DNA from: Fervidicoccaceae archaeon
Lineage (GTDB): Archaea; Thermoproteota; Thermoprotei_A; Sulfolobales; Fervidicoccaceae
DNA length: 64,000 nucleotides
NCBI GenBank assembly: GCA_038734945.1
Contig: JAVYOA010000001.1
Location: forward strand, 62,001-126,000
Reading direction: 5' to 3'
Part shown: in pieces, positions 1-64,000 of the stretch
How the letters are laid out: each line of letters opens with the position of its first letter
Position numbering within the stretch: position 1 is the stretch's first letter
Notes under the pieces: generated by a model
Told to the model about the DNA's origin: nothing
Databases searched by the model: none
What the model saw: only the letters and a program-made list of their open reading frames with translations
Translations under genes and position numbers: made by a program

Positions 1-1
1 C

Positions 2-700
2 ATTGATGCCTATGACACCCGAGAGATTTGGATTCTCGACGACTGCTCTCAGAGCTATTCCAAATTTGGTCTTTTTGAGAAGGAGTTCGAGGGATGAGAG
101 TATTGCTGCTAATAGAATTGGTGCTATAAAGAGAGCTCTCTGCACGCCAGCTTTTCCCATTAGGTCATAACTATAATAGGTGAAGTCCCTCGCATCTATG
201 CTCAGCGGAACTTTGTATCCAGCTTGGTTGGACAAAGTTGAAATTGCTGAGAGAAAGCTGGAACTAGCAGCATCAACGTAGATATTGAGAACGGAAAAAA
301 TGAACATGTCAGTTGCTATTGTAGCTATCATTAGCACAGTTGGAGATCCTCCTCTTCTCTTGAGGGGTCTCAGCACTGCTAGGTATTGAGCAACTGCAAC
401 CAGCCCTACAATAATGAATGAAACTAGAATGAATTCCAGATATACAGATAGGGGGATCGAGTAGTTGTAGACGGAGGCGTTTATCTCCAGGGGATTGGCT
501 CCAGAGAGGAGGGCATTTTTCACGGCTCCTATTCTGCTCAAGCTGACTAAGGTCCATGTGGTATATGCACCGAGGATGGCGAAGCTGGCCTGAGCAAAGT
601 TTGGAACCTTTGTTATCGAATATGTGAGGGAGAGCCCTAAGCTGAGAAGGGATAGAATGGAGCAGTATATTATAGCATTTACAAGCTGAGGAGGCAGCAC
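2..700 (-). CDS. livH: Branched-chain amino acid ABC transporter permease (LivH-like), runs off the window edge
   Basis: Manual translation from GTG at 700 is open to the edge: VLPPQLVNAIIYCSILSLLSLGLSLTYSITKVPNFAQASF...TKFGIALRAVVENPNLSGVIGIN, with both LivH signature segments. Directly downstream of a LivK-type binding protein. Confidence 0.85.
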   Translation of the reverse strand, partial: MLPPQLVNAIIYCSILSLLSLGLSLTYSITKVPNFAQASFAILGAYTTWTLVSLSRIGAVKNALLSGANPLEINASVYNYSIPLSVYLEFILVSFIIVGLVAVAQYLAVLRPLKRRGGSPTVLMIATIATDMFIFSVLNIYVDAASSSFLSAISTLSNQAGYKVPLSIDARDFTYYSYDLMGKAGVQRALFIAPILLAAILSSLELLLKKTKFGIALRAVVENPNLSGVIGIN

Positions 701-774
701 GGGCTAACCCTTCTTTGGATTTTAAAGGATTTCAATTATAAGTGGATTATATTCCTTTCTCACTATTAAAAAAA

Positions 775-2058
775 TTAGCTGAATGTGAATGATTTTGTAG
801 CTGTGTCGTACATTCCTTTGTAGCTCCATACATACTGGCCCTGCTGGCTGTCCACTGCATATATAAAGTAATTAGCATATGCCCTATCTCCATTGGCATT
901 GAGCTGAGTCCAGCCTGTTACTCCATAGTAGTTAGAAGCTATTGTTGGGAGGATCTTGATAACTTTGTCCGGAGAATAGTCTCCTGCTGTTATTATAGAT
1001 AAGGTCAGGATCCATGCTATATCGTATGTGTTGTAGGCATATGAAATGGGCTCTGTTCCCAGACTCTGGATAAACCTCGCTGTGAGGTTCTCGTACTTTG
1101 GATTGGGCAGTGTTCCAGCTATAGTGGCAGTGAAGTTCGTCTTTACTGCGAAGGAAGCTGCAACTGGATCGCTAATTAGCTTGCCAGATTTAGCTATTCC
1201 ATCTGTTCCTATCCATCTTACGCTGGAGAGTGATTGGTACTGACTTGCCTGATCGATGAATTGGACTCCTTCCTCAAAGGATATGAGGACAACTCCAACG
1301 CTTGATTCCCCGTATTTTCCTATCAGAGAGCTCACAGTATTAGCAAGCTGGTTCACTTCAGAAGTGTAGTCGCTTGCCTGCACGGAATATCGAGGTCCAG
1401 TGATCGCATCGATTCCGAGCAATGCCATGTTAGCAATTGTGGAATTAGCCAGGTTGTCTCCCCAGTCATCTCCTCTCCAAACAATAACAACATGTTTGAG
1501 ACCGTAGTACTTTGCCAATTGTGCCAGAGCCTCCCCCTGCATTCTATCATCGACAACTAGCCTGAAAATGAAGTCGTTAGGAATAGCTAGAGCTGGAGAT
1601 GTACTAGAAGGGCTGAATATTATTATATGGTTCGAATTAGCGAAGCCCATGATGTTCTTAACTTCAGAGCTTGCCATTGGACCAACTATGAATTTCACTC
1701 CTTGTGCATAGAGGCTCTGCAGCTTTTGAAGCGCCACGTTTGGATTAGTCTGTGTATCCTCAATGAAGACCTTCACTTGGTATGGAAGCCCGGAGGAGTT
1801 GAGGAATGCATTTATGTCTGAGGCAGCCAGCTGAAGAGCCAGACTGTTCTGCTGTCCAAAGGTCTGAAGATCTCCGCTGAGGGGGAAGAGGCCTCCCAGA
1901 GCTATTGTGGTTAAGGTTTTCGCCGATGTGCTCTGCTGTGCAGTTGTATTTGTGCTAGGAGTTGTGGATGTTGTTTGGGTCTTCAGCCCAAATCCTACAG
2001 CAATTCCGATAACTAGAAAAACGATGGCGATGACTGCAATCTGAACTTTTGCATTCAT
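775..2058 (-). CDS. Branched-chain amino acid ABC substrate-binding protein (LivJ/LivK family), membrane anchored
   Basis: N-terminal TM helix, Thr-rich linker, GGLFPLSG, EDTQTNP, VGPMASSE, SPSSTSPALA, YAYNTYD motifs. Confidence 0.9.
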   Translation of the reverse strand: MNAKVQIAVIAIVFLVIGIAVGFGLKTQTTSTTPSTNTTAQQSTSAKTLTTIALGGLFPLSGDLQTFGQQNSLALQLAASDINAFLNSSGLPYQVKVFIEDTQTNPNVALQKLQSLYAQGVKFIVGPMASSEVKNIMGFANSNHIIIFSPSSTSPALAIPNDFIFRLVVDDRMQGEALAQLAKYYGLKHVVIVWRGDDWGDNLANSTIANMALLGIDAITGPRYSVQASDYTSEVNQLANTVSSLIGKYGESSVGVVLISFEEGVQFIDQASQYQSLSSVRWIGTDGIAKSGKLISDPVAASFAVKTNFTATIAGTLPNPKYENLTARFIQSLGTEPISYAYNTYDIAWILTLSIITAGDYSPDKVIKILPTIASNYYGVTGWTQLNANGDRAYANYFIYAVDSQQGQYVWSYKGMYDTATKSFTFS

Positions 2059-2190
2059 AGCTATACACCACAGAATGATAGTAAAATGGAAATTTCTTTC
2101 AAATATAAATTAATTCCCTTTTATTCTAGTGGGAACCTACAGATCTGCTTTGTTTCATTATTTTAATAAATCAATTATCATTAAAAATTG

Positions 2191-3612
2191 TTATTCGCTT
2201 CCCCTCATCTCCTTACCTCTGAGAGCAGAGAGAATCATGGATGCTGCTAGAACAGCCATTGAGACGCCGAATGCGGCCTTCATTCCCATCATGAATCCGG
2301 TAGCAAGTCCGCCTATGATGCTGCTAGTTCCCATGAAGATTTGGAAGGCGAGCTGCCTGGGAATGGAGAGGGAAGAAACACTTATTGCTAGAACGTAGCT
2401 AAGCAGCATTCCAACGTTAGCAAGAGTTCTCTGTATTCCACTGGCACCTCCGTAATACCCTTTTGATGCATTTGCCATTATTGCACTGTTGTTTGCTGGA
2501 TAGAAGAGAGCCGATCCCACTCCTCCTATGATTGATGCCAGAACAATTGTGGAGAAGGGGGTAGAAGGGGAAAGTGCTGTCAGATAGAAGAGAATGCTGA
2601 TCATCATCATTCCTATACCAAGTGTTGCCGGAATCCTCGATCCTATTCTATCGGAGAGCCTGCCTGAAAACGGTGCTATTGCGCTGGCAACGAGATAGCC
2701 TGGAACGAGAAGGAGAGATGTCTGAAAGGGTGTTAGCCCTCTTATGCCCTGGAGGTACATAGTTAATATGAACGATATGGAGATGTAGCCCATGCTCTGA
2801 AAGAATGAAGCAAGAATTGCGGCAGTTAGAAGCCTGTTTCTAAATGCCTTAGTATCTATGATGGGCATTTCCTGCCTAGGTTCAATAATGAATATCATTA
2901 GCGCGAAGATGATGATGCCGAGCAGAATGAGAACTGCGCTCTGCATCGTGACTCCAACTCCAGCTATTTCAGAGCTTCCAAGGGATATGAGAATGAGGGA
3001 AAGTATCATTGTTATTGTTCCAGGAATGTCAAATTTTCTCCTTATCCTCTCTCCAGCCTTTAGATACCGTGTTCCCAGAAAAAGGGCAATTATGCCCAGA
3101 GGAACATTTATGTAAAATATATATCGCCATCCGAGCGCTGTTGTAATGAAGCCTCCGAGGACTATTCCAAGAGTGGATCCTATGTTCCATCCTATGGATG
3201 TGTATCCAAATGCTCTTCCTCTGAGATTAGGAGGATAGTGATCTGCTATTACTGCTCCAGAAGTAGATTGCATCATGGCTCCTCCAATAGCCTGAATAGA
3301 CCTGAATGCCAGAAGGAAGTTCATGTTGGGAGATGCACCACATAGGGCTGAGCCAACTGTGAAAATTAGAAAGCCCAAGTTGTATACCTTGGACCTACCT
3401 ACATTGTCTCCTAGCCTTCCAAGCTGGGCACTTAGAGAGGAAATAACAATTATGTATATCATTATGAGCCAGCCTGCCATTTCAAGGTTTGTATGAAGCT
3501 CATCTACGATGGTTGGAATTGCAAGGATAACTATGGTGCTATCTATGGCAGACATCATAACTCCTAGAAAAACCACGAGAAGGGCTAGCTCTCTGCTTGT
3601 TGCTCTCTCCAT
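2191..3612 (-). CDS. MFS transporter, DHA2 (EmrB/QacA-like)
   Basis: [45 protein letters not shown] motifs; about 14 hydrophobic segments. Confidence 0.9.
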
Positions 3613-3830
3613 TATGAGCTTCGCCTTCCATTCATCAAGATAATAGTGCGAATTTGAATGAAGTCTTAGACCTAATATTCGTTCTGCATCTATTTTCTAT
3701 TAATAACTAATTGATAGCTGCATTCTTGAAAAGGACTCTTCCCCAAAGCTTGAAGACCCTTTATCTAGGAATACACTCATCATAGGGGTCAGAACAGCTT
3801 TTTAACCTTGATTAAAGAGCTTATATATGA

Positions 3831-3903
3831 GGGCCGGTAGCTCAGCTGGAAGAGCGCTGCCCTCGCACGGCAGAGGTCCCGGGTTCAAGTCCCGGCCGGT
3901 CCA
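3831..3903 (+). tRNA. tRNA-Ala(CGC), intron-less, CCA not encoded
   Basis: Acceptor stem GGGCCGG/CCGGTCC with the G3.U70 Ala identity pair, anticodon arm CTGCC-CT CGC AC-GGCAG, T arm CCGGG-TTCAAGT-CCCGG, discriminator A, followed by a T-tract. Confidence 0.97.
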
Positions 3904-3950
3904 CTATTTTTTCTGCTATGAGCAATATCATGGCTTGGATGTGATGCGCC

Positions 3951-4610
3951 TTGACCAAGATAAGGCTTCCTCTTCCAAGAAAATTAACAGCAATGAGTGT
4001 TGAGGAGGCTCTTCTTCTTAGAAGAAGTGTTAGGTCTTTCCTGGATGATCCGCTTACTCTAGATGAGCTTTCTCTCCTGCTCTGGGCTGCTGGGGGTCGT
4101 GTAGGGAAAGAAGAAAATAGGAGAACTGCTCCAAGCGCCGGGGCAACATATCCATTGCTGATCCTCTGCTTCGTCGGACCGAACTCTATTGTTGGAGGTC
4201 AGAGGATTGACGCTGGAGTCTATAGGTATGAATGGAAGGATCATTCACTGGAAATGATTATTGAGGGGGATCGCAGGAAGGAGCTCGCTAGAGCAGCTCT
4301 TGGCCAAAGGTTCATATATGAAGCCCCGATTTCAATTGCCATATTTGCAGATTATTCGAAAACGACTAGATATTATGGGGAACGCGGCTACAGATATGTT
4401 CACATGGAAGCTGGGCATGTTGGTGAGAATATCTATTTAATGGCCACAGCTCTCAACCTGGGAACTGTGGCTGTTGGCGCTTTTGATGATGAGGAGGTTA
4501 TGAGGATAACGGGCATTAAGGAGCTGCCTCTGTATATATTTCCCATTGGAAGGCCTAGATTGAATGAAAGGAGAACTTTGGAGGCTGATGAAATGTTGAT
4601 GCAGAGATAG
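3951..4610 (+). CDS. SagB/ThcOx-family nitroreductase-like flavoprotein
   Basis: RRSVRSF, RTAPSAGATYP, YGERGYRYVHMEAGHVGENIYL, AVGAFDD motifs. Confidence 0.88.
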   Translation: MTKIRLPLPRKLTAMSVEEALLLRRSVRSFLDDPLTLDELSLLLWAAGGRVGKEENRRTAPSAGATYPLLILCFVGPNSIVGGQRIDAGVYRYEWKDHSLEMIIEGDRRKELARAALGQRFIYEAPISIAIFADYSKTTRYYGERGYRYVHMEAGHVGENIYLMATALNLGTVAVGAFDDEEVMRITGIKELPLYIFPIGRPRLNERRTLEADEMLMQR

Positions 4611-4632
4611 ATGATTAGAAGCTGGAGAATAG

Positions 4633-5214
4633 GTGGGGGGAGATTTCTTGTCAGTTGAGTGCAATGAGATAGAGCTCTTTGTTCTGCGATTTTCTGAGGA
4701 CTCTCCATCTGCCAGCACCGGAGTGAAGCTGTATAGGTTGGGACTTGCAAGGAGAATAGGTCTGGAGAGGGCATCAAAGATCAGGGGAATATTTCTGGAT
4801 CCTTTTTCTTCAATTCCAATCTCCAGAGAAGATCTATCCTATGCGAGAAGCATAATAGTTGTTGACAGATCTTGGAATGTCTTGGAGAGGGAGAGGAGGA
4901 TGCCTCTGAGGACGGGGAAGGGTACTAGGAGGCGGCTGCCTTTCCTCATAGCATCGAACCCAATAAACTATGCTAAGGCCTACAAGCTCAGCAGCGTCGA
5001 GGCACTTGCCGCTGCTTTATTCATTCTGGGATGTGAGGAGAGAGCGAAAGAGCTGATGTCAAAGTTCAAATGGGGACAAAATTTCTTTTCTCTCAATGGA
5101 AGATTGCTAGAGAGGTACAGAAATTCCTTGAATTTGCATGATTTGCTGAGGGCAGAGGAGGAGGAAACTGAAAAGTTTCTTGGAGGTGATATGAGAGGTG
5201 AAGGTTCTAGTTGA
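4633..5214 (+). CDS. tsr3: 16S rRNA aminocarboxypropyltransferase Tsr3 (DUF367)
   Basis: VVDRSW, RRLPFLIASNPINY, KLSSVEALAAAL, FKWGQNFFSLN motifs. Confidence 0.88.
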   Translation: MGGDFLSVECNEIELFVLRFSEDSPSASTGVKLYRLGLARRIGLERASKIRGIFLDPFSSIPISREDLSYARSIIVVDRSWNVLERERRMPLRTGKGTRRRLPFLIASNPINYAKAYKLSSVEALAAALFILGCEERAKELMSKFKWGQNFFSLNGRLLERYRNSLNLHDLLRAEEEETEKFLGGDMRGEGSS

Positions 5215-6136
5215 AGGTGGCAGTAGAATTCACCTTGGCTTTTACAACATAGTAAATGAATCAAGGATATATGGAAGCGTTGGGCTCTATCTAGAAGCTC
5301 CAAAAGTAGTGGTTTCTGCTTCCAGTGAGGGGGATCCATCGGAAGAATGGAGAGCTATTTCAGAATCCATATGCGAGATAGGATCCTCTGTTAATGTCAG
5401 GATAGCATCATCTCCTCCAAAGCATGTCGGACTTGGAAGTACTACACAGATATCTATGAGCGCAGCAATGGCATTGAGAACGCTCTGCAGGAGAAAGCTA
5501 TCCTATAAGGATCTCGCCCTTATTACTGGAAGAGGAGCGGTCTCAGGAATAGGAATACATGCCTTCAGATATGGAGGACTGATAGTTGATGGTGGAAGGA
5601 GAAATACTGGTGTGCTTCTTCCTCCGTCAAGCGAATCCGATCTTCCTCCTCTTCTCCAGAGGCTTTCTTTTCCAAGAGATTGGGTTGTAGTTTTGGTGAT
5701 TCCGAGCTCTGGCAGAAAGGTTAGTGAAGAGGAGGAGAGCTTCATGCTTTCTCCAGCGCCACCACACTTCGATCAGGTCTTGTTGCTAAGAGGTCTAATG
5801 CAGCTAACGAATGGAATTCTGAACAAGGATCTTCTAACTTTCTCGAATGGAGTTGAGACTATTCAAAGAATGATGGGAGATTACTTTGAGGAGTATCAGG
5901 GAGGGAAATACTCAAGCAATCAAACCATGGCATCTGTAGAAGCTCTTCGCTTCTCTGGTGCTAAGGGAGTGGGGCAAAGCAGTTGGGGTCCTCTAGCCTA
6001 TGGCTTCATACTCGAGGAGAGCAAGAGCAGAGTTGAGGAGAACCTGCGTGATTATCTCAGAAAAGAAGGGGTGGATGCCCAGATTCTATTCACAAAGGCA
6101 AGAAACAGGGGGGCTTCCGTTTCAGTTGTTGTCTAA
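5198..6136 (+). CDS. Beta-ribofuranosylaminobenzene 5'-phosphate (RFAP) synthase family, GHMP fold
   Basis: SRIHLG, PKHVGLGSTTQ, GRGAVSGIGIHAFRYGGLIVDGG, GVGQSSWGP motifs. Confidence 0.85.
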   Translation: MKVLVEGGSRIHLGFYNIVNESRIYGSVGLYLEAPKVVVSASSEGDPSEEWRAISESICEIGSSVNVRIASSPPKHVGLGSTTQISMSAAMALRTLCRRKLSYKDLALITGRGAVSGIGIHAFRYGGLIVDGGRRNTGVLLPPSSESDLPPLLQRLSFPRDWVVVLVIPSSGRKVSEEEESFMLSPAPPHFDQVLLLRGLMQLTNGILNKDLLTFSNGVETIQRMMGDYFEEYQGGKYSSNQTMASVEALRFSGAKGVGQSSWGPLAYGFILEESKSRVEENLRDYLRKEGVDAQILFTKARNRGASVSVVV

Positions 6137-6218
6137 TCATCTAGCTTCCGCATCATATGTTATAATCGGCATTTTTATATATGATTTGTTTCAAACCATT
6201 ATATTGGTGGAAAACTAA

Positions 6219-6470
6219 ATGCCCTCAGCCATTGTACTAATAAATGCTGAAATAGGGAGCGAAGAAGAAGTATTCAACGAGATATCAAAGGTAAAGGAAG
6301 TAACAGAAGCGTATGTAGTATATGGCGTTTACGATGTAATAGTGAAAGTTGAAGCAGATACAATGGATAAACTTAAGGAGGTGGTAGCATCACAGATAAG
6401 AAAGCTACCAAAAGTGAGGTCAACCCTCACAATGATAATTGTTGAAGGGAAGGAGCTAAAGAAAAAGTGA
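6219..6470 (+). CDS. Stand-alone Lrp/AsnC ligand-binding (RAM) domain protein
   Basis: AIVLINAEIG, AYVVYGVYDVIVKVEA, IRKLPKVRSTLTMI; no HTH. Confidence 0.88.
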   Translation: MPSAIVLINAEIGSEEEVFNEISKVKEVTEAYVVYGVYDVIVKVEADTMDKLKEVVASQIRKLPKVRSTLTMIIVEGKELKKK

Positions 6471-7807
6471 AGAGGCTGGCCGTTGGGCTGGACGGCTACG
6501 ACTCAAATTTCTCAGGATGTACCACTCACTTCACAGTTTTTTTGCTTAACATTCTAAGGAAAAGTGGAAGGGAATTCAAGCTACTAGGTGGGCCTTTTTT
6601 AGTTAGGTTGAATCCAAATGTCCCTTTCAAGACAAGAGGAAATGCTGCAGTTTCTTTTTCAATTGAGGGGGAAATCGATGAGCAATTCATTGAGAGATCA
6701 ATAGAAGAGGTTGCTGAAGCTTATGAATTCGAGAAAAAGGGAACATCTGTGATAATAGATCTGGATAAATGGAATAGATTTGTGGATTTGGTTAGGTTCT
6801 ATCATAGGAGTGTTTCCGATTTGGTTCCAAGGAAAGTTGCTGAGGAGCTGCTTGAGGATGTTGGAGGAATAAGCATAGGAAGAAACAGCTTGGTTGGAGC
6901 TCTGGCGTCCGTGGGCTATGCTCTATCCGAAAGTGAGTTCACTTATGAGCTTCTCGTTTACAGAGGGGAAGCAGAGGAGGATAATAGAACAATCGATGAA
7001 AAAAAGGCTAAGGAGATCCTCCTCTCTTTTCCCTCACTCTTCAACAATGTCAGCAGAAAGAGAGGAAAGGTTGTAGCAATTCCCAGAGGTCCAGATCCTG
7101 TTTTGATCGGCATAAGGGGCTACAACGAAGGAGAACTAATGGAGGCTTTAAAAGAACTTGTTCCATTCATGGAGAGACCTTCAGCATGGTGTCTCTTCAA
7201 GAGCAATCAGCATACGGATCCCCATGCCATCCCAAGAAAAATAGAGGATCTGAGGGTCTATAGAATGGGCGTTATTGAGGGAGTAATCTCGGAGAAGCCC
7301 GATATCAAAATGGGGGGGCATGTTATTGTATATCTCGATGATGAGAGAGGGATGAGTATTCCAGTAATTTTCTACAGCGAAACCTATCCTATGAATGTTG
7401 CTGCTGCCAAATTGAGAAGGGGGGACAGAATAGCAGTTCTGGGAGGAGCTGTGGAGAAAAGAGGAAGCGATGGGCTGATATTTGAGGCGGAGAAGCTATG
7501 GATAAAGGATGTTTCAAATATAATATTGGAGAGAAACCCTAGGTGTCCGGTTTGTGGGGCAAGAATGGAGAGCGCTGGAAGGGAGAAGGGCTATAGATGC
7601 CCCAAATGCGGCTACAGAGCAAGAGGGGTTTTGGCTAAGGAGAAGATCGTTGTGAAAAGAGATTTGCAAATAGGATCCGTTTCTCCTTTGGAAGGAAGAA
7701 TTAGGCACCTGGTGAAGCCGTCGGAGCTGGAGCACATTGCACTTCCTAGAATAACAATGGGCAAGGAAGGAAAGGAGATTCATTGCAGCTATCAAGCTTT
7801 CCGTTAG
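6467..7807 (+). CDS. tiaS: tRNA(Ile2) agmatidine synthetase TiaS
   Basis: GCTTH, LVRLNPNVPFKTRGN, PRGPDPVLIGIRG, SNQHTD, GGHV, C-terminal CPVC/CPKC zinc ribbon. Confidence 0.9.
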   Translation: MKRLAVGLDGYDSNFSGCTTHFTVFLLNILRKSGREFKLLGGPFLVRLNPNVPFKTRGNAAVSFSIEGEIDEQFIERSIEEVAEAYEFEKKGTSVIIDLDKWNRFVDLVRFYHRSVSDLVPRKVAEELLEDVGGISIGRNSLVGALASVGYALSESEFTYELLVYRGEAEEDNRTIDEKKAKEILLSFPSLFNNVSRKRGKVVAIPRGPDPVLIGIRGYNEGELMEALKELVPFMERPSAWCLFKSNQHTDPHAIPRKIEDLRVYRMGVIEGVISEKPDIKMGGHVIVYLDDERGMSIPVIFYSETYPMNVAAAKLRRGDRIAVLGGAVEKRGSDGLIFEAEKLWIKDVSNIILERNPRCPVCGARMESAGREKGYRCPKCGYRARGVLAKEKIVVKRDLQIGSVSPLEGRIRHLVKPSELEHIALPRITMGKEGKEIHCSYQAFR

Positions 7808-7857
7808 AGATATAAACCTATTGATCTCAAACCTAAAACATCATAGAGGGAGCTTAA

Positions 7858-8064
7858 ATGGGCAAAGTAAGAACTGCTATGGTGAAGAGAACCGCGAGAA
7901 AGCTGCTCTCGATGTACCCTACTCTGTTCACTGAGAGCTTTGAGAGCAACAAGCAAATTGTGAGAAAGCTCGTTGATATACCGAGCAAGAGAGTGCAGAA
8001 CAGAATTGCTGGTTATCTGACGAGGCTTGTTAAAATAAACAAGAGAAAGAGCACCTCGGTATGA
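7858..8064 (+). CDS. rps17e: 30S ribosomal protein S17e
   Basis: MGKVRTAMVKRTA...FESNK...SKRVQNRIAGYLTR. Confidence 0.96.
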   Translation: MGKVRTAMVKRTARKLLSMYPTLFTESFESNKQIVRKLVDIPSKRVQNRIAGYLTRLVKINKRKSTSV

Positions 8065-8074
8065 GCAATGCCGG

Positions 8075-8338
8075 GTGCTTAAATTGACTAAGATTGTTCT
8101 CGTTGGGCAGCTCAAGGAAATTCTTGGAAAGGAGTTTCTGGAGCTAAATGGAAACAGGCTAAGCGAAATACTCAGAAAGCTTTCACCTGCTGTTCAAGAT
8201 GTTCTCGATATTGATGGGAAGCCCAGTGGAAAGTATATTTTCCTACTGAATGGGGTGGATTCATTTGTCTACGGTGATGATCCAGAAATCAAGGAAGAAG
8301 ATACTATAACTATAATACCAATAAGCCACGGAGGATGA
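8075..8338 (+). CDS. Ubiquitin-like Urm1/SAMP (MoaD/ThiS fold) protein
   Basis: FLLNG and C-terminal IPISHGG (Urm1-like HGG end); lies between rps17e and cgi121. Confidence 0.82.
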   Translation: MLKLTKIVLVGQLKEILGKEFLELNGNRLSEILRKLSPAVQDVLDIDGKPSGKYIFLLNGVDSFVYGDDPEIKEEDTITIIPISHGG

Positions 8339-8976
8339 GCTTCTTGTCAATGGAGGAAAATGCTGGAGATAGATTCCTTACCCTCAGCTGGAAAGATATA
8401 GAAGAAGCATCTATGGTAATAGCGGAAAAAATTAGTTCTTCTGGTTTTACCCCACAAGTAATTGTGGGGATACTCAGAGGAGGTTGGATTCCAGCAAGAA
8501 TCCTCAGCGATCTCCTTGATGTAAAAGAAGTGGGAGCGCTGGAGATAAAATTCTACAGAGGAATTGAGGAGAGAAGTGAGAGACCTGTTATAACACAACC
8601 GCTCGTTTGTGATGTGAAGGACAAAAACGTTCTCATAGTTGATGATGTCGCTGATACAGGAAAGAGCCTACAGGTAGCGCTTGGAGCTGTGAGCCTATAT
8701 GGACCAAAGCAAATCAAGAGTGTTTCTCTATATACTAAACCATGGAGCGTTATCGTTCCGGACTTCTACTTTGCTCAGACAGATAAATGGATAGTTTTTC
8801 CGTGGGAGAAGCGCGAAACTCTCCAGACCCTAGTGGAAGCTGAGTACAGGATAATTAGCAGAACTTCAATAGATAGCGAAAAAGTCTCGAGGGATCTGGC
8901 TCAAAAGCTCAAACTGCAACAGGATGAAATTAGAAGAATTTTAGAGCTTCTATTAAGGGAGAAGAGGTCACCGTGA
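8335..8976 (+). CDS. Purine phosphoribosyltransferase (type I PRTase)
   Basis: GILRGGWIPA, PRPP loop VLIVDDVADTGKSL, WIVFPWE. Confidence 0.9.
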   Translation: MSFLSMEENAGDRFLTLSWKDIEEASMVIAEKISSSGFTPQVIVGILRGGWIPARILSDLLDVKEVGALEIKFYRGIEERSERPVITQPLVCDVKDKNVLIVDDVADTGKSLQVALGAVSLYGPKQIKSVSLYTKPWSVIVPDFYFAQTDKWIVFPWEKRETLQTLVEAEYRIISRTSIDSEKVSRDLAQKLKLQQDEIRRILELLLREKRSP

Positions 8977-9446
8977 GTGACAGAGATCTCTGCATAAACG
9001 TGCCAATTTATCCAAACCTGAAGAGAGAGTTCTACTTCACACTGACATCGCAGAAGCTCAATATAGCGCCAGATAGCATTGTTCTTGAGGCCGAAATTCC
9101 TTCCTCGCTCATTTTTACCTGTTTCCATGCAGCAAAAGCAGCGGAGGAGGCTCTGAGGGCCATTGAGCAGGGAGAGTCTCTCAGAAACACGAGGCTCGAG
9201 ATCCTCAGAAGGCTCACTCTAACCAGACAGGTGAGGGATCTAGAAAATATAATTAATAGTGCCAGGGGAGAGCCTTGTTATGTCTATGTTACCAGAGCTC
9301 CACTGCAGGGGGCCTTTCCTCCATGCTATTGCAGTGAGGATGCTTTGAGGAAAATTTTTGAGATTGTGCCACAAATAGAATGGCTGGGAGAGGAGGGGGT
9401 TCTATCCGCAATTGCTCTGACTTCTCTGGGAAGGTGGCCTACCTGA
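8973..9446 (+). CDS. cgi121: Probable KEOPS subunit Cgi121
   Basis: HAAKAAEEALRAIEQG...LEILRRLTLTRQV resembles the Cgi121 core; context next to S17e and a ubiquitin-like gene. Confidence 0.55.
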   Translation: MSDRDLCINVPIYPNLKREFYFTLTSQKLNIAPDSIVLEAEIPSSLIFTCFHAAKAAEEALRAIEQGESLRNTRLEILRRLTLTRQVRDLENIINSARGEPCYVYVTRAPLQGAFPPCYCSEDALRKIFEIVPQIEWLGEEGVLSAIALTSLGRWPT

Positions 9447-9526
9447 ATATTTATACCTCTCTCCAATGTTTCTAGAATTTTGAGGAAAATTGATTTTTCT
9501 GTGCAAACGGTTTTTATTTGTGATTC

Positions 9527-9542
9527 GAAAACCTTTTTATAA
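9527..9542 (+). promoter_or_regulatory. Putative BRE-TATA promoter of the Glu/Trp microprotein gene
   Basis: GAAAACC-TTTTTATAA, about 60 nt upstream of ATG 9601; SD GAGGTG at 9588-9593. Confidence 0.5.
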
Positions 9543-9600
9543 GAAATTAAGAGAGTCTAAGTGAAGGTCAACTCACTCTAATGAGCAGAGGTGTAAAACA

Positions 9601-9711
9601 ATGTTCGAAGAAGAGGAAGAGTGGTGGGAGGAAGAAGAGGAAGGGGAAGAAGAGGAAGAGGAGTGGTGGGAAGAGGAAGAGGAGGAAGAGTGGGAAGAGG
9701 AAGAGTGGTAG
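9601..9711 (+). CDS. 36-aa hyperacidic Glu/Trp microprotein, unknown function
   Basis: MFEEEEEWWEEEEEGEEEEEEWWEEEEEEEWEEEEW*; SD GAGGTG 7 nt before ATG; GAA and GAG codons mixed in frame. Confidence 0.7.
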   Translation: MFEEEEEWWEEEEEGEEEEEEWWEEEEEEEWEEEEW

Positions 9712-9831
9712 GGAAAAAGACTGCAGTGACGCTTCCGAAAAATTATCAAGCGATTTTTGAAAAATAAGCTCTCTTTTTCAGGAAGGCAAAGGCTTATTTA
9801 ATGAGTTTTTGATTATAGATGTGTGGAAGGC

Positions 9832-10200
9832 ATGCTCCCTATACATGCAGTCTTTCAAACAGTTACAACTGTTGGAAACTTCTCCTCAATAGAGTTCCTA
9901 TCCTCCAATCCAAAGCTGCTCATTTCAATAGGGATACAGTTACTATTAGGAATACTTTTGGGGTATATACTAGCGAAGGCCTTCAAGTATATCATAGCTT
10001 TTATCCTTGTGCTAATTGCTGGTGTCATTCTCAATGTTTGGAGCATATCAAGCTCTGGAAACCTAATGGAGAGGTTAACTGGAAGCAAGGAATACTTGCA
10101 GTACTTCATTGATTTCGCCAAGTTCTTGGGAGTTCTCCTAGTAGGTCCAGTATTGGCAGGATTTGTTATTGGATTGATAATAGGATGGTTGCACAAATAA
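9832..10200 (+). CDS. Small membrane protein, FUN14-like
   Basis: GILLGYILAKAFKYIIAFILV and C-terminal AGFVIGLIIG hydrophobic pattern. Confidence 0.55.
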   Translation: MLPIHAVFQTVTTVGNFSSIEFLSSNPKLLISIGIQLLLGILLGYILAKAFKYIIAFILVLIAGVILNVWSISSSGNLMERLTGSKEYLQYFIDFAKFLGVLLVGPVLAGFVIGLIIGWLHK

Positions 10201-10317
10201 AGCTGCATCATTTCGTCATACTTATGTTTATAAAAAGCAGCATTCCTATTCTCAAACAGATCGTGAGGAAAAATATTTATTCTAACTCATGGCTCTCTCT
10301 TTCCCTGGGGAACAGAA

Positions 10318-11511
10318 GTGCTTAGATATGCTTCAGTTGATACTGCAATTATCAATGCTAAAAAACTATTAAACATCGAGCTGGAAAAGGAGTTTGTTGG
10401 CCTAGATTCACTCCTCGGAAGAATTTCTGCAGAAGAATTGAGATCGCCTATTGATATTCCTCCGACAGATAGAAGTGCTGTTGACGGTTTTGCCGTCTGC
10501 AGTGAAAGCGTTTCATCTGCTTCTCCAAACAATCCAATTCCTCTTGTAGTTGCAAGTTCAGATAAGGGAAGCATCTCATGTGGAGAGACGGTTCCAATTT
10601 CAACGGGAGACCCCCTTCCAGAAGGAGCAGATGCTGTTGTGATGCTCGAGGACACAGAGAGAGAAGGAGGCACTCTTCTAGTTATGAGGAGCGCAGCAAA
10701 GTATGATAATGTCTCAAGAAAAGGGGAGGACTTCGAGAAGGGAAAAATCGTAATAGAGAGGGGGACCGTTATAAGGCCATGGCATTTAGCTTCTATTTCG
10801 ACAGTTGGTATGAGGGGGATAATTGCTTATAGAAAAATCAGAGTGGGAATAATAGCCACCGGCTCTGAAGTGACAGAGCCTGGAGGAGAGGGGTTCATAT
10901 TTGACTCAACTTCGAGGTTGATTGCTTCATATTTTTCTGAGCAGGGGTTCTTCGATGTAAAGAGATATGGCATTGTGAAAGATGATATTGAAATGATAGC
11001 TTCTTTTTTGATGAGGGCTGCAAAAGAGAGCGATGTCATAATAACAACAGGCGGGACGGGGCCTGGCTCTAGGGATCTATCAATAAATGCTCTCCTTAGG
11101 GCAGGGGGAAAGCTGCTCGTGAGGGGAATCGCAATGCGCCCAGGGAGGCCAACAAGCTATGGAGAGCTGGAGGGGAAGCCCGTATTTCTCCTCTCAGGGT
11201 ATCCCGTAGCAGCATTTGTTGGGGCAAGATTCATAATTTTGCCATTCATAGAGGAGAAGATTGGTATTAAGGATGATAGGTTGAAATTTGTTTTTGCTAG
11301 GCTGAAGAGCAGAGTTGCGGGAGAGGGTGGACTAGAGAGCTTCATAAGAGTGAAGCTAAACAGCTGTGGAAACGAGCTATGCGCAGAACCCATCCTTTTG
11401 AGGGGGTCTGGGATACTGAGCTCTCTGCTCAAGTCAGGAGGCTTCTTAAGAGTGCCGGCAAATGTTGAGGGATTTGAGGAAGGAGAAATTGTCAGAATCG
11501 AACTTGCTTAA
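10318..11511 (+). CDS. moeA: Molybdopterin molybdotransferase MoeA
   Basis: PPTDRSAVDGFAV, ISTGDPLPEGADAVVMLE, TTGGTGPG, MRPGRP, LSGYPVA. Confidence 0.93.
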   Translation: MLRYASVDTAIINAKKLLNIELEKEFVGLDSLLGRISAEELRSPIDIPPTDRSAVDGFAVCSESVSSASPNNPIPLVVASSDKGSISCGETVPISTGDPLPEGADAVVMLEDTEREGGTLLVMRSAAKYDNVSRKGEDFEKGKIVIERGTVIRPWHLASISTVGMRGIIAYRKIRVGIIATGSEVTEPGGEGFIFDSTSRLIASYFSEQGFFDVKRYGIVKDDIEMIASFLMRAAKESDVIITTGGTGPGSRDLSINALLRAGGKLLVRGIAMRPGRPTSYGELEGKPVFLLSGYPVAAFVGARFIILPFIEEKIGIKDDRLKFVFARLKSRVAGEGGLESFIRVKLNSCGNELCAEPILLRGSGILSSLLKSGGFLRVPANVEGFEEGEIVRIELA

Positions 11512-11575
11512 TAAAAATTTTTCTATACAATAGCTATATTTATGCCATTCAAAAAGTAGGATTTGGTGCTTTGGC

Positions 11576-13546
11576 TTGAGCACAGAAAGGAAGTTATTCC
11601 ATGTGCTAATGTCACCAGGGGAAGCACTGGAGGCCCTCAGGAGAGAGGGTGTTCTCTCTCCACTGGGAACAGAAAAAGTAAACATAGAGGAATCTCTCCA
11701 CAGAGTAATTGCCACAGATATTTATTCTCCTATTGACTATCCTCCCTTTGATAGAAGCGAAGTTGATGGATATGCTGTCAGCATAAGATCTGTAGAAGGT
11801 GCTGATGAGCTCCACCCAATCAGATTGAAGATCAAGGGATATCAGAAAATAGGAGAATCCCCTGTTGGAGAGGTTGGTCTTGGAGAAGCTATTGGAATTG
11901 ATACTGGTGCAGTTATCCCAAGAGGGGCAACTGGAGTTGTCATGGAGGAACACACAGTTAAAGTTGGAAACAGCACAATAGAAGTAAGGAAGTCTGTATC
12001 CCCTGGAGAGAACATAGCTTTTGCTGGCTCCGACATAGCTAGAGGAGAGCTCATAGTGCCGAGGGGAACAATGCTTACTCCAGAGAAGATAGCCGTTTTG
12101 AGCTCTCTAGGAATAAAGGAAATCGAGGTTTACAAGATACCGAAAATCTCGGTTCTGTCAACAGGGAACGAAATAGTAAGCCCAGGCGATAATCTTCCTG
12201 TAGGGAAAATATATGAATCAAACGGTAGGATGATATTATCTTTTCTAGCATCCCTAGGCATAGGAGCTAATTTTGCAGGAGTTGTGGAGGACAGCTATGA
12301 GAGAATGAAGGAGAGGTTGGAGGAACTGATCAGGAAAAGTGATATAGTGATAACAAGCGGCGGGACCTCGGCTGGAGAGGAGGACGTTGTATATAGGGTA
12401 TTTCAAGATATTGGAAAAATCGTAGTGCATGGCCTCAGAATGAAGCCGGGCAAACCCACGGTAATAGCAGTAAGTGGAAGAAAGCTGATGATAGGGCTTC
12501 CTGGCTTTCCTCTTTCGGCTTTGACAAATCTGATTTTGCTGGTTAAGCCCATCCTAATGGAAATAATGGGCTCCTCATCAAGGCAAGCTCCCCTGACGGC
12601 AGCCTTTACCGGAAGACTGAGAAAAGGACTCGGGAGAACCTGGATTGTTCCAGTTATGCTCAACAACTTGGAAGGGATCATCCATGCAGTTCCCATCCCC
12701 TCTCAGTCTGGAAGCGTCTCGAGCCTCATGAGAACTGATGCAATAGCTATCCTCCCTGAAGAAAGTGAAATCATAGAGGATGGAGAACTTGTCAAGGTAA
12801 TTCCAATAAGGCAGGAATTTCCTCCATGGAGAGAAGCGCTCCTAGTAGGGAGCCATGACCTCCTCCTCCAGGATTATCTGAGAGCTTTGAGTTTGAATGA
12901 AAGAATAGGGGCAGCTTTCACTGGCTCGTTCAGGGGACTGAACCTGCTGAAAAGGGGAGTCATAGATATTGCACCCATCCACCTCCTGGATGAAAAAAGC
13001 AACACGTACAATGCTCCGTTCATAAAAAGCGATGATTTGCTTTCCAAAATGGCTTTCTTGATAAGAGGTTACAAAAGGAGGTTGGTGCTTGCCTTCAGAG
13101 GCGAGAACGAGGTGGAGAGTCTAGAGGACGCGATGGAGAAAGGCCTGAGATTTGTGAACAGGAACATAGGTTCCGGTACGAGGACCTTCATAGATCTTAC
13201 TTTGAAGCAAATTGCTGCAAAGAGAAATGCGACCCTGGAGGAGGTGAAGAAGAAGCTAAAGGGATATGAGCATGAGGCACCGAATCACAACGCGGTTGCT
13301 GCTGCCATATCCCAAGGGAGGGCTGATGTAGGCATATGCATAGAGCATGCAGCTGCACTCTATGGACTGAACTACAGAGCTGTAGCTGAGGAGCAATACG
13401 ATTTTGCCATACTCAGAAAGAGCCTGAACAAAGAAGCAGTTTCTAGATTCGTGGATGGCTTGAAAGATGGGTCTATTGGTAAAATAGCTGAAAAATACAT
13501 TGGGTATATTGTAGATGGTAGTGCTGGAACTGTGGTGTGTTGTTAG
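11576..13546 (+). CDS. moeA: MoeA fused to a C-terminal periplasmic-binding-protein (PBP) domain
   Basis: PPFDRSEVDGYAV, MKPGKPT, GLPGFP, then GSHD, FVNRNIGSGTR, HNAVAAAISQGRADVG, EQYDF. Confidence 0.92.
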   Translation: MSTERKLFHVLMSPGEALEALRREGVLSPLGTEKVNIEESLHRVIATDIYSPIDYPPFDRSEVDGYAVSIRSVEGADELHPIRLKIKGYQKIGESPVGEVGLGEAIGIDTGAVIPRGATGVVMEEHTVKVGNSTIEVRKSVSPGENIAFAGSDIARGELIVPRGTMLTPEKIAVLSSLGIKEIEVYKIPKISVLSTGNEIVSPGDNLPVGKIYESNGRMILSFLASLGIGANFAGVVEDSYERMKERLEELIRKSDIVITSGGTSAGEEDVVYRVFQDIGKIVVHGLRMKPGKPTVIAVSGRKLMIGLPGFPLSALTNLILLVKPILMEIMGSSSRQAPLTAAFTGRLRKGLGRTWIVPVMLNNLEGIIHAVPIPSQSGSVSSLMRTDAIAILPEESEIIEDGELVKVIPIRQEFPPWREALLVGSHDLLLQDYLRALSLNERIGAAFTGSFRGLNLLKRGVIDIAPIHLLDEKSNTYNAPFIKSDDLLSKMAFLIRGYKRRLVLAFRGENEVESLEDAMEKGLRFVNRNIGSGTRTFIDLTLKQIAAKRNATLEEVKKKLKGYEHEAPNHNAVAAAISQGRADVGICIEHAAALYGLNYRAVAEEQYDFAILRKSLNKEAVSRFVDGLKDGSIGKIAEKYIGYIVDGSAGTVVCC

Positions 13547-13559
13547 GCATCTAAGTTCA

Positions 13560-14036
13560 TCATTTTTTATGAGGCCCCTCGAACCTTTCTACTTCTTCCA
13601 GTAAATGATCAAGGATCCTCTTCAGAATATCGAGACCTGTTTCCACTGCATTGCTTGAACCAGGCAGAACTACAGCAATCTTGCCGTCAGGCAGTATGAA
13701 GAGCTCGCTTCTGGAGATCAAAGCACTATATCCCGCTGATTCCAGGGATCTCATTCTGAAAAACTCTCCGAAGCCAGGAAGCTTCCTCCATGCTAAGCTC
13801 TCCAGCACATCTACTGTTATATCTCTTGGGCTCGGACCTGTCCCTCCTATATATATGAGAACTTTATCCCTTGCTTCTCTCGTTGCTCTCAGAATTTCCC
13901 TGAAGCTATTGCTTATGTACTTGATGGTGCTCACTGTATAGCCTGATGATTCCAGAATGTTCTTTGCCAGCAGGCCGCTCTCATCCTTCGCCTCTCCCGA
14001 AGCTACTCTATCACTCACCACGATTATCTCTATCAT
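13560..14036 (-). CDS. moaB: Molybdopterin adenylyltransferase MoaB/Mog
   Basis: IIVVSDR, DESG, GGTGPSPRDITV, LPGFGEFFR, LPGS; start placed at MIEIIVV. Confidence 0.88.
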   Translation of the reverse strand: MIEIIVVSDRVASGEAKDESGLLAKNILESSGYTVSTIKYISNSFREILRATREARDKVLIYIGGTGPSPRDITVDVLESLAWRKLPGFGEFFRMRSLESAGYSALISRSELFILPDGKIAVVLPGSSNAVETGLDILKRILDHLLEEVERFEGPHKK

Positions 14037-14493
14037 CTCCGAGCAGCCTCCTAACCCTTTTTTCCCCAATTATCCAGTACTCTCCATCATCCCTTTTTTC
14101 AAGCTTGAATATTGGGACCTCTCTCTTTATCCTCTCAACTGTTTCCTCGAGAGCTGGAAAGAGTTCCTTCCTGCTTCTCCCGGCAACAGCTACAAAGAGT
14201 GTGGGCTCTCCTGGATTTAGAATTCCTATCCTATGAATAAGCACTATGCTTCTCAAGTTCCATTTTTCTTTCTGCTCTTCAGCAATTTTCCTCAGAGCAT
14301 CCTCAGCTGCTGCTCTAATGCAATCATATTCGAGCTGATTCACTTTTCCTCCATCTTCCACTTCTCCCTTAACAACACCCAGGAAAACAGCTATTCCTCC
14401 AATGTCGGGGAAATCCCGTGTGCTCCTCATTTCTTTCAATATTGCTTCGACGTTCATATCCTCTTCTTTCTCTGCTATCTTTGCTATTATCAT
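14011..14493 (-). CDS. moaE: Molybdopterin synthase catalytic subunit MoaE
   Basis: GGIAVFLGVVK, LEY, HRIGIL, IKREVPIFKLE; SD GGAGGGTGA before ATG 14493. Confidence 0.9.
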   Translation of the reverse strand: MIIAKIAEKEEDMNVEAILKEMRSTRDFPDIGGIAVFLGVVKGEVEDGGKVNQLEYDCIRAAAEDALRKIAEEQKEKWNLRSIVLIHRIGILNPGEPTLFVAVAGRSRKELFPALEETVERIKREVPIFKLEKRDDGEYWIIGEKRVRRLLGDDRDNRGE

Positions 14494-14497
14494 TCGA

Positions 14498-14731
14498 TCA
14501 CCCTCCAGAGAAATTCGGGGCAATTTCCAAAAGATCCCCCTCTTTCAGCCTGCGGTCCATTGAGGAGGGTGAGCCGTTAACAAAAGCAGCGAGTCCATAG
14601 ATAGATGGGGCATCCTTAGGGAGGAGGAGTGAAATAAGCTCCCCTACAGTTACCCCTTCGTTGACATCGACCTCTTTCTTCTTCCCTATTATCTCTGAGT
14701 AAATTGATATACCACTTATGATGACTTTCAT
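14498..14731 (-). CDS. moaD: Molybdopterin synthase sulfur carrier MoaD
   Basis: FVNG, LKEGD, C-terminal PNFSGG; between moaC and moaE. Confidence 0.88.
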   Translation of the reverse strand: MKVIISGISIYSEIIGKKKEVDVNEGVTVGELISLLLPKDAPSIYGLAAFVNGSPSSMDRRLKEGDLLEIAPNFSGG

Positions 14732-15180
14732 GCTTTCTCCTTCACCTTTCTAACAACTTTTATCTCCTCTATAGCTGTGGTGGGATATTGACCTTCCTCG
14801 TCCTTTTCATATTTCTTAACCATATCCCAGATATTGAGGAGGGCTGCTGAGACCCCAGCGAGAGCTTCCATTTCAACGCCAGTTTTGGCCTGTGCCCTAA
14901 CCGTGACATGGACCCTGATTCCGTCTTCCTCGAAGTTGAACTTCACATCCACTCCTGTTATTGGGATGTTATGAGTTAGAGGAAGAAGTTCCGGAGTTTT
15001 CTTGACTGCTAGAACGGCTGCAAGTGTAGAGGCAGAGAGAACATCTCCTTTCTCTACTTTTCCCTCCTTTATGAGCTGAATTGTTTCCCTTTTCAGTTTG
15101 ATCTTTCCAGAGGCTACTGCTTCCCTTTGTACTTCGCTCTTTCCACTTATATCAACCATCTTGATTCCCATTTTTACCAC
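14728..15180 (-). CDS. moaC: Cyclic pyranopterin monophosphate synthase MoaC
   Basis: MVDISGK, KGDVL, KKTPELLPLTH, TGVEMEAL, IWDMVK. Confidence 0.95.
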   Translation of the reverse strand: MVKMGIKMVDISGKSEVQREAVASGKIKLKRETIQLIKEGKVEKGDVLSASTLAAVLAVKKTPELLPLTHNIPITGVDVKFNFEEDGIRVHVTVRAQAKTGVEMEALAGVSAALLNIWDMVKKYEKDEEGQYPTTAIEEIKVVRKVKEKA

Positions 15181-16105
15181 CTTTTGTGAAGTAGGGCTTT
15201 CTGAGCTCCACCGCCCTGTGAATAGCTTCTATAACTCCACGAGAATCTCTTTCCTTAATAGGCCTCAAAAAATCTATGTATGGTTCCTCAACAAAGAGGC
15301 AGGTCTTTATTCTCCCTTCAGGAGTTATTCTGAGCCTGGTGCACCCTTCACAGAGATTCGGGTTCCCATACCCTCTTATGAGAGTTACCTCTGTCCCGTT
15401 CGGAAGAACGTAGCTTGGACGATTCTGAAATTTCTTCAGCTTCGAAGTTCCTCCAAGCTCAACAAGAATTCTCTCCAGGCCGTCAAATTTCTCGTGCTCT
15501 CTATTATAGACGGGAAGGGGGGTTCCAAGTGGTATTAATTCTATTATGTTCATATCGGCTCCAATGCCAGCAGCAAAGTTAATCAGTTGAGGCAGCTCCT
15601 CTCTGTTTGATCTCATGAGTATGAAGTTCAGTTTCACCTTAATTCCGTAATCAATAGCCAACCTGATTCCACGCAGGACTATGTCAAGGCTCCTCGATCC
15701 TCCTGTCAAATAAGCATATGTCTCCTTTCTTAGAGAGTGAACACTAACATTTATTCTCTTGAGCCCTCCGTCTGCCAGATCCTTTGCTTTCACGCTGAGG
15801 AGGGATCCATTCGAGGTCATCGTAACGTCTCCGCCTTCACTGCTTATCTCTTTAACTATTTCTGCTATGTCATCCCGTATGAGGGGCTCTCCCCCTGTTA
15901 TTTTGTAGCTTTTAATGCCCAAACCAATTGAGACCTTTGTGAGAAAGCCATAGTCCTGAGGAGTCAAGAGCTCGTTTCTTCCTGCTCCTGTTATGCCTTC
16001 CCTGTGGCAGAAGATACATGCATAATTGCACCTTGTTGTAACGACCAGCCTGTAACTATCAACACATCGGCCAAATCTATCTCTGAGATAGCATTCCAAG
16101 TGCAA
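15152..16105 (-). CDS. moaA: GTP 3',8-cyclase MoaA (radical SAM)
   Basis: DRFGR, CNYACIFC, TGGEPL, C-terminal CEGCTRLRIT...TCL. Confidence 0.95.
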   Translation of the reverse strand: MHLECYLRDRFGRCVDSYRLVVTTRCNYACIFCHREGITGAGRNELLTPQDYGFLTKVSIGLGIKSYKITGGEPLIRDDIAEIVKEISSEGGDVTMTSNGSLLSVKAKDLADGGLKRINVSVHSLRKETYAYLTGGSRSLDIVLRGIRLAIDYGIKVKLNFILMRSNREELPQLINFAAGIGADMNIIELIPLGTPLPVYNREHEKFDGLERILVELGGTSKLKKFQNRPSYVLPNGTEVTLIRGYGNPNLCEGCTRLRITPEGRIKTCLFVEEPYIDFLRPIKERDSRGVIEAIHRAVELRKPYFTKGGKNGNQDG

Positions 16106-16251
16106 GGATCACCATGTACTGATTTGAATTGAACTTTATCTTCCTCCTTTCTCTCTAAAAATTGTTTCTCATATAAGAAAAACTTTCTGTATAAATTGAA
16201 TATGTACAGGTTATGACGATAGAGCTGTTTGGAAGTGCAGTTTTATCGCAG

Positions 16252-16503
16252 TTATCCTCCACCAACAGGAGGAAATATGCTCACAGTATCATCTTCCTCT
16301 ATTTCTGTGTTCAGCCCTTGCTTCTCGGTTATGTTGCTGCCATTGACTAAAATGAGGAAGCCTCTCTCCAGCTCCTTTTTGAAGCCGGGATATTTGGAAT
16401 CAAGGGCATCTATTAGTTCCCTCACTGTTCTTGGACCATTGATCTCGATGGTCCTAGATCCCACAATGTCTATGAGCGTCGCAAAAACCTTCACGTGAAC
16501 CAT
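16252..16503 (-). CDS. MoaD/ThiS/SAMP ubiquitin-like protein
   Basis: VKVFATL, ILVNG, FPPVGGG C-terminus. Confidence 0.88.
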   Translation of the reverse strand: MVHVKVFATLIDIVGSRTIEINGPRTVRELIDALDSKYPGFKKELERGFLILVNGSNITEKQGLNTEIEEDDTVSIFPPVGGG

Positions 16504-16640
16504 GAGTTCTCCCTTTGAATTTTGGGAATTGTTCTCTATTAAGATAATTGCTATTTCTCCATTATATTTTTCTTCTCTATATCATGGAAAACCACACCCT
16601 TTAAGAAGTCAGATAGAGAAAGATATACCAAACAATAAAA

Positions 16641-17033
16641 GTGGAGTTCGTGCTGAAAATGGGCTTTAGGCAATTCCTGCATGCAGTGGAATCTGCCTTC
16701 AGATCGGAAGGGTGTTTCACGGGCATCAAAGATAATGCCCTCCTCATTAAGTGCAGGTTTGAAGAAGGAGAAGCTGTCATGGTGCTGGAGCGGGATGTAG
16801 AGGGCTATCTCAGATTCTCTCTTCTCACAGACTATTCAGCTGAAGAGATTGAGGGGTCTGTCCTGGAGCACAATTTTGCATTGTATGGGATAAAGGTTAT
16901 GAAGGATAGTGAGGGATTTCTAGCTCTGGCAGTCGAACTGCCTGAGGAGTGCGCTTTGTCCCTGGGGCCCAAGCACTTTGTAAAGGAAGCGCATAGAATG
17001 ATAAAAGCTCTTAAAGCCTTCTTAACGAGATAG
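16641..17033 (+). CDS. Hypothetical protein
   Basis: 130-aa ORF filling the gap before glyS with normal composition; no motif recognised. Confidence 0.55.
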   Translation: MEFVLKMGFRQFLHAVESAFRSEGCFTGIKDNALLIKCRFEEGEAVMVLERDVEGYLRFSLLTDYSAEEIEGSVLEHNFALYGIKVMKDSEGFLALAVELPEECALSLGPKHFVKEAHRMIKALKAFLTR

Positions 17034-17082
17034 GAAAGGTTATTTTCTCTCTACTTTAAAGCAAAAGGAAAAGTGATCCAGC

Positions 17083-18795
17083 ATGGAGACAGGAAGTGCA
17101 GCTGATAGAGTCTTCGAGGTTGGAAAGAGGAGGGGGTTCTTTTGGCAGTCCTATGAAATATATGGCGGTCTCAGTGGAATGTATGACCTAGGACCATATG
17201 GCATCATGCTGAAGGAGAACATAATCAATGAGTGGAAGTACCACTTCATAAGAAGGCACCAGGAGATAATGGCTGAATTAGAGACTCCGATAATCGGACC
17301 AGAAATCGTATATGCAGCCTCAGGACATCTAGAGAGCTTCACAGACCCAATAGTTACCTGTCTAAGCTGTGGGAGGAAGTTCAGGGCAGATCAGTTAATA
17401 GAGGAAGCTGCTGGAGTTAAGGTGGAAGGCAAGCCAAATGAGGAGCTAACTGCAATTATAAAGGAAAGAGGAATAAAATGTCCAGTTTGTGGTGGAGAGC
17501 TAAGCGAGGTGAAGGCCTTCAATCTCCTCTTCAAGACCCAAGTGGGACCCTATGAGGGGAGCATTGGATATGTGAGGCCTGAGCTTGCCCAGGGAATGTT
17601 TCTCAACTTTAAGCGTGTGTACAATGTAATGAGGGAGAAGCTACCGATTGGGATAGCACAGGTAGGCAGAGTGGGGAGGAATGAGATATCTCCAAGGCAG
17701 GGCATGCTTAGGCTCAGAGAGTTCACTATAATGGAGCTCGAGTTCTTCTTCGATCCCGATAATCCTGGCCATGAGGGATATATTGAGCCGCTGCTCGGAA
17801 GAAGTCTGAGGATTCTCACCGCTAACGATAGGATTTCTGGAAGAGAGGAGCCTAGAACAATGACTCTCAGGGAAGCACTGGAAAGCGGAACAATAAAGAC
17901 TCCCTGGCTCGGCTACTGGATGGTTGTCTCTCTGGACTTTCTGAAGGCTCTAGGAATTCCAGAGGAGAACATATATTTCGAGGAGAAGCTTCCAGAGGAG
18001 AGAGCCCACTATTCAAGGCAAACATTCGATCAGCTTGTAAAGACAGAGAGATGGGGGTGGATTGAGGTCTCTGGACATGCATATAGGGGGGATTATGATT
18101 TATCGAGACATTCTATTTACAGCAAGCAGGACCTCTCTGTTTTCAGGCAGTTCAAATCTCCTGCAATAAAAAGGAAGAAAGTTGTAAAGGTGAATAGAGC
18201 TATACTAGGAAGACTATTCAGAGAGAGAGCCGTTGAAATAGAGAGAGCAATTCTCTCCATGGATCCTTCTGCTATCGAGAAGCTTCTGGAGGAGAGAGGT
18301 TGGATTGAAATAAATGGAGAGAGGATCAGTGCAGAAGCTATATCCATTGAGGAAATAGAGGAAAAAGAGGCTGGCAGGAGGATCATTCCCCATGTCGTTG
18401 AGCCATCCTTCGGTGTGGAAAGGTTGCTATATGTCGTAATGGAGTATGGGCTGAAAGAGAAGGAGGATAGGATCATTCTCTCCATACCTGCAAGGCTCTC
18501 TCCCATCAAAGTAGCGGTCTTCCCCCTCGTTAATGACGAAGCGCTGGAGAAAATTGCCATGGATTTATATGAGAGGATCAAGCAAACAGGCATAACAGCA
18601 GTGTACGATAATTCTGGGAGCATTGGAAGAAGATATGCAAGAGCTGATGAAATTGGAGTTCCCTTTGCCATAACCGTGGACTTTCAGAGCACACAAGATG
18701 GTACTGTAACAGTTAGAGATAGAGATAGCTGGAAGCAGGAGAGAATCAAGATATCGGAGGTCATAGATCTTATTAGAAAGAAGATTTCCTTTTGA
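17083..18795 (+). CDS. glyS: Glycine--tRNA ligase (alpha2 type)
   Basis: RRGFFWQSYEIYGG, ASGHLESFTDP, RNEISPRQGMLRLREF, ERAHYS, PHVVEPSFGVER, SIGRRYARADEIG. Confidence 0.97.
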   Translation: METGSAADRVFEVGKRRGFFWQSYEIYGGLSGMYDLGPYGIMLKENIINEWKYHFIRRHQEIMAELETPIIGPEIVYAASGHLESFTDPIVTCLSCGRKFRADQLIEEAAGVKVEGKPNEELTAIIKERGIKCPVCGGELSEVKAFNLLFKTQVGPYEGSIGYVRPELAQGMFLNFKRVYNVMREKLPIGIAQVGRVGRNEISPRQGMLRLREFTIMELEFFFDPDNPGHEGYIEPLLGRSLRILTANDRISGREEPRTMTLREALESGTIKTPWLGYWMVVSLDFLKALGIPEENIYFEEKLPEERAHYSRQTFDQLVKTERWGWIEVSGHAYRGDYDLSRHSIYSKQDLSVFRQFKSPAIKRKKVVKVNRAILGRLFRERAVEIERAILSMDPSAIEKLLEERGWIEINGERISAEAISIEEIEEKEAGRRIIPHVVEPSFGVERLLYVVMEYGLKEKEDRIILSIPARLSPIKVAVFPLVNDEALEKIAMDLYERIKQTGITAVYDNSGSIGRRYARADEIGVPFAITVDFQSTQDGTVTVRDRDSWKQERIKISEVIDLIRKKISF

Positions 18796-18876
18796 GTTCA
18801 AAGGCTAGGTTAACTATATATTCTTTCACTTTTTCTAATATTTCATGAAGCTGACAGTTGATATGAGGTAAGTAGC

Positions 18877-19218
18877 ATGGCTGAGGAGGAAAAGCTACCA
18901 GAGAAGAAGGACCTGAAGTCTCTCCTTGCCGTTATACCGCCTGCCAGTTCGCAGGAAAAGCCCAAAACTGTGAGGGAGAAAAGAATAAGGGTAAGATACA
19001 GCTCTGCCAAGGCAGGACAGATCCTCATAAATTCATCGTTGGCAAAGGAGCTTGGAATAGGAGAGAAAGCAGAAATTGTGATAGCAGGAAAAAAGAAATT
19101 TGTTTTCTCAGTAGTTATTGATGACTCGGTTCCCCCGAACATTGTATATGCAAATACGGAATTCATGAAGGAAAACGGTGTTGCGGACAATAGCATAGCC
19201 ACTCTCAGGTCCGCATGA
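18877..19218 (+). CDS. Hypothetical protein, possible double-psi beta-barrel (Cdc48-N-like)
   Basis: Two-fold internal pattern ILINSSLAKELGIGEKAEI / VYANTEFMKENGVADNSIATL. Confidence 0.6.
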   Translation: MAEEEKLPEKKDLKSLLAVIPPASSQEKPKTVREKRIRVRYSSAKAGQILINSSLAKELGIGEKAEIVIAGKKKFVFSVVIDDSVPPNIVYANTEFMKENGVADNSIATLRSA

Positions 19219-19231
19219 TTGAGAACAGAGC

Positions 19232-19630
19232 GTGGTGGTTTTGAGATCTAGACCAAGGGACTTTCAAACCATAATGACAGAGAGGGAGAAGGTCTACAGG
19301 AAGCTTGAAGAAATGCTTGAGTCCAGACTGGGGGATGAAGAGGAAAGGAAGGTTATTGCGCTCTTGGAGAGGAGCAGAAGAATCAGGGCGGAAATGATTC
19401 TATTCATAGAGCAGTACTCCTCACAGGCAAACAACGAGGAGGAAATGGAGTATGTGAGAACAATCATGGACTTTCTCAGATTAGTTGACTCGGAAAGGGA
19501 ATCTGAGCTCATAGAGAGAGTCATCGATCTCTCTCTAAAAAGCGACGGTATCTTGAAAGAGAAAAGGGATTGGCTAATGGAACAGCTTGAGGAGAGCAGG
19601 AAGCTAGGAAGGTTGTACGCCGTTCAGTGA
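19232..19630 (+). CDS. Hypothetical helical, charged protein
   Basis: 132-aa E/R-rich ORF in tandem with the upstream gene. Confidence 0.55.
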   Translation: MVVLRSRPRDFQTIMTEREKVYRKLEEMLESRLGDEEERKVIALLERSRRIRAEMILFIEQYSSQANNEEEMEYVRTIMDFLRLVDSERESELIERVIDLSLKSDGILKEKRDWLMEQLEESRKLGRLYAVQ

Positions 19631-19758
19631 AGGACTGAGATTTTTATGAAAAGAAAGCTTATAAGGATTCGAAATGAGATTCTCTATAAGCTCAATGATA
19701 GAAATTAATATGGGACCCACCGAAATTTGGCAAAAAAATCGAAAGGTGTTCACTCATA

Positions 19759-20445
19759 ATGCCTGAAGGCATAATAAACCCGAATGATGAGGCTGTCCAG
19801 AGCAGTATAGCGGAAATGAATTTGTTTGAGCAGCTCCAGAAAATCCTCAGTGTTGTTGATGCAGAGGGAAAAAGGTTAGAAGAGATATTGAGCATGATGA
19901 ATGAGGGCAAGCTTGAGCTAGCCAAGAAGGGATATGAGTATGTGAAACAGCTCAAGGATGAGGCTCAAAGAATAAGAGAGAGCACCATGGAGTATGTGGT
20001 GAGGGCCTCGCCTGCTCTGCTGACAAAGGAGCTCTACATGTTCTCACTATCTCATCTTGACAGGCTAATTCAGATAATGGATTCTATAGCATACAGAGTT
20101 ACAATTATAGCTCAATCTGGAGTGGGGTTGGATGGAGATGTGAGAGAGAAGCTAATGCTGATCTCGAGCAAGTCGTTGGGAATGGTGGGGGATCTGTTTC
20201 AGGAAGCCAAGCTCCTTAGCACCAACATGAGGGGGATAATAGATATACACGAAAGCATAAATGCTAAGGAAGAAGAAGTGGATCAGATCTATAGAAGTCT
20301 TGTGCTGGAGATAATCAAGAAGTACTCCAGGGATCTATTCTCCCTCATGATTCTGAAAGAGATAATAGATCTTGTTGAGGATCTCGCTGATATAATAAGG
20401 GAAGCAAGTCATGACTTCAAATACCTCGCACTCCACAAGCTCTAA
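19759..20445 (+). CDS. DUF47/PhoU-like phosphate transport regulator
   Basis: Duplicated helical unit, KEEEVDQIYR and LKEIIDLVEDLADII motifs. Confidence 0.75.
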   Translation: MPEGIINPNDEAVQSSIAEMNLFEQLQKILSVVDAEGKRLEEILSMMNEGKLELAKKGYEYVKQLKDEAQRIRESTMEYVVRASPALLTKELYMFSLSHLDRLIQIMDSIAYRVTIIAQSGVGLDGDVREKLMLISSKSLGMVGDLFQEAKLLSTNMRGIIDIHESINAKEEEVDQIYRSLVLEIIKKYSRDLFSLMILKEIIDLVEDLADIIREASHDFKYLALHKL

Positions 20446-20992
20446 TCCCAGAGCTTCAGGCATTCTACTGGGCCTAAGGGTAGTTCTATTCAGCGGTGAG
20501 AGCTCCTCCCACATATATGCCCAGGGATTTTACGGAAAGCCCTTCGGAATCAAAAAGCCAGAGCGAAAGCAATATAATGAGGCTATAGAGCTATCACTGG
20601 TTGAGGCCCTCTATCTCCTTGAGAGAGGAATGATAGAAGTATACACCTTTGATAATGTCAAGCTAAGTGCGGATGAACTGAGAGGGGAGGCTAGGAAGAG
20701 AATAGAAAACTTCGACTCTCTCTATAGAATATATGAGGATCTGAGGAAGAAGGGGTTCGTTGTGAGAAGCGGCCTCAAATTCGGCTCCGACTATGCGATT
20801 TACAGAGTTGGTCCAGGAATAGAGCATGCCCCATACCTCGTGCATGTATATAAAGGAGAGCAGGAAATAGATCCGATTGAAATTGTGAGAATGGGAAGAT
20901 TGAGCCACAGTGTAAGAAAGAAATTCATGCTAGCTATAGATGATGAGAAAAGTGGAATAGAATATGTTCTTTTCAAGTGGTTCAAGCCCTGA
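20411..20992 (+). CDS. endA: tRNA-splicing endonuclease catalytic subunit
   Basis: LSLVEALYL, GLKFGSDYAIY, HAPYLV, SVRK (Tyr/His/Lys triad); GFYGKPFGIKKP crenarchaea-specific loop. Confidence 0.93.
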   Translation: MTSNTSHSTSSNPRASGILLGLRVVLFSGESSSHIYAQGFYGKPFGIKKPERKQYNEAIELSLVEALYLLERGMIEVYTFDNVKLSADELRGEARKRIENFDSLYRIYEDLRKKGFVVRSGLKFGSDYAIYRVGPGIEHAPYLVHVYKGEQEIDPIEIVRMGRLSHSVRKKFMLAIDDEKSGIEYVLFKWFKP

Positions 20993-21042
20993 AGGGGCGT
21001 GGATTCCTTGTTCCTTGCATTTAGTCCGGAAGGTGTTATGCA

Positions 21043-21483
21043 TTGAGTAGGTTTGAAAGAGGAGGCAGGGAAGAGAGGTTTCCAAGAAAGTTTGAGGGAA
21101 GAGAAAGAGAGGAGAGGAGAGGAAGATATAGAGAGGAAGAGCAAACTCCCGCTCCAATAGATGGAAAGTGCAACAACTTGTGCCCCCTTTTCTGGTGCAC
21201 TAAGAGAGCTTACCAGATAAGGAGGGATCCCAGAAGCGGAAAAAAGTATGTTTTCTGCAGCTGGATAGGAGATGAATGTATAGGGGCTTCATGTCAGTAC
21301 GCAACATGCAAGTCCAACTATCTTCTCCCAGACGGAAGCTGCAGCTATGTGAAGCAGAAATCTCAACAGGTCTCAGAGGACAAGGAAATATATGAGGACC
21401 TGATGAAAGAGGATATGGACAGAAAGATGAAAGATATCATAAGCAAAAAGCTTGGAAAGAAGAGGCTAGATGACCTAATATGA
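21043..21483 (+). CDS. Hypothetical 8-Cys protein with an R/E/G-rich N-terminal tail
   Basis: CNNLCPLFWC...CSWIGDECIGASCQYATC...DGSC; stop overlaps the start of the next gene. Confidence 0.7.
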   Translation: MSRFERGGREERFPRKFEGREREERRGRYREEEQTPAPIDGKCNNLCPLFWCTKRAYQIRRDPRSGKKYVFCSWIGDECIGASCQYATCKSNYLLPDGSCSYVKQKSQQVSEDKEIYEDLMKEDMDRKMKDIISKKLGKKRLDDLI

Positions 21484-22220
21484 GCTTGCCAGGAAACAAA
21501 GCTCTGGAGAGATATATAAGGCAGCTGAACTTGCTGGGAGCTGATGGTCAGAGGAAACTAGCTGAATCGACTGTCTTGGTTGCCGGATTGGGGGGACTTG
21601 GAAGCGCTGCTAGTCTGTACCTTGCATCATCGGGAGTTGGAAGGCTCTTATTGGTTGACAGAGATGTTCTTGAGATCTCTAATTTGAACAGACAGATTCT
21701 CTACTCTGAAGGCGACATTGGAAAACCAAAGGCGGAGCTAGCAGCAATCAGGCTCAAGCAGTTGAGGGGGGATGCAGAAATCGTCCCTTTTGTCATAGAC
21801 ATATTTGATGATGAGTTCGAGGGCCTTGTACAGAAAAGCGATGTAATAGTAGATGGCATGGATAATTGGAAGGGTAGGATGAGAATAAATGAGCTTGCAG
21901 TAAAGTACAGGAAGCCTTTTATTCATGCTGCGGTAGGAGAATGGTATGGGCAATTGCTAGTTGTTATTCCGGGAAGGGGGCCGTGCCTCCATTGTCTATT
22001 CAGAAATGCCGCCTCTCCGGAAAAGCCGCCTTCCATTTTCCCTCCTTCTCCGGGAGTAATGGGGGTTCTCGAAGCGGCCGAAGCCATAAAGATTTTAACA
22101 GGAAAAGGAGAAGCAAGCTACAACAAGATAATTCATGTGGATTTTCTCAGAATGGAGTTCAGAGAGATAAGGGTAGTAAGAGATCCAAAATGTCCTGTGT
22201 GCGGAAAGCTGGGGACTTGA
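21480..22220 (+). CDS. ThiF/MoeB family E1-like adenylyltransferase
   Basis: RYIRQ, GLGGLGS, SNLNRQILY, DGMDN, PCLHC and CPVC zinc sites. Confidence 0.92.
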   Translation: MSLPGNKALERYIRQLNLLGADGQRKLAESTVLVAGLGGLGSAASLYLASSGVGRLLLVDRDVLEISNLNRQILYSEGDIGKPKAELAAIRLKQLRGDAEIVPFVIDIFDDEFEGLVQKSDVIVDGMDNWKGRMRINELAVKYRKPFIHAAVGEWYGQLLVVIPGRGPCLHCLFRNAASPEKPPSIFPPSPGVMGVLEAAEAIKILTGKGEASYNKIIHVDFLRMEFREIRVVRDPKCPVCGKLGT

Positions 22221-22277
22221 AGCTTTTGGAAAACCATGAGATGGGAAAAATTGAAAGTTCATTATAGAGAATTTAGC

Positions 22278-22363
22278 TCTGACATTCTTTCCGCTCTAAA
22301 GAGTGTGGCTTTCAGAATCTGACCTCCTTCCCGCCCTAAAGGACAAGGCTTTTGGTTTGGTAA
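22278..22363 (-). mobile_element. Non-autonomous IS200/IS605-type end remnant (PATE-like)
   Basis: Minus strand reads TTAC-CAAACCA-AAAG-hairpin(CCTTGTCC TTTA GGGCGGG)...GGTCAGA, followed by a second degenerate copy 40 nt away; no transposase. Confidence 0.6.
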
Positions 22364-22425
22364 TCATATTTTTAAATTAGTTTCACTATGATTTTTTAAA
22401 ATACTGTTCTGTGGAGAGATGGGTG

Positions 22426-23139
22426 ATGCCTGAAGAGCAGAAGATGAGTGTGGCTGAAGCGGTCAGATTTATTGTGTCCAAGAATCAGAGCATGATGGAG
22501 TGCCTCAGTGAGGGGCTCGTCAATTATACTTGGTTGGCTGAGAAAATAGCAGATGAAGTTGCCAAGGCTGCAGGAAGAAAGAGAGTAAACCTAGATGCCA
22601 TTAAAGCAGCTCTGATAAGGTATGAAGAAGAGCTAAAGAAAGAAAAGGCGGCTCTGATGAAGTCTGTTGGAAGTGTTTTGGCTAGAAGCACATTGGAGCT
22701 TCAGAATGACATCTCGGTTCTCACTGTAAAGAAATATACAGTGGAGAGAAAGCTCAAGGAAATCCTGGAGGTTGCCTCAAAATCGAGATTCTTCAATTTC
22801 ACTCAGGGGAAGAAATCATACACTCTCGTTATAAGCGAGGAAGACGTTGATAGTATAGAGAAAATCCTGGAAAAAGAAGATATCATGGATAAGGTGAATG
22901 GGCAGAGCGCACTTATAATGATAAGTCCATATGATATCATGTTTACTCCAGGAGTTGTAAATTTTCTAACCAGACTCATGTACCTGAACAGCATAAATAT
23001 AACACAGATAATGAGCTGCTATACAGACACGATACTTATAATTAGTAAAGCAGATTCTGTCAGAGCACTCAAGCTTCTGCAGGATGTCATTGAGCAGCAG
23101 AGAGTAATAGAGAGGGGAATTAAAAGTGACAATGTATGA
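22426..23139 (+). CDS. Archaeal ACT-domain-containing protein
   Basis: GLVNYTWLA, AIKAALIR N-terminal unit; C-terminal TPGVV...SINITQIMSCYTDTILII ACT-like unit. Confidence 0.75.
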   Translation: MPEEQKMSVAEAVRFIVSKNQSMMECLSEGLVNYTWLAEKIADEVAKAAGRKRVNLDAIKAALIRYEEELKKEKAALMKSVGSVLARSTLELQNDISVLTVKKYTVERKLKEILEVASKSRFFNFTQGKKSYTLVISEEDVDSIEKILEKEDIMDKVNGQSALIMISPYDIMFTPGVVNFLTRLMYLNSINITQIMSCYTDTILIISKADSVRALKLLQDVIEQQRVIERGIKSDNV

Positions 23140-23247
23140 GAATGTGCCATAATGAGAGGAGGGGAAGTAACATTGTATAAGATTGTTCCAGTTGGAACAG
23201 AAGCATTACCGCGGTGAAGTAGTTCAAAAAAACTTGTGGTTTCCCGC

Positions 23248-23487
23248 TTATACCTTTTCCCAATGTATAACTGAGACAGGGCAGCTCTCTGCTGCCGATT
23301 TGACGCACTCCTCTAGGCTTTCATCAACGAGTCCGGTTGATGGATCGCTTGCATTCGTTCTCCATTTAGCCACAATCTGGCTCTTTCCATCATCCTGGTT
23401 CATTTCAAAAACGTCTGGACAAAGATTTACGCAGACCATATCTCCTATGCATCCATCTCTATCAATTGTTACCTTAATTTTTGCCAT
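23248..23487 (-). CDS. fdx: Monocluster ferredoxin with an Asp ligand (Pyrococcus type)
   Basis: CIGDMVCVNLCPDVF...AAESCPV; SD AGGTGAT before ATG 23487. Confidence 0.9.
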   Translation of the reverse strand: MAKIKVTIDRDGCIGDMVCVNLCPDVFEMNQDDGKSQIVAKWRTNASDPSTGLVDESLEECVKSAAESCPVSVIHWEKV

Positions 23488-23548
23488 ACGCATCACCTGG
23501 GTTTATCTTGAAACTTTTATGTCTTCCTATTAATATTTTTTCTTTCTT

Positions 23549-24289
23549 CTAACGTCTACTCTGGGTTTTCACACCAAGATAAAGAAGACCCAGCTCAGGA
23601 TCCTCCAGTAGCTTTCTCCCTTCTCCTCTGTACGCGACTTTCCCGCTGCTCATAACGATTGCCTCATGAGATATTTCCAGTGCAAGCCTGGCATTCTGCT
23701 CAACGAGGATCACTGTCTTCCCTCTCTTTGCGTTAAGCTCCCTGATGATGTTTATTATTTGGTGGGCAACTTTGGGAGAGAGAGCAGCGGTCGGCTCATC
23801 GAACATCAGCACATCTGGAGTCCTCATGAGTGCCATTGCTGTTGCAAGCATCTGCCTTTCTCCCCCACTCAGTCTCCCTGCCTTCTGTTTCATGTATGCC
23901 CTGAGAATAGGAAATATTTCCAGTACTTCCTCCATCTTCGATTTAGCTTCTTCCTTGCTGAGAGTATATGAAGCCATTATAAGATTTTCCTGAACAGTGA
24001 GATTGTCGAAGACATTCTGTGTCTGCGGAAGATATGCTATCCCCAGTTTTGCTATCTCGTGGGGGGGCTTCGATGTTATGTCCTTTTCTTTCAGCAGTAT
24101 TCTTCCAGACATCACCCTTGTTAGTCCAAAAATGGTCTTCAAGAGCGTGCTCTTTCCGCTTCCATTTGGTCCAACTATGCCCGTTATTTTCTTTTCTGGA
24201 AACTCTAGGTCTACATCAAAGAGAATGTGCATTTTCCCATATCCAGCATTTAGTTTCTCAGTTTTCAATATTATGCCTTCCAATTTCAC
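23549..24289 (-). CDS. livF: Branched-chain amino acid ABC ATPase LivF
   Basis: AGYG, GPNGSGKST, LSGGERQMLA, DEPT, LVEQNA. Confidence 0.9.
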   Translation of the reverse strand: MKLEGIILKTEKLNAGYGKMHILFDVDLEFPEKKITGIVGPNGSGKSTLLKTIFGLTRVMSGRILLKEKDITSKPPHEIAKLGIAYLPQTQNVFDNLTVQENLIMASYTLSKEEAKSKMEEVLEIFPILRAYMKQKAGRLSGGERQMLATAMALMRTPDVLMFDEPTAALSPKVAHQIINIIRELNAKRGKTVILVEQNARLALEISHEAIVMSSGKVAYRGEGRKLLEDPELGLLYLGVKTQSRR

Positions 24290-25090
24290 TTAACCCCCGA
24301 GATAGGTCTCAATTACGATTGGATTGCTCACTACTTCCTCGGGCTTTCCTTCAGCCACGACTCTTCCCTTCGCCATTGCATATGCAATATCAACATATCC
24401 AAGCGCTATTTCCAATACATGCTCTATTATGAGGAAGGTCATTCCTCTTTCTCTAGCCAGCCTTCTGAGAAGCGAGAAGATCTCATGTGCTAAACTAGGG
24501 GCAACTCCCGCAGCTGGCTCATCCATGAGAACAGTCTCTGCTCCATTCATTAGTGCTCTTCCTATTTCCAGCAACTTGAGCTGCCCACCACTAAGCTTAG
24601 ATGACTGTTGATCTGCCACTCTCTCGAGATTAATTACTCTTAAAATTTCTCTGGCTCTCTCCAGATCCTTTTCCTCGTCCTTAATCCAGGTAGATCTTCT
24701 CATAGCATTTAATGCTTTCTCCCCTCTGTTCTCTCTAGACGCGACCAACAGGTTTTCCAGAACGGTCAGACTGTAGAATGGCTGCGGTATCTGAAAAGTT
24801 CTCACCAATCCCAATTTGTTTATTTTGTGGGGAGGCATGTTTGTTATGTCCACCCCCTTATAGAAGACCTTTCCAGAGTCGCTCTTCAGAAATCCGCTGA
24901 TCACGTTGAGCAGCGTCGTCTTGCCAGAACCGTTGGGGCCAATAATCATAGTCACAGTTCCCTTTTTCACAGAGAGGGAAACTCCGTCTAGGGCAACGAG
25001 ACCGCCAAACGATTTCCTAATGTTAACTACTTTGAGAATTTCTTCTCCGTTCGCTATCGAAGTATGCTGAGATATTTGCTCCTCTCTCAA
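24290..25090 (-). CDS. livG: Branched-chain amino acid ABC ATPase LivG
   Basis: KSFGGLVAL, GPNGSGKTT, RTFQ, LEIGRAL, DEPAAG, IEH, YLG. Confidence 0.9.
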   Translation of the reverse strand: MREEQISQHTSIANGEEILKVVNIRKSFGGLVALDGVSLSVKKGTVTMIIGPNGSGKTTLLNVISGFLKSDSGKVFYKGVDITNMPPHKINKLGLVRTFQIPQPFYSLTVLENLLVASRENRGEKALNAMRRSTWIKDEEKDLERAREILRVINLERVADQQSSKLSGGQLKLLEIGRALMNGAETVLMDEPAAGVAPSLAHEIFSLLRRLARERGMTFLIIEHVLEIALGYVDIAYAMAKGRVVAEGKPEEVVSNPIVIETYLGG

Positions 25091-25383
25091 AATGAGCACC
25101 TGAAATTAGTAATTTGCAGTTTTTGTTGAGCTTTTAAAGTTTTACCCTATTAATTTTTTAGTTTACAAAAAGAACTAGTCTATTTCGCGCCACGAGAGTG
25201 AAATTTCTAAGGATTTTTATCCTCTCTTGCCTTTATCTCTCTGGTCTTTTTTCCCATAGAGCAAAAATTTCAGTTGCAGTGATGGGAGGACCAATTTTTA
25301 TCTTGAGCTATCCATGAATTGTTGTAATTTCCTCATGATATTTTAAGGAGTTTTTTTGGATATTTGAGAACAACTGAGGCTGA

Positions 25384-25827
25384 TCAGATAAGTGCAATGA
25401 GTATTAATATGACCCCCAGTGCAGAGAGAGAGGAGTTAGCAATGGGATCATCGTACCTAAGGGATGCCAGCCTGTAATATTTTCCAGATAGAGGCCAGAA
25501 GAGTGATACCCCCGCCTTAGTTAGCATGTCGAGGAGCAGATGGCTTAAGTATGCTATTAGTGATGAAGCGAAAAAGGCCGTCCAGGAAAGCGTTGTCAGA
25601 CCCATGCTTATGAGATATCCCTCAGAGAAGTATGTGAGGGGGAGAGTCAATAGAAAAGCGGCAAATATATTGTGAAGCATTGCCCTATGCTTAAGGGAAA
25701 AATCCAGATCTGGAAGTGCCGAGAAAAGAAGTGCATATGCTATCATCAGTTGATCGAACTCTCTCAGCCTGGTCATGACAAATATGGAAATCCCAATTCC
25801 CACTAGGACATGCGTCATTCTCTTCAA
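25384..25827 (-). CDS. YdjM-like membrane metal-dependent hydrolase
   Basis: TH, LPDLD, HRAMLH, SHLLLDMLT..GVSLFWP motifs. Confidence 0.82.
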   Translation of the reverse strand: MKRMTHVLVGIGISIFVMTRLREFDQLMIAYALLFSALPDLDFSLKHRAMLHNIFAAFLLTLPLTYFSEGYLISMGLTTLSWTAFFASSLIAYLSHLLLDMLTKAGVSLFWPLSGKYYRLASLRYDDPIANSSLSALGVILILIALI

Positions 25828-27590
25828 TCGGGTCCCTCAGAAGGATAGAGCATATCTTCAATTTCTTCCTTGGTCTGGTCTAAAGTTATATTGGCATTCT
25901 TCTGCCAGAGCTCTGCAATGTTGAGATCTCTTCCGGCTCTCTTACCCAGATGCTCGTCTATTTTCACTAGAGCTGGAAGCTTTGTGAATTCTCCCAGAAG
26001 TATGGCTTCACCAGTTCTCAGGCTAGGTAGCATGCTCAGAAGCTCATCGCTCAAGAGCTCGCTGGAGTTCTGAACATATTTTAGGTCGTTTGGTTCAACG
26101 ATCTTTAGAATGATCTTGTTGTTGGTCTGGCTCAGCGAATTCTCATCTATGCTCTTTGGACGCTGGCTCACCAAGCTTATTCCAACCCCAAACTTCCTTC
26201 CCTCCCTAGCTATCTTGCTAACTATTTCCTTCGTTAATGTATCATAGTCCCTCGGCACAAGTATGTGAGCTTCCTCTATGAAAATATAAACAGGCACTGG
26301 ATAGCCTGGCTCCCTGTTTCTGACATATGCCTTTCTCTCCTCAAGAATTCTTCTGAGAAGATAAGATGCAACAACGTCGCTCCCTACATCATCTACCTCT
26401 CCAAGATCAACAATGTTCAGATAGCCTTGCTTCACTATTTCTTTGATGGATTTTGGCCCATGAATTGAGATGATGTCCTTATATACATCCTTGAGATCCT
26501 CTAATTTTCCCTCCACACTCAACACAACATCTCTGTCCAGTTTTTTGGGAATATTGGAGAGTTTCGAGCACGGGTCCTTATCTCCACTTCTCTTCTCCTC
26601 CCTTTCTCTCGATTCTTCCATTGATTTGCTTCCTGATCTTCTTCCAGCGCCCTCGCTGAAGGACTCCAAGCACTCTAGAACATCCATCATATAATCTATG
26701 ATGTCGAATTTGCTTAGCTCAGCTGGGTCGCTCTGAAGTAGTTCGCTCATGTGTTCCCTCGCTTTCTTATAGGCATACCTGAGGACGCTTTGCTGCTTCA
26801 CAGCATCTTCTCTTATTCTAGCAAGCTTGTATAGTTCCCATATTGTCAGTGACGATGGATTTATTCTTGGCTTTATTATGTTGGTCCTCCTATCGGCTAT
26901 TCTCGATTCTGTGTACTCACTATGCATATCAAAAAGGAGAATTGTTGCCCCCAGGCCTTCAACCATTCTCTCTGCCAATATGCTCACAGTATTCGATTTA
27001 CCGGCTCCAGTTACTGCAAGAATTGCTGAGTGCCTAGAGACGAGGGAGTCAACATTGATGAAAACTGGAACATTTGGATGGTTTGCCAGAACGCCTATTC
27101 TAACATAGCCCTTCTTCTCACTCCTGCTGTAATGATAGAGAGCGCTGTCATCCTGAAGGTCCGAGGGAAGGAAGATCCTTTTAAGTATCTCATCATTAGC
27201 TTTGAACACTGGGCTTGAAGGAGCTGGTGGATTTCTCGGAGGCTCAAATCTCCTTCCCCGGAGCAGTGGTTGTATCTTGGTAAGTATTCTTATAACCCCT
27301 CTGGTATAGTTCCTTCCATCGACAATGTTCCTCCAGTTCTCGAATGATACAATGTTTGTTAGGTTCTCAGGAATAAATGGATTCCCAGCAATTGAATCCT
27401 CCACCATTCCAAGAAGATGCCCTTCCTGATGCTTTATTAGAACATATTCTCCTATATTTGGGGGAGTTCTGGATAGGACGAGCACCTTGAATGGGGTGCT
27501 CTCCCCTATTATGTATCCTATCTCCTCCAATTCCTCCTCATTTATCTCCTCTTCTTCATTTCCTTCATTTTCTATGGGTTCCATGTTCAT
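25824..27590 (-). CDS. herA: HerA DNA helicase/translocase
   Basis: HAS barrel, RHSAILAVTGAGKSNT, DMHSEY, IEEAH, IAREGRKFG, SQRP. Confidence 0.95.
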   Translation of the reverse strand: MNMEPIENEGNEEEEINEEELEEIGYIIGESTPFKVLVLSRTPPNIGEYVLIKHQEGHLLGMVEDSIAGNPFIPENLTNIVSFENWRNIVDGRNYTRGVIRILTKIQPLLRGRRFEPPRNPPAPSSPVFKANDEILKRIFLPSDLQDDSALYHYSRSEKKGYVRIGVLANHPNVPVFINVDSLVSRHSAILAVTGAGKSNTVSILAERMVEGLGATILLFDMHSEYTESRIADRRTNIIKPRINPSSLTIWELYKLARIREDAVKQQSVLRYAYKKAREHMSELLQSDPAELSKFDIIDYMMDVLECLESFSEGAGRRSGSKSMEESREREEKRSGDKDPCSKLSNIPKKLDRDVVLSVEGKLEDLKDVYKDIISIHGPKSIKEIVKQGYLNIVDLGEVDDVGSDVVASYLLRRILEERKAYVRNREPGYPVPVYIFIEEAHILVPRDYDTLTKEIVSKIAREGRKFGVGISLVSQRPKSIDENSLSQTNNKIILKIVEPNDLKYVQNSSELLSDELLSMLPSLRTGEAILLGEFTKLPALVKIDEHLGKRAGRDLNIAELWQKNANITLDQTKEEIEDMLYPSEGPD

Positions 27591-27611
27591 TTGAATTTCA
27601 CCCCGAATTTC

Positions 27612-28751
27612 TCAGAGAACATCCACTTCCTCTCTCCCACTCAGCTCTTCTCTAAATCCAAAAGCATCTATAATCATCTCAGCAGTGCTTTTCCTTATAT
27701 GAGCTCTCTGGTGAGCCAGTAGCAGGGGAAATGGGTATCCATCAGCTATTGAAATTGATGCAAGCTTCAGAATGAGCTCCTCATATGCCTTCACAAGTGA
27801 TCCCTTTTCCGAAGCAAATGGAGAGAGAAGCTGTATTTTGAGGAAGGGGGCTCCTGGAGATAGCCTAGCATATCCACTTATGAAGGAAACTGATCTGGCA
27901 CTCTCCCTTGTGTTGCAAAGAGAGCTAAGTTCCTGACCAATAACTGCATCTAGGCTTTCGCTAACAGTCTCTATTATGTATCCTGTTCCTGCTACCAGCT
28001 TGGTTAGAACATACTGATCAGGCAGAGGAAGCTTGAAGAGATTGTTGCTCCTTCCGGTTTTCGTAACGAAGGCAAGGTATTGCCCCTTTGCTACCATATC
28101 GAAGAGCCTTGAGAGCCTCACTGCTTTCTCAACGAGCTCTATGACCTTTGCCCTCTCGGTGTTGCTGCTCATTTCCCTCTCTATATAGCCCTTGGAGGCT
28201 ATTGCGACATCATCCCTCTCCTCTTTCTCAATAAGCTCGGACACGATGTCGCAGAGGGAGCTGTCCTCCCTATCGAGCTCCTTTAGCTTCATATGTGCTG
28301 GCCTAGCAATAAGGGATTCTAGACTGCCATCTGCCAGTGTGAAGAATTCCATTTTTAGTGAATCATACATTGATCTTATCTCGCTGATTTGTCTGTAAAC
28401 TGTAATCCTGTCCTGGGACATTGATGGGGGAATAAGTATATCCACATCAACGATTCTGCTCTCCTCTTTCTCAGTGTATATTTTGCTGGATGAATTATAT
28501 ACAAGCCTGACGGAGTATGACTTTATGAAGTACATTTCGAAGCCGAGCATGGAAATTGGATAGGATCCCCCATCAACTGCTGCGACTTTCTCAGGTTGGA
28601 GATGTGCAGGAATTTCGCTTGGAATTTCGACCAGCCCACTGCTTATCTTCTCAAGTGCTTCTTTCTCATTTATTCCCAATAGGAATATCTTTCTCTTTAT
28701 TTCATCCTGCTTTTTTGAAGCTACCTCGAGTATATCATCTATGTAGCTCAT
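27612..28751 (-). CDS. nurA: NurA 5'-3' nuclease
   Basis: AAVDGGS, DGSL, GYPFPLLLAH; between rad50 and herA. Confidence 0.9.
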   Translation of the reverse strand: MSYIDDILEVASKKQDEIKRKIFLLGINEKEALEKISSGLVEIPSEIPAHLQPEKVAAVDGGSYPISMLGFEMYFIKSYSVRLVYNSSSKIYTEKEESRIVDVDILIPPSMSQDRITVYRQISEIRSMYDSLKMEFFTLADGSLESLIARPAHMKLKELDREDSSLCDIVSELIEKEERDDVAIASKGYIEREMSSNTERAKVIELVEKAVRLSRLFDMVAKGQYLAFVTKTGRSNNLFKLPLPDQYVLTKLVAGTGYIIETVSESLDAVIGQELSSLCNTRESARSVSFISGYARLSPGAPFLKIQLLSPFASEKGSLVKAYEELILKLASISIADGYPFPLLLAHQRAHIRKSTAEMIIDAFGFREELSGREEVDVL

Positions 28752-28752
28752 A

Positions 28753-31560
28753 TCAGAACCCTTCATTCTCCTCCTCCACATATGAAATCCTCCCCCTCTT
28801 CACAACTCGTAGAACGGTGTCACCTGCTTCCTTCAGCCCCTCATCATGGGTTACCACAATGATCTGCGCTCCTTTTCCAACAGTAATAGCCTCTCTAAGC
28901 ACATCCGCCAAATATCTTACTCTTGTCTCATCCAAGTTAACTGTTGGCTCGTCGAGCACAATGAAGCCCGATCTTCTTCCCCCACCATAGAGCTCACTGA
29001 CAACTTCCTGCGCTGCAAATATAAAAGAAAGATAAACTGCTACCTTCTCTCCTCCACTTGACCCATCTAGAATAACTTCCATATCTTGAGCGGAGTTTAT
29101 GAGTGAAATATTGAAATAATCATCTATTCTTATGTCATCATAGGAGAGATCGAATCTTCTATACGATTCCACCAACCTGGTCTTCAGTGCTCTGATAGCA
29201 TATTGCATAAGAAGCGGGGGAATCCCCTTCTCTCTATCGAAGAGAGACCTAACTCTCAGGAGAACTTTGAGCTTATATACGGTCTCAACCATGGAGCCTT
29301 TCAAAGCTCTGAGGAATTTCTCCTGCTCTTCTAGTCTGCCAAGCTTCTCTGTTAGCGAGCCTTTCTCGTTCCTCACTCTAGCCAGTTCCCTCTCATTGAT
29401 CTCCAGGCTTTCGTTGAGGTTGCTGAGCTGGAGCGCGAGCTGCTGCCTCCTTTCCAGAAGGCCTGGCAGCTGTGAGGCTTTTTCCTCGAGCTCTGCTATT
29501 TTTTCCTCCATGCTTCTGATTCTCTCTCTGATAGAAGCGAGCTCTGATTGCTTGGCTTCTGGCTGAATTTCTTTCAGCTTTCTTTCCAGCTTAGCTATAT
29601 TTCCCTTTAGCTCAGCAAAGGTCATGAGCTCAGCATGAGATGAAGGAGAAACGAGCTGTTCTTTCTGCTTGGAGATCCTCTCCTGGATAATCTGCAATGC
29701 TTCCAGGCTTTCCATATCCACATTTTCCAAGCTCAGAGCCTGATCTTCTATCTCCCTCAATTTGCTCAGAATGGCCTCCCTTGCTGACTGCATTGAGTGA
29801 TGCAGCTCCAGCATCCTGCTTAAATTATCCTTTTGCCGCGAATACGCTTCGAGCTCGAGCTCCACGTTTTTCAGTTGGTTCTGGTATTCCTCTATTTTCA
29901 TCATAGAAAGCTTGTTTCTTAATGTGTTTAGTTCGCCCAGCTTAACTCGAATTCTATTCATCTCCTTCTTACAGTTCTCCAGCTCCATCTCAGCTTTTTT
30001 GAGAGCTTCCAGCTCTGCTATACTGCTATCGAGCTCGCTCGCATATTTTTTAAGCAGCTCGTTCCTATGAGCTTCATCCAGCTCTCTTCCGCATACAGGA
30101 CATCTTCCTTTTGCTGTTTTCAGCTCCTCTATTGCCCTCTTCAGCTGATCAATGCTGCTTTCAAGCAGTGCTATTCTCGCCTTCTTCTCACTGAGCTTAG
30201 CTGAGAGGCTGCTATCCATTGTTTCTACAGCATCATTGAGATCCCTAGTGTTTATCTCAATGCTTCCTGCACAAGCAACATTATGAAGGAGGGAGAGAAG
30301 TTCTTTTTCTCCAGACTCAAGGTTTTTGGAAAGATACTCCTGATCCTGAATGTACTGCCTGAGAACACCTTTCCTCCTCTCGAGCTCCCTTATCCTCTCA
30401 TCCATTTCTTTGAGCTGCCTATCAGATATTACTCTTAGCTCCTCCAGTGTTCCGGAAATCTTCAGCTCTTCAGCCAGCTTATGCAGGGAAATTAGATTAT
30501 CTGAATAGCTCTTTAGAGCTTTTTCTATTTCCTCATATAGTCTCATTTTAACAAACTGCTTGTAATCCTCCAGCTGCTTTTTTATGCTCTCTGCCTTTTC
30601 CAGCTCTTCTGAGAGCTTCTTCTCCTTTTCCCTGAATGTTGAGAGCTCTCTCCTCATCTCCTGGAGCTTCTCACTGGCCTTATTGGCTTCGGAGACCAGA
30701 GGTTCCAGGCTACCAATCTCTCCCAATATTGATGCTTTCTCTTTCTCCAATGCTTTTTTGCTCTCCAAAAGGCTTCTCTCCTTTGCTATGCTGTCCTGAA
30801 GCATCTGCTGAGCTCTTTCCTTTTCTTTTTGAATTCTCTCCAGGCCATCATCGATTTGTTTCAAAGTTGAGGTGGCTTCTTCCAGATCTTTTTCCGTGAT
30901 TTTGTAGCTTCTTCTGAAGGGGATGCTTATTTCTTCAGGTTGCTTGAAATCAAGTTTAACGTCTACCGCTAGATCCTTCATGCTTTCCCATGCTTTTGCG
31001 TATGCACTCAAACCGAGAATGCGCTGGAGGAACTCTATTTTGTCCCTACCGTTGGAGGATAGAACTGCGCCTATTTCCTCCATCTTTCCTTGGTTGAGAA
31101 TGACAAGATCGATGAGCAGCTTCTTCAGGCTCTCTTTCTCCAGTGACTCGAAGTCCGATAAAAAGACAAGGCTACCAAGTTTTCTTGTCACATCTTCTGC
31201 TCCTGTAGCGATAATTCTTTCTTTACCATCCTTTATCATTCGAAGAGTATCCTCTCTTGCTCCTCCTCTCCTTCCCCTCTTCCTTGTGACCACATACTTT
31301 ACGCTACCGTCGGTTAGAACAAGCGTGACGCGCATTTCGTTTCTCCCTCTGTGAATTGCATTTTCTATTGTGACGTCGGGAAGTGCTCCGAGAATTGCGA
31401 AGTAAATTCCTTTAACAATGCTCGATTTTCCAGCTCCGTTCTCCCCAACAATAATGGTTATTCCATCTGAGAAGGAAATCTCGGTGGGAGAACCATAGCT
31501 GTAGAAGTTCTCCAAGATGAGCTTCTCCAGCTTAAGAGGTTGGAGGCTCATGGGGATCAT
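28753..31560 (-). CDS. rad50: Rad50 ATPase
   Basis: GENGAGKSS, long coiled coil with CPVC zinc hook, SGGE, LDEPT, VTHD. Confidence 0.95.
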   Translation of the reverse strand: MIPMSLQPLKLEKLILENFYSYGSPTEISFSDGITIIVGENGAGKSSIVKGIYFAILGALPDVTIENAIHRGRNEMRVTLVLTDGSVKYVVTRKRGRRGGAREDTLRMIKDGKERIIATGAEDVTRKLGSLVFLSDFESLEKESLKKLLIDLVILNQGKMEEIGAVLSSNGRDKIEFLQRILGLSAYAKAWESMKDLAVDVKLDFKQPEEISIPFRRSYKITEKDLEEATSTLKQIDDGLERIQKEKERAQQMLQDSIAKERSLLESKKALEKEKASILGEIGSLEPLVSEANKASEKLQEMRRELSTFREKEKKLSEELEKAESIKKQLEDYKQFVKMRLYEEIEKALKSYSDNLISLHKLAEELKISGTLEELRVISDRQLKEMDERIRELERRKGVLRQYIQDQEYLSKNLESGEKELLSLLHNVACAGSIEINTRDLNDAVETMDSSLSAKLSEKKARIALLESSIDQLKRAIEELKTAKGRCPVCGRELDEAHRNELLKKYASELDSSIAELEALKKAEMELENCKKEMNRIRVKLGELNTLRNKLSMMKIEEYQNQLKNVELELEAYSRQKDNLSRMLELHHSMQSAREAILSKLREIEDQALSLENVDMESLEALQIIQERISKQKEQLVSPSSHAELMTFAELKGNIAKLERKLKEIQPEAKQSELASIRERIRSMEEKIAELEEKASQLPGLLERRQQLALQLSNLNESLEINERELARVRNEKGSLTEKLGRLEEQEKFLRALKGSMVETVYKLKVLLRVRSLFDREKGIPPLLMQYAIRALKTRLVESYRRFDLSYDDIRIDDYFNISLINSAQDMEVILDGSSGGEKVAVYLSFIFAAQEVVSELYGGGRRSGFIVLDEPTVNLDETRVRYLADVLREAITVGKGAQIIVVTHDEGLKEAGDTVLRVVKRGRISYVEEENEGF

Positions 31561-32837
31561 CTCTTGAACTTCATCAGTCCCTGCTCACTTCCATGAGGCC
31601 TTTCCTTATTGATTGCATCGCCTATTCCAGGCCACTTTTCAATTGCCTTGTTCCAGTAATCCCTTCTCTCCGTTATTGCTTCAGCAATCTCTCTGCAGTC
31701 TTTCTCCTCTTCGGAAAGGCAGTTCTTCAGATCTATTATGAGCTTAGCTATCTGCTCGTCTGCAACTATTTTGCTCATAATTTTCAGTTCATTGGATCCT
31801 CCTGCTCCTCGAAACCCCTCAACTTTTTCGAATAGGCGATCTGACTCGCTGGGCCTAGAGGTTATAGAGATGAGAACGTTCCTGCTCCGCAGAGCATTCA
31901 GGCGAGACTGGATCTCTTTCCTCAGTATTTCCACTTCATCTCCTTCCAGCAATATGTTTATTATAGGAGACCTGTCGCTCACCAATGTGCTGAGATATCT
32001 ATCTATTTTTCCCTGCAGCTCACCGATCTCTCGTGCAGACGAGATCTCGAATATTTCCTGAGGTCTTATGTCCAAGTCGACCTGGTGCACTATCGCTTCA
32101 TCTGAGCTTAGGTCAACGATGTAGAAGCCCTTGCCCTTCTTCTTCCACTCCTCTATCTCCTTCAGGGAGAGTATCTCCAGGCTTCCCGGATATGCAACTA
32201 TGCCTCTTTTTAAGTTGTCGATTATTCTGAAGTGCAGATGTCCCAAAGCATAATATGATATTCCATCTGGAAAGGATGCAAGCTCATAGCCGTCGGCTAG
32301 GGGGAAGTAGTCCTTCGTTGAAATGTGAGATATCATTATGTTCTTTCCATTTTCCTCCAGAGCTGTTTTCTCAATAAATCTCATTATGTTCTTTCCATTT
32401 TCTATTGCTCTAGGTCCTCTTATTGCACCAAGACCATAGAAGTTGAGCCTCATGCCTTCCTTTTCAATTGAGAGCATCTCGCTCTTTGAGTAGAAGTGCC
32501 TTAAGTGATATACTCCATCGAGGTATCTGGACACTAGATCTGTTGCTGTTAAGTCTCTCTCCGTAGAAGTGTCGTGCTCTCCATTAACCAGAAGGATCTT
32601 CCCTCCTTTCTGTAGGAACTCTAGAACTGCCTCTTTGAAGAGGGCTAATGTGTAATTGTTGGGCCTTGGCCTCTCAAACAGATCTCCAGATATTGCAAGG
32701 AGATCTACATGCTCCTGCACGAGGAGGTCCATCATCTGTCTGAATGCCAGCTCTATATCCCTGTTTCTCTCCTCTCCTTCAAATTTCATGAAGTTCTTTC
32801 CAAGATGAATGTCCGCTGCATGGGCCATAAGCACCAA
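31557..32837 (-). CDS. mre11: Mre11 nuclease
   Basis: ADIHLG, GDLFE, GEHD, YYALGHLH, YPGSLE; SD GGTGA before TTG 32837. Confidence 0.93.
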   Translation of the reverse strand: MVLMAHAADIHLGKNFMKFEGEERNRDIELAFRQMMDLLVQEHVDLLAISGDLFERPRPNNYTLALFKEAVLEFLQKGGKILLVNGEHDTSTERDLTATDLVSRYLDGVYHLRHFYSKSEMLSIEKEGMRLNFYGLGAIRGPRAIENGKNIMRFIEKTALEENGKNIMISHISTKDYFPLADGYELASFPDGISYYALGHLHFRIIDNLKRGIVAYPGSLEILSLKEIEEWKKKGKGFYIVDLSSDEAIVHQVDLDIRPQEIFEISSAREIGELQGKIDRYLSTLVSDRSPIINILLEGDEVEILRKEIQSRLNALRSRNVLISITSRPSESDRLFEKVEGFRGAGGSNELKIMSKIVADEQIAKLIIDLKNCLSEEEKDCREIAEAITERRDYWNKAIEKWPGIGDAINKERPHGSEQGLMKFKR

Positions 32838-32941
32838 GTGTGATTCACCGCTATCACAATTTGCTTGAACCATATGTGAGGAAGTGCTCTAAAGAGAAGA
32901 TTTGAAAGAGAAGATATAAAAAGATAGGAGCCCGAAAGTTC

Positions 32942-33124
32942 TCAAAATTCCTGATAATCATCAGGAACTCTTGCCCTGAAGTATTGCTTCGTTATTGGGC
33001 TCTGAAAAAGCCCCATCTTTATTCCCTTTCTACCGCTAGGACTCAGCCTCCAAACTTTTATGGGTACTAGCTCAACCTCCTTCCCCGTTGTCTTATCCTT
33101 TACTTTAACTGGTTTCTTTTCCAT
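32942..33124 (-). CDS. creN7: Chromatin protein Cren7
   Basis: PVKVK...GKEVELVPIKVWRLSPSGRKGIKMGLF...YFRARVPDDY. Confidence 0.93.
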   Translation of the reverse strand: MEKKPVKVKDKTTGKEVELVPIKVWRLSPSGRKGIKMGLFQSPITKQYFRARVPDDYQEF

Positions 33125-33193
33125 GAGAAGTTTCACCATTTTATAAATGACCTTACATCAAATTTATTACTGTTTCGCTCTCTCATTTTAAAA

Positions 33194-33460
33194 ATGGTGC
33201 TTTACTTGGCAATATGCGATGAAACAGATATCGTGATTGAAGACATCACCAAGTGCACGGAGCACCCTCTGACTCTCATAGTGGAACTGATGAAGTGTGC
33301 CCGAGAAAGTGGGAAAAGATATTCGGTTAGGGTTCCACATGGAAGTGTTCCCCTGAATCTCCTTATGGAGTATGCGAGGAGATATGATGTTTCTCTGGAT
33401 GTGAGTTCAGAAGGGGAGTATGTTAGATACGTCTTCACATCCAAAGCGGCTCGAGAATAG
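33194..33460 (+). CDS. Small hypothetical protein, possibly a divergent TusA/SirA fold
   Basis: 88 aa; DITKCTEHP loosely echoes the TusA CPxP region; C-terminal EGEYVRYVF. Confidence 0.4.
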   Translation: MVLYLAICDETDIVIEDITKCTEHPLTLIVELMKCARESGKRYSVRVPHGSVPLNLLMEYARRYDVSLDVSSEGEYVRYVFTSKAARE

Positions 33461-33566
33461 CGTTTTGCCTATAGGTCTTTTTTCTATTAATTACCTTCCA
33501 TTGCTCTTGCATCCTCAACAGTCAAGCTTATTTCTCGATTTGCTCCAATTTTCTTGGGTATAGAAA

Positions 33567-34184
33567 ATGGAGGAATCCTCCAAGATCATTGAGAAGATAA
33601 TAGGAACGAGAAGAAGCATAAGATGGTTCAAACAGGATCCCATTCCAGATGAGGATCTGAGGAGAATTCTTGAGGCCGGGATAAGGGCTCCAACTGCGAG
33701 CGGTGCGGAGCAGTGGCTATTTGTTGTTGTTAAGGATGAGGGAAAAAGGAGAGCTCTTCACGATTTCATAAAAAGAGGGCAGATGATTTACCTAACAAGG
33801 ATGCTGAAAAGAAGAGCGAAGCAGGAGGAGCTTGAGGAATGGGAGAGTATGTTTGAAAGAGGAATTTATCTAGCTCCCATATATGTGATGGGTTTGTTGA
33901 ATTACAACAGAAGGAGGCTAACGGATGAGTATCATCTCTATGAGTACTTGTGGGGAATAGAGAGCGTGACACTTGCTCTGGGGAACATGATTCTCACTGC
34001 TTGGGCCATGGGATATGGAAGTGTTTGGATCGCCGTTCCTCAGCTGCTTGAGGAGGAGCTGAAAGCTACTCTAGGACTGCCAGAAAATGCATCATACGTG
34101 GGAACTCTTGCCATTGGAAAGCCGGCGGAGCAACCTGAACTCAGGCCAAGAATTCCTCTGGAGGAGTCTGTTGTTTTACTTTGA
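33567..34184 (+). CDS. Nitroreductase family protein
   Basis: RRSIRWF, APTASGAEQWLFVVV, NMILTAWAMGYGSVW, IGKP. Confidence 0.9.
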   Translation: MEESSKIIEKIIGTRRSIRWFKQDPIPDEDLRRILEAGIRAPTASGAEQWLFVVVKDEGKRRALHDFIKRGQMIYLTRMLKRRAKQEELEEWESMFERGIYLAPIYVMGLLNYNRRRLTDEYHLYEYLWGIESVTLALGNMILTAWAMGYGSVWIAVPQLLEEELKATLGLPENASYVGTLAIGKPAEQPELRPRIPLEESVVLL

Positions 34185-34195
34185 TTTTAAAAAAA

Positions 34196-35515
34196 TCAGC
34201 TCTCATACTTAACAATTGATTCGATATGCTTCTTTTCATATTCTCTATGAAGCCTGGTGGAGAGGCTGGGAGCTGTTTTGAGAAGACTCTCGTTGTATTT
34301 TCTCTCGGCCTCATCCTTTGGCAATAGCCTAATTGCTCCTGTAGGACATAGATTTATGCATAGCCCACATCCTATGCAGTCCTTTGGATTGCTGCGAACC
34401 ACCTTTGCATCAGAGTCGTAGTAGAGGGCACCACCTCCTGCATCTCTGCAGGGATCTAAACATCTTCCGCAAGAGATGCAGAGGGCAGGATCTACAAAGG
34501 TTGCTCCCCATTCCTCAAAGCTCAACGAAGAATGGGGAACTATCTTGTTCCTCACTCTCCCCACAATATCATCGATGCTGTGAAACTTCCTTTCCTCCAT
34601 ATACTTTTGAAGGCCTTCAATCAGGTTGTTTATTATCCCATAGCCGTACCAGAGAACCGCGGTAACAAGCTGAACCGCTCTGGCTCCGACCATCATGTGC
34701 TCTACTGCATCGTACCAGCTCACTATGCCCCCAAGTCCAAAGATATGTGCGCTTGGTATTGCAGTAGAAACTTCATATATCAGCCTCAGAACTGCTGGCT
34801 TTACTGCTGGACCACTTAGTCCCCCTGGAGTCGAGAAACCCCTTACATTTGGAAGGGGTTCATCCTTATATACGTCTATGCCAATTATTCCAGTTCCGTG
34901 CGTATTGGCTATGGTAAAAGCATCAGCTCCTCCACTATGAGCACTGAGTGCTATTGGTTTGATGTCTGTAACTATTGGAGTTAGTTTGACGCTTACTGGG
35001 ACCTTGGCGTACTTTTTAACCTCCCTAACTATGCTTCCAACGAGCCCAGCATCCTGTCCTATGTAAGCTCCCATATATTTTTCAGGGCTCCCGTGAGGGC
35101 AGGAAACGTTGAGTTCTATGAAGTCTGTTCCAGCATCCTGCACTCTCTGAAGAGGTTCTATCCAGCTCTTGGGATCAATCCCTCCCATTATACTCGAGAT
35201 GAGAATGAAATCGCTTGGAGCCTTTGCCTTTATCTCCTTTATCCACTTCTCCCACTGCTCTACAGGGTAGGTTGTGAGCAGCTCTATGTTTTGATTAATG
35301 AAGTAGAATCCATCTATGCTCCTGAGTATAATGTGCGGAGTAGGATCCTTAGTTGGGGGAATTACGACGGTCTTGTGCACTGCCCCGCCCCATCCCATTT
35401 TTGCTGCCCTTATTATTCTTTCAGCATCTCTTGTTGGGGGGCCACTGCCCAAGATAAAAGGATTTGAAAACTCCACAGACGCAACCTGTGTTTTCAACTT
35501 TTCAAACTGGGACAT
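34196..35515 (-). CDS. preA: Dihydropyrimidine dehydrogenase subunit PreA (FMN + 2x[4Fe-4S])
   Basis: GSGPPT, GWGGAVHKT, NIEL, ELNVSCPHG, VKLTP, GGLSGPAVKP, CISCGRC and CIGCGLC. Confidence 0.88.
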   Translation of the reverse strand: MSQFEKLKTQVASVEFSNPFILGSGPPTRDAERIIRAAKMGWGGAVHKTVVIPPTKDPTPHIILRSIDGFYFINQNIELLTTYPVEQWEKWIKEIKAKAPSDFILISSIMGGIDPKSWIEPLQRVQDAGTDFIELNVSCPHGSPEKYMGAYIGQDAGLVGSIVREVKKYAKVPVSVKLTPIVTDIKPIALSAHSGGADAFTIANTHGTGIIGIDVYKDEPLPNVRGFSTPGGLSGPAVKPAVLRLIYEVSTAIPSAHIFGLGGIVSWYDAVEHMMVGARAVQLVTAVLWYGYGIINNLIEGLQKYMEERKFHSIDDIVGRVRNKIVPHSSLSFEEWGATFVDPALCISCGRCLDPCRDAGGGALYYDSDAKVVRSNPKDCIGCGLCINLCPTGAIRLLPKDEAERKYNESLLKTAPSLSTRLHREYEKKHIESIVKYES

Positions 35516-35603
35516 GATTTTATTCCCAGAAAACTAATGAATTTATTAATATTTATGTTTTTATTTTTGAAAATTAAGAAATATCACGAATAGATGAAGA
35601 AAA

Positions 35604-36308
35604 ATGGAGAGCTGCATACTTACTTTTGTGAAGTTCCTGGAGAACGAGGGAAAGATTGACGAGCAAGATCTCTCCACTCTAGAGTTCTCTAGGAGGTTGA
35701 GGGAAAAAATAAATTGGAAGCTTATAGGGGCAACAGTGGTAGGGGAGGAAAGCGATGCCTTGATATTGTCGAGGGAAGTGTTCAGCAGGGGGGCAGATGA
35801 AGTTCTTGCGCATATATGGAAAGGAAGGAAAGACAGCGATGTGCTCTCCTCTGCATTCATTATGAAGCGCTTCATAGATTATTCTAAGTGCAAGCTAGTC
35901 GTGTTCGGGGAAAGGAGCTCGGATACTTCATCAGGAAGTCTGGGTGCGTATGTTGCTGGATTGAGCGGAATGAGTCTTTTGATGTTTGTAAAAGAAGTAG
36001 TGGAAATTCAAGAGAAAAAAATAGTAGCTTCATCTGTTCTGAATGGTGAAATTTTGATTAGAGCTGAGCTTCCAGCTGTTCTTATACCTGCTGGGGAGCT
36101 CTTTTCTCCTAGACCAGTTCTAATAAGAGATAGGCTGGAGGCCAAGAGAAAAAGTCCCTCTCTTGTGTCTTTCAATGAGGAAGTTAATTCTCTGACTAGG
36201 CTTTTGTCCGTGCGTAAGCCTGAGTACAGGAAGAGAAGCTCGTTTGAGCTGAAGAGCGCCGAGGAAATTTTGAGAGTTTTTGCCAAGGTGGTAGGTGATA
36301 TTAGTTGA
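35604..36308 (+). CDS. etfB: Electron transfer flavoprotein beta subunit, divergent
   Basis: RGADE, FGERSSDTSSG, LPAVL, PRP...LEAKRK; overlaps an ETF alpha gene. Confidence 0.72.
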   Translation: MESCILTFVKFLENEGKIDEQDLSTLEFSRRLREKINWKLIGATVVGEESDALILSREVFSRGADEVLAHIWKGRKDSDVLSSAFIMKRFIDYSKCKLVVFGERSSDTSSGSLGAYVAGLSGMSLLMFVKEVVEIQEKKIVASSVLNGEILIRAELPAVLIPAGELFSPRPVLIRDRLEAKRKSPSLVSFNEEVNSLTRLLSVRKPEYRKRSSFELKSAEEILRVFAKVVGDIS

Positions 36309-37255
36309 GAGTTCTCGCTGCGATGTTGGGAAGATCCTCTGCCAAGTTATCCGCGCATGTGCTTTCAGCTTCTGCTCTCATTGGGGAGAGCGCCTCCCTT
36401 TTTGTATATGACCCCGAGCTGAGTAAAAATGAGGCATCTCTGAGCGTGCCCGCAGTTTTTGATGAGGGATGGCTTGCTATCGGAGAGCATCCTGTCTTGC
36501 CGGAGGAAATAAAGAACTGCTTAAGAAAAGTTCTTGAAATGGGTGATTTCTCTGCAGTTATCTTCAATGATTCTCCTCTTTCCTTCTGGGTTGCGCCTCT
36601 CCTAGCTGGAGAGCTCCGTCTTCCCATAATAACTGAAGTTATAGGAGCAAGGAAGGAGGAAAATAAAATCATCGTGATTAGGCCACTCAATCAGGAGTCA
36701 GTATGGGGAGAATATGAGATCCTCTCTGATAGGTTTGTTCTGATTATTAGAAGGGGAAGCCTATTTCCAAAGCCTTCAGAGTTGAAAAAAATGTTTTTGG
36801 AAGAGATGAAGATAGAGAAGATCGGTGGAAAAACTGAAGCAATAAGTTGGAGCGAAACTGATGGAAGCAAGCTGGAAGATGCTCCAATTGTAATTGGAAT
36901 CGGAGATGGAGTGAGGCAGAGTAATACTTTGAAGGAAGCTCTTGAGTTGGCAAAGATCCTGGGAGCCGAATACTGCTGCACTAAGCCTGTCGTGGAGAGT
37001 GGAATTATGGAAAGGGAGAGAATTGTTGGTATGAGTGGGAAGAGAATATCTCCCAAGCTATATATGGCCCTTGGGATCTCCGGATCTGCTTACCACCTTG
37101 CAGGGGTAATGTCCTCGGAAATTATATTGTCAATAAATCTGGACAGAAATTCTTCCATGAACAAGAACTCTGACTATTATTATGTTGGAGATCTTAGGAC
37201 GGTTCTACCAAGATTGATTGAGCTCTTCAGACAGATGCCCTCCTCTCCACCCTAG
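36305..37255 (+). CDS. etfA: Electron transfer flavoprotein alpha subunit, divergent
   Basis: LEDAPIVIGIG, VGMSGKRISPKLYMALGISG...HLAG, INLD, SDYYYVGDL. Confidence 0.85.
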   Translation: MRVLAAMLGRSSAKLSAHVLSASALIGESASLFVYDPELSKNEASLSVPAVFDEGWLAIGEHPVLPEEIKNCLRKVLEMGDFSAVIFNDSPLSFWVAPLLAGELRLPIITEVIGARKEENKIIVIRPLNQESVWGEYEILSDRFVLIIRRGSLFPKPSELKKMFLEEMKIEKIGGKTEAISWSETDGSKLEDAPIVIGIGDGVRQSNTLKEALELAKILGAEYCCTKPVVESGIMERERIVGMSGKRISPKLYMALGISGSAYHLAGVMSSEIILSINLDRNSSMNKNSDYYYVGDLRTVLPRLIELFRQMPSSPP

Positions 37256-37355
37256 AGGACGAGGCCTTCAGGTTGTAGAAAAGCAAAGCAGCGAAGCTTG
37301 ATAAGTTGATATAAAAATGAGAGGCTGTCTTTTTGTGCTTGACTGAGGCTACATG

Positions 37356-37670
37356 CTAATCTTCTTCGCTCAGAGCAATCTTTATGGGCTGCAATATGTG
37401 ATCTGGAATGTAGTATAGCTTGAAGCATTTATCCTTTGATGGCCTTGCCTCAATATAGGTCAAAAGTCCAGCCTTTTTCAGGTTGTTTATTGCTTTCTCT
37501 AGCCTCTTATAGTTAGTTCCAAGCTTTCTGGAGATTGCTCTGAAGCTGAGAGGTCCCTCTCTTATGATTAGCCTCAATATGGCTATTCTCAGATCATCAT
37601 CTATGGCCTTTACTATCAGTTTTGCTACTTGATTGTTCGCATCCCTTGCTTTCACGTCGATTTCTTCCAT
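37356..37670 (-). CDS. ArsR-like winged-helix transcriptional regulator
   Basis: LRIAILRLI..EGPLSFRAISRKLG...LKKAGLL...KLYYI. Confidence 0.75.
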   Translation of the reverse strand: MEEIDVKARDANNQVAKLIVKAIDDDLRIAILRLIIREGPLSFRAISRKLGTNYKRLEKAINNLKKAGLLTYIEARPSKDKCFKLYYIPDHILQPIKIALSEED

Positions 37671-37781
37671 ATTCCATGCTACCTTTCCCTTCGGTTTCTA
37701 CATACATAAAAGTATCATATAAAAATATTGCTTTTCAAATATATAATTTTTTCGTAATAGTGTGTTATATTGTTATTTCAT

Positions 37782-38765
37782 TTAGTCCAAAAATTTATAT
37801 ACGTAACAAATATCTCTATCATTTACAATATACTCTCCTTCACTGCCTGCAACAATTGGCCTCTCCAGTATTTTTGACGCCTTTACCAGCTCTTCAGGAT
37901 CCTTGAGCTCAATCCTCGTGGAAGTGCATAGAGGGTTCTGAGTGCTTCCTTTAATTATTATGCTGCCATATTTTTTCTCGAACTTCTCCTGCTCACTCGA
38001 TGCTCTGCTCTCCCTCACAGCTACATATAGGAAAAGGGAAGCAGTTCCAGCAATGGAAATTAGAATAGAAAGCGTTCTAGCAGTGGAAACACTCATTCCA
38101 GAGATGCTGTTCTGTATTATAGTGGAATTTGTTTTCGATATATTTGCTGAGTAGTGGAGTGGGGTGCCTATTTCTATCCTGTTTCTCGAAAGATCAACCT
38201 TGATAACTAGTTCGTGAGAGAAGACGCTCGTTGCTCTATATCCTCCAATGAGAACTTCTGCAGGACCGCTGGAGCTTATGCTTATATTATACGAAGTTAG
38301 CCTCAGACCTGCCTGTCTCGATAAATAGTCCATGTAGGATGTAACTTCGCTCAAGTTTAGCACAAAGGTTTTTGAGAATGAACTCATGCCAGTGACATTC
38401 ATGCTACTTAGGTAGTAGTTCTTTGTCCATCCGTCTGGATGAACTAGTGCTATGGTATACGTGGCATTTCCGCTGAAGCTCCCACCGCTCAGCTTCTCTG
38501 TTTGATTTACCACGATTTCATTGACTAGAGAAGCATAGATGGGAACACCTGTACTGAATGTTATATAGTCAGAGGGATATATCTCGTTGGGAAGAAAGTG
38601 AAGGTAGATCTGAAAGTCGGACTCTCTGAATTCATTGTACAGGAGGGTGGTTTTCGTCAGCTGCTCTGGTTTTGAGTAAGATGCAATTGAGAGTGCGAGG
38701 CCCGCAATTATCAGGAGAGCTGAGATGATTAGAAGGAGTGTGTGCTTCTTTGAGCCTCTGCTCAC
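37782..38765 (-). CDS. DUF5305-like membrane protein
   Basis: N-terminal TM, extracellular S/T-rich beta region, second TM, cytoplasmic KYGSIII...ELVKASKILERPI...YVY tail; next to a SipW-type peptidase. Confidence 0.7.
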   Translation of the reverse strand: MSRGSKKHTLLLIISALLIIAGLALSIASYSKPEQLTKTTLLYNEFRESDFQIYLHFLPNEIYPSDYITFSTGVPIYASLVNEIVVNQTEKLSGGSFSGNATYTIALVHPDGWTKNYYLSSMNVTGMSSFSKTFVLNLSEVTSYMDYLSRQAGLRLTSYNISISSSGPAEVLIGGYRATSVFSHELVIKVDLSRNRIEIGTPLHYSANISKTNSTIIQNSISGMSVSTARTLSILISIAGTASLFLYVAVRESRASSEQEKFEKKYGSIIIKGSTQNPLCTSTRIELKDPEELVKASKILERPIVAGSEGEYIVNDRDICYVYKFLD

Positions 38766-39967
38766 TTTCTGATGGCACCTCTTCCGTTTAAGCCTTTCTT
38801 CAGAATGAGAATTGCTGCTGATGCTATCAATAGCATAAATATGCTCCTCCCCTCTAAGCTTCCTGCTACATTATATATATAGCTTGCTCCATTTCTCAAG
38901 ATAATTGTTATCCATCCTATCCAAGGTATTTTCCATCTAACTGTCCCAATTATTTGCTCTATTTTTACTGGATCTGGATCTGCTGTTGGAAGGGCGTCTC
39001 CCCTTGTAACTAATCCTTCTTTGCTTATAGCAACAACTCTGTGGGCAATCAGCTCGCCATTGCTTCCTCTGTAGAGCACTATTTCCCCAAGCTCTGGAGA
39101 CCTATGAGAGAGGGAAACTATTACTATATCCCCTACTTCGAACTGAGGCTTCATGCTCTCGCTCACTATGACAAATGGCTGCAATCTAAGAGATATCATT
39201 GAAAGGAAGAGGATAGCTATAATGAGGAAGCTGCTGATGGGAATCAGCTGCTTCACAATTCTTTTCAATCTGCTGCTGAACAGAGTTAGTCTTGATCCCC
39301 TCAGAGTGCAGTTGAGAGATGAGAAATAAATGAGAAAGAAGAACAGAATGAGGGAATCGAAGCCATACCAAGCAGGTCCCAGAGAAGCGCGAGAAGCAGT
39401 TAGGGGAAAGATCCCCCAATATAAATCCTGGACGAATCTGAATAGAAATGTTGAAATTGGTCCTGAGAGTATTAGGATTGTAGTTAGAAGGGCGCTGTAA
39501 ATGATGAGGTCGAGAGCTCTAGCAGGAAGATTGTAAGAGGATTGCAGCAGAGATAAGGTAGATAGCACGCTTCCCTGGTATAGAAAGCCAGCCATAGTAC
39601 CAACTGCGTACTTCATGCTTTCCCTTTTCATGAATGATATTGATGCTGCTCTTAGTGTTTCAGCTCCAAGGTCCTGTATTGCTATGAGGGGAATATAGGA
39701 TAAAAGAAAGACCGGAGATAGAGCTTGTTTGAAGTCAAAACCGATAGCTAGGCCCATCATCGTGTATATAAGGAGGAGAGAAGTTGATGCTATTAGAGAA
39801 TCGGATAGCTTCAAGATTCCTTTTCCTCTTCTGTGGAGTAATCCTACCGCAGGAAGAACTGAGAGGATCCATAGGTTATAGGAAATCAGAAAGCCTGAGA
39901 AATTCCTCAAAAGTAGGGCTATGTTAGGAGCAAGGATGAGGAGGCTGGCTGAAATGCCAGCCATCAT
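38762..39967 (-). CDS. SipW-type (S26B) signal peptidase I with a large N-terminal polytopic domain
   Basis: VIVSESMKP, GDIV, IAHRV (Ser-His type), TRGDA..DP, IPWIGW. Confidence 0.85.
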   Translation of the reverse strand: MMAGISASLLILAPNIALLLRNFSGFLISYNLWILSVLPAVGLLHRRGKGILKLSDSLIASTSLLLIYTMMGLAIGFDFKQALSPVFLLSYIPLIAIQDLGAETLRAASISFMKRESMKYAVGTMAGFLYQGSVLSTLSLLQSSYNLPARALDLIIYSALLTTILILSGPISTFLFRFVQDLYWGIFPLTASRASLGPAWYGFDSLILFFFLIYFSSLNCTLRGSRLTLFSSRLKRIVKQLIPISSFLIIAILFLSMISLRLQPFVIVSESMKPQFEVGDIVIVSLSHRSPELGEIVLYRGSNGELIAHRVVAISKEGLVTRGDALPTADPDPVKIEQIIGTVRWKIPWIGWITIILRNGASYIYNVAGSLEGRSIFMLLIASAAILILKKGLNGRGAIRK

Positions 39968-40007
39968 GCTTTTCTTCTCTATTGTAAAAAAGCCTTTTCA
40001 CCTCGCT

Positions 40008-41501
40008 CTATTTCTCTTGATGCTGTTGAAGATATATGGTTGCTGAAGCGCTAGCGCTTCCGATATTCGTTATCAGAGTTGCATTGTTAGTGAAGTACTT
40101 ATCCACTGAGCTGTATTCCTGCCCATCTAACCAATCACTCATCTCAAATTTCAAATAGATTAGCACAGAGTCTCCAGAACTTAGTGGTGTTCCCAGGATA
40201 AGAGAGATTTTGGCAGTGTTGTTGTTATTATTGAGATAAATAATTGATGAATTTGTTATCTCATTGAGATTCGAGCCTTTCAATACAAATACATGAATGT
40301 CTGCATTTCCATGGCTAACTTTAACATCGAAATGATCCTCGAATACATCAGTAACGTTTATGCTGAAAATTCCGCTTCCAGTTATGTTCAGGAGTCCATA
40401 GAACACTCCTGGAACTGAGCTCTTTATTTTGCCGTTCTTATCAAGCGTAACGTTCACTATGTAGTTTCCATCCTTCATATCCAGAGGAGTTCCAAGGTAC
40501 CAGCCTGTGGTTTTCCAATTTACATCTGTGTGCCTGAAGTCCTTGGAGATTGAGAGGGAAGGAAATGGCTTCATGCCGAAGTTCAAATTGATTTTATTCT
40601 CTCCAGATGAGAGGCTAACCACTATCTCTGTATAGGTTGTGTTTGTATATCCAGCAGGAGGCATAACTTTAATTATGTAATTACCTGAAGGCAGATTGCC
40701 GAACGAGTAGAAGCCCAAGCTGTTTGTCACAGTCGTTGCTATTAACGCATTTGCGCTGTTCAGTAGCTGAAGTGCTATCCCTTGCAGGGGATCTTCAATA
40801 GGATCATATATTTGGTTCTCGTTAGCATCATGATAAACGTAGCCGCTCAGAGAGCCCCCTTGAACTGAGGGGGGTACCTGATATTCGTTCCACTGCACTG
40901 CCTCTATTGTTATGTTTATTATCAGTGTTGAGCCCATCGGAGCACTCTGCAGAACAACGACATCAAAGCTCAAGTCTGCGCTATTGCCAGGATGCAGCTG
41001 CACTCCAAAGTTATCTCCCCACCAAATGGATACATCTGGCAGTCCATCATTGTTCAGATCCAGGAGCTCGCTGCCATCTATAGCATAGTAATAGTTTCCG
41101 TTTATGCCAACTCTCCATATCTTCAGAGGTATAGTGCCATCGTTTTCCACCTTGAAGGCTGTGTGAGCATAGTACCAGGGATAGGCGTTGTAGATTACCA
41201 TGTTCAGTGTATCATGGTCTCCATCTCCATCGCTGTCTATGAGCTGTATTGCTGTGCATCCAACATTCTTGTCAAGTTGCGTTGCACCTGCATTTGGATA
41301 ATATGTTGCATTCCAATCGTAGCCTGGGAAAGAGCCGCAGGGATCGGATGTGATCACGCTACCTGGAACGAATCTTATATCTAGCTCTCCCGTATTTACA
41401 GAGGTGTTAACTTTGAGGCTTTCCCCCCACATGGCCATAGCTGCTGTTAAAATGCTGCCTATGAAGAGAAGAAGAAAAAACCATATCTTGCTGTTGTTCA
41501 T
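40008..41501 (-). CDS. TasA/AbpA-like secreted protein with an SdrD-B-like domain and a C-terminal beta domain
   Basis: Signal ending AMA|MWGESLKVNTSVNTGEL, NAYP, NDGTIP, QWNE; then LSGYVYHDAN...TTVTNSLGFYSFGNLPSGNY...NFG. Confidence 0.72.
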   Translation of the reverse strand: MNNSKIWFFLLLFIGSILTAAMAMWGESLKVNTSVNTGELDIRFVPGSVITSDPCGSFPGYDWNATYYPNAGATQLDKNVGCTAIQLIDSDGDGDHDTLNMVIYNAYPWYYAHTAFKVENDGTIPLKIWRVGINGNYYYAIDGSELLDLNNDGLPDVSIWWGDNFGVQLHPGNSADLSFDVVVLQSAPMGSTLIINITIEAVQWNEYQVPPSVQGGSLSGYVYHDANENQIYDPIEDPLQGIALQLLNSANALIATTVTNSLGFYSFGNLPSGNYIIKVMPPAGYTNTTYTEIVVSLSSGENKINLNFGMKPFPSLSISKDFRHTDVNWKTTGWYLGTPLDMKDGNYIVNVTLDKNGKIKSSVPGVFYGLLNITGSGIFSINVTDVFEDHFDVKVSHGNADIHVFVLKGSNLNEITNSSIIYLNNNNNTAKISLILGTPLSSGDSVLIYLKFEMSDWLDGQEYSSVDKYFTNNATLITNIGSASASATIYLQQHQEK

Positions 41502-41518
41502 TGTCAATTTCATCACTC

Positions 41519-42073
41519 TTATGGAGTAGTTACTTCATTCCACTGAGCAAATACCAGTGTTACCTCAAATGTATATTGGGCGTTCTCATCGGCGCTCTGA
41601 AGAACTGTTATGCTGAGTGCATATTGTCCAACATCGCCTGGATGAAGCTGGGTGCTCTGAGGTATAGAGAGAGATGCATTAAGGGCCGTACTGTTGAGGC
41701 CTGTTATGCTGCTTGAATACAGCTTAACAGGTATTGTTCCAATATTGGTTACATTGAAGGATATTACGGGAGAATAGCCTGGATACGCATTTCCTATGGT
41801 TACATTTAGCTTTATAACATTTCCATTGCTGTCTAGAACTTCAGATGCTACGCTGCACCATGCAACATCCTTTCCTTCGCTGTTGTCGAAGCCCTGTGCC
41901 TGGGGATCGCTTCCCTCATCGCTGCATTTCCATCCGCTAAATGCTACCTTGACCTCTCCTGTGTTTACTGTGACGTTTAGCCTCAGTGTTTCACTCCACA
42001 TTGCTACTGCTGAGGTTATTAGAGCGAGGGTCACTGCTATTGCTAAAATAGGTATAATATTTTTCCCTTCCAT
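41519..42073 (-). CDS. TasA/AbpA-like fibre subunit with a SipW-class signal peptide
   Basis: AVA|MWSETLRLNVTVNTGEV, GNAYPGY, VTNIGTIPV, QLHPG, FAQWNE; first gene of the sipW operon. Confidence 0.75.
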   Translation of the reverse strand: MEGKNIIPILAIAVTLALITSAVAMWSETLRLNVTVNTGEVKVAFSGWKCSDEGSDPQAQGFDNSEGKDVAWCSVASEVLDSNGNVIKLNVTIGNAYPGYSPVISFNVTNIGTIPVKLYSSSITGLNSTALNASLSIPQSTQLHPGDVGQYALSITVLQSADENAQYTFEVTLVFAQWNEVTTP

Positions 42074-42818
42074 TTTAATTTCACCAAAAAATAATTAAAA
42101 AAATGAGTTCTTTTCTCTGCATCAGCAAGTAGAACAGTTGTTTTTAAGCAATTAACTCGAAAAGCCTGTATTTTATTTATTGTTCAGCAGTAAGCACTTA
42201 TTATATATCAAAAATGTTGTTGCCTCTTCCACAACCAGCTATGAACCCTCTCATGAATAATGATTTCTCTGGCAGCGGGGAATTCCGCTATGTTCGTTAC
42301 TTCTCCTAGTCCCATGCCTCCTTTCAGGAGGTTCCTCTCAGCAACACATATTTTTATATATTCGAGCTGTCAGAGTGCTTCTAGCTATGTTTTTCATGAA
42401 GCTTGTTGAAAGACATTGCAAGTGCTTCCAACATCCCACCACACAATACTTTAAAAGGGTTAGTTAAGCAAATGAGTGAAGCATGCGCTGCTCCATGCTA
42501 AGTTCAATATAAGGATTAAGCACTGCTAATGCCCTCGATTTCTGAAACTGCACTATTGCTCTTCTCTCTGATGCTTGGAGGGCTATAGCTCTGCACATTC
42601 CTGGAAAGGCCGACGAACGCGATCTTTTTGCTAACCATAGCTTCTGCTAAAATCATCAGAGGTCCTCTTTTTTCTTGCTTAATATTTTTAAAATAATGGG
42701 AAAAATGTATAATTATTTTATTTTTTATCTTTTATAAAAAGAAAAGCTTAATATAATTAAGAATACTAATTTAATTTTTGAAATAAAGGAAAAAAACTTG
42801 TCTCCGCTGTGTGGTACC

Positions 42819-43865
42819 ATGAAGTACTACATTGGAAACAGAGATGCCGTGGAAAAGCTATTTGAGGAGCTGAAGGCTTCTGTTATGGTTGTTTATGGAC
42901 CAAAAGTGAAAAATGGAAGTATTGTTTATGGAGAGCTGAATTCAATTAACGAACTCCCATTGGGAGTTGGTGGCATCAGCTCTCTGACGCACCACTCAGT
43001 CAAGGAAGTAGCTCATCCACCTGTTCAGGACTACATAGTCACAGAGGGAAATTATACTTCATATTTAGCTTCTGTGGGGGTAAGCAGTTGGGCACTCTTT
43101 GGTGTTAGACCATGCGATGTTAGTTCGATCAAGATTCTCGATGCCCTTCTCTCGGATGATCCCATCTACAGGCAGAGAAGAGAGAGGTTGCTCTGGATAG
43201 TTGCTGAAGAGTGCTTGGAGGTTGGCCCCTATTGCTTCTGTGGATCCCTGGAAACAGGTCCCTCTGCTACAGAGGGATTCGACATATCCTATGCTTTCAT
43301 AGGGAGAGACTGCGTCCTTTTCAGGAGCGGGACTGAGAGGGGGGACGAGCTTCTATCGAGAATTCCTGTTAGGGAAATTGATGGAGAAAGCAGTGAGCTT
43401 CGGTTTTATGAGAAGAAGGTGGAGGAGGGAAGGAAAAAGGCTGTGAGTGAAACTCTGGCTGTGAGGAATGGATTTGGGGATGCCCTGGATAGATCAATGC
43501 ATGATGCTCAGCTCTGGAGGAAGTTGAGTGAGAGCTGTCTTGGATGCTCAAACTGTAACATGGTTTGCCCTACATGCTCCTGCACTGAGTTCATCGATGA
43601 TCTGAAAATGGATGGAAGTGCCAAGAGAAGCAGGCTCTGGGTTGGATGTCTTTCTCCAGTATATGGGCAAATTGCGGGGATGCATTTCAGAAAGGAGCAA
43701 TACATGAGGTACAGACACTTTGTCCTGCATAAGTTCCTATTCTCCTCATGGAGAATTAAGAGGAATGCATGTGTAGGCTGCGGAAGATGCATCGCCTTTT
43801 GTCCCATGGGAATCGATCTCAGAAAATCGCTTGAGGAGGTGCTTAGCTCCTATGGCCGCAAGTAG
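42819..43865 (+). CDS. hydB: Sulfhydrogenase (group 3b) beta subunit, 4Fe-4S
   Basis: FGVRPCD, C...YCFC, CLGCSNCNMVCPTCSC, HKF, CVGCGRCIAFCP. Confidence 0.88.
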   Translation: MKYYIGNRDAVEKLFEELKASVMVVYGPKVKNGSIVYGELNSINELPLGVGGISSLTHHSVKEVAHPPVQDYIVTEGNYTSYLASVGVSSWALFGVRPCDVSSIKILDALLSDDPIYRQRRERLLWIVAEECLEVGPYCFCGSLETGPSATEGFDISYAFIGRDCVLFRSGTERGDELLSRIPVREIDGESSELRFYEKKVEEGRKKAVSETLAVRNGFGDALDRSMHDAQLWRKLSESCLGCSNCNMVCPTCSCTEFIDDLKMDGSAKRSRLWVGCLSPVYGQIAGMHFRKEQYMRYRHFVLHKFLFSSWRIKRNACVGCGRCIAFCPMGIDLRKSLEEVLSSYGRK

Positions 43866-44691
43866 CATTGCTGTTCCGAAGGTTGCTGAGGTAGTTGAAG
43901 TGAAAAATGAGACCAGGGACACAAAGACATTCAGAATACTTGTTCCTGATAGGAGGAGCGATGAGTTCAGGCCAGGGCAATTCATAATGGTCTACTTGAA
44001 GGGCTTCGGTGAGATACCTATCTCCCTCTCCGACCTGGCTGAGGACACAGATGAAGGGACCATGGTAACAATTACCGTGAGAGGGGTTGGAGTTGTATCT
44101 AGATACATGCTGTCGAGCATCAAGGAAGGGGATAAGATTGGGATTAGAGGCCCCTATGGCAGGGGATGGCCTGTTGAGGAGGCAAAGGGGAAGAACGTTA
44201 TAATTGCTGGGGGCGGAATAGGCTTTGCTCCCCTAAGGCCGGTGCTGAAATTTATTCAGAGAAAAAGGGAGGAATATGGGAGGCTAATAGTAATCTACGG
44301 TTCCAGAGGACCTGCCGAGTTTCTATATAAATACGAGCTCGATTCCTACAGGGCATTTCCTGGAACGGAGTTTGTGTTAACTGTAGATAGACCTGCTGAA
44401 GGATGGGAAGGTGAGGTTGGCTTGGTGCCGGACATTCTGAAGAAGATTAGGTTGGAAGGAAACGAGATGAGCTTCATATGTGGACCGGAGATCATGATGA
44501 AGATTGCCTCAAAGAGGCTCGTTGAAATGGGAGCTGAACCAAGAAGGATTTTCGTTTCGCTGGAGAGGAGGATGAGGTGCGGGTTTGGTGTTTGTGGAAC
44601 ATGCCAGCTCGGACATTACTATGTGTGCAAGGATGGGCCAGTTTTTTCCTATGAGGAGGTCTCCCGCTATATGGAGGTTGAGGGGATATGA
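43852..44691 (+). CDS. hydG: Sulfhydrogenase gamma subunit (FAD/NAD(P), 2Fe-2S)
   Basis: PGQF, GEIPIS, RGPYGRGW, GGGIGFAPLR, CGPEIMM, ERRMRCGFGVCGTC...CKDGPVF. Confidence 0.9.
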   Translation: MAASSIAVPKVAEVVEVKNETRDTKTFRILVPDRRSDEFRPGQFIMVYLKGFGEIPISLSDLAEDTDEGTMVTITVRGVGVVSRYMLSSIKEGDKIGIRGPYGRGWPVEEAKGKNVIIAGGGIGFAPLRPVLKFIQRKREEYGRLIVIYGSRGPAEFLYKYELDSYRAFPGTEFVLTVDRPAEGWEGEVGLVPDILKKIRLEGNEMSFICGPEIMMKIASKRLVEMGAEPRRIFVSLERRMRCGFGVCGTCQLGHYYVCKDGPVFSYEEVSRYMEVEGI

Positions 44692-45479
44692 GCAGGCTGA
44701 GGTTGGGGGTTGATAAGCTCTCATCGTGCTCTGGATGCATTAACGAGATCATATACGCCCTGCTCAGCGATCCTTTGCTTTCCGAGTTGATAGAAATATC
44801 ATATTTTCCAGAGCTTCAGGACACAAATGTATCAGAGGGGGGCTTCGATATATTCTTGATAGAGGGCTCAGTTGTGAATAGAGAGCAGATGGATAGGGTC
44901 AAGGAGATTAGAGAGAAAAGCAAGATTGTGATCGCAGTGGGAACCTGTTCTACATATGGTGGAGTGCAATCTCTGAGAGACAGGATAGATATCAACGATG
45001 TTAAGAGAAATGTGTACCTGAGGCCGGAGCTTATAGAAGTGGAGGAGGAAGTCTATTCAATACCTGAGATAATAAAGACTGATTTAGCAGTGCCAGGATG
45101 CCCGATAAATGGAGATAGTTTCCTCAGGCTCATGAGAAAGCTCGTCCTTGGAGGCGGGGAAGTTCTCATTCTCGAGTCTCTCTGCGCCGAGTGCAAGAGA
45201 AGAGGAAATGAGTGTGTCCTCACTAAAGGGAAGATGCTGTGCCTGGGTCCTGTGGTCCCGGCAGGCTGCGGGGCAATATGCCCAAGCTTTGGAAGGGGGT
45301 GCATAGGCTGCTTTGGAATAAGGGGGGACTTGGCTGCCAAGGATGCTGAAAAGCTGGCTGCAAGGATGGAAAAACTAGGGCTGGGGAAAAGGGAGGACAT
45401 TATTTCCTTCCTTATGAGATTCAGCTATGCGAAGGATAAGGAATATTTCAGCAGAATAGTTGGAGGTGGAGGAAAATGA
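44688..45479 (+). CDS. hydD: Sulfhydrogenase delta (small) subunit
   Basis: SCSGC, EGSV, GTC, PGCP, CAEC, CLGP, GCGAICP, GCIGC. Confidence 0.9.
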   Translation: MSRLRLGVDKLSSCSGCINEIIYALLSDPLLSELIEISYFPELQDTNVSEGGFDIFLIEGSVVNREQMDRVKEIREKSKIVIAVGTCSTYGGVQSLRDRIDINDVKRNVYLRPELIEVEEEVYSIPEIIKTDLAVPGCPINGDSFLRLMRKLVLGGGEVLILESLCAECKRRGNECVLTKGKMLCLGPVVPAGCGAICPSFGRGCIGCFGIRGDLAAKDAEKLAARMEKLGLGKREDIISFLMRFSYAKDKEYFSRIVGGGGK

Positions 45480-46744
45480 GTGCGGAAGAAGCCTTGCTGA
45501 CAAGGGTTGAGGGGGAGGGGAAGGCAAGGCTAGTATTTGTGAACGGGAGAGTTGAGAAAGTTGAAATCCATATTTTTGAAGCACCCAGGTTCATCGAGTA
45601 CATAATGAGAGGCAGGAGACCTGCTGAAGTTCCCGAGATTGCAAGCAGAATATGTGGTATATGCAGCGTCTCATATCAGATGGCCGCTGCTACGGCCTTC
45701 GAGAGGGGAATGGGGATTGAGGTTCCTGCAGAGCAGGATAGGCTGAGGGAAGCGATTTTCTATGCAGAGCACGTGAAGAGCAATGTCCTTCATATACTCT
45801 ATCTTCAGCTTCCCGACCTGCTAGGAGCTCCTTCCTCTCTGGAGGTCTTCAAGAAGGATCCCTCGCTCCACAAAATGGCAGTTGACCTGTTCATGTGGTC
45901 CAGAAAGGTAATGAAGGTTCTCGGCGGAAGGTATCACAACGTTGTAAACATAAGGATAGGTGGGGTCTACAGGATGCCTGAGATAGGTGAGGTTGCCTCC
46001 CTATCCATAGATGCTGAAAGAGCTATAACTAATGCGAGGAAGCTATCCGAATTTGTTCTGGAAAGCGTCGAGAGGCTTCCGAATTATCAGCAGCAGATTA
46101 GAATGATGTCTCTGTGCAGCTCCATCGATTATCCAGTGATATCGAGAGAAATTTGCTTCGAGGAAAGGAGATTCGATGTGAGCAAATTTGAGGACTTTGT
46201 AAGGCCCGAGCAGGTTCCATACTCGAACTCTCTCAGGTACAGAACTAGAGAGGGAGTAGTGTATGTTGTTGGTCCAATTTCAAGATTCAACAATTCTTTC
46301 TATTCGTTGAGGTCTGAGGTCAGGAGAATGCTGAAATCCTTCGGCTTTGCTCCTCCTCTTAGGAACATTCATCATAGTATAATAGCGAGAGCTGCAGAGC
46401 TCTATGAGTTCATCCTGAGACTCGCAGAGTTCATAGATTCCTATAGACCTGAGCAGATAGAGCTCAGAGAGCCGCGCATAGATCCGGGGACATATTGGGG
46501 TGCAGTTGAGGCTCCAAGAGGCATATTGTATCATAGGTACAGAGTAGGTAGTAGAGGGGTCGTTGAGGAAGCCAACATAATCCCTCCAACATCTCAGAAC
46601 TTACTGGCGATGGAGAATTTCTCTATGGAGCATCTATACAGAATGGAGCTCGTAGAAAAAAGGGAAAGTAGGGAAAAGTTGATCCAGGAAGTTCAGAAAG
46701 TCATAAGGCAGTTCGATCCATGCATATCGTGCTCTGTTCATTGA
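45476..46744 (+). CDS. hydA: Sulfhydrogenase alpha ([NiFe] large) subunit, group 3b
   Basis: TRVEGEG, L1 motif RICGIC, EAPRG, L2 motif DPCISCSVH. Confidence 0.93.
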   Translation: MSAEEALLTRVEGEGKARLVFVNGRVEKVEIHIFEAPRFIEYIMRGRRPAEVPEIASRICGICSVSYQMAAATAFERGMGIEVPAEQDRLREAIFYAEHVKSNVLHILYLQLPDLLGAPSSLEVFKKDPSLHKMAVDLFMWSRKVMKVLGGRYHNVVNIRIGGVYRMPEIGEVASLSIDAERAITNARKLSEFVLESVERLPNYQQQIRMMSLCSSIDYPVISREICFEERRFDVSKFEDFVRPEQVPYSNSLRYRTREGVVYVVGPISRFNNSFYSLRSEVRRMLKSFGFAPPLRNIHHSIIARAAELYEFILRLAEFIDSYRPEQIELREPRIDPGTYWGAVEAPRGILYHRYRVGSRGVVEEANIIPPTSQNLLAMENFSMEHLYRMELVEKRESREKLIQEVQKVIRQFDPCISCSVH

Positions 46745-46754
46745 TTTTGTAGGC

Positions 46755-48002
46755 TCATTCATAGCGGAGGGCTTTTACGGGATCCATGCTGGCAGCCTTT
46801 CTCGCTGGATATATGCTAGATACTAGGCTGACTCCTATTCCTAGGGCTACTGATATAGCTACTATTGTTGGATTTATGTAAGGTTGATAGCTGAGTGCTA
46901 TTGTAGCACTCGCTCCTCTCATTCCTATTCTCGAGGTAGATGTTGGAAATGGAGAAAAACTGCCTGTGAGAATTCCTGGAATCATATATGATAGAAGTGT
47001 GCCGACTATTATTCCTATGAAAGAACCAAGAGCTCCTATAAGAATGCCTTCAACGAGAATTTGGGCCATAACCTGTCTGCTCTTGAAGCCGATGGCCTTC
47101 ATTGTTCCTATCTCTCTCGTTCTCTCAGTCACTGTTACAAGCATCATGTTTATTATGCCCAGAGCTGCTGCTAGCAGCGATATTGCTGCTATTCCTCCTA
47201 GCAGTATTGACATTTGCCCTATCACGCTCTGCATGGTCTGGGCTATCTGTGTTGGTGAAAGAGCATTTACAGAGCTTCCATATATGTTCCTGAGATCCTG
47301 CTCTACTGTGTCTATGTAGCTGACGCTGCTCACCTTTATTAGAAGCATGTCATATCCTCCAGCTCCGCTTAGCTGCATTGCTGCCTGGATTGGGATGAAT
47401 ATGCTAGTATCTGGGGATATGAAGCTCATTGCTCCATAGCTATTGAGAACGCCTGATACAATCAATATGGCTTGAGAAGCAGACTGTGAGAAGCCACCTC
47501 TGTTTAGAGTGACTGTGATCACCTGCCCGGGGGATATAAGAAGCTGGTTGGTTGTATTGGAGAAAGCCAGATCGTGGCCTATAACAGCCATGGGAACGGC
47601 TGAATCCTGATAGAGCGCTCCTGCTGCCAAATTCACCTCTCCCAGGATTGATGTAATATATTGAGAGGAGATGCCGTATATGGTTGCTGATGACGTTGAG
47701 TCTCCTATGGTAACCGTGCCTGTGAGTCTAACTATTGGAATCACCTGGTTGACTCCATCAAGGGTACTTATTACATATACGTCGGGATCCGTCAGTCTCC
47801 TTCCCATGACGTTCACCAAGATGGTGTCTGGTCCAAGCTTCTGGAGCTGTGAGGATATGCTTCTTCCTATTCCTTCCGTCTGGGAAGTAAGAGCTATTAT
47901 AGCAGCTATGCCGATTGTCACGCTGAGTATCAGCAGTATAGTTCTGACTTTGTGCCTAGAGAGAGCCCTGAATGCTAGAAAAAATATATCGTTTATTCTC
48001 AT
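46755..48002 (-). CDS. MacB/FtsX-family ABC permease
   Basis: RTILLILSVTIG, large extracellular loop, GIINMMLVTVTERTREIGTMKAIG, YPARKAASMDPVKALRYE. Confidence 0.92.
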   Translation of the reverse strand: MRINDIFFLAFRALSRHKVRTILLILSVTIGIAAIIALTSQTEGIGRSISSQLQKLGPDTILVNVMGRRLTDPDVYVISTLDGVNQVIPIVRLTGTVTIGDSTSSATIYGISSQYITSILGEVNLAAGALYQDSAVPMAVIGHDLAFSNTTNQLLISPGQVITVTLNRGGFSQSASQAILIVSGVLNSYGAMSFISPDTSIFIPIQAAMQLSGAGGYDMLLIKVSSVSYIDTVEQDLRNIYGSSVNALSPTQIAQTMQSVIGQMSILLGGIAAISLLAAALGIINMMLVTVTERTREIGTMKAIGFKSRQVMAQILVEGILIGALGSFIGIIVGTLLSYMIPGILTGSFSPFPTSTSRIGMRGASATIALSYQPYINPTIVAISVALGIGVSLVSSIYPARKAASMDPVKALRYE

Positions 48003-50732
48003 TCACTTCTTACCTCTCATGACTGCTCTCAGTGATATGTATATTGTGAGAATTGCTACAACAGCTATAGCTGTGGGAAGCACGTAGGAGTGGAGAGATG
48101 TGCTCGATGTATTTATTGCTGTTGTGGATGTGTTGTTGCTGCTAGGGGATATTGTGAGTGGGATTGAGAGCTCCGTGCTGTACTGCTTTCCAACGTTGTC
48201 TGAATATGTTATGACGAAGTTTACGCTTTCGATTGGCTGCCTTGATTCACCGATGGGATAGGTTCTGGTTATGTTGCCCACTGGCTGTGTTTGGGTAAAT
48301 GTTCTCGTGAAAGTTCTTGTTATTGTTTCATTTCCAGGGAATGTTGTTGCATTTACATTGCTCGAGAGCCTGAAGCTGAATGTCACCGTTGTTGAGGACC
48401 CGCTGTTGAGCTGGTTAATGAAGCTCTGCGAGCCAAGGAGTGTGGAGTACAGAGGGCTCGGGAGGACAGCTATAGTTACATTGTAGGCGGGACCTATGCC
48501 AGTGTTAGCTATTGTCAGGGATGCTGAGAAGGTCTGCCCTGGAGATATTGTTTGGGGGAGAACAGCGTAGTTTGTGATCTTCAGAGATGGGGGCAGTGCC
48601 AAGAGGAAGGTTAAGGTCTTTGATGTGCTTGTTATTGTGGAACCATCGAAGTAGCTTATTGAGGCTGTGAGAGCCACTGTTGATGAGCTCATTGTGGATG
48701 GTATATATAGGGGTATGGAGATCTGTGTTGTTTCTCCCGGACCCAGTGAATCTATGTAGTAATTCCCCGTTCCAGGCAGTATAGTTCCGCTTGGTGGTGT
48801 TAAAGTTATGCTGATCTGCCCTAATGCAAAGCTGTTTGGGTTGATGAGGGAGAGGTTCAGATAGTTTGTCTGTCCTGCAGTCACTATCCAGGTTTCAGTG
48901 CTTATCTGGAGAGGTAGCTTCGAGGTTGCTGGAACTATCATCAGAGTAAAGGGATCGTTTTCAGAGATGATGCTTCCAGTTGTGGGATCTGTATAGGTGA
49001 TTGCAGCAGCAAGGGTCGCGTACTGTATGGACTGAACAGCGTTGGCATAGACGCTGAAGCTCACGCTCCTGCTCTCTCCAGGATTTATGCTTCCCAAGTA
49101 GAATCTTCCGCTGGATCCCACAATGATGAGGTTCCCAGGAGATATGGTGAGCGAAACATTATCAAGCCTCTTTGCTGCTGTGCTTGTTATGGTCAAATTG
49201 ATCTGAGAGCAGCAGAGACCTCCAACAACGCTTTGGGGCGAGGGAGTCACCAGGAAGTTCGAAACTGTGGGGGAGCCCATTATGAGTATGCTTTCGGTTC
49301 TGCTCTCCGTTCTAGCAGTGAATGTTGAATCCGTGTATGACATGCTGAGGGTCAAAGTAGCCATACCGCTGGCTGTAGGTTGAACAATTACCTGGATTGC
49401 TATGCTTCTGCTCTCTCCTGGAAGCAGGTCTCCTACATACCATCTACCATCGAAACCAAGGAAGCTCATTGATTGTGATGGAGATATTGTTACATCTAGG
49501 CCGCTTATCGAGGTATTTCCACTGTTGGTTATTGTCACTGTTATGTTGCCTTTTCCTCCTGCCATCAAGCTATGAGGCTCCAAATCAATGGATAGCACGC
49601 TCTTTGGCTGCACGATTGTTAGGAGAAATGGGATCCTCTGCATTCTGGAAATTCCGTAGCTGTCAGTATAGCTGAGATCGACGTAGAGCTGGAGCACTGT
49701 CTTGCTTCCTGAAATTCCAAGAGGCAGAACGCTGAAGTTAGCCGTAGCTGATTGGTTCGATTGAAGATCACCGAGATAGAGGCTGGAGCTTCCTCCTGAA
49801 GAGAGGAGCTGCTGCGGAAGCTCGAGAGATACTGTCAGGCTTTTTGCTGTCTGGTTCCCGGAATTGATCACAAGAACGCTCAGTGTGCTGTTTGTGCCTG
49901 CAGTGAGAACCGTGGGTGCGAGCTGAACGGATAGCTGAGGAGATGATGGCTGTTGAATGCTCAGATATATGCTTGTGCTATAGCTCTCAGCAATTCCACA
50001 GCTGTCCAAGAAAGAGAGCTTAAAGGAAATTGGTATTAGAGAGCCAGCAGCTGAGGGTGAAATATAAAGAGGTACCTCAGCCTGATATGTTTCCATGGGA
50101 CCTATTGTTCCAATTTTTATACTTTGGTTAAGAACCAGAACTTGCTGCTGTGAAGATGATGCTGTGAGAAGTGCTCCATATGCATATCCGCTACCACCAT
50201 TCTGAATTGGTATGCTGAGATTCACATATCCGGGAGGTGTGGAAATTATAGTTGGAACTGCTAGGGCAATGGAAGGGGTGCTGCTTAGAGTTATAGTAAA
50301 TGGATCTATTTCAACGTTCTTCCATGCCCCGCTGTCGTAGACGTACATGGATATAAATGCCTGGTAGTACCCAGCAGGGGCGCCATTGCTTACATCTATC
50401 CAATAGGAGAGCGTTAGTGTTTGCCCAGGAACCAGAGGGGACATGCTCGTGGCAGTAGCTATGGAACCTCCGCTCAGTGAATCGCTCAGATAGCTTGGCA
50501 GGTAGAGGAGACCCTTCACTCCACCATATGTTGAGTTTCCGTTGTATTTGAGAACGACATTGAGTTGCTGCATCTGCATTCCTGCTCCAACGCATGCTGG
50601 AGACTGCTGCGAGCCCCAGTAAGCGCTCAATACGGTGAATAATCCCCCTTCTTGCTGTGCCTGAGAAGGGGAGGTTATATAGAGAAACGAGAAAAGTATC
50701 AACAATGATAGGAAGATGGCTTTGTTCTTCAT
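48003..50732 (-). CDS. COG1361-type surface protein with tandem Ig/CARDB-like repeats and a C-terminal membrane anchor
   Basis: Signal peptide; repeated N.G...A / (L/I)G.(L/I).PG.S / Y.D..G units; T-rich linker; C-terminal TM + RGKK. Confidence 0.8.
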   Translation of the reverse strand: MKNKAIFLSLLILFSFLYITSPSQAQQEGGLFTVLSAYWGSQQSPACVGAGMQMQQLNVVLKYNGNSTYGGVKGLLYLPSYLSDSLSGGSIATATSMSPLVPGQTLTLSYWIDVSNGAPAGYYQAFISMYVYDSGAWKNVEIDPFTITLSSTPSIALAVPTIISTPPGYVNLSIPIQNGGSGYAYGALLTASSSQQQVLVLNQSIKIGTIGPMETYQAEVPLYISPSAAGSLIPISFKLSFLDSCGIAESYSTSIYLSIQQPSSPQLSVQLAPTVLTAGTNSTLSVLVINSGNQTAKSLTVSLELPQQLLSSGGSSSLYLGDLQSNQSATANFSVLPLGISGSKTVLQLYVDLSYTDSYGISRMQRIPFLLTIVQPKSVLSIDLEPHSLMAGGKGNITVTITNSGNTSISGLDVTISPSQSMSFLGFDGRWYVGDLLPGESRSIAIQVIVQPTASGMATLTLSMSYTDSTFTARTESRTESILIMGSPTVSNFLVTPSPQSVVGGLCCSQINLTITSTAAKRLDNVSLTISPGNLIIVGSSGRFYLGSINPGESRSVSFSVYANAVQSIQYATLAAAITYTDPTTGSIISENDPFTLMIVPATSKLPLQISTETWIVTAGQTNYLNLSLINPNSFALGQISITLTPPSGTILPGTGNYYIDSLGPGETTQISIPLYIPSTMSSSTVALTASISYFDGSTITSTSKTLTFLLALPPSLKITNYAVLPQTISPGQTFSASLTIANTGIGPAYNVTIAVLPSPLYSTLLGSQSFINQLNSGSSTTVTFSFRLSSNVNATTFPGNETITRTFTRTFTQTQPVGNITRTYPIGESRQPIESVNFVITYSDNVGKQYSTELSIPLTISPSSNNTSTTAINTSSTSLHSYVLPTAIAVVAILTIYISLRAVMRGKK

Positions 50733-51433
50733 GATGAGATCCCCCTGCTCTCCTTTATTTCTACAATTTTACCATCTCTTATCCTGACTATCCTGTCTGC
50801 AAAGCTTGTGAGCTCCAAGTTGTGGGTTGCCATGACTATTGTCTTTCCCTGATCCCTCAGCTCTCTGAATATCCTGGCTATGTTTGTAGAGTTTACCGAG
50901 TCCAGATTCCCTGTCGGCTCATCCGCTATTATTATCTCAGGATTATTCACTAGAGCCCTCGCTATAGCAACCCTCTGCTGCTCCCCCCCGCTTAGCTCAA
51001 GAGGCTTCTTATTGAAGGCAGATTCTGGGAGAAAGTTGCTAAGAATCTCCAGGGCCCTCCTCCTTCTCTCTCTAGGGGGTATCCCCAGAGCGATCATGGG
51101 AAGCTCCACGTTTTCAATGGCTGTGAGGTGAGGTATCAAATTGAAAGATTGGAAGACGAAGCCCATCTTTTTGTTCCTGAGCTCAGCGAGCTGATTGTCT
51201 GTGAGTGAATTAAGATCTGTGTTGTCAAGAATGACCTTTCCTTTTGTAGGCCTGTCGATGGTGCCACATATGTTGAGCAGAGTTGTCTTTCCGTGCCCTG
51301 ATGGTCCAACAATGCTTATGAATTCCCCTCTGTTTATCTCGAGAGAGACCCCCCTGAGGGCAGGGTATTCCACTTTGCCAATTCTGTAGATCTTCCAAAC
51401 ATCATTAAGAGTCATGAGAGCCCTATTGCTCAA
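50729..51433 (-). CDS. LolD/MacB-type ABC ATPase
   Basis: [45 protein letters not shown]. Confidence 0.93.
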
Positions 51434-51629
51434 TTATCTCGCCTAGTTTTGAGCTTCACTCAAGTCCTTATATATACTTCTGCGGGAAATGTGCGGGACT
51501 AGCAAACAGGGGAATAATCTGCTCTGTTGTTAATATGAATCCCGAATGTTTCAAATGCAAAAAATTGCGAAAAGAATCATGGACTTTAGCTTTTGCGCGA
51601 ACTTTTGTCGTTATTGTAAAAATTTGTTT

Positions 51630-51649
51630 TCTATTTAAGAGAAAATAGA
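51630..51649. promoter_or_regulatory. Inverted repeat, candidate operator upstream of kdgT
   Basis: TCTATTT-aagaga-AAATAGA about 45 nt before the kdgT SD. Confidence 0.3.
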
Positions 51650-51695
51650 TGTTAAATTTATTTCTCAGTTACAATCCTAATAGTTCCTTAACTAG

Positions 51696-52658
51696 GTGAT
51701 TCTTATTAGGATATGGGATTCGATAAATAGGGTACCCGGAGGACTCATGATAATTCCTCTTATTCTTGGAAGTCTCGTAAAGACCTTTTTCCCTTCTTTT
51801 CTGGATATGGGGAGTTTTGTTACGGCTCTCTTTAAGCAGTCTGCCTTACCTCTAATAGCGCTGTTAATCTTTGCAACAGGAGCACAAACTACTGTTAGAG
51901 TTGCGCCAAAGGTATTAGCAAAAGCGGGTGCTTTACTCCTTGCTAAGACTCTGGTTCCAGGAGCAATAATAGCAGCTCTAGGAATATATTTACTTGGGAG
52001 AGGAGAAGTATTACCAGGAATCAGTGTTCTATCTCTTCTTGCTGCTTTATCAAATTCAAATGGCGGACTGTGGATTGCTCTTGCTTCCCAGTATGGCGAT
52101 GCTACTGATGTGGGAGCATATATCGCAAGCGCACTCAACGATGGTCCTTTTTTCACAATGCTTTTTCTTGGGGTTGCTGGGCTTGCTCAAATACCAGGGC
52201 TTGCTCTTCTAGCCGCAGTTCTTCCTTACATTCTGGGATTTATCTTGGGGAATTTAGATCAAAAAATTGGGGAAATTTATAAGCCAACTGCATCGATAGT
52301 TATTCCATTTTTTGCGTTTGCCCTTGGAGCAGGAATTGATATAAGATCTCTGGGCATGGGTGCTATTGGTGGTACAATAATAGGACTTCTTTCGACTTTT
52401 TTAACAGGAGCGTTTGGCTTTTTATCGTATAAAGCATTTTTCAAGGACGCTAATCCCGGTGTAGGATTTGCTATAGGAACAACGGCTGGAAATTCCGTTG
52501 TTGTTCCATCCATAGTTGCACAGGTTGATCCTAGATATGCTTCACTTGTTGCTTCAGCCAGTGCTGCATGTGCTACAGCTGTACTAATAACTGCTATCTT
52601 AACTCCAGTAGTCACACATATAGTCGCTACTAGATATAGAATGCAGAGGAATGCTTGA
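51696..52658 (+). CDS. kdgT: 2-keto-3-deoxygluconate permease family (KdgT) transporter
   Basis: RVPGGLMIIPLILG, NSNGGLW...YG, NDGPFFTM, LGNLD, IPFFAFALG, TTAGN. Confidence 0.88.
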   Translation: MILIRIWDSINRVPGGLMIIPLILGSLVKTFFPSFLDMGSFVTALFKQSALPLIALLIFATGAQTTVRVAPKVLAKAGALLLAKTLVPGAIIAALGIYLLGRGEVLPGISVLSLLAALSNSNGGLWIALASQYGDATDVGAYIASALNDGPFFTMLFLGVAGLAQIPGLALLAAVLPYILGFILGNLDQKIGEIYKPTASIVIPFFAFALGAGIDIRSLGMGAIGGTIIGLLSTFLTGAFGFLSYKAFFKDANPGVGFAIGTTAGNSVVVPSIVAQVDPRYASLVASASAACATAVLITAILTPVVTHIVATRYRMQRNA

Positions 52659-53917
52659 TGTTTGGAATATTTAAAAAAGCTTTAATACTTGCTGATGATT
52701 ACACGGGAGGAAGCGATACTGCTGTTCAATTTTCTAAGGCTGGATATAAAGTATCGCTTACTTCAGATTTGAAGGATCTGGGAATCCTCTTGAGAGAAAG
52801 TGACGTTGTCGCATATAGTACTGAAAGTAGGAACATACCCCCTCGGGACGCTAAGAAAAAAATTGAAGAAGCTATAGAGATAATTCGCGAAGAGTTAAAG
52901 AGTATTGGAATCCGATTCAATGAAGTTTTATTCTACAAAAAAATTGACTCCACGTTAAGAGGGAATATACTAGAAGAAGTAGCCGAAGCTACAGAGAAAC
53001 TAGGAGCTGACATTGTTGTTTTTTCTCCTGCCTTACCTAAACAGGGAAGAACTACAATTAATGGAGTTCATTTAGTTAGTGGTTTACCAGTTTCAGAAAC
53101 ATATTTTGGAAAAGATCCTAGATCTCCAACTAAGAGCTCAAGGATTAGTTGGTATTTAAGTTGGGTAAAAGAAGAAGAAAGAATACATTTTACTCTTGAA
53201 GATCTAAGAATAGGAGGGGAAAAGGATCTTTGCTCTTACAAGGCAATCTCTTCAGATATAGAAACAGATGAAGATCTTGATATATTTGTAAAAACTGTAG
53301 GAAAATGCGCCAGAAATAAGATAATTCTCTGGGTAGGGTCTGCTGGGATGGCTGAAGCACTACTTCGAAATACACTCATTTATACTGGATCCCCTAAACT
53401 CCTTTTCTGTATTGGCTCTATTAATGAAGTGACAAGAAAGCAAATGCGTATTTTAATAGAAACGGAAGATGTTGATGCGATTAAAATAGATCTAGAAAAA
53501 GCTATCAAGAATGCTACAGAAGAAGAACAAAGAGTAATAGATACGGTCAGAAAAAGTAAAAAAAGATGTGTGCTGATAACCTCAAGTTTAACAGAGGATC
53601 AAATAGATACAGGTAGAGCTCTTGCGGGTGAACTCAAGCTAAACATGTCCGATTTAGGTTATTTGATAGCGAAGTTTCTTGGCAAAGTATGTTCAGATAT
53701 AATAAAAAAAGAGGTTTTTGGAGGGGTATTTATGAGTGGTGGAGATATCTCTGCTTCTGTTATGAAGCAACTAGGAAGCACAACTACTTTCGTTATTGGT
53801 GAGATAGAGCCTGGAATTCCTCTAATGCAACATATTGCTGCTCGAGTCAGATTTGCTACTAAAGCAGGTGGATTTGGAGATGATTTTACTTTGATAAGAG
53901 TTCTTTACAGGTTATAA
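52658..53917 (+). CDS. DUF1537 four-carbon acid sugar kinase (DtnK/DenK-like)
   Basis: ADDYTGGSD, TESR, YKKIDSTLRGN, GRTT, SGGD, TKAGGFG. Confidence 0.9.
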   Translation: MFGIFKKALILADDYTGGSDTAVQFSKAGYKVSLTSDLKDLGILLRESDVVAYSTESRNIPPRDAKKKIEEAIEIIREELKSIGIRFNEVLFYKKIDSTLRGNILEEVAEATEKLGADIVVFSPALPKQGRTTINGVHLVSGLPVSETYFGKDPRSPTKSSRISWYLSWVKEEERIHFTLEDLRIGGEKDLCSYKAISSDIETDEDLDIFVKTVGKCARNKIILWVGSAGMAEALLRNTLIYTGSPKLLFCIGSINEVTRKQMRILIETEDVDAIKIDLEKAIKNATEEEQRVIDTVRKSKKRCVLITSSLTEDQIDTGRALAGELKLNMSDLGYLIAKFLGKVCSDIIKKEVFGGVFMSGGDISASVMKQLGSTTTFVIGEIEPGIPLMQHIAARVRFATKAGGFGDDFTLIRVLYRL

Positions 53918-53932
53918 ACGGAGGAATTACCT

Positions 53933-54946
53933 ATGGGTATTATACTTATAACTATTGGAGACCCTGCTGGTTCTGGTCCAGAAATTGTGCTAAAAGCTCT
54001 CTCACATAAAAAAATATATGAAAGAAGTAAAATTGCTGTAATAGGAAGCTTAAAGGTTTTAGAAAAAGCAAGAGAGATAGTCAAAGCAAATAGCTTGAAA
54101 CTAACCAAAATAGAAGACCCAGGTGAAGTAGAACAGTTCGAACCAATGAATATTGGAGTAGTTGATTTGGACAACGTAGATCCTAGAAAAATTGTGTATG
54201 GATCTCCTTCAGAATTGGGAGGAAGAGCATCTTTCGAATACATTTCTAAGGCTGTTGAATTGATATTGAAGAGAAAAGGAACTGCCCTTGTTACTGCACC
54301 AATAAGCAAGGAAAGTCTGCATATGGCTGGAATTAATTACCCTGGGCATACCGAACTCTTGGCAGATCTTGCTGGAGTGAAGGAAGTTAGAATGATGTTA
54401 GTAGCTGGGAATTTCAGGGTATCCCATGTAACTACACATGTATCATTGAGAAAGGCCATTGAAGAATTAATAAAAAAGGAGAGAATCTTAAAAACTATTG
54501 AAATGACTTATGAAGCTCTTGTTAAGTTTTTCTGCATATCAGAACCAAAAATTGCTGTATCCGGATTGAATCCACATGCCAGTGAGAATGGGCTTTTTGG
54601 TGATGAAGAACTAAGAGAAATAAGTCCCGCAATTGAAGCTGCTAGAGAGCGGAGAATTAATGCTCTTGGTCCTTTTCCTCCAGATACTATATTTTATAGG
54701 GCTTATAGAGAAAAAGAGTTCGATGCTGTTATAGCTATGTACCATGATCAAGGACATATACCTGTAAAAATGGTAGGTTTCCTTGAGGGGGTAAACCTAA
54801 CGCTTGGTTTACCTTTTGTTAGAACTTCCCCAGATCAAGGAACTGCTTTGGGGAAGGCTGGAACTGGGCTAGCGGATGAAAAAGCTACATTGGAAGCTAT
54901 AAAGTTAGCTATCCAAATCTCTGAGAACCTTGAGAATAATTGTTGA
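53933..54946 (+). CDS. pdxA2: PdxA-family dehydrogenase (PdxA2, D-threonate/erythronate-4-phosphate dehydrogenase-like)
   Basis: GDPAGSGPE, TAPISKE, GHTE, TTHVSL, LNPHA, PPDT, MYHDQGH; adjacent to a DUF1537 kinase. Confidence 0.88.
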   Translation: MGIILITIGDPAGSGPEIVLKALSHKKIYERSKIAVIGSLKVLEKAREIVKANSLKLTKIEDPGEVEQFEPMNIGVVDLDNVDPRKIVYGSPSELGGRASFEYISKAVELILKRKGTALVTAPISKESLHMAGINYPGHTELLADLAGVKEVRMMLVAGNFRVSHVTTHVSLRKAIEELIKKERILKTIEMTYEALVKFFCISEPKIAVSGLNPHASENGLFGDEELREISPAIEAARERRINALGPFPPDTIFYRAYREKEFDAVIAMYHDQGHIPVKMVGFLEGVNLTLGLPFVRTSPDQGTALGKAGTGLADEKATLEAIKLAIQISENLENNC

Positions 54947-54982
54947 AGTTATGATGGATTTACAATTCTGCATCATGAAGAA

Positions 54983-56311
54983 GTGATGAAATTGGGGAAA
55001 AATCCCTGGCTTTTGCTTCTCTCCACCACCTTAGCTAGCTCCCTCGTCCCATTCCTGACAAGCAGCACAAGCATAGCGCTTCCATTCATTGCTAGAGAGT
55101 TGAACATCTCATATTCAACAGCAAATTGGATCAATAACTTCTTCCTTATTCCTCTTTCCGCATTGGTGCTCATTGCAGGAAGAATAGGAGATTGGGTGGG
55201 AAGGGGAAAAATTTATCTTCTTGGACTCGCTTTGTTTGCAGCATCATCAGCTCTTGCCATGGTACCCATAAATAGCATATATTGGCTATTCCCTGATAGA
55301 GCTGTGCAGGGGATAAGTGGAGCGCTTGTGACTTCCGTTGCTGTGGCCCTAATATCGGAGGCCTTTCCTCCTTCGATGAGGGGCAGGGTAATTGGGATAA
55401 ATACCATGGCTGTCTATGTTGGCCTGAGTCTAGGACCTCTACTAGGAGGAGCTTTAACTTCTTCTCTTGGTTGGAGATCGATATTTCTCTTCTCTCTGGC
55501 TATTTCAGCTATTAGCTTTTTATTTGGCCTAAAAGCTCTGAGCTTGGAGAGAGGGGTGCTTGAGCGTCCTCCTTTTCTGAAGGGGTTTCTGTTTGCTTGC
55601 TCAACAGCCCTCATAGCTACTGGAGCTTCTGTCATGCAGAGAGCTGCTATTGGAGGGGGAATCGCCCTGCTTGGGGCACTTGCCTTTATATCAATTATGC
55701 TTGCAGAGAGGGGGAGAGGAGAGCTGTTGCATAGAAAGCTCTTTACTTCCAGGCTCATGATGTCATACTCTGCTGCTATGCTGAACTATAGTGCAACTTT
55801 TGCTTTGACTGTTCTGCTGAGTCTATATCTGGAGGAGATTAGGGGGATGAGCCCGATGGAGGCTGGAGCAATTCTGACAGTTCAGCCAGTGATCCAGGCT
55901 ATTCTGTCTCCAGTTGCTGGTTTGCTGGCAGAAAAGGTGGATCCATCTCTAATTGCAACATTTGGAATGGGGATCATCGCAATAGCTATTGCATCGCTTC
56001 TTCCAATCATATCAACGAGCGGAATCTCTGTGCTGTACCTGTCACTAATTCTTCTCGGCATAGGGTTTGCTCTCTTTGCCTCTCCCAACACAACTGCTAT
56101 TGTTTACCTCACCCCAAGAGAGGCTTATGCCTCTTCTCTAGCTTTTCTGGCCACAATGAGATATTTTGGACAGTCGATAAGCACATCGATAATTACGTCA
56201 GTTGAGGCAATAGTCCCTTATCTGAAGTCGAGCCTGTACATTAGCTTGGAGATCTACATTGCACTGAGCGTTCTTGGAACTCTCCTTTCTTTTCTGGCAA
56301 GGAGGCGCTAG
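54983..56311 (+). CDS. MFS transporter (DHA2-like)
   Basis: IALPFIA, GRIGDWVGRGK, RAVQG, GPLLGG, WRSIF, FASPNT. Confidence 0.88.
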   Translation: MMKLGKNPWLLLLSTTLASSLVPFLTSSTSIALPFIARELNISYSTANWINNFFLIPLSALVLIAGRIGDWVGRGKIYLLGLALFAASSALAMVPINSIYWLFPDRAVQGISGALVTSVAVALISEAFPPSMRGRVIGINTMAVYVGLSLGPLLGGALTSSLGWRSIFLFSLAISAISFLFGLKALSLERGVLERPPFLKGFLFACSTALIATGASVMQRAAIGGGIALLGALAFISIMLAERGRGELLHRKLFTSRLMMSYSAAMLNYSATFALTVLLSLYLEEIRGMSPMEAGAILTVQPVIQAILSPVAGLLAEKVDPSLIATFGMGIIAIAIASLLPIISTSGISVLYLSLILLGIGFALFASPNTTAIVYLTPREAYASSLAFLATMRYFGQSISTSIITSVEAIVPYLKSSLYISLEIYIALSVLGTLLSFLARRR

Positions 56312-56916
56312 AGGACCTCGTGATGTCTGCGGCATCTGGGCTCATAGCTCTCCCTCCCTCCTATTAATATTCGAGGAGCATCCCTTGGTGCCGCTTTTCC
56401 ATCTATTAACCTTTGAGTTCTCGTTGCTGGAGAACCGCAGCGTTTCCCTGTTCTTGGATCAATGTAAGTGCAAACAGCCTGAAGGGAGATTATTTCGTCT
56501 GCCCTTGGCAGCAGCTCCTTCACTATCTCCCAGGGCTCTCCTCTGAAGTCTAAATTTAGGGCGGCAGCAAAGATCCTTTTCTCTAGGCTAATCCTCAGAA
56601 GAAAATCAACGATTTTGCTGTTGTACTCGAAAAATTGGAGCTCGTCTATTCCAATAACATCTGCACTCTTCAGCTCTTCTGCTACTGAAAGCAAGCCATT
56701 GAAGTTTGGCTCTATTACAAGCGCCTCCATCTTGAGTCCATCATGGCTGACTACCTCTCTGTCTGAATATCTCCTGTCTATGGAAGGCTTAACCAGAATG
56801 GTGCTGTATCCGGCCATTCTGTATCTGGTTAGCATTCTGAGCAGCTCCGTTGTCTTCCCAGAGAACATGGGTCCAACTATTATCGTCAGTCCGAATTCGG
56901 CTGAATCTCTGCTCAT
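56308..56916 (-). CDS. tdk: Thymidine kinase
   Basis: GPMFSGKTTEL, KPSIDRRY, IDELQF, LDFRGEP, IGGRESYEPRCRRH. Confidence 0.95.
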   Translation of the reverse strand: MSRDSAEFGLTIIVGPMFSGKTTELLRMLTRYRMAGYSTILVKPSIDRRYSDREVVSHDGLKMEALVIEPNFNGLLSVAEELKSADVIGIDELQFFEYNSKIVDFLLRISLEKRIFAAALNLDFRGEPWEIVKELLPRADEIISLQAVCTYIDPRTGKRCGSPATRTQRLIDGKAAPRDAPRILIGGRESYEPRCRRHHEVL

Positions 56917-57011
56917 TTCTCATGCGCCACTGAAAGTTATTGCGAAAAGTGTAATATTTAGTCTTCCTCATAAAACCCTGGTGGTGCTCCCTGGTCGTTG
57001 ATGAGGATCTG

Positions 57012-58430
57012 TTGCTTGGTCTAATAGATGAGGGGAGTAGAAGAGGGGCAGCCTATGTTGAAGTGAGATATCAGGCAGACAGTGGAAAAGCTATAATGAT
57101 GAGGAATGGGAGGGTTCTCAGCCTATCCTCATTTGGAGGAGAGGGTGTTGGAATAAGGATCCTCCTTGATGGAGGAATTGGGTTTTCCTCCACCAACAGC
57201 CTGAACAAATCATCCTTGCGTGAAGCATTAGAAAGGGCCCTTTCTGCTGCCAGGGTAGCAGGAAGGCTAAAGAGAAGAAAGACTGGGATGAGCGATGAGA
57301 GAGTAGGAAAAGCATCATATGAAGCTCTTCAGAAGAGGAGGATCGATGATTTGAGCGTAGATCTCCTGGTTGAGAGAGCCAGAGATGCTGAAAAAAATGC
57401 GAGAGATGCTTTGAAAGAGGCGAGACTGTCTGTTTTTGCCTTCTCCCTATCTTCCCACGTGCAGGAAAAGCTCCTGCTAACAAGCGACGGAGCAAAGATA
57501 CAATCCAGAATTCCGAGGCTCTACGCGTCGATTAATTTTGTTCTGGAAGATTCCGGAAGGACCCTTCAGAGATGGAGGGAGTTCGGCGGAAGTGGAGGTG
57601 CTGAGCTGCTTGATGAGTGGAAGATTGAAGAGGAGATGCGGGAAGAAGCTTCAAACCTTGAAGTGGTTATGTTGAGGGGGATCTCCCCTCCAAACGAAAA
57701 GCTGGATTTAGTATTGGGACAGGAGATTGTTGGGCTGGCAATGCATGAGTCCTCGGGTCATCCTATGGAAGCCGATAGAATTCTGGGAAGAGAGGCAGCA
57801 CAGGCCGGAGAGTCCTTTGTAAAGCCAGAGAGAATTGGAGAAAAAATTGGAAGCGCTTTAGCAACTGTGATAGATGATCCTACAATTCCTGGAAGCATGG
57901 GGTTCTATCTCTATGATGATGAAGGCATTCCTGCAAGGGCAAAACACCTCTATAGGGAGGGGGTCATTTGGGAGCCTCTTATGAACAGGGAAATGGCCTT
58001 CATGGTTGGTAGAAAGAGCAACGGGTCGGCAAGGGCAATGAACTATGCATCTGAGCCTCTCGTGAGAATGAGTAATACGTATTTGGAGCCTGGCACCATG
58101 AGCTTTGAGGAGCTGATTGAGGACATATACTTTGGCCTGTATGTGAAGAGCTACATGGAGTGGAACATCGATGATATAAGATGGAATCAGAGATATGTAG
58201 GACTCGAGTCGTACATTATTAGAAATGGGGAGATAAACGAGCCTGTGAGGAACCCAGTTATAGAGATAACAACTGGGGACTTCTATGGAAAGCTTGTTGG
58301 AAAGGACAAAAACCTGAAGTTTTTCCCTGGAACGTGTGGAAAGGGTGAACCTCATCAGGGGATCCCTGTTTGGTTTGGTGGACCTAACGTGAGGCTAAGA
58401 AACGTGAGCGTAAGAGCCCTGGGTGATTGA
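57012..58430 (+). CDS. tldD: TldD metalloprotease
   Basis: GIRIL, HESSGH metal motif, EADR, DDPT, YDDEG, RMSNT, GTCGK, GGP. Confidence 0.92.
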   Translation: MLGLIDEGSRRGAAYVEVRYQADSGKAIMMRNGRVLSLSSFGGEGVGIRILLDGGIGFSSTNSLNKSSLREALERALSAARVAGRLKRRKTGMSDERVGKASYEALQKRRIDDLSVDLLVERARDAEKNARDALKEARLSVFAFSLSSHVQEKLLLTSDGAKIQSRIPRLYASINFVLEDSGRTLQRWREFGGSGGAELLDEWKIEEEMREEASNLEVVMLRGISPPNEKLDLVLGQEIVGLAMHESSGHPMEADRILGREAAQAGESFVKPERIGEKIGSALATVIDDPTIPGSMGFYLYDDEGIPARAKHLYREGVIWEPLMNREMAFMVGRKSNGSARAMNYASEPLVRMSNTYLEPGTMSFEELIEDIYFGLYVKSYMEWNIDDIRWNQRYVGLESYIIRNGEINEPVRNPVIEITTGDFYGKLVGKDKNLKFFPGTCGKGEPHQGIPVWFGGPNVRLRNVSVRALGD

Positions 58431-58431
58431 G

Positions 58432-59760
58432 ATGAGTGCGCTTGAAATAGCGTCAAAATTGCTTGAGGCAGTTAGAACGAGCTGGCAGGATGCTGCTTCC
58501 ATGGTCATTGAAAGAGAAAGAACGCTTGTGAAGATATGGAATGGGGAGGCTGCTGTAGTGCAGAAATGGAAAACTGTTGACTCGTATCTGAGGTTGGGAT
58601 TGGATGGAAGATTGGTTGTGCTGGAGCTCTCAACCTCAGATCCGGGAAAGATAGCTGATGAGGCTGGAAGCATATGGAGAATAGCTAGGAGGCTGGAGCC
58701 ATCAGAGATATACTCTCCCCTTCCTCAGCCCACAGTCCAGAGGATGGTGGGGAAGGCTGGGGATCAGGGTGTGAAGGAGTTCATGGAAGATCCCTCACCC
58801 CTCGTTGAAGAGGCTCTGGATGAAGTGGCTAGGGAAGGAGGGGAGAGAGCCTCTGGAACACTTAGCTTGGAGCTCTACAGGAGAGGGCTTGCTACCACTG
58901 CTGGCTTCGAGGGAGAAGAGGAGAGAACGCTTCTTGCCTTTCATCTGAGAGCGTTTGCTGGGGAGGGGAGCGGGCACTGGAGCCTTGGATCAACGAGATT
59001 GGATAGAGATGGAATTAGGGAGGTTGGAAGGAGGGCTGGTGAGATTGCTATTATGTCTCGGAAGCCGGCTGATTTCTCTCCCGGAAAGTTCGATGTTGTT
59101 CTCTCTCCCATGGTGATGGGGAACTTGATGAACATTCTGGCACTAATGTCCTCTGCGCTCGCAACAATGATGGGATACTCCTTCCTTTCAAAGTACAAGG
59201 TAGGAGATGCTGTGGGATCTCAGAGCTTCTCTCTGTACGATAGGCCAAGAGACCAGGAGCTTCCAGGCGGAGCTCTGTTCGATGATGAGGGGGTTGAAAC
59301 AGTAGATAAGGCTATATTTGAGGGAGGGAAGCTCCTGACGCTGCTTCACAACACTGCTACTGCATCAAGGAACGGTGGAAAGAGCACAGGAAATGCAGGA
59401 TGGGTCATGCCAAGGGCCTGGAACTTAGATGTGCTGCCCGGAGATGTGAAGGAGGAAGAAATGGCAGAGATCCTCAGAAATGGTATAATTATAATGAATA
59501 ACTGGTACACGAGGCTGCAGAACTATGTTGAAGGTCAATTCTCAACGGTATCGAGAGATGGAGCGCTTCTCGTGAAAGACGGCGAGATTGTTGGAAACCT
59601 CGGAAGAGTTAGGCTCTCAACTTCTTTACCTAGGATGCTTTCAAGCATAGAGCAACTTAGCAGGGAGAGAAGCAACATTTTATGGTGGGAAGTTGAGATT
59701 CCGACGAGATCTCCATTTGCTTTAATAAGAGGTGTGAACTTAACTAGACCGGAGGTGTAG
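58432..59760 (+). CDS. tldE: TldE/PmbA family protein
   Basis: FDDEG, LHN..TA, STGNAG; no HExxxH motif; directly after tldD. Confidence 0.88.
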   Translation: MSALEIASKLLEAVRTSWQDAASMVIERERTLVKIWNGEAAVVQKWKTVDSYLRLGLDGRLVVLELSTSDPGKIADEAGSIWRIARRLEPSEIYSPLPQPTVQRMVGKAGDQGVKEFMEDPSPLVEEALDEVAREGGERASGTLSLELYRRGLATTAGFEGEEERTLLAFHLRAFAGEGSGHWSLGSTRLDRDGIREVGRRAGEIAIMSRKPADFSPGKFDVVLSPMVMGNLMNILALMSSALATMMGYSFLSKYKVGDAVGSQSFSLYDRPRDQELPGGALFDDEGVETVDKAIFEGGKLLTLLHNTATASRNGGKSTGNAGWVMPRAWNLDVLPGDVKEEEMAEILRNGIIIMNNWYTRLQNYVEGQFSTVSRDGALLVKDGEIVGNLGRVRLSTSLPRMLSSIEQLSRERSNILWWEVEIPTRSPFALIRGVNLTRPEV

Positions 59761-59764
59761 TGCA

Positions 59765-60148
59765 GTGAGAATAGCAGCACCAGTGGCAAGATCGGGCAAT
59801 GCTCTTCTACTTCATCCTCATTTTGGAAGAGCTCCATACTTTGCATTTGTTGAAGTTGTGAACGATAAGATCTCCTCAGTAGAAGTTGTGGAGAATATGT
59901 ATAGAAGCCATGAAAGAGGAAAGGCCAGAGGATTACTCAATGTAATAATGGAGAGGCACCCTGACTGCGTATTGGCTCTTGGAATGGGGGAAGGGGCGTT
60001 CGAAATGCTGAGGAGTTCCGGCATCAAGATATATTTCTATCCTAGCAGCTCCGGAGCGATGCCTCCTCTGGAAAAGGCCGTTGATTCCCTGATAAGGGGG
60101 GAGCTGAAGGAGGCTGAGGAGCCGAGAGAGCTCGATGAGGAGCACTAG
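59765..60148 (+). CDS. NifB/NifX (FeMo-co biosynthesis domain) family protein
   Basis: MRIAAP, HFGRAPYF, GMGEGA...GIKIY. Confidence 0.85.
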   Translation: MRIAAPVARSGNALLLHPHFGRAPYFAFVEVVNDKISSVEVVENMYRSHERGKARGLLNVIMERHPDCVLALGMGEGAFEMLRSSGIKIYFYPSSSGAMPPLEKAVDSLIRGELKEAEEPRELDEEH

Positions 60149-60648
60149 CTGAGGAATTGATAGTAATATAGAATTGATGCTATGGTCTTTGCATCTTTTA
60201 TCTTGTTTTTTTCTATGAGGGAGAGAGCCTCATTCATTGTTGCCCAGAAGTTCTCTATTATCTCCCCTTTTTCCCTTCTTGGTGAATCCTCCTCCAGATC
60301 TTCAGCCAGAAACACGTGAAGTATCTCATTCGATATACCAGGGGAAGAATAGAAGCTTATGAGCCTTCTGAGCTTCTTTGCTCTGTATCCCGTTTCCTCC
60401 AGCAGCTCTCTCTCAGCAGCCTCTTCTGGTGTTTCTCCTTCCTCAAGCGTTCCTGCTGGGAGCTCAATTATCCATTCTTTCACTGCATGTCTATACTGCT
60501 TTATTAGCAGTATCTTCTCTCCCGAAATTGGAAGAAGGACTACAGCTCCGGGATGAATCACTATTTCTCTATATGAGGTGGAGCCGTCGGGGGATTCTGC
60601 ATCACCAGCCAGCACCTTTATTCTCCTTCCAGAAAATTTAAGCTCCAA
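60145..60648 (-). CDS. NUDIX hydrolase (ADP-ribose pyrophosphatase-like)
   Basis: HPGAV, KQYR, ELPAG, Nudix box GTLEEGETPEEAAERELLEETG, SPG, IKDAKT. Confidence 0.92.
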   Translation of the reverse strand: MELKFSGRRIKVLAGDAESPDGSTSYREIVIHPGAVVLLPISGEKILLIKQYRHAVKEWIIELPAGTLEEGETPEEAAERELLEETGYRAKKLRRLISFYSSPGISNEILHVFLAEDLEEDSPRREKGEIIENFWATMNEALSLIEKNKIKDAKTIASILYYYQFLS

Positions 60649-61131
60649 TTATTTCACCAATATTGCGTTCCTAAATCACAAATTAAAAATTAGCTCCCTG
60701 GAGAACAGCTCCTTTATTGGTTTTTGCCCTTTCAAAATGATTTAGTTTCTAATAATAATCGATCTTCTTTATGCGAAGCTGTTTTTGGAAACGAAGCGAA
60801 ATTTCTATTTTATTTTAACAAGATGATTGTTCGGAGAGCTCTGCTGTAAATGCTTCTGCAATCCTTTTTGGAGGAGCTTGATAGTTTCCGAAATAAGGCC
60901 AGCTCATGGAAGGAACAGCACCGTAAAGGGCTACCTATTTGTTGGAAGAGGTATGTAGAGCTCGGAGACTGCTTGTGCTTGTCTTACTTCTTCCTTCAAG
61001 ATTTATGAATCCATTTTCAAATTTGATCAAAAAAATTTTAATATATATAAATAATTTATTTAATTTTTAAAGAAAATAAAAAAGAAAAGTTTATCGCTTT
61101 AAAGTTTCTATAATTAGAATGTGGTGGGAAA

Positions 61132-62160
61132 TTGTCAAGAGAGGAGATCCCGAGAGAGAAACTTCTGTGGATGTATGAGACGATGGTGAGGATAAGGAAG
61201 AGCGAGGAAGAGGCTTCCAGGCATTTCGCCCAGGGAAAGATCCCAGGATTCGTGCATCTCTATGCGGGCGAAGAGGCCGTGGCTGTAGGTGCCATGGCCA
61301 ATTTGAGGGATGATGATGTCATAACGAGCACGCACAGAGGCCACGGACACTTCATTGCAAAGGGAGGGTCCCTGAAGGAAATGTGGGCAGAGCTCTACGG
61401 AAAGAGAACAGGCGTATGCAAGGGGAAAGGAGGATCAATGCATATAGCAGATCTGAGGAAAGGAGAGCTGGGGGCAAATGGAATAGTGGGAGGGGGAATT
61501 CCCCATGCTGTTGGAGCAGGTCTGGCCTTCAAGCTATCTAAGTCGGATAGAGTAGCAGTTGCATTCTTTGGGGACGGTGCTTCCAATCAGCAGAACTTCC
61601 ACGAAGGGCTCAATCTGGCATCGATATGGAAGCTCCCCGTTATATTCATTTGTGAAAATAATCAATATCAGATTTCTCTTCACTATTCAAAGCAGCAAGC
61701 AATAAGGAGTGTTGCTGAGAGGGGGAGTGCCTACGGCGTTCCAGGAGTGGAAGTGGATGGGCAGGATGTCCTTGCTGTATACGAAGTAGTAAGAGAGGCT
61801 GTAGATAGAGCAAGAAGGGGAGAGGGGCCTACCCTGATTGAGGCAAAAACATATAGGTACTTGGGTCACTTTGAGGGAGATCCTCAGGTCTACAGGAAGA
61901 GGGAAGAGGTTGAATGGTGGAAAAAGAACAAGGACCCAATAGAGCTATTTAAGAGAAGGCTTCTGGACATGGGCATAGCTAAGGAGGAGGAGCTGAGAGA
62001 TATAGATAGCAGAGTTGAAAGAGAAGTACAGGATGCTGTTAGGTTCGCTGAGGAGAGCCCGTATCCGAATCCTGAGGAGCTTTATGAGGATGTCTTCTCC
62101 ACTCCAACGAGAGGGGTTCTTGTTTGGAAGTGGGGGTCTGAGGTGAGGTCGCATGGGTGA
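61132..62160 (+). CDS. acoA: Acetoin/2-oxoacid dehydrogenase E1 alpha subunit
   Basis: PGFVHLYAGEEA, STHRGHGH, GKGGSMH, TPP motif GDGA...ENN, GHFEGD. Confidence 0.85.
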   Translation: MSREEIPREKLLWMYETMVRIRKSEEEASRHFAQGKIPGFVHLYAGEEAVAVGAMANLRDDDVITSTHRGHGHFIAKGGSLKEMWAELYGKRTGVCKGKGGSMHIADLRKGELGANGIVGGGIPHAVGAGLAFKLSKSDRVAVAFFGDGASNQQNFHEGLNLASIWKLPVIFICENNQYQISLHYSKQQAIRSVAERGSAYGVPGVEVDGQDVLAVYEVVREAVDRARRGEGPTLIEAKTYRYLGHFEGDPQVYRKREEVEWWKKNKDPIELFKRRLLDMGIAKEEELRDIDSRVEREVQDAVRFAEESPYPNPEELYEDVFSTPTRGVLVWKWGSEVRSHG

Positions 62161-63139
62161 AAGAATCATAACGTTTGCTGAAGCGCTTAATGAAGCTCTG
62201 GACATAATGATGGCGAAGGATGAAAAGGTCATTGTGATGGGAGAGGATGTTGGAGTATATGGAGGGGTTTTTGGGGTAACTAAGGGACTCATAGAGAAGT
62301 ACGGACCAGAAAGAGTTAGAGACACACCAATAGCAGAGAGCGGGTTCATAGGCGCTGGCGTTGGAGCTGCTGCTATGGGCTACAGGCCGGTGGTTGAACT
62401 CATGTTCATAGATTTCCTTGGAGTTGCCTTCGATCAGATTTACAACCAGGCAGCGAAGATTAGATACATGTTTGGAGGAAGGGCCAAGATACCGATGGTC
62501 CTCAGAACCGTGGCAGGAGCGGGGTTCAGCGCTGCTGCACAGCACAGTCAGTCGCTGCATTCTATTTTCATCCACGTCCCAGGACTGAAGGTGGTCATGC
62601 CGTCCACTCCCTATGATGCAAAGGGACTCCTAATTGCGAGTATAAAGGACGACGATCCAGTCATCTTCATTGAGCACAAGGGTCTCTATGGAACTAAGGG
62701 GCCTGTACCAAAGGATGAGTATGAGGTCCCCCTGGGAGTGGCAGATGTTAAGAGAAGGGGGAAGGATGTAACAGTTGTTGCCACAGCAGCTATGGTCCAC
62801 AAGTCCCTTGCAGTGGCTGAAAGGCTCTCGAGAGAGGGGATAGATGTTGAAGTCATAGATCCGAGGACATTGAAGCCTATCGATGCTGATATGATACTCA
62901 GCTCAATTAGAAAGACTGGAAGGCTTGTTGTGGTTGATGAGGGCTATCCAAGGTGCAGCTTCGCTACAGATATAGCTGCTATGGCTGCCAGCATGGCCTT
63001 CAAGAGCCTCAGGGCTCCTGTAAAGCTGGTAACGCCCCCTGACACGCCTGTTCCCTTTAGCCCAGCCCTCGAGGAAAAGTGGATACCAAGCGAAGCGGAT
63101 ATAGAGAAGGCTATTAGGAGTACCATGGAGGATAAATGA
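62153..63139 (+). CDS. acoB: Acetoin/2-oxoacid dehydrogenase E1 beta subunit
   Basis: MGEDVG..GGVFGVT, DTPIAE, AAQHSQ, EHK, IDPRTL. Confidence 0.85.
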   Translation: MGERIITFAEALNEALDIMMAKDEKVIVMGEDVGVYGGVFGVTKGLIEKYGPERVRDTPIAESGFIGAGVGAAAMGYRPVVELMFIDFLGVAFDQIYNQAAKIRYMFGGRAKIPMVLRTVAGAGFSAAAQHSQSLHSIFIHVPGLKVVMPSTPYDAKGLLIASIKDDDPVIFIEHKGLYGTKGPVPKDEYEVPLGVADVKRRGKDVTVVATAAMVHKSLAVAERLSREGIDVEVIDPRTLKPIDADMILSSIRKTGRLVVVDEGYPRCSFATDIAAMAASMAFKSLRAPVKLVTPPDTPVPFSPALEEKWIPSEADIEKAIRSTMEDK

Positions 63140-63140
63140 G

Positions 63141-63452
63141 ATGGGAGAAAGAATAAAGGCTGCTTTCATTTTCATTGCCCCAGGCGCCAAGAGCGATAGG
63201 GATAGCGCCTTTGTGAGGACCCCCGCTGTTGATCTTGAGGTCCACGGAGTTAGCAGCTACGAGGAGGCTGCAGCTCTGGCTAAAAAGCTAGTTGAAGATG
63301 GAGTTTCTGTAATCGAGCTTTGTGGCGGGTTTGGAAACAGAGGAGTAGCTATTGTATCAGAGGCTGTGGCAGGGAAGGCTAAGGTTGGAGCAGTCAGATT
63401 CGATGTTCATCCAGCTCTGGGTGGACGCAGTGGGGATGAACTGTTCAAATAA
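63141..63452 (+). CDS. DUF6506-like small protein
   Basis: AAFIFIAPGA, GVSVIELCGGFG, VGAVRFD. Confidence 0.65.
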   Translation: MGERIKAAFIFIAPGAKSDRDSAFVRTPAVDLEVHGVSSYEEAAALAKKLVEDGVSVIELCGGFGNRGVAIVSEAVAGKAKVGAVRFDVHPALGGRSGDELFK

Positions 63453-63491
63453 TTTTTTTCAATAAATATTCTGAGTGGGGAGTGAGATTTA

Positions 63492-63734
63492 ATGGTTGAA
63501 ATTAATGTGGTCATGCCCAAGCTTGGTTTAACCATGAGGAGCGGAACAATAGTGGAGTGGCTGAAGAAGGAGGGGGATATGGTCAGGAAGGATGAGGCGC
63601 TGGCAACAATTGAGACTGGAAAGATTAGTGGAGAGATAAGATCCCCAGATGATGGAGTGCTGAAGAAGATCTTGAGGAAGAGCGGGGAGGAAGTTCCTGT
63701 GGGAGAGATAGTAGCAGTAATTGAGAAGGAGTGA
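63492..63734 (+). CDS. Stand-alone lipoyl domain protein
   Basis: MPKLGLTM..GTIVEWLKKEGD, IETGKIS (lipoyl Lys), SP.DGVL, VPVGE. Confidence 0.9.
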   Translation: MVEINVVMPKLGLTMRSGTIVEWLKKEGDMVRKDEALATIETGKISGEIRSPDDGVLKKILRKSGEEVPVGEIVAVIEKE

Positions 63735-63740
63735 AGAGCA

Positions 63741-64000
63741 ATGAATCAAGACGAGGAAGCTCTGAAATTTATGATGGAGCAGTATGATATTAAGGAGGAA
63801 GATGTTAGGAAAAGATTTGGAAAGTTTGATAGAGAAAGTGTAGAGAGATACATTGAAGAAGTGTTCCTACCAAAGATCAGGGAGAAAAGGAAGATAATAG
63901 GAATTAGGAAGACAATTGCTGATAATCTCTACAGAAGCTACAGCCAGGCTGTTCATGTGACGCTGAACATGGAAGTTAGCATGGAGAGGCTTCTGGCAAG
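63741..64000 (+). CDS. Dihydrolipoamide acyltransferase (E2) lacking a lipoyl domain, partial at the window edge
   Basis: Manual translation: MNQDEEALKFMMEQYDIKEEDV...ESVERYIEE...GIRKTIADNLYRSYSQAVHVTLNMEVSMERLL; SD AGGAG upstream. Confidence 0.78.
   Translation, partial: MNQDEEALKFMMEQYDIKEEDVRKRFGKFDRESVERYIEEVFLPKIREKRKIIGIRKTIADNLYRSYSQAVHVTLNMEVSMERLLA

Follow-up and report, generated by a model that had tools for sequence, protein, structure and literature searches.

Fibres of the AbpX type were recognised only in 2025-2026, and the sole member studied is AbpX of Pyrodictium abyssi, whose fibril structure has been solved and which polymerises by donor-strand complementation (bioRxiv 10.64898/2026.01.04.697558, January 2026, hereafter the AbpX preprint; statements on this and the other cited papers follow those portions of their text that are available). 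According to the preprint, an AbpX-type locus comprises a major subunit, minor and tip subunits, a ten-TM peptidase, a DUF5305 accessory protein and, in some cases, a regulator; the calcium ligands of AbpX are E4, D18, D46, D48, E52 and E142, with calcium coordination frequent but not universal, and loci of this type include those of Desulfurococcales, for example Zestosphaera tikiterensis. AbpX-like loci are known from Thermoproteota, Bacillota and Chloroflexota (AbpX preprint; PMC12518558), and the AbpX-like proteins of Pyrodictium delaneyi were named in 2025 (PMC12518558). In haloarchaea, the Tat-fimbriae (Tafi) are built from the pilins TafA/E and the tip protein TafC, together with the peptidase TafD, the DUF5305 protein TafG and the regulator TafB (PMC11821415, PMC12337348), and deletion of the dedicated peptidase TafD in Haloarcula led to the loss of both Tafi and TafA processing (PMC11821415).

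Within the window, a 64,000-nucleotide stretch of contig JAVYOA010000001.1 from a Fervidicoccaceae archaeon, lies a locus whose product is very probably an extracellular fibre of AbpX type (TasA superfamily), assembled in the manner proposed below (Table 1). It is a fresh example of a known system, with an unusual fusion as its second subunit. A sequence-only reading had taken it for an undescribed system, a view we abandon because the AbpX preprint already describes this locus type, with the same components (bioRxiv 10.64898/2026.01.04.697558, as far as its available text goes). At the level of individual genes that reading was accurate: the ORF coordinates, checked in the window, give five co-oriented genes at 37356-42073, all on the minus strand, and the two secreted paralogues, the Ser-His signal peptidase, the two-TM DUF5305-like protein and the winged-helix (wHTH) gene that it named are each borne out by the searches described below. 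The first four genes are tightly spaced (the first two ORFs abut, a 40-nt gap follows and then a 4-nt overlap), and a gap of 111 nt separates the DUF5305 gene from the wHTH gene that follows it. The public cluster P0121 places the start of the 502-aa ORF five codons further on, at an ATG, giving a protein of 497 aa. Ahead of the major-subunit ATG, GGTGA is found at a distance of 10-14 nt, and the long intergenic region upstream of this gene is presumed to be the promoter region. An Rfam search of 37000-43000 returned zero matches; no membrane anchor gene was evident within the locus, and no TafF-like anchor is present in it.

Table 1. Coordinates of the features of the AbpX-type locus (positions in the window)
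Feature	Position	Strand	Basis
Major subunit, AbpX-like, 184 aa	41519..42073	-	ORF
Second subunit, 502 aa from GTG	40008-41516	-	ORF
Second subunit, pilin (jelly-roll) domain, 'minor' (M) type, residues 29-216	40869..41432	-	homology, tree
Second subunit, SdrD_B / prealbumin-like stalk domain, residues 222-310	40587..40853	-	PF17210 E 1.9e-16, 60.7 bits
Second subunit, C-terminal head domain, residues 319-502	40011..40562	-	homology to tip genes
Signal peptidase I, 401 aa	38762..39967	-	TIGR02228 at 3.4e-20
DUF5305 protein, 327 aa	37782..38765	-	PF17231 at 5.5e-15
Small winged-helix protein, 104 aa	37356..37670	-	HTH_24 and PF25212 above cut-offs
5' intergenic region of the first gene, AT-rich, 724 bp	42074..42797	.	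sequence read; GC 0.37

Within the TasA superfamily, the predicted fibre subunits fall in the AbpX clade and are neither TasA nor AbpA. In a search of PDB sequences the 184-aa protein matched AbpX (9sj2_C) at E 3.4e-8, with W2-S-E-T-L paired residue for residue, and the family profile found AbpX as its sole match (2.7e-14). The protein shares 63% identity with P. delaneyi WP_055409108.1 and 55% with Z. tikiterensis A0A2R7Y7S4, both of which have been termed AbpX-like in print (PMC12518558; bioRxiv 10.64898/2026.01.04.697558). The two secreted paralogues align with each other over approximately 195 residues (31% identity, E 2e-23); after the alanine at the cleavage site their mature N-termini read MWSETLRLNVTVNTGE (184 aa) and MWGESLKVNTSVNTGE (502 aa), and the motifs common to both are NAYP, N(I/D)GTIP, QLHPG and QWNE.

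TasA and AbpA were each considered as the family of the subunits. For the TasA/camelysin family, which is presumably Peptidase_M73 in Pfam, the 184-aa protein had no Pfam family at all at E ≤ 0.1 and the 502-aa protein had none of that kind, and the family profile found no TasA chain among PDB sequences at E ≤ 10. AbpA gave zero sequence matches and a structural Z score (6.4) not above background, and the ABP operon has no dedicated peptidase. Of the earlier description as a TasA/AbpA-like fibre operon, what stands is a predicted donor-strand fibre locus of the TasA superfamily that includes a regulator and a DUF5305 protein alongside a dedicated peptidase of the Sec11/SipW type; the family itself has to be corrected to AbpX-like.

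In the major subunit, the signal peptide covers residues 1-24 and ends between AVA and M, giving the mature start MWSETLRLNVTV with its W2/E4 donor-strand pattern; the donor strand occupies residues ~25-40 and the beta-sandwich core residues 43-177. Both cleavage site and donor strand are conserved among 39 homologues, with alanine at -1 in 36, M1 in 38, W2 in all 39, E/D4 in 35, L6 in 37 and I, V or L at position 8 in 37, and the same pattern recurs in 36 M-type and tip proteins. The AF2 model (pLDDT 90) contains eight strands, forms a beta-sandwich over 43-177 and leaves residues 24-42 unstructured in the monomer. The fold check proposed at the outset, structure prediction followed by Foldseek, yielded a beta-sandwich with a free N-terminal segment, but its matches were generic only: Foldseek (pdb) had zero matches at E ≤ 1e-3 and the best VIA Z scores (7.2-7.4) fell to integrin hybrid domains, both in fold libraries in which the AbpX entries were not seen, while the thread 7pnb (6.8), AbpA 7ueg (6.4) and TasA 8aur (5.5) did not stand out and the wider VIA search was equally unspecific; such matches speak neither for nor against a TasA/AbpA-like fold.

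One criterion applied for the AbpX-like clade was a low pI (about 4) combined with about 15% Asp/Glu. The mature major subunit has a pI of 4.2 and an Asp+Glu content of 9.4%, the second lowest of the 39 (median 15.6%); for the pilin domain of the second subunit the values are 4.05 and 12.3%. Among the AbpX calcium ligands, the major subunit keeps E4 and D46 only (K replaces D18, N replaces D48 and I replaces E52, while E142 lacks a clear counterpart), which makes it uncertain that assembly is triggered by calcium in this system; the second subunit retains E4 and D18. An acid-poor major subunit of this kind offers a natural test of the need for calcium in assembly.

The 401-aa peptidase, of the S26 family, consists of a polytopic membrane domain (1-235), an anchor helix (236-262), a catalytic part (~263-365) and a C-terminal TM helix (370-392); its hydropathy profile shows 8 clear peaks, or ~10 helices by eye. 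It matches TIGR02228, the archaeal signal peptidase I model, with 72.5 bits (cut-off 51.85), and its catalytic residues Ser271, His309 and Asp324 show no variation among 37 homologues. As an alternative assignment, the SipW equivalog (NF046067) reached 39.8 bits (cut-off 190). The locus peptidase is an extra copy, since a separate and shorter housekeeping S26 paralogue is encoded elsewhere in the genome; in a second peptidase just beyond the window, the C-terminal part has no similarity to DUF5305. For the N-terminal domain, Pfam gave zero matches across the 37 members and Atlas returned only unnamed clusters (0.89). Similarity of this domain to the CPBP/CAAX-protease-like fold was sought through PF02517, which matched 0 of the 37 peptidases at E ≤ 1 and had zero matches in the organism's own genome at 1e-8, and an hhalign comparison of the 37 N-terminal domains with 20 CPBP proteins gave a probability of 1.7% (P 0.029), pairing the conserved E103-x-x-R with EExxxR, which we take to be the motif of CPBP proteins.

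The DUF5305 protein (PF17231, 55.8 bits against a cut-off of 29) has two TM segments by hydropathy, 5-32 and 231-251, in the order TM helix, outside domain, TM helix and cytoplasmic tail. It is probably an accessory subunit of the peptidase: the literature on such loci reads the protein as a putative subunit of this kind and not as the membrane anchor or assembly platform first suggested for it, and that reading fits the natural fusion of peptidase and DUF5305 in one related locus (L060). The wHTH protein exceeds the cut-offs of HTH_24 (28.7 bits, cut-off 21.9) and PF25212 (29.0 bits, cut-off 27.6), with zero matches among PDB sequences at E ≤ 0.01. Homologues occur in 5 of 67 related loci, placed after the DUF5305 gene in four of the five (L020, L021, L029 and L058) and, in L063, ahead of the subunit genes, and by analogy with the described systems the protein probably regulates the operon.

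Homology to AbpX and Tafi suggests how these proteins may work together. Sec would export both subunits, and the locus Ser/His peptidase, probably together with the DUF5305 protein, would cut after Ala24 and Ala28, exposing the N-terminus MW(S/G)E(T/S)L. The amphipathic strand that begins there (W2, an acidic residue at 4, hydrophobic residues at 6/8/10/12) would enter the open groove of the next subunit, and the 184-aa protein would thus polymerise without a chaperone. With a donor strand and a pilin domain of its own, the 502-aa protein could enter this polymer too and would then display its SdrD_B stalk and head, most likely an adhesive or cross-linking element.

As read from its homologies, the 502-aa protein is a fusion of a 'minor'-type pilin domain with a stalk and a head which, in other loci, are borne by a separate 'tip' gene. 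Its signal peptide covers residues 1-28 and ends between AMA and M, and the mature protein starts with MWGESLKVNTSV. The pilin domain, which carries two Asp-rich loops (DSDGDGDHD and DLNNDGLPD), is 49-63% identical to the separate ~225-aa genes of 30 other loci and nests in a clade of 49 M-type proteins (SH-aLRT 100); it is 56% identical to A0A2R7Y7T0, an AbpX-like minor subunit (bioRxiv 10.64898/2026.01.04.697558). The stalk matches PDB sequences of SdrD (1.7e-11) and UafA (1.1e-8), and in six loci the tip genes (440-472 aa) carry a C-terminal domain homologous to the head (E 5e-16 to 2e-35); for the head itself, Pfam gave zero matches and Atlas a lead that is DUF11-like only (score 0.91). 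With the whole 502-aa protein as the query, the representative-library and word-index searches returned mostly giant SdrD_B-repeat proteins, which are uninformative about the fusion. A second minor/tip fusion was not found among the loci compared, and the supplements of the AbpX preprint may list this fused subunit or a similar one.

The fused subunit suggests which subunit bears the head domain. We offer tentatively that the gene represents minor and tip genes merged in this lineage, a 'Rosetta-stone' case by which the conserved M-type minor subunit would be the adaptor for the adhesive head on AbpX fibres; combined with the ligand-poor major subunit, this would make a minimal two-subunit fibre, perhaps calcium-independent, encoded by a 5.5-kb cassette gained or lost as a unit. 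It is also possible, though less likely, that the 502-aa protein is a TapA-like nucleator or cell-proximal end piece and not a distal tip adhesin; its donor strand would then start the fibre by occupying the groove of the first major subunit, while the stalk and head would hold the fibre to the cell envelope. Its donor strand is the same as that of the major subunit, the locus holds no other anchor candidate, TapA of Bacillus subtilis is reported to act on TasA by strand complementation (PMC10151520), and AbpB has been proposed to initiate ABP assembly likewise (PMC9245690); however, Pfam and hydropathy detect neither a known wall-binding domain nor a C-terminal TM helix in the protein, and equivalent multi-domain proteins have been called tip proteins from AF3 models (bioRxiv 10.64898/2026.01.04.697558).

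The synteny survey that had been advised shows a conserved arrangement: among the 33 related loci whose downstream sequence extends for at least 4 kb, the long peptidase is present in 32 and the DUF5305 gene, following the peptidase, in 31. Closer to home, the locus was found in 0 of the 7 other genomes of the same family and sits between two genes that adjoin each other in a congener, as might be expected of a silent, recently acquired or decaying cassette without a role in the organism. We consider this improbable, given that the five ORFs are intact and the peptidase catalytic residues kept, that the locus does not stand out from the genome in composition (GC 0.424 vs 0.431; a tetranucleotide distance equalled or exceeded in 32% of genome windows), and that near-identical copies occur on hot-spring metagenome contigs from two studies, with a transcript record of short contigs only (96-98% identity) in one metatranscriptome. 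In the raw-read metatranscriptome X15, the roughly 3% of the run that was covered contained no reads from this stretch, a share too small to weigh for or against transcription. Recent horizontal transfer, considered because of the indel at the locus, finds no support in composition, and no repeats flanking the locus were found. Least probable is that both secreted proteins sit at the surface or associate with the S-layer without polymerising, and merely share a signal peptide class cut by the dedicated peptidase: generic beta-sandwich matches and poorly kept calcium ligands in the major subunit would suit this, but the donor-strand pattern agrees residue for residue with that of AbpX, a protein of solved fibril structure, residues 25-42 are unstructured in the monomer model as a donor strand would be, and the locus type is conserved across related loci.

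With its peptidase/DUF5305 pair intact and only two genes for subunits, the locus is a compact archaeal example of the AbpX type, and its remaining biology is as the published AbpX-type description predicts. Among the systems with which it can be compared, the AbpA/AbpB pili of Pyrobaculum calidifontis resemble it in a Sec-exported jelly-roll pilin, an AxA cut, an N-terminal donor strand and a wHTH gene in the operon (PMC9245690), but the sequence match is undetectable and the structural score generic (Z 6.4, rmsd 4.0, 123 residues aligned). In the available text of that paper the ABP operons have neither DUF5305 nor a dedicated peptidase gene nearby, contrary to the initial statement that the Pyrobaculum pili are cut by SipW (PMC9245690). 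The tapA-sipW-tasA operon of B. subtilis shares a jelly-roll fibre subunit that is secreted, a minor subunit bearing additional domains, a dedicated Sec11-type peptidase and donor-strand assembly, while SipW lacks a long membrane domain and the operon lacks DUF5305. Tafi is likewise similar in its dedicated S26 peptidase, DUF5305 protein, regulator, donor-strand pilins and multi-domain tip; its pilins, however, carry Tat signal peptides, whereas a twin arginine is absent from the N-regions of the two subunits here, and TafD combines four TM helices with an outside domain at its C-terminus where the peptidase here has an eight-helix N-terminal domain. Compared with P. abyssi AbpX, the major subunit is poorer in acidic residues and most of the calcium ligands are absent from it, and the P. 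abyssi locus itself is given as only abpX plus a peptidase (bioRxiv 10.64898/2026.01.04.697558, in its available text). With the abpX loci as a group, this locus shares a homologous major subunit with the W2/E4 strand, an AbpX-like second subunit, a many-TM peptidase, DUF5305 and an occasional transcription factor, and the gene order of the Z. tikiterensis locus (L039) matches; the difference is that a single gene here combines minor-type pilin, stalk and head, whereas six other loci have a separate tip gene.

All five co-oriented genes that the sequence-only reading had assigned to a fibre operon were located on the minus strand of the window (see table), and every motif quoted there for the two secreted paralogues, the major subunit A and the second subunit B, is present in their alignment (31% identity, approximately 195 residues aligned, E 2e-23). 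B directly adjoins A and is separated by 40 nt from the peptidase gene, which overlaps the DUF5305 gene by 4 nt; 111 nt lie between the latter and the gene for a winged-helix protein (wHTH). For these last three genes, Pfam and NCBIfam models scored above their cut-offs, bearing out the identities first proposed.

Coordinates of the fibre locus and of the features compared with it (positions are those of the window unless a locus or genome is named)
Feature	Size or residues	Position	Strand	Match or remark
A, major subunit	184 aa	41519-42073	minus	
A sequon NVT	33-35	41969-41977		
B, second subunit	502 aa	40008-41516	minus	
B signal peptide and AbpX-like pilin domain	1-216			
B pilin domain	29-216	40869-41432		
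B sequon NTS	37-39	41400-41408		
B SdrD_B / prealbumin-like domain	222-310			PF17210 at 1.9e-16; SdrD and UafA in PDB
B C-terminal domain	184 residues			no family matched
S26 signal peptidase	401 aa	38762-39967	minus	TIGR02228, archaeal type, 72.5 bits (cut-off 51.85)
DUF5305 protein	327 aa	37782-38765	minus	Pfam, 55.8 bits (cut-off 29)
wHTH	104 aa	37356-37670	minus	HTH_24 and PF25212, both above cut-off
Flanking genes		36305-37255; 42798-43865		
Indel comparison		37256-42797		against G002:C26:13386-15535 (L086)
Peptidase-DUF5305 fusion	780 aa	L060 9355-11694	plus	Peptidase_S26 (263-330); DUF5305 (573-776)
G011 third gene	418 aa	L082 880-2136	minus	
Z. tikiterensis tip gene		L039 9326-10312	plus	
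Second fibre-like locus		G000:C1:127967-131722 (L006 3967-7722)	minus	approximately 2 kb past window end

No Pfam family matched A. Among PDB sequences, A matched AbpX from Pyrodictium abyssi (9sj2_C, E 3.4e-8), with the mature N-terminal W-S-E-T-L aligned residue for residue, as well as the self-complemented construct 9rhp; a profile built from 39 A homologues improved the AbpX match to E 2.7e-14, and neither TasA nor AbpA chains appeared among its matches at E ≤ 10. By sequence the subunits belong to the AbpX clade of the TasA superfamily, not to TasA or AbpA. Of 498 candidates from a word-index search with A, 258 were related at E ≤ 0.001, the best non-self sequence being 65% identical. Pyrodictium delaneyi WP_055409108.1 (A0A0N7JD56, cluster P0011; 63% identity to A) is termed AbpX-like (PMC12518558), and Zestosphaera tikiterensis A0A2R7Y7S4 (cluster P0075; 55%) is called the "major AbpX pilin" in a preprint on AbpX-type loci (bioRxiv 10.64898/2026.01.04.697558). 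In the family alignment, both the cleavage site (Ala at -1 in 36/39, Met1 in 38/39, Trp2 in 39/39) and the donor strand (Glu/Asp at position 4 in 35/39, Leu6 in 37/39) are conserved, 38 of the 39 members keep a Cys50-Cys73 pair, and NAYPGY, NIGTIPVKL and FAQWNEV form conserved blocks. The N-terminal residues follow the pattern that the preprint associates with donor-strand complementation, namely a clamp at W2, a calcium ligand at E4 and buried residues at even positions (bioRxiv 10.64898/2026.01.04.697558).

AF2 modelled A confidently (pLDDT 90, pTM 0.75), giving a signal helix at residues 6-23, no regular structure over 24-42 and eight strands within 43-177. Foldseek found nothing at E ≤ 1e-3, its weak rows including CfaB, FimG, the Saci_0406 thread, TasA and AbpA. 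VIA-align placed integrin hybrid domains at the top (Z 7.2-7.4), with the thread at 6.8 (rmsd 9.0), AbpA at 6.4 (rmsd 4.0 over 123 aligned residues) and TasA at 5.5. No AbpX entry was seen in the libraries of either search. Because no family was singled out by these searches, A is assigned to its family from its sequence and the context of its locus and not from its fold.

Within its family A is poor in acidic residues (9.4% Asp+Glu versus a median of 15.6%) and keeps only E4 and D46 of the AbpX calcium ligands, a departure that may be of consequence. Two Asp-rich loops characteristic of M proteins, the "minor" subunits that other loci encode separately, lie in the pilin domain of B, and in its SdrD_B domain a D-x-N-x-N loop lines up with the SdrD repeat. 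The Asp-rich loops, D(S/T)DGDGDxD and D(L)xxDGxPD then WWGDNFG, are found in M-type genes of loci L007-L060 and in B, and are absent from major subunits; they may be calcium-binding loops. Since A is poor in ligands and B has these loops, calcium control, if any, may sit in B. Donor-strand position 9 is Asn in 36 of the 39 major subunits and in all 36 M or tip proteins; this Asn belongs to an N-x-S/T sequon in 24 of the 39 major subunits, A among them, and also in B. The AbpA donor strand is glycosylated (PMC9245690).

Sixty-seven related loci from reference genomes served for comparison with B; 54 of them have a clear A orthologue, and locus content was counted in the 33 with at least 4 kb downstream of that orthologue. 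Of these 33, 31 have a separate M-type paralogue (approximately 225 aa) adjoining A and five have an extra "tip" gene (440-472 aa), which is present in six of all 67 loci (L020, L021, L029, L036, L054, L058). By sequence, the pilin domain of B is orthologous to M: identities with 30 M proteins run from 49 to 63%, among them 56% with the Z. tikiterensis protein that the preprint names "AbpX-like minor fibril subunit" (A0A2R7Y7T0; bioRxiv 10.64898/2026.01.04.697558), and a quick maximum-likelihood tree built on 112 domains places it within a clade of 49 M proteins (SH-aLRT 100). M genes end 5-15 residues past QWNEY, where B continues into a stalk; the stalk and head of the six tip proteins are homologous to those of B (E down to 2e-35), and their pilin domains are closer to A than to M. 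The source genome lacks any separate M gene, and B thus unites the minor subunit of other loci with the outer two thirds of their tip protein.

This combination was found in none of the 54 loci, and when 5.8 billion proteins were screened for M-type domains within chains of 276-879 aa (424 candidates scored), B's own cluster, of nine members on 13 contigs, was the only one returned. An assembly artefact was ruled out, as contigs from two studies cover all of B with 1-3 differences. There are two partial precedents: the third gene of G011, a genome whose A protein is the sequence named Ignisphaera aggregans in one source, joins an M-like domain (43% identity to B's) through a Pro/Thr linker to an unrelated head, and the Z. 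tikiterensis tip, both ends of which match the B pilin domain around approximately 150 unrelated residues, resembles an M-like domain interrupted by an inserted module. Tip proteins of AbpX-like loci are thus modular, as the preprint also describes (bioRxiv 10.64898/2026.01.04.697558).

The long peptidase is present in 32 of the 33 loci, DUF5305 in 31 and wHTH in four (five of 67 overall). Ser271, Met272, Pro274, His309, Arg310, Gly323, Asp324 and Asp330 are invariant in 37 locus peptidases, indicating a Sec11/SipW-type Ser/His enzyme that looks active; the SipW equivalog itself was rejected (39.8 bits, cut-off 190). A polytopic membrane domain of approximately 235 residues precedes an anchor helix, the catalytic domain and one further helix, and hydropathy gives eight clear peaks, or about ten helices by eye, consistent with the "ten TM" peptidase of AbpX-type loci (bioRxiv 10.64898/2026.01.04.697558). 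Pfam matched the N-terminal domain in 0/37 members, and profile comparison with 20 CPBP proteins gave a probability of 1.7%. As the source genome also has a short housekeeping S26 paralogue and a third S26 gene, the locus peptidase is an additional copy. The DUF5305 protein (TM, outside domain, TM, cytoplasmic tail) has been proposed as a peptidase accessory (bioRxiv 10.64898/2026.01.04.697558; PMC11821415), an idea that fits a natural fusion of the two in a single frame of an uncultured Desulfurococcales genome, which supports joint function. Haloarcula Tat-fimbriae (Tafi) and processing of their pilin TafA need a dedicated peptidase, TafD (PMC11821415). Zestosphaera-like loci (L013, L033, L035, L043, L048, L051) have a short S26 peptidase gene (141-163 aa) on the opposite strand, approximately 2-3 kb upstream of the A orthologue and additional to the long peptidase where the flank extends far enough; this upstream gene has no counterpart within the window.

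A search with B recovered the locus from 7 of 23 further genomes of the order and from none of the seven others of the family (61-99% complete, four at least 90%), in which the A profile also found nothing. In G002, a 98% complete genome of the same genus, only 173-182 bp separate the orthologues of the genes on either side, which in the source genome are 5.5 kb apart with the locus between them; the fibre locus as a whole is thus an indel of 5.5 kb. Neither its GC content (0.424, genome 0.431) nor its tetranucleotide usage is unusual for the genome, and no repeats were found flanking it. Near-identical DNA is present in hot-spring metagenomes, and short contigs of one metatranscriptome (96-98% identity) cover A, B, the peptidase and wHTH, at most a weak hint of expression because they reveal neither strand nor absence of DNA.

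The second fibre-like locus of the source genome encodes a 192-aa secreted protein, a 460-aa protein, a 374-aa S26 peptidase and a 205-aa polytopic membrane protein. The peptidase, with an N-terminal catalytic part and a long C-terminal part, is the genome's third S26; the two structural proteins had no Pfam or PDB sequence match and are weakly similar to each other (E 0.043).

In the best-supported reading, A and B are exported by Sec and, by homology, would be cut by the dedicated peptidase between AxA and MW, after which A would polymerise by donor strand, chaperone-free, and B would join the polymer through the same strand-and-groove chemistry. Within the fibre, B may sit at the distal tip, cross-link fibres laterally or start assembly in the manner of TapA. 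Although the locus had been put forward as an undescribed system, its type is already in print (bioRxiv 10.64898/2026.01.04.697558), in a preprint whose supplements may already include such a fusion; the locus is a new archaeal member of this published type, with a lineage-specific fused second subunit.
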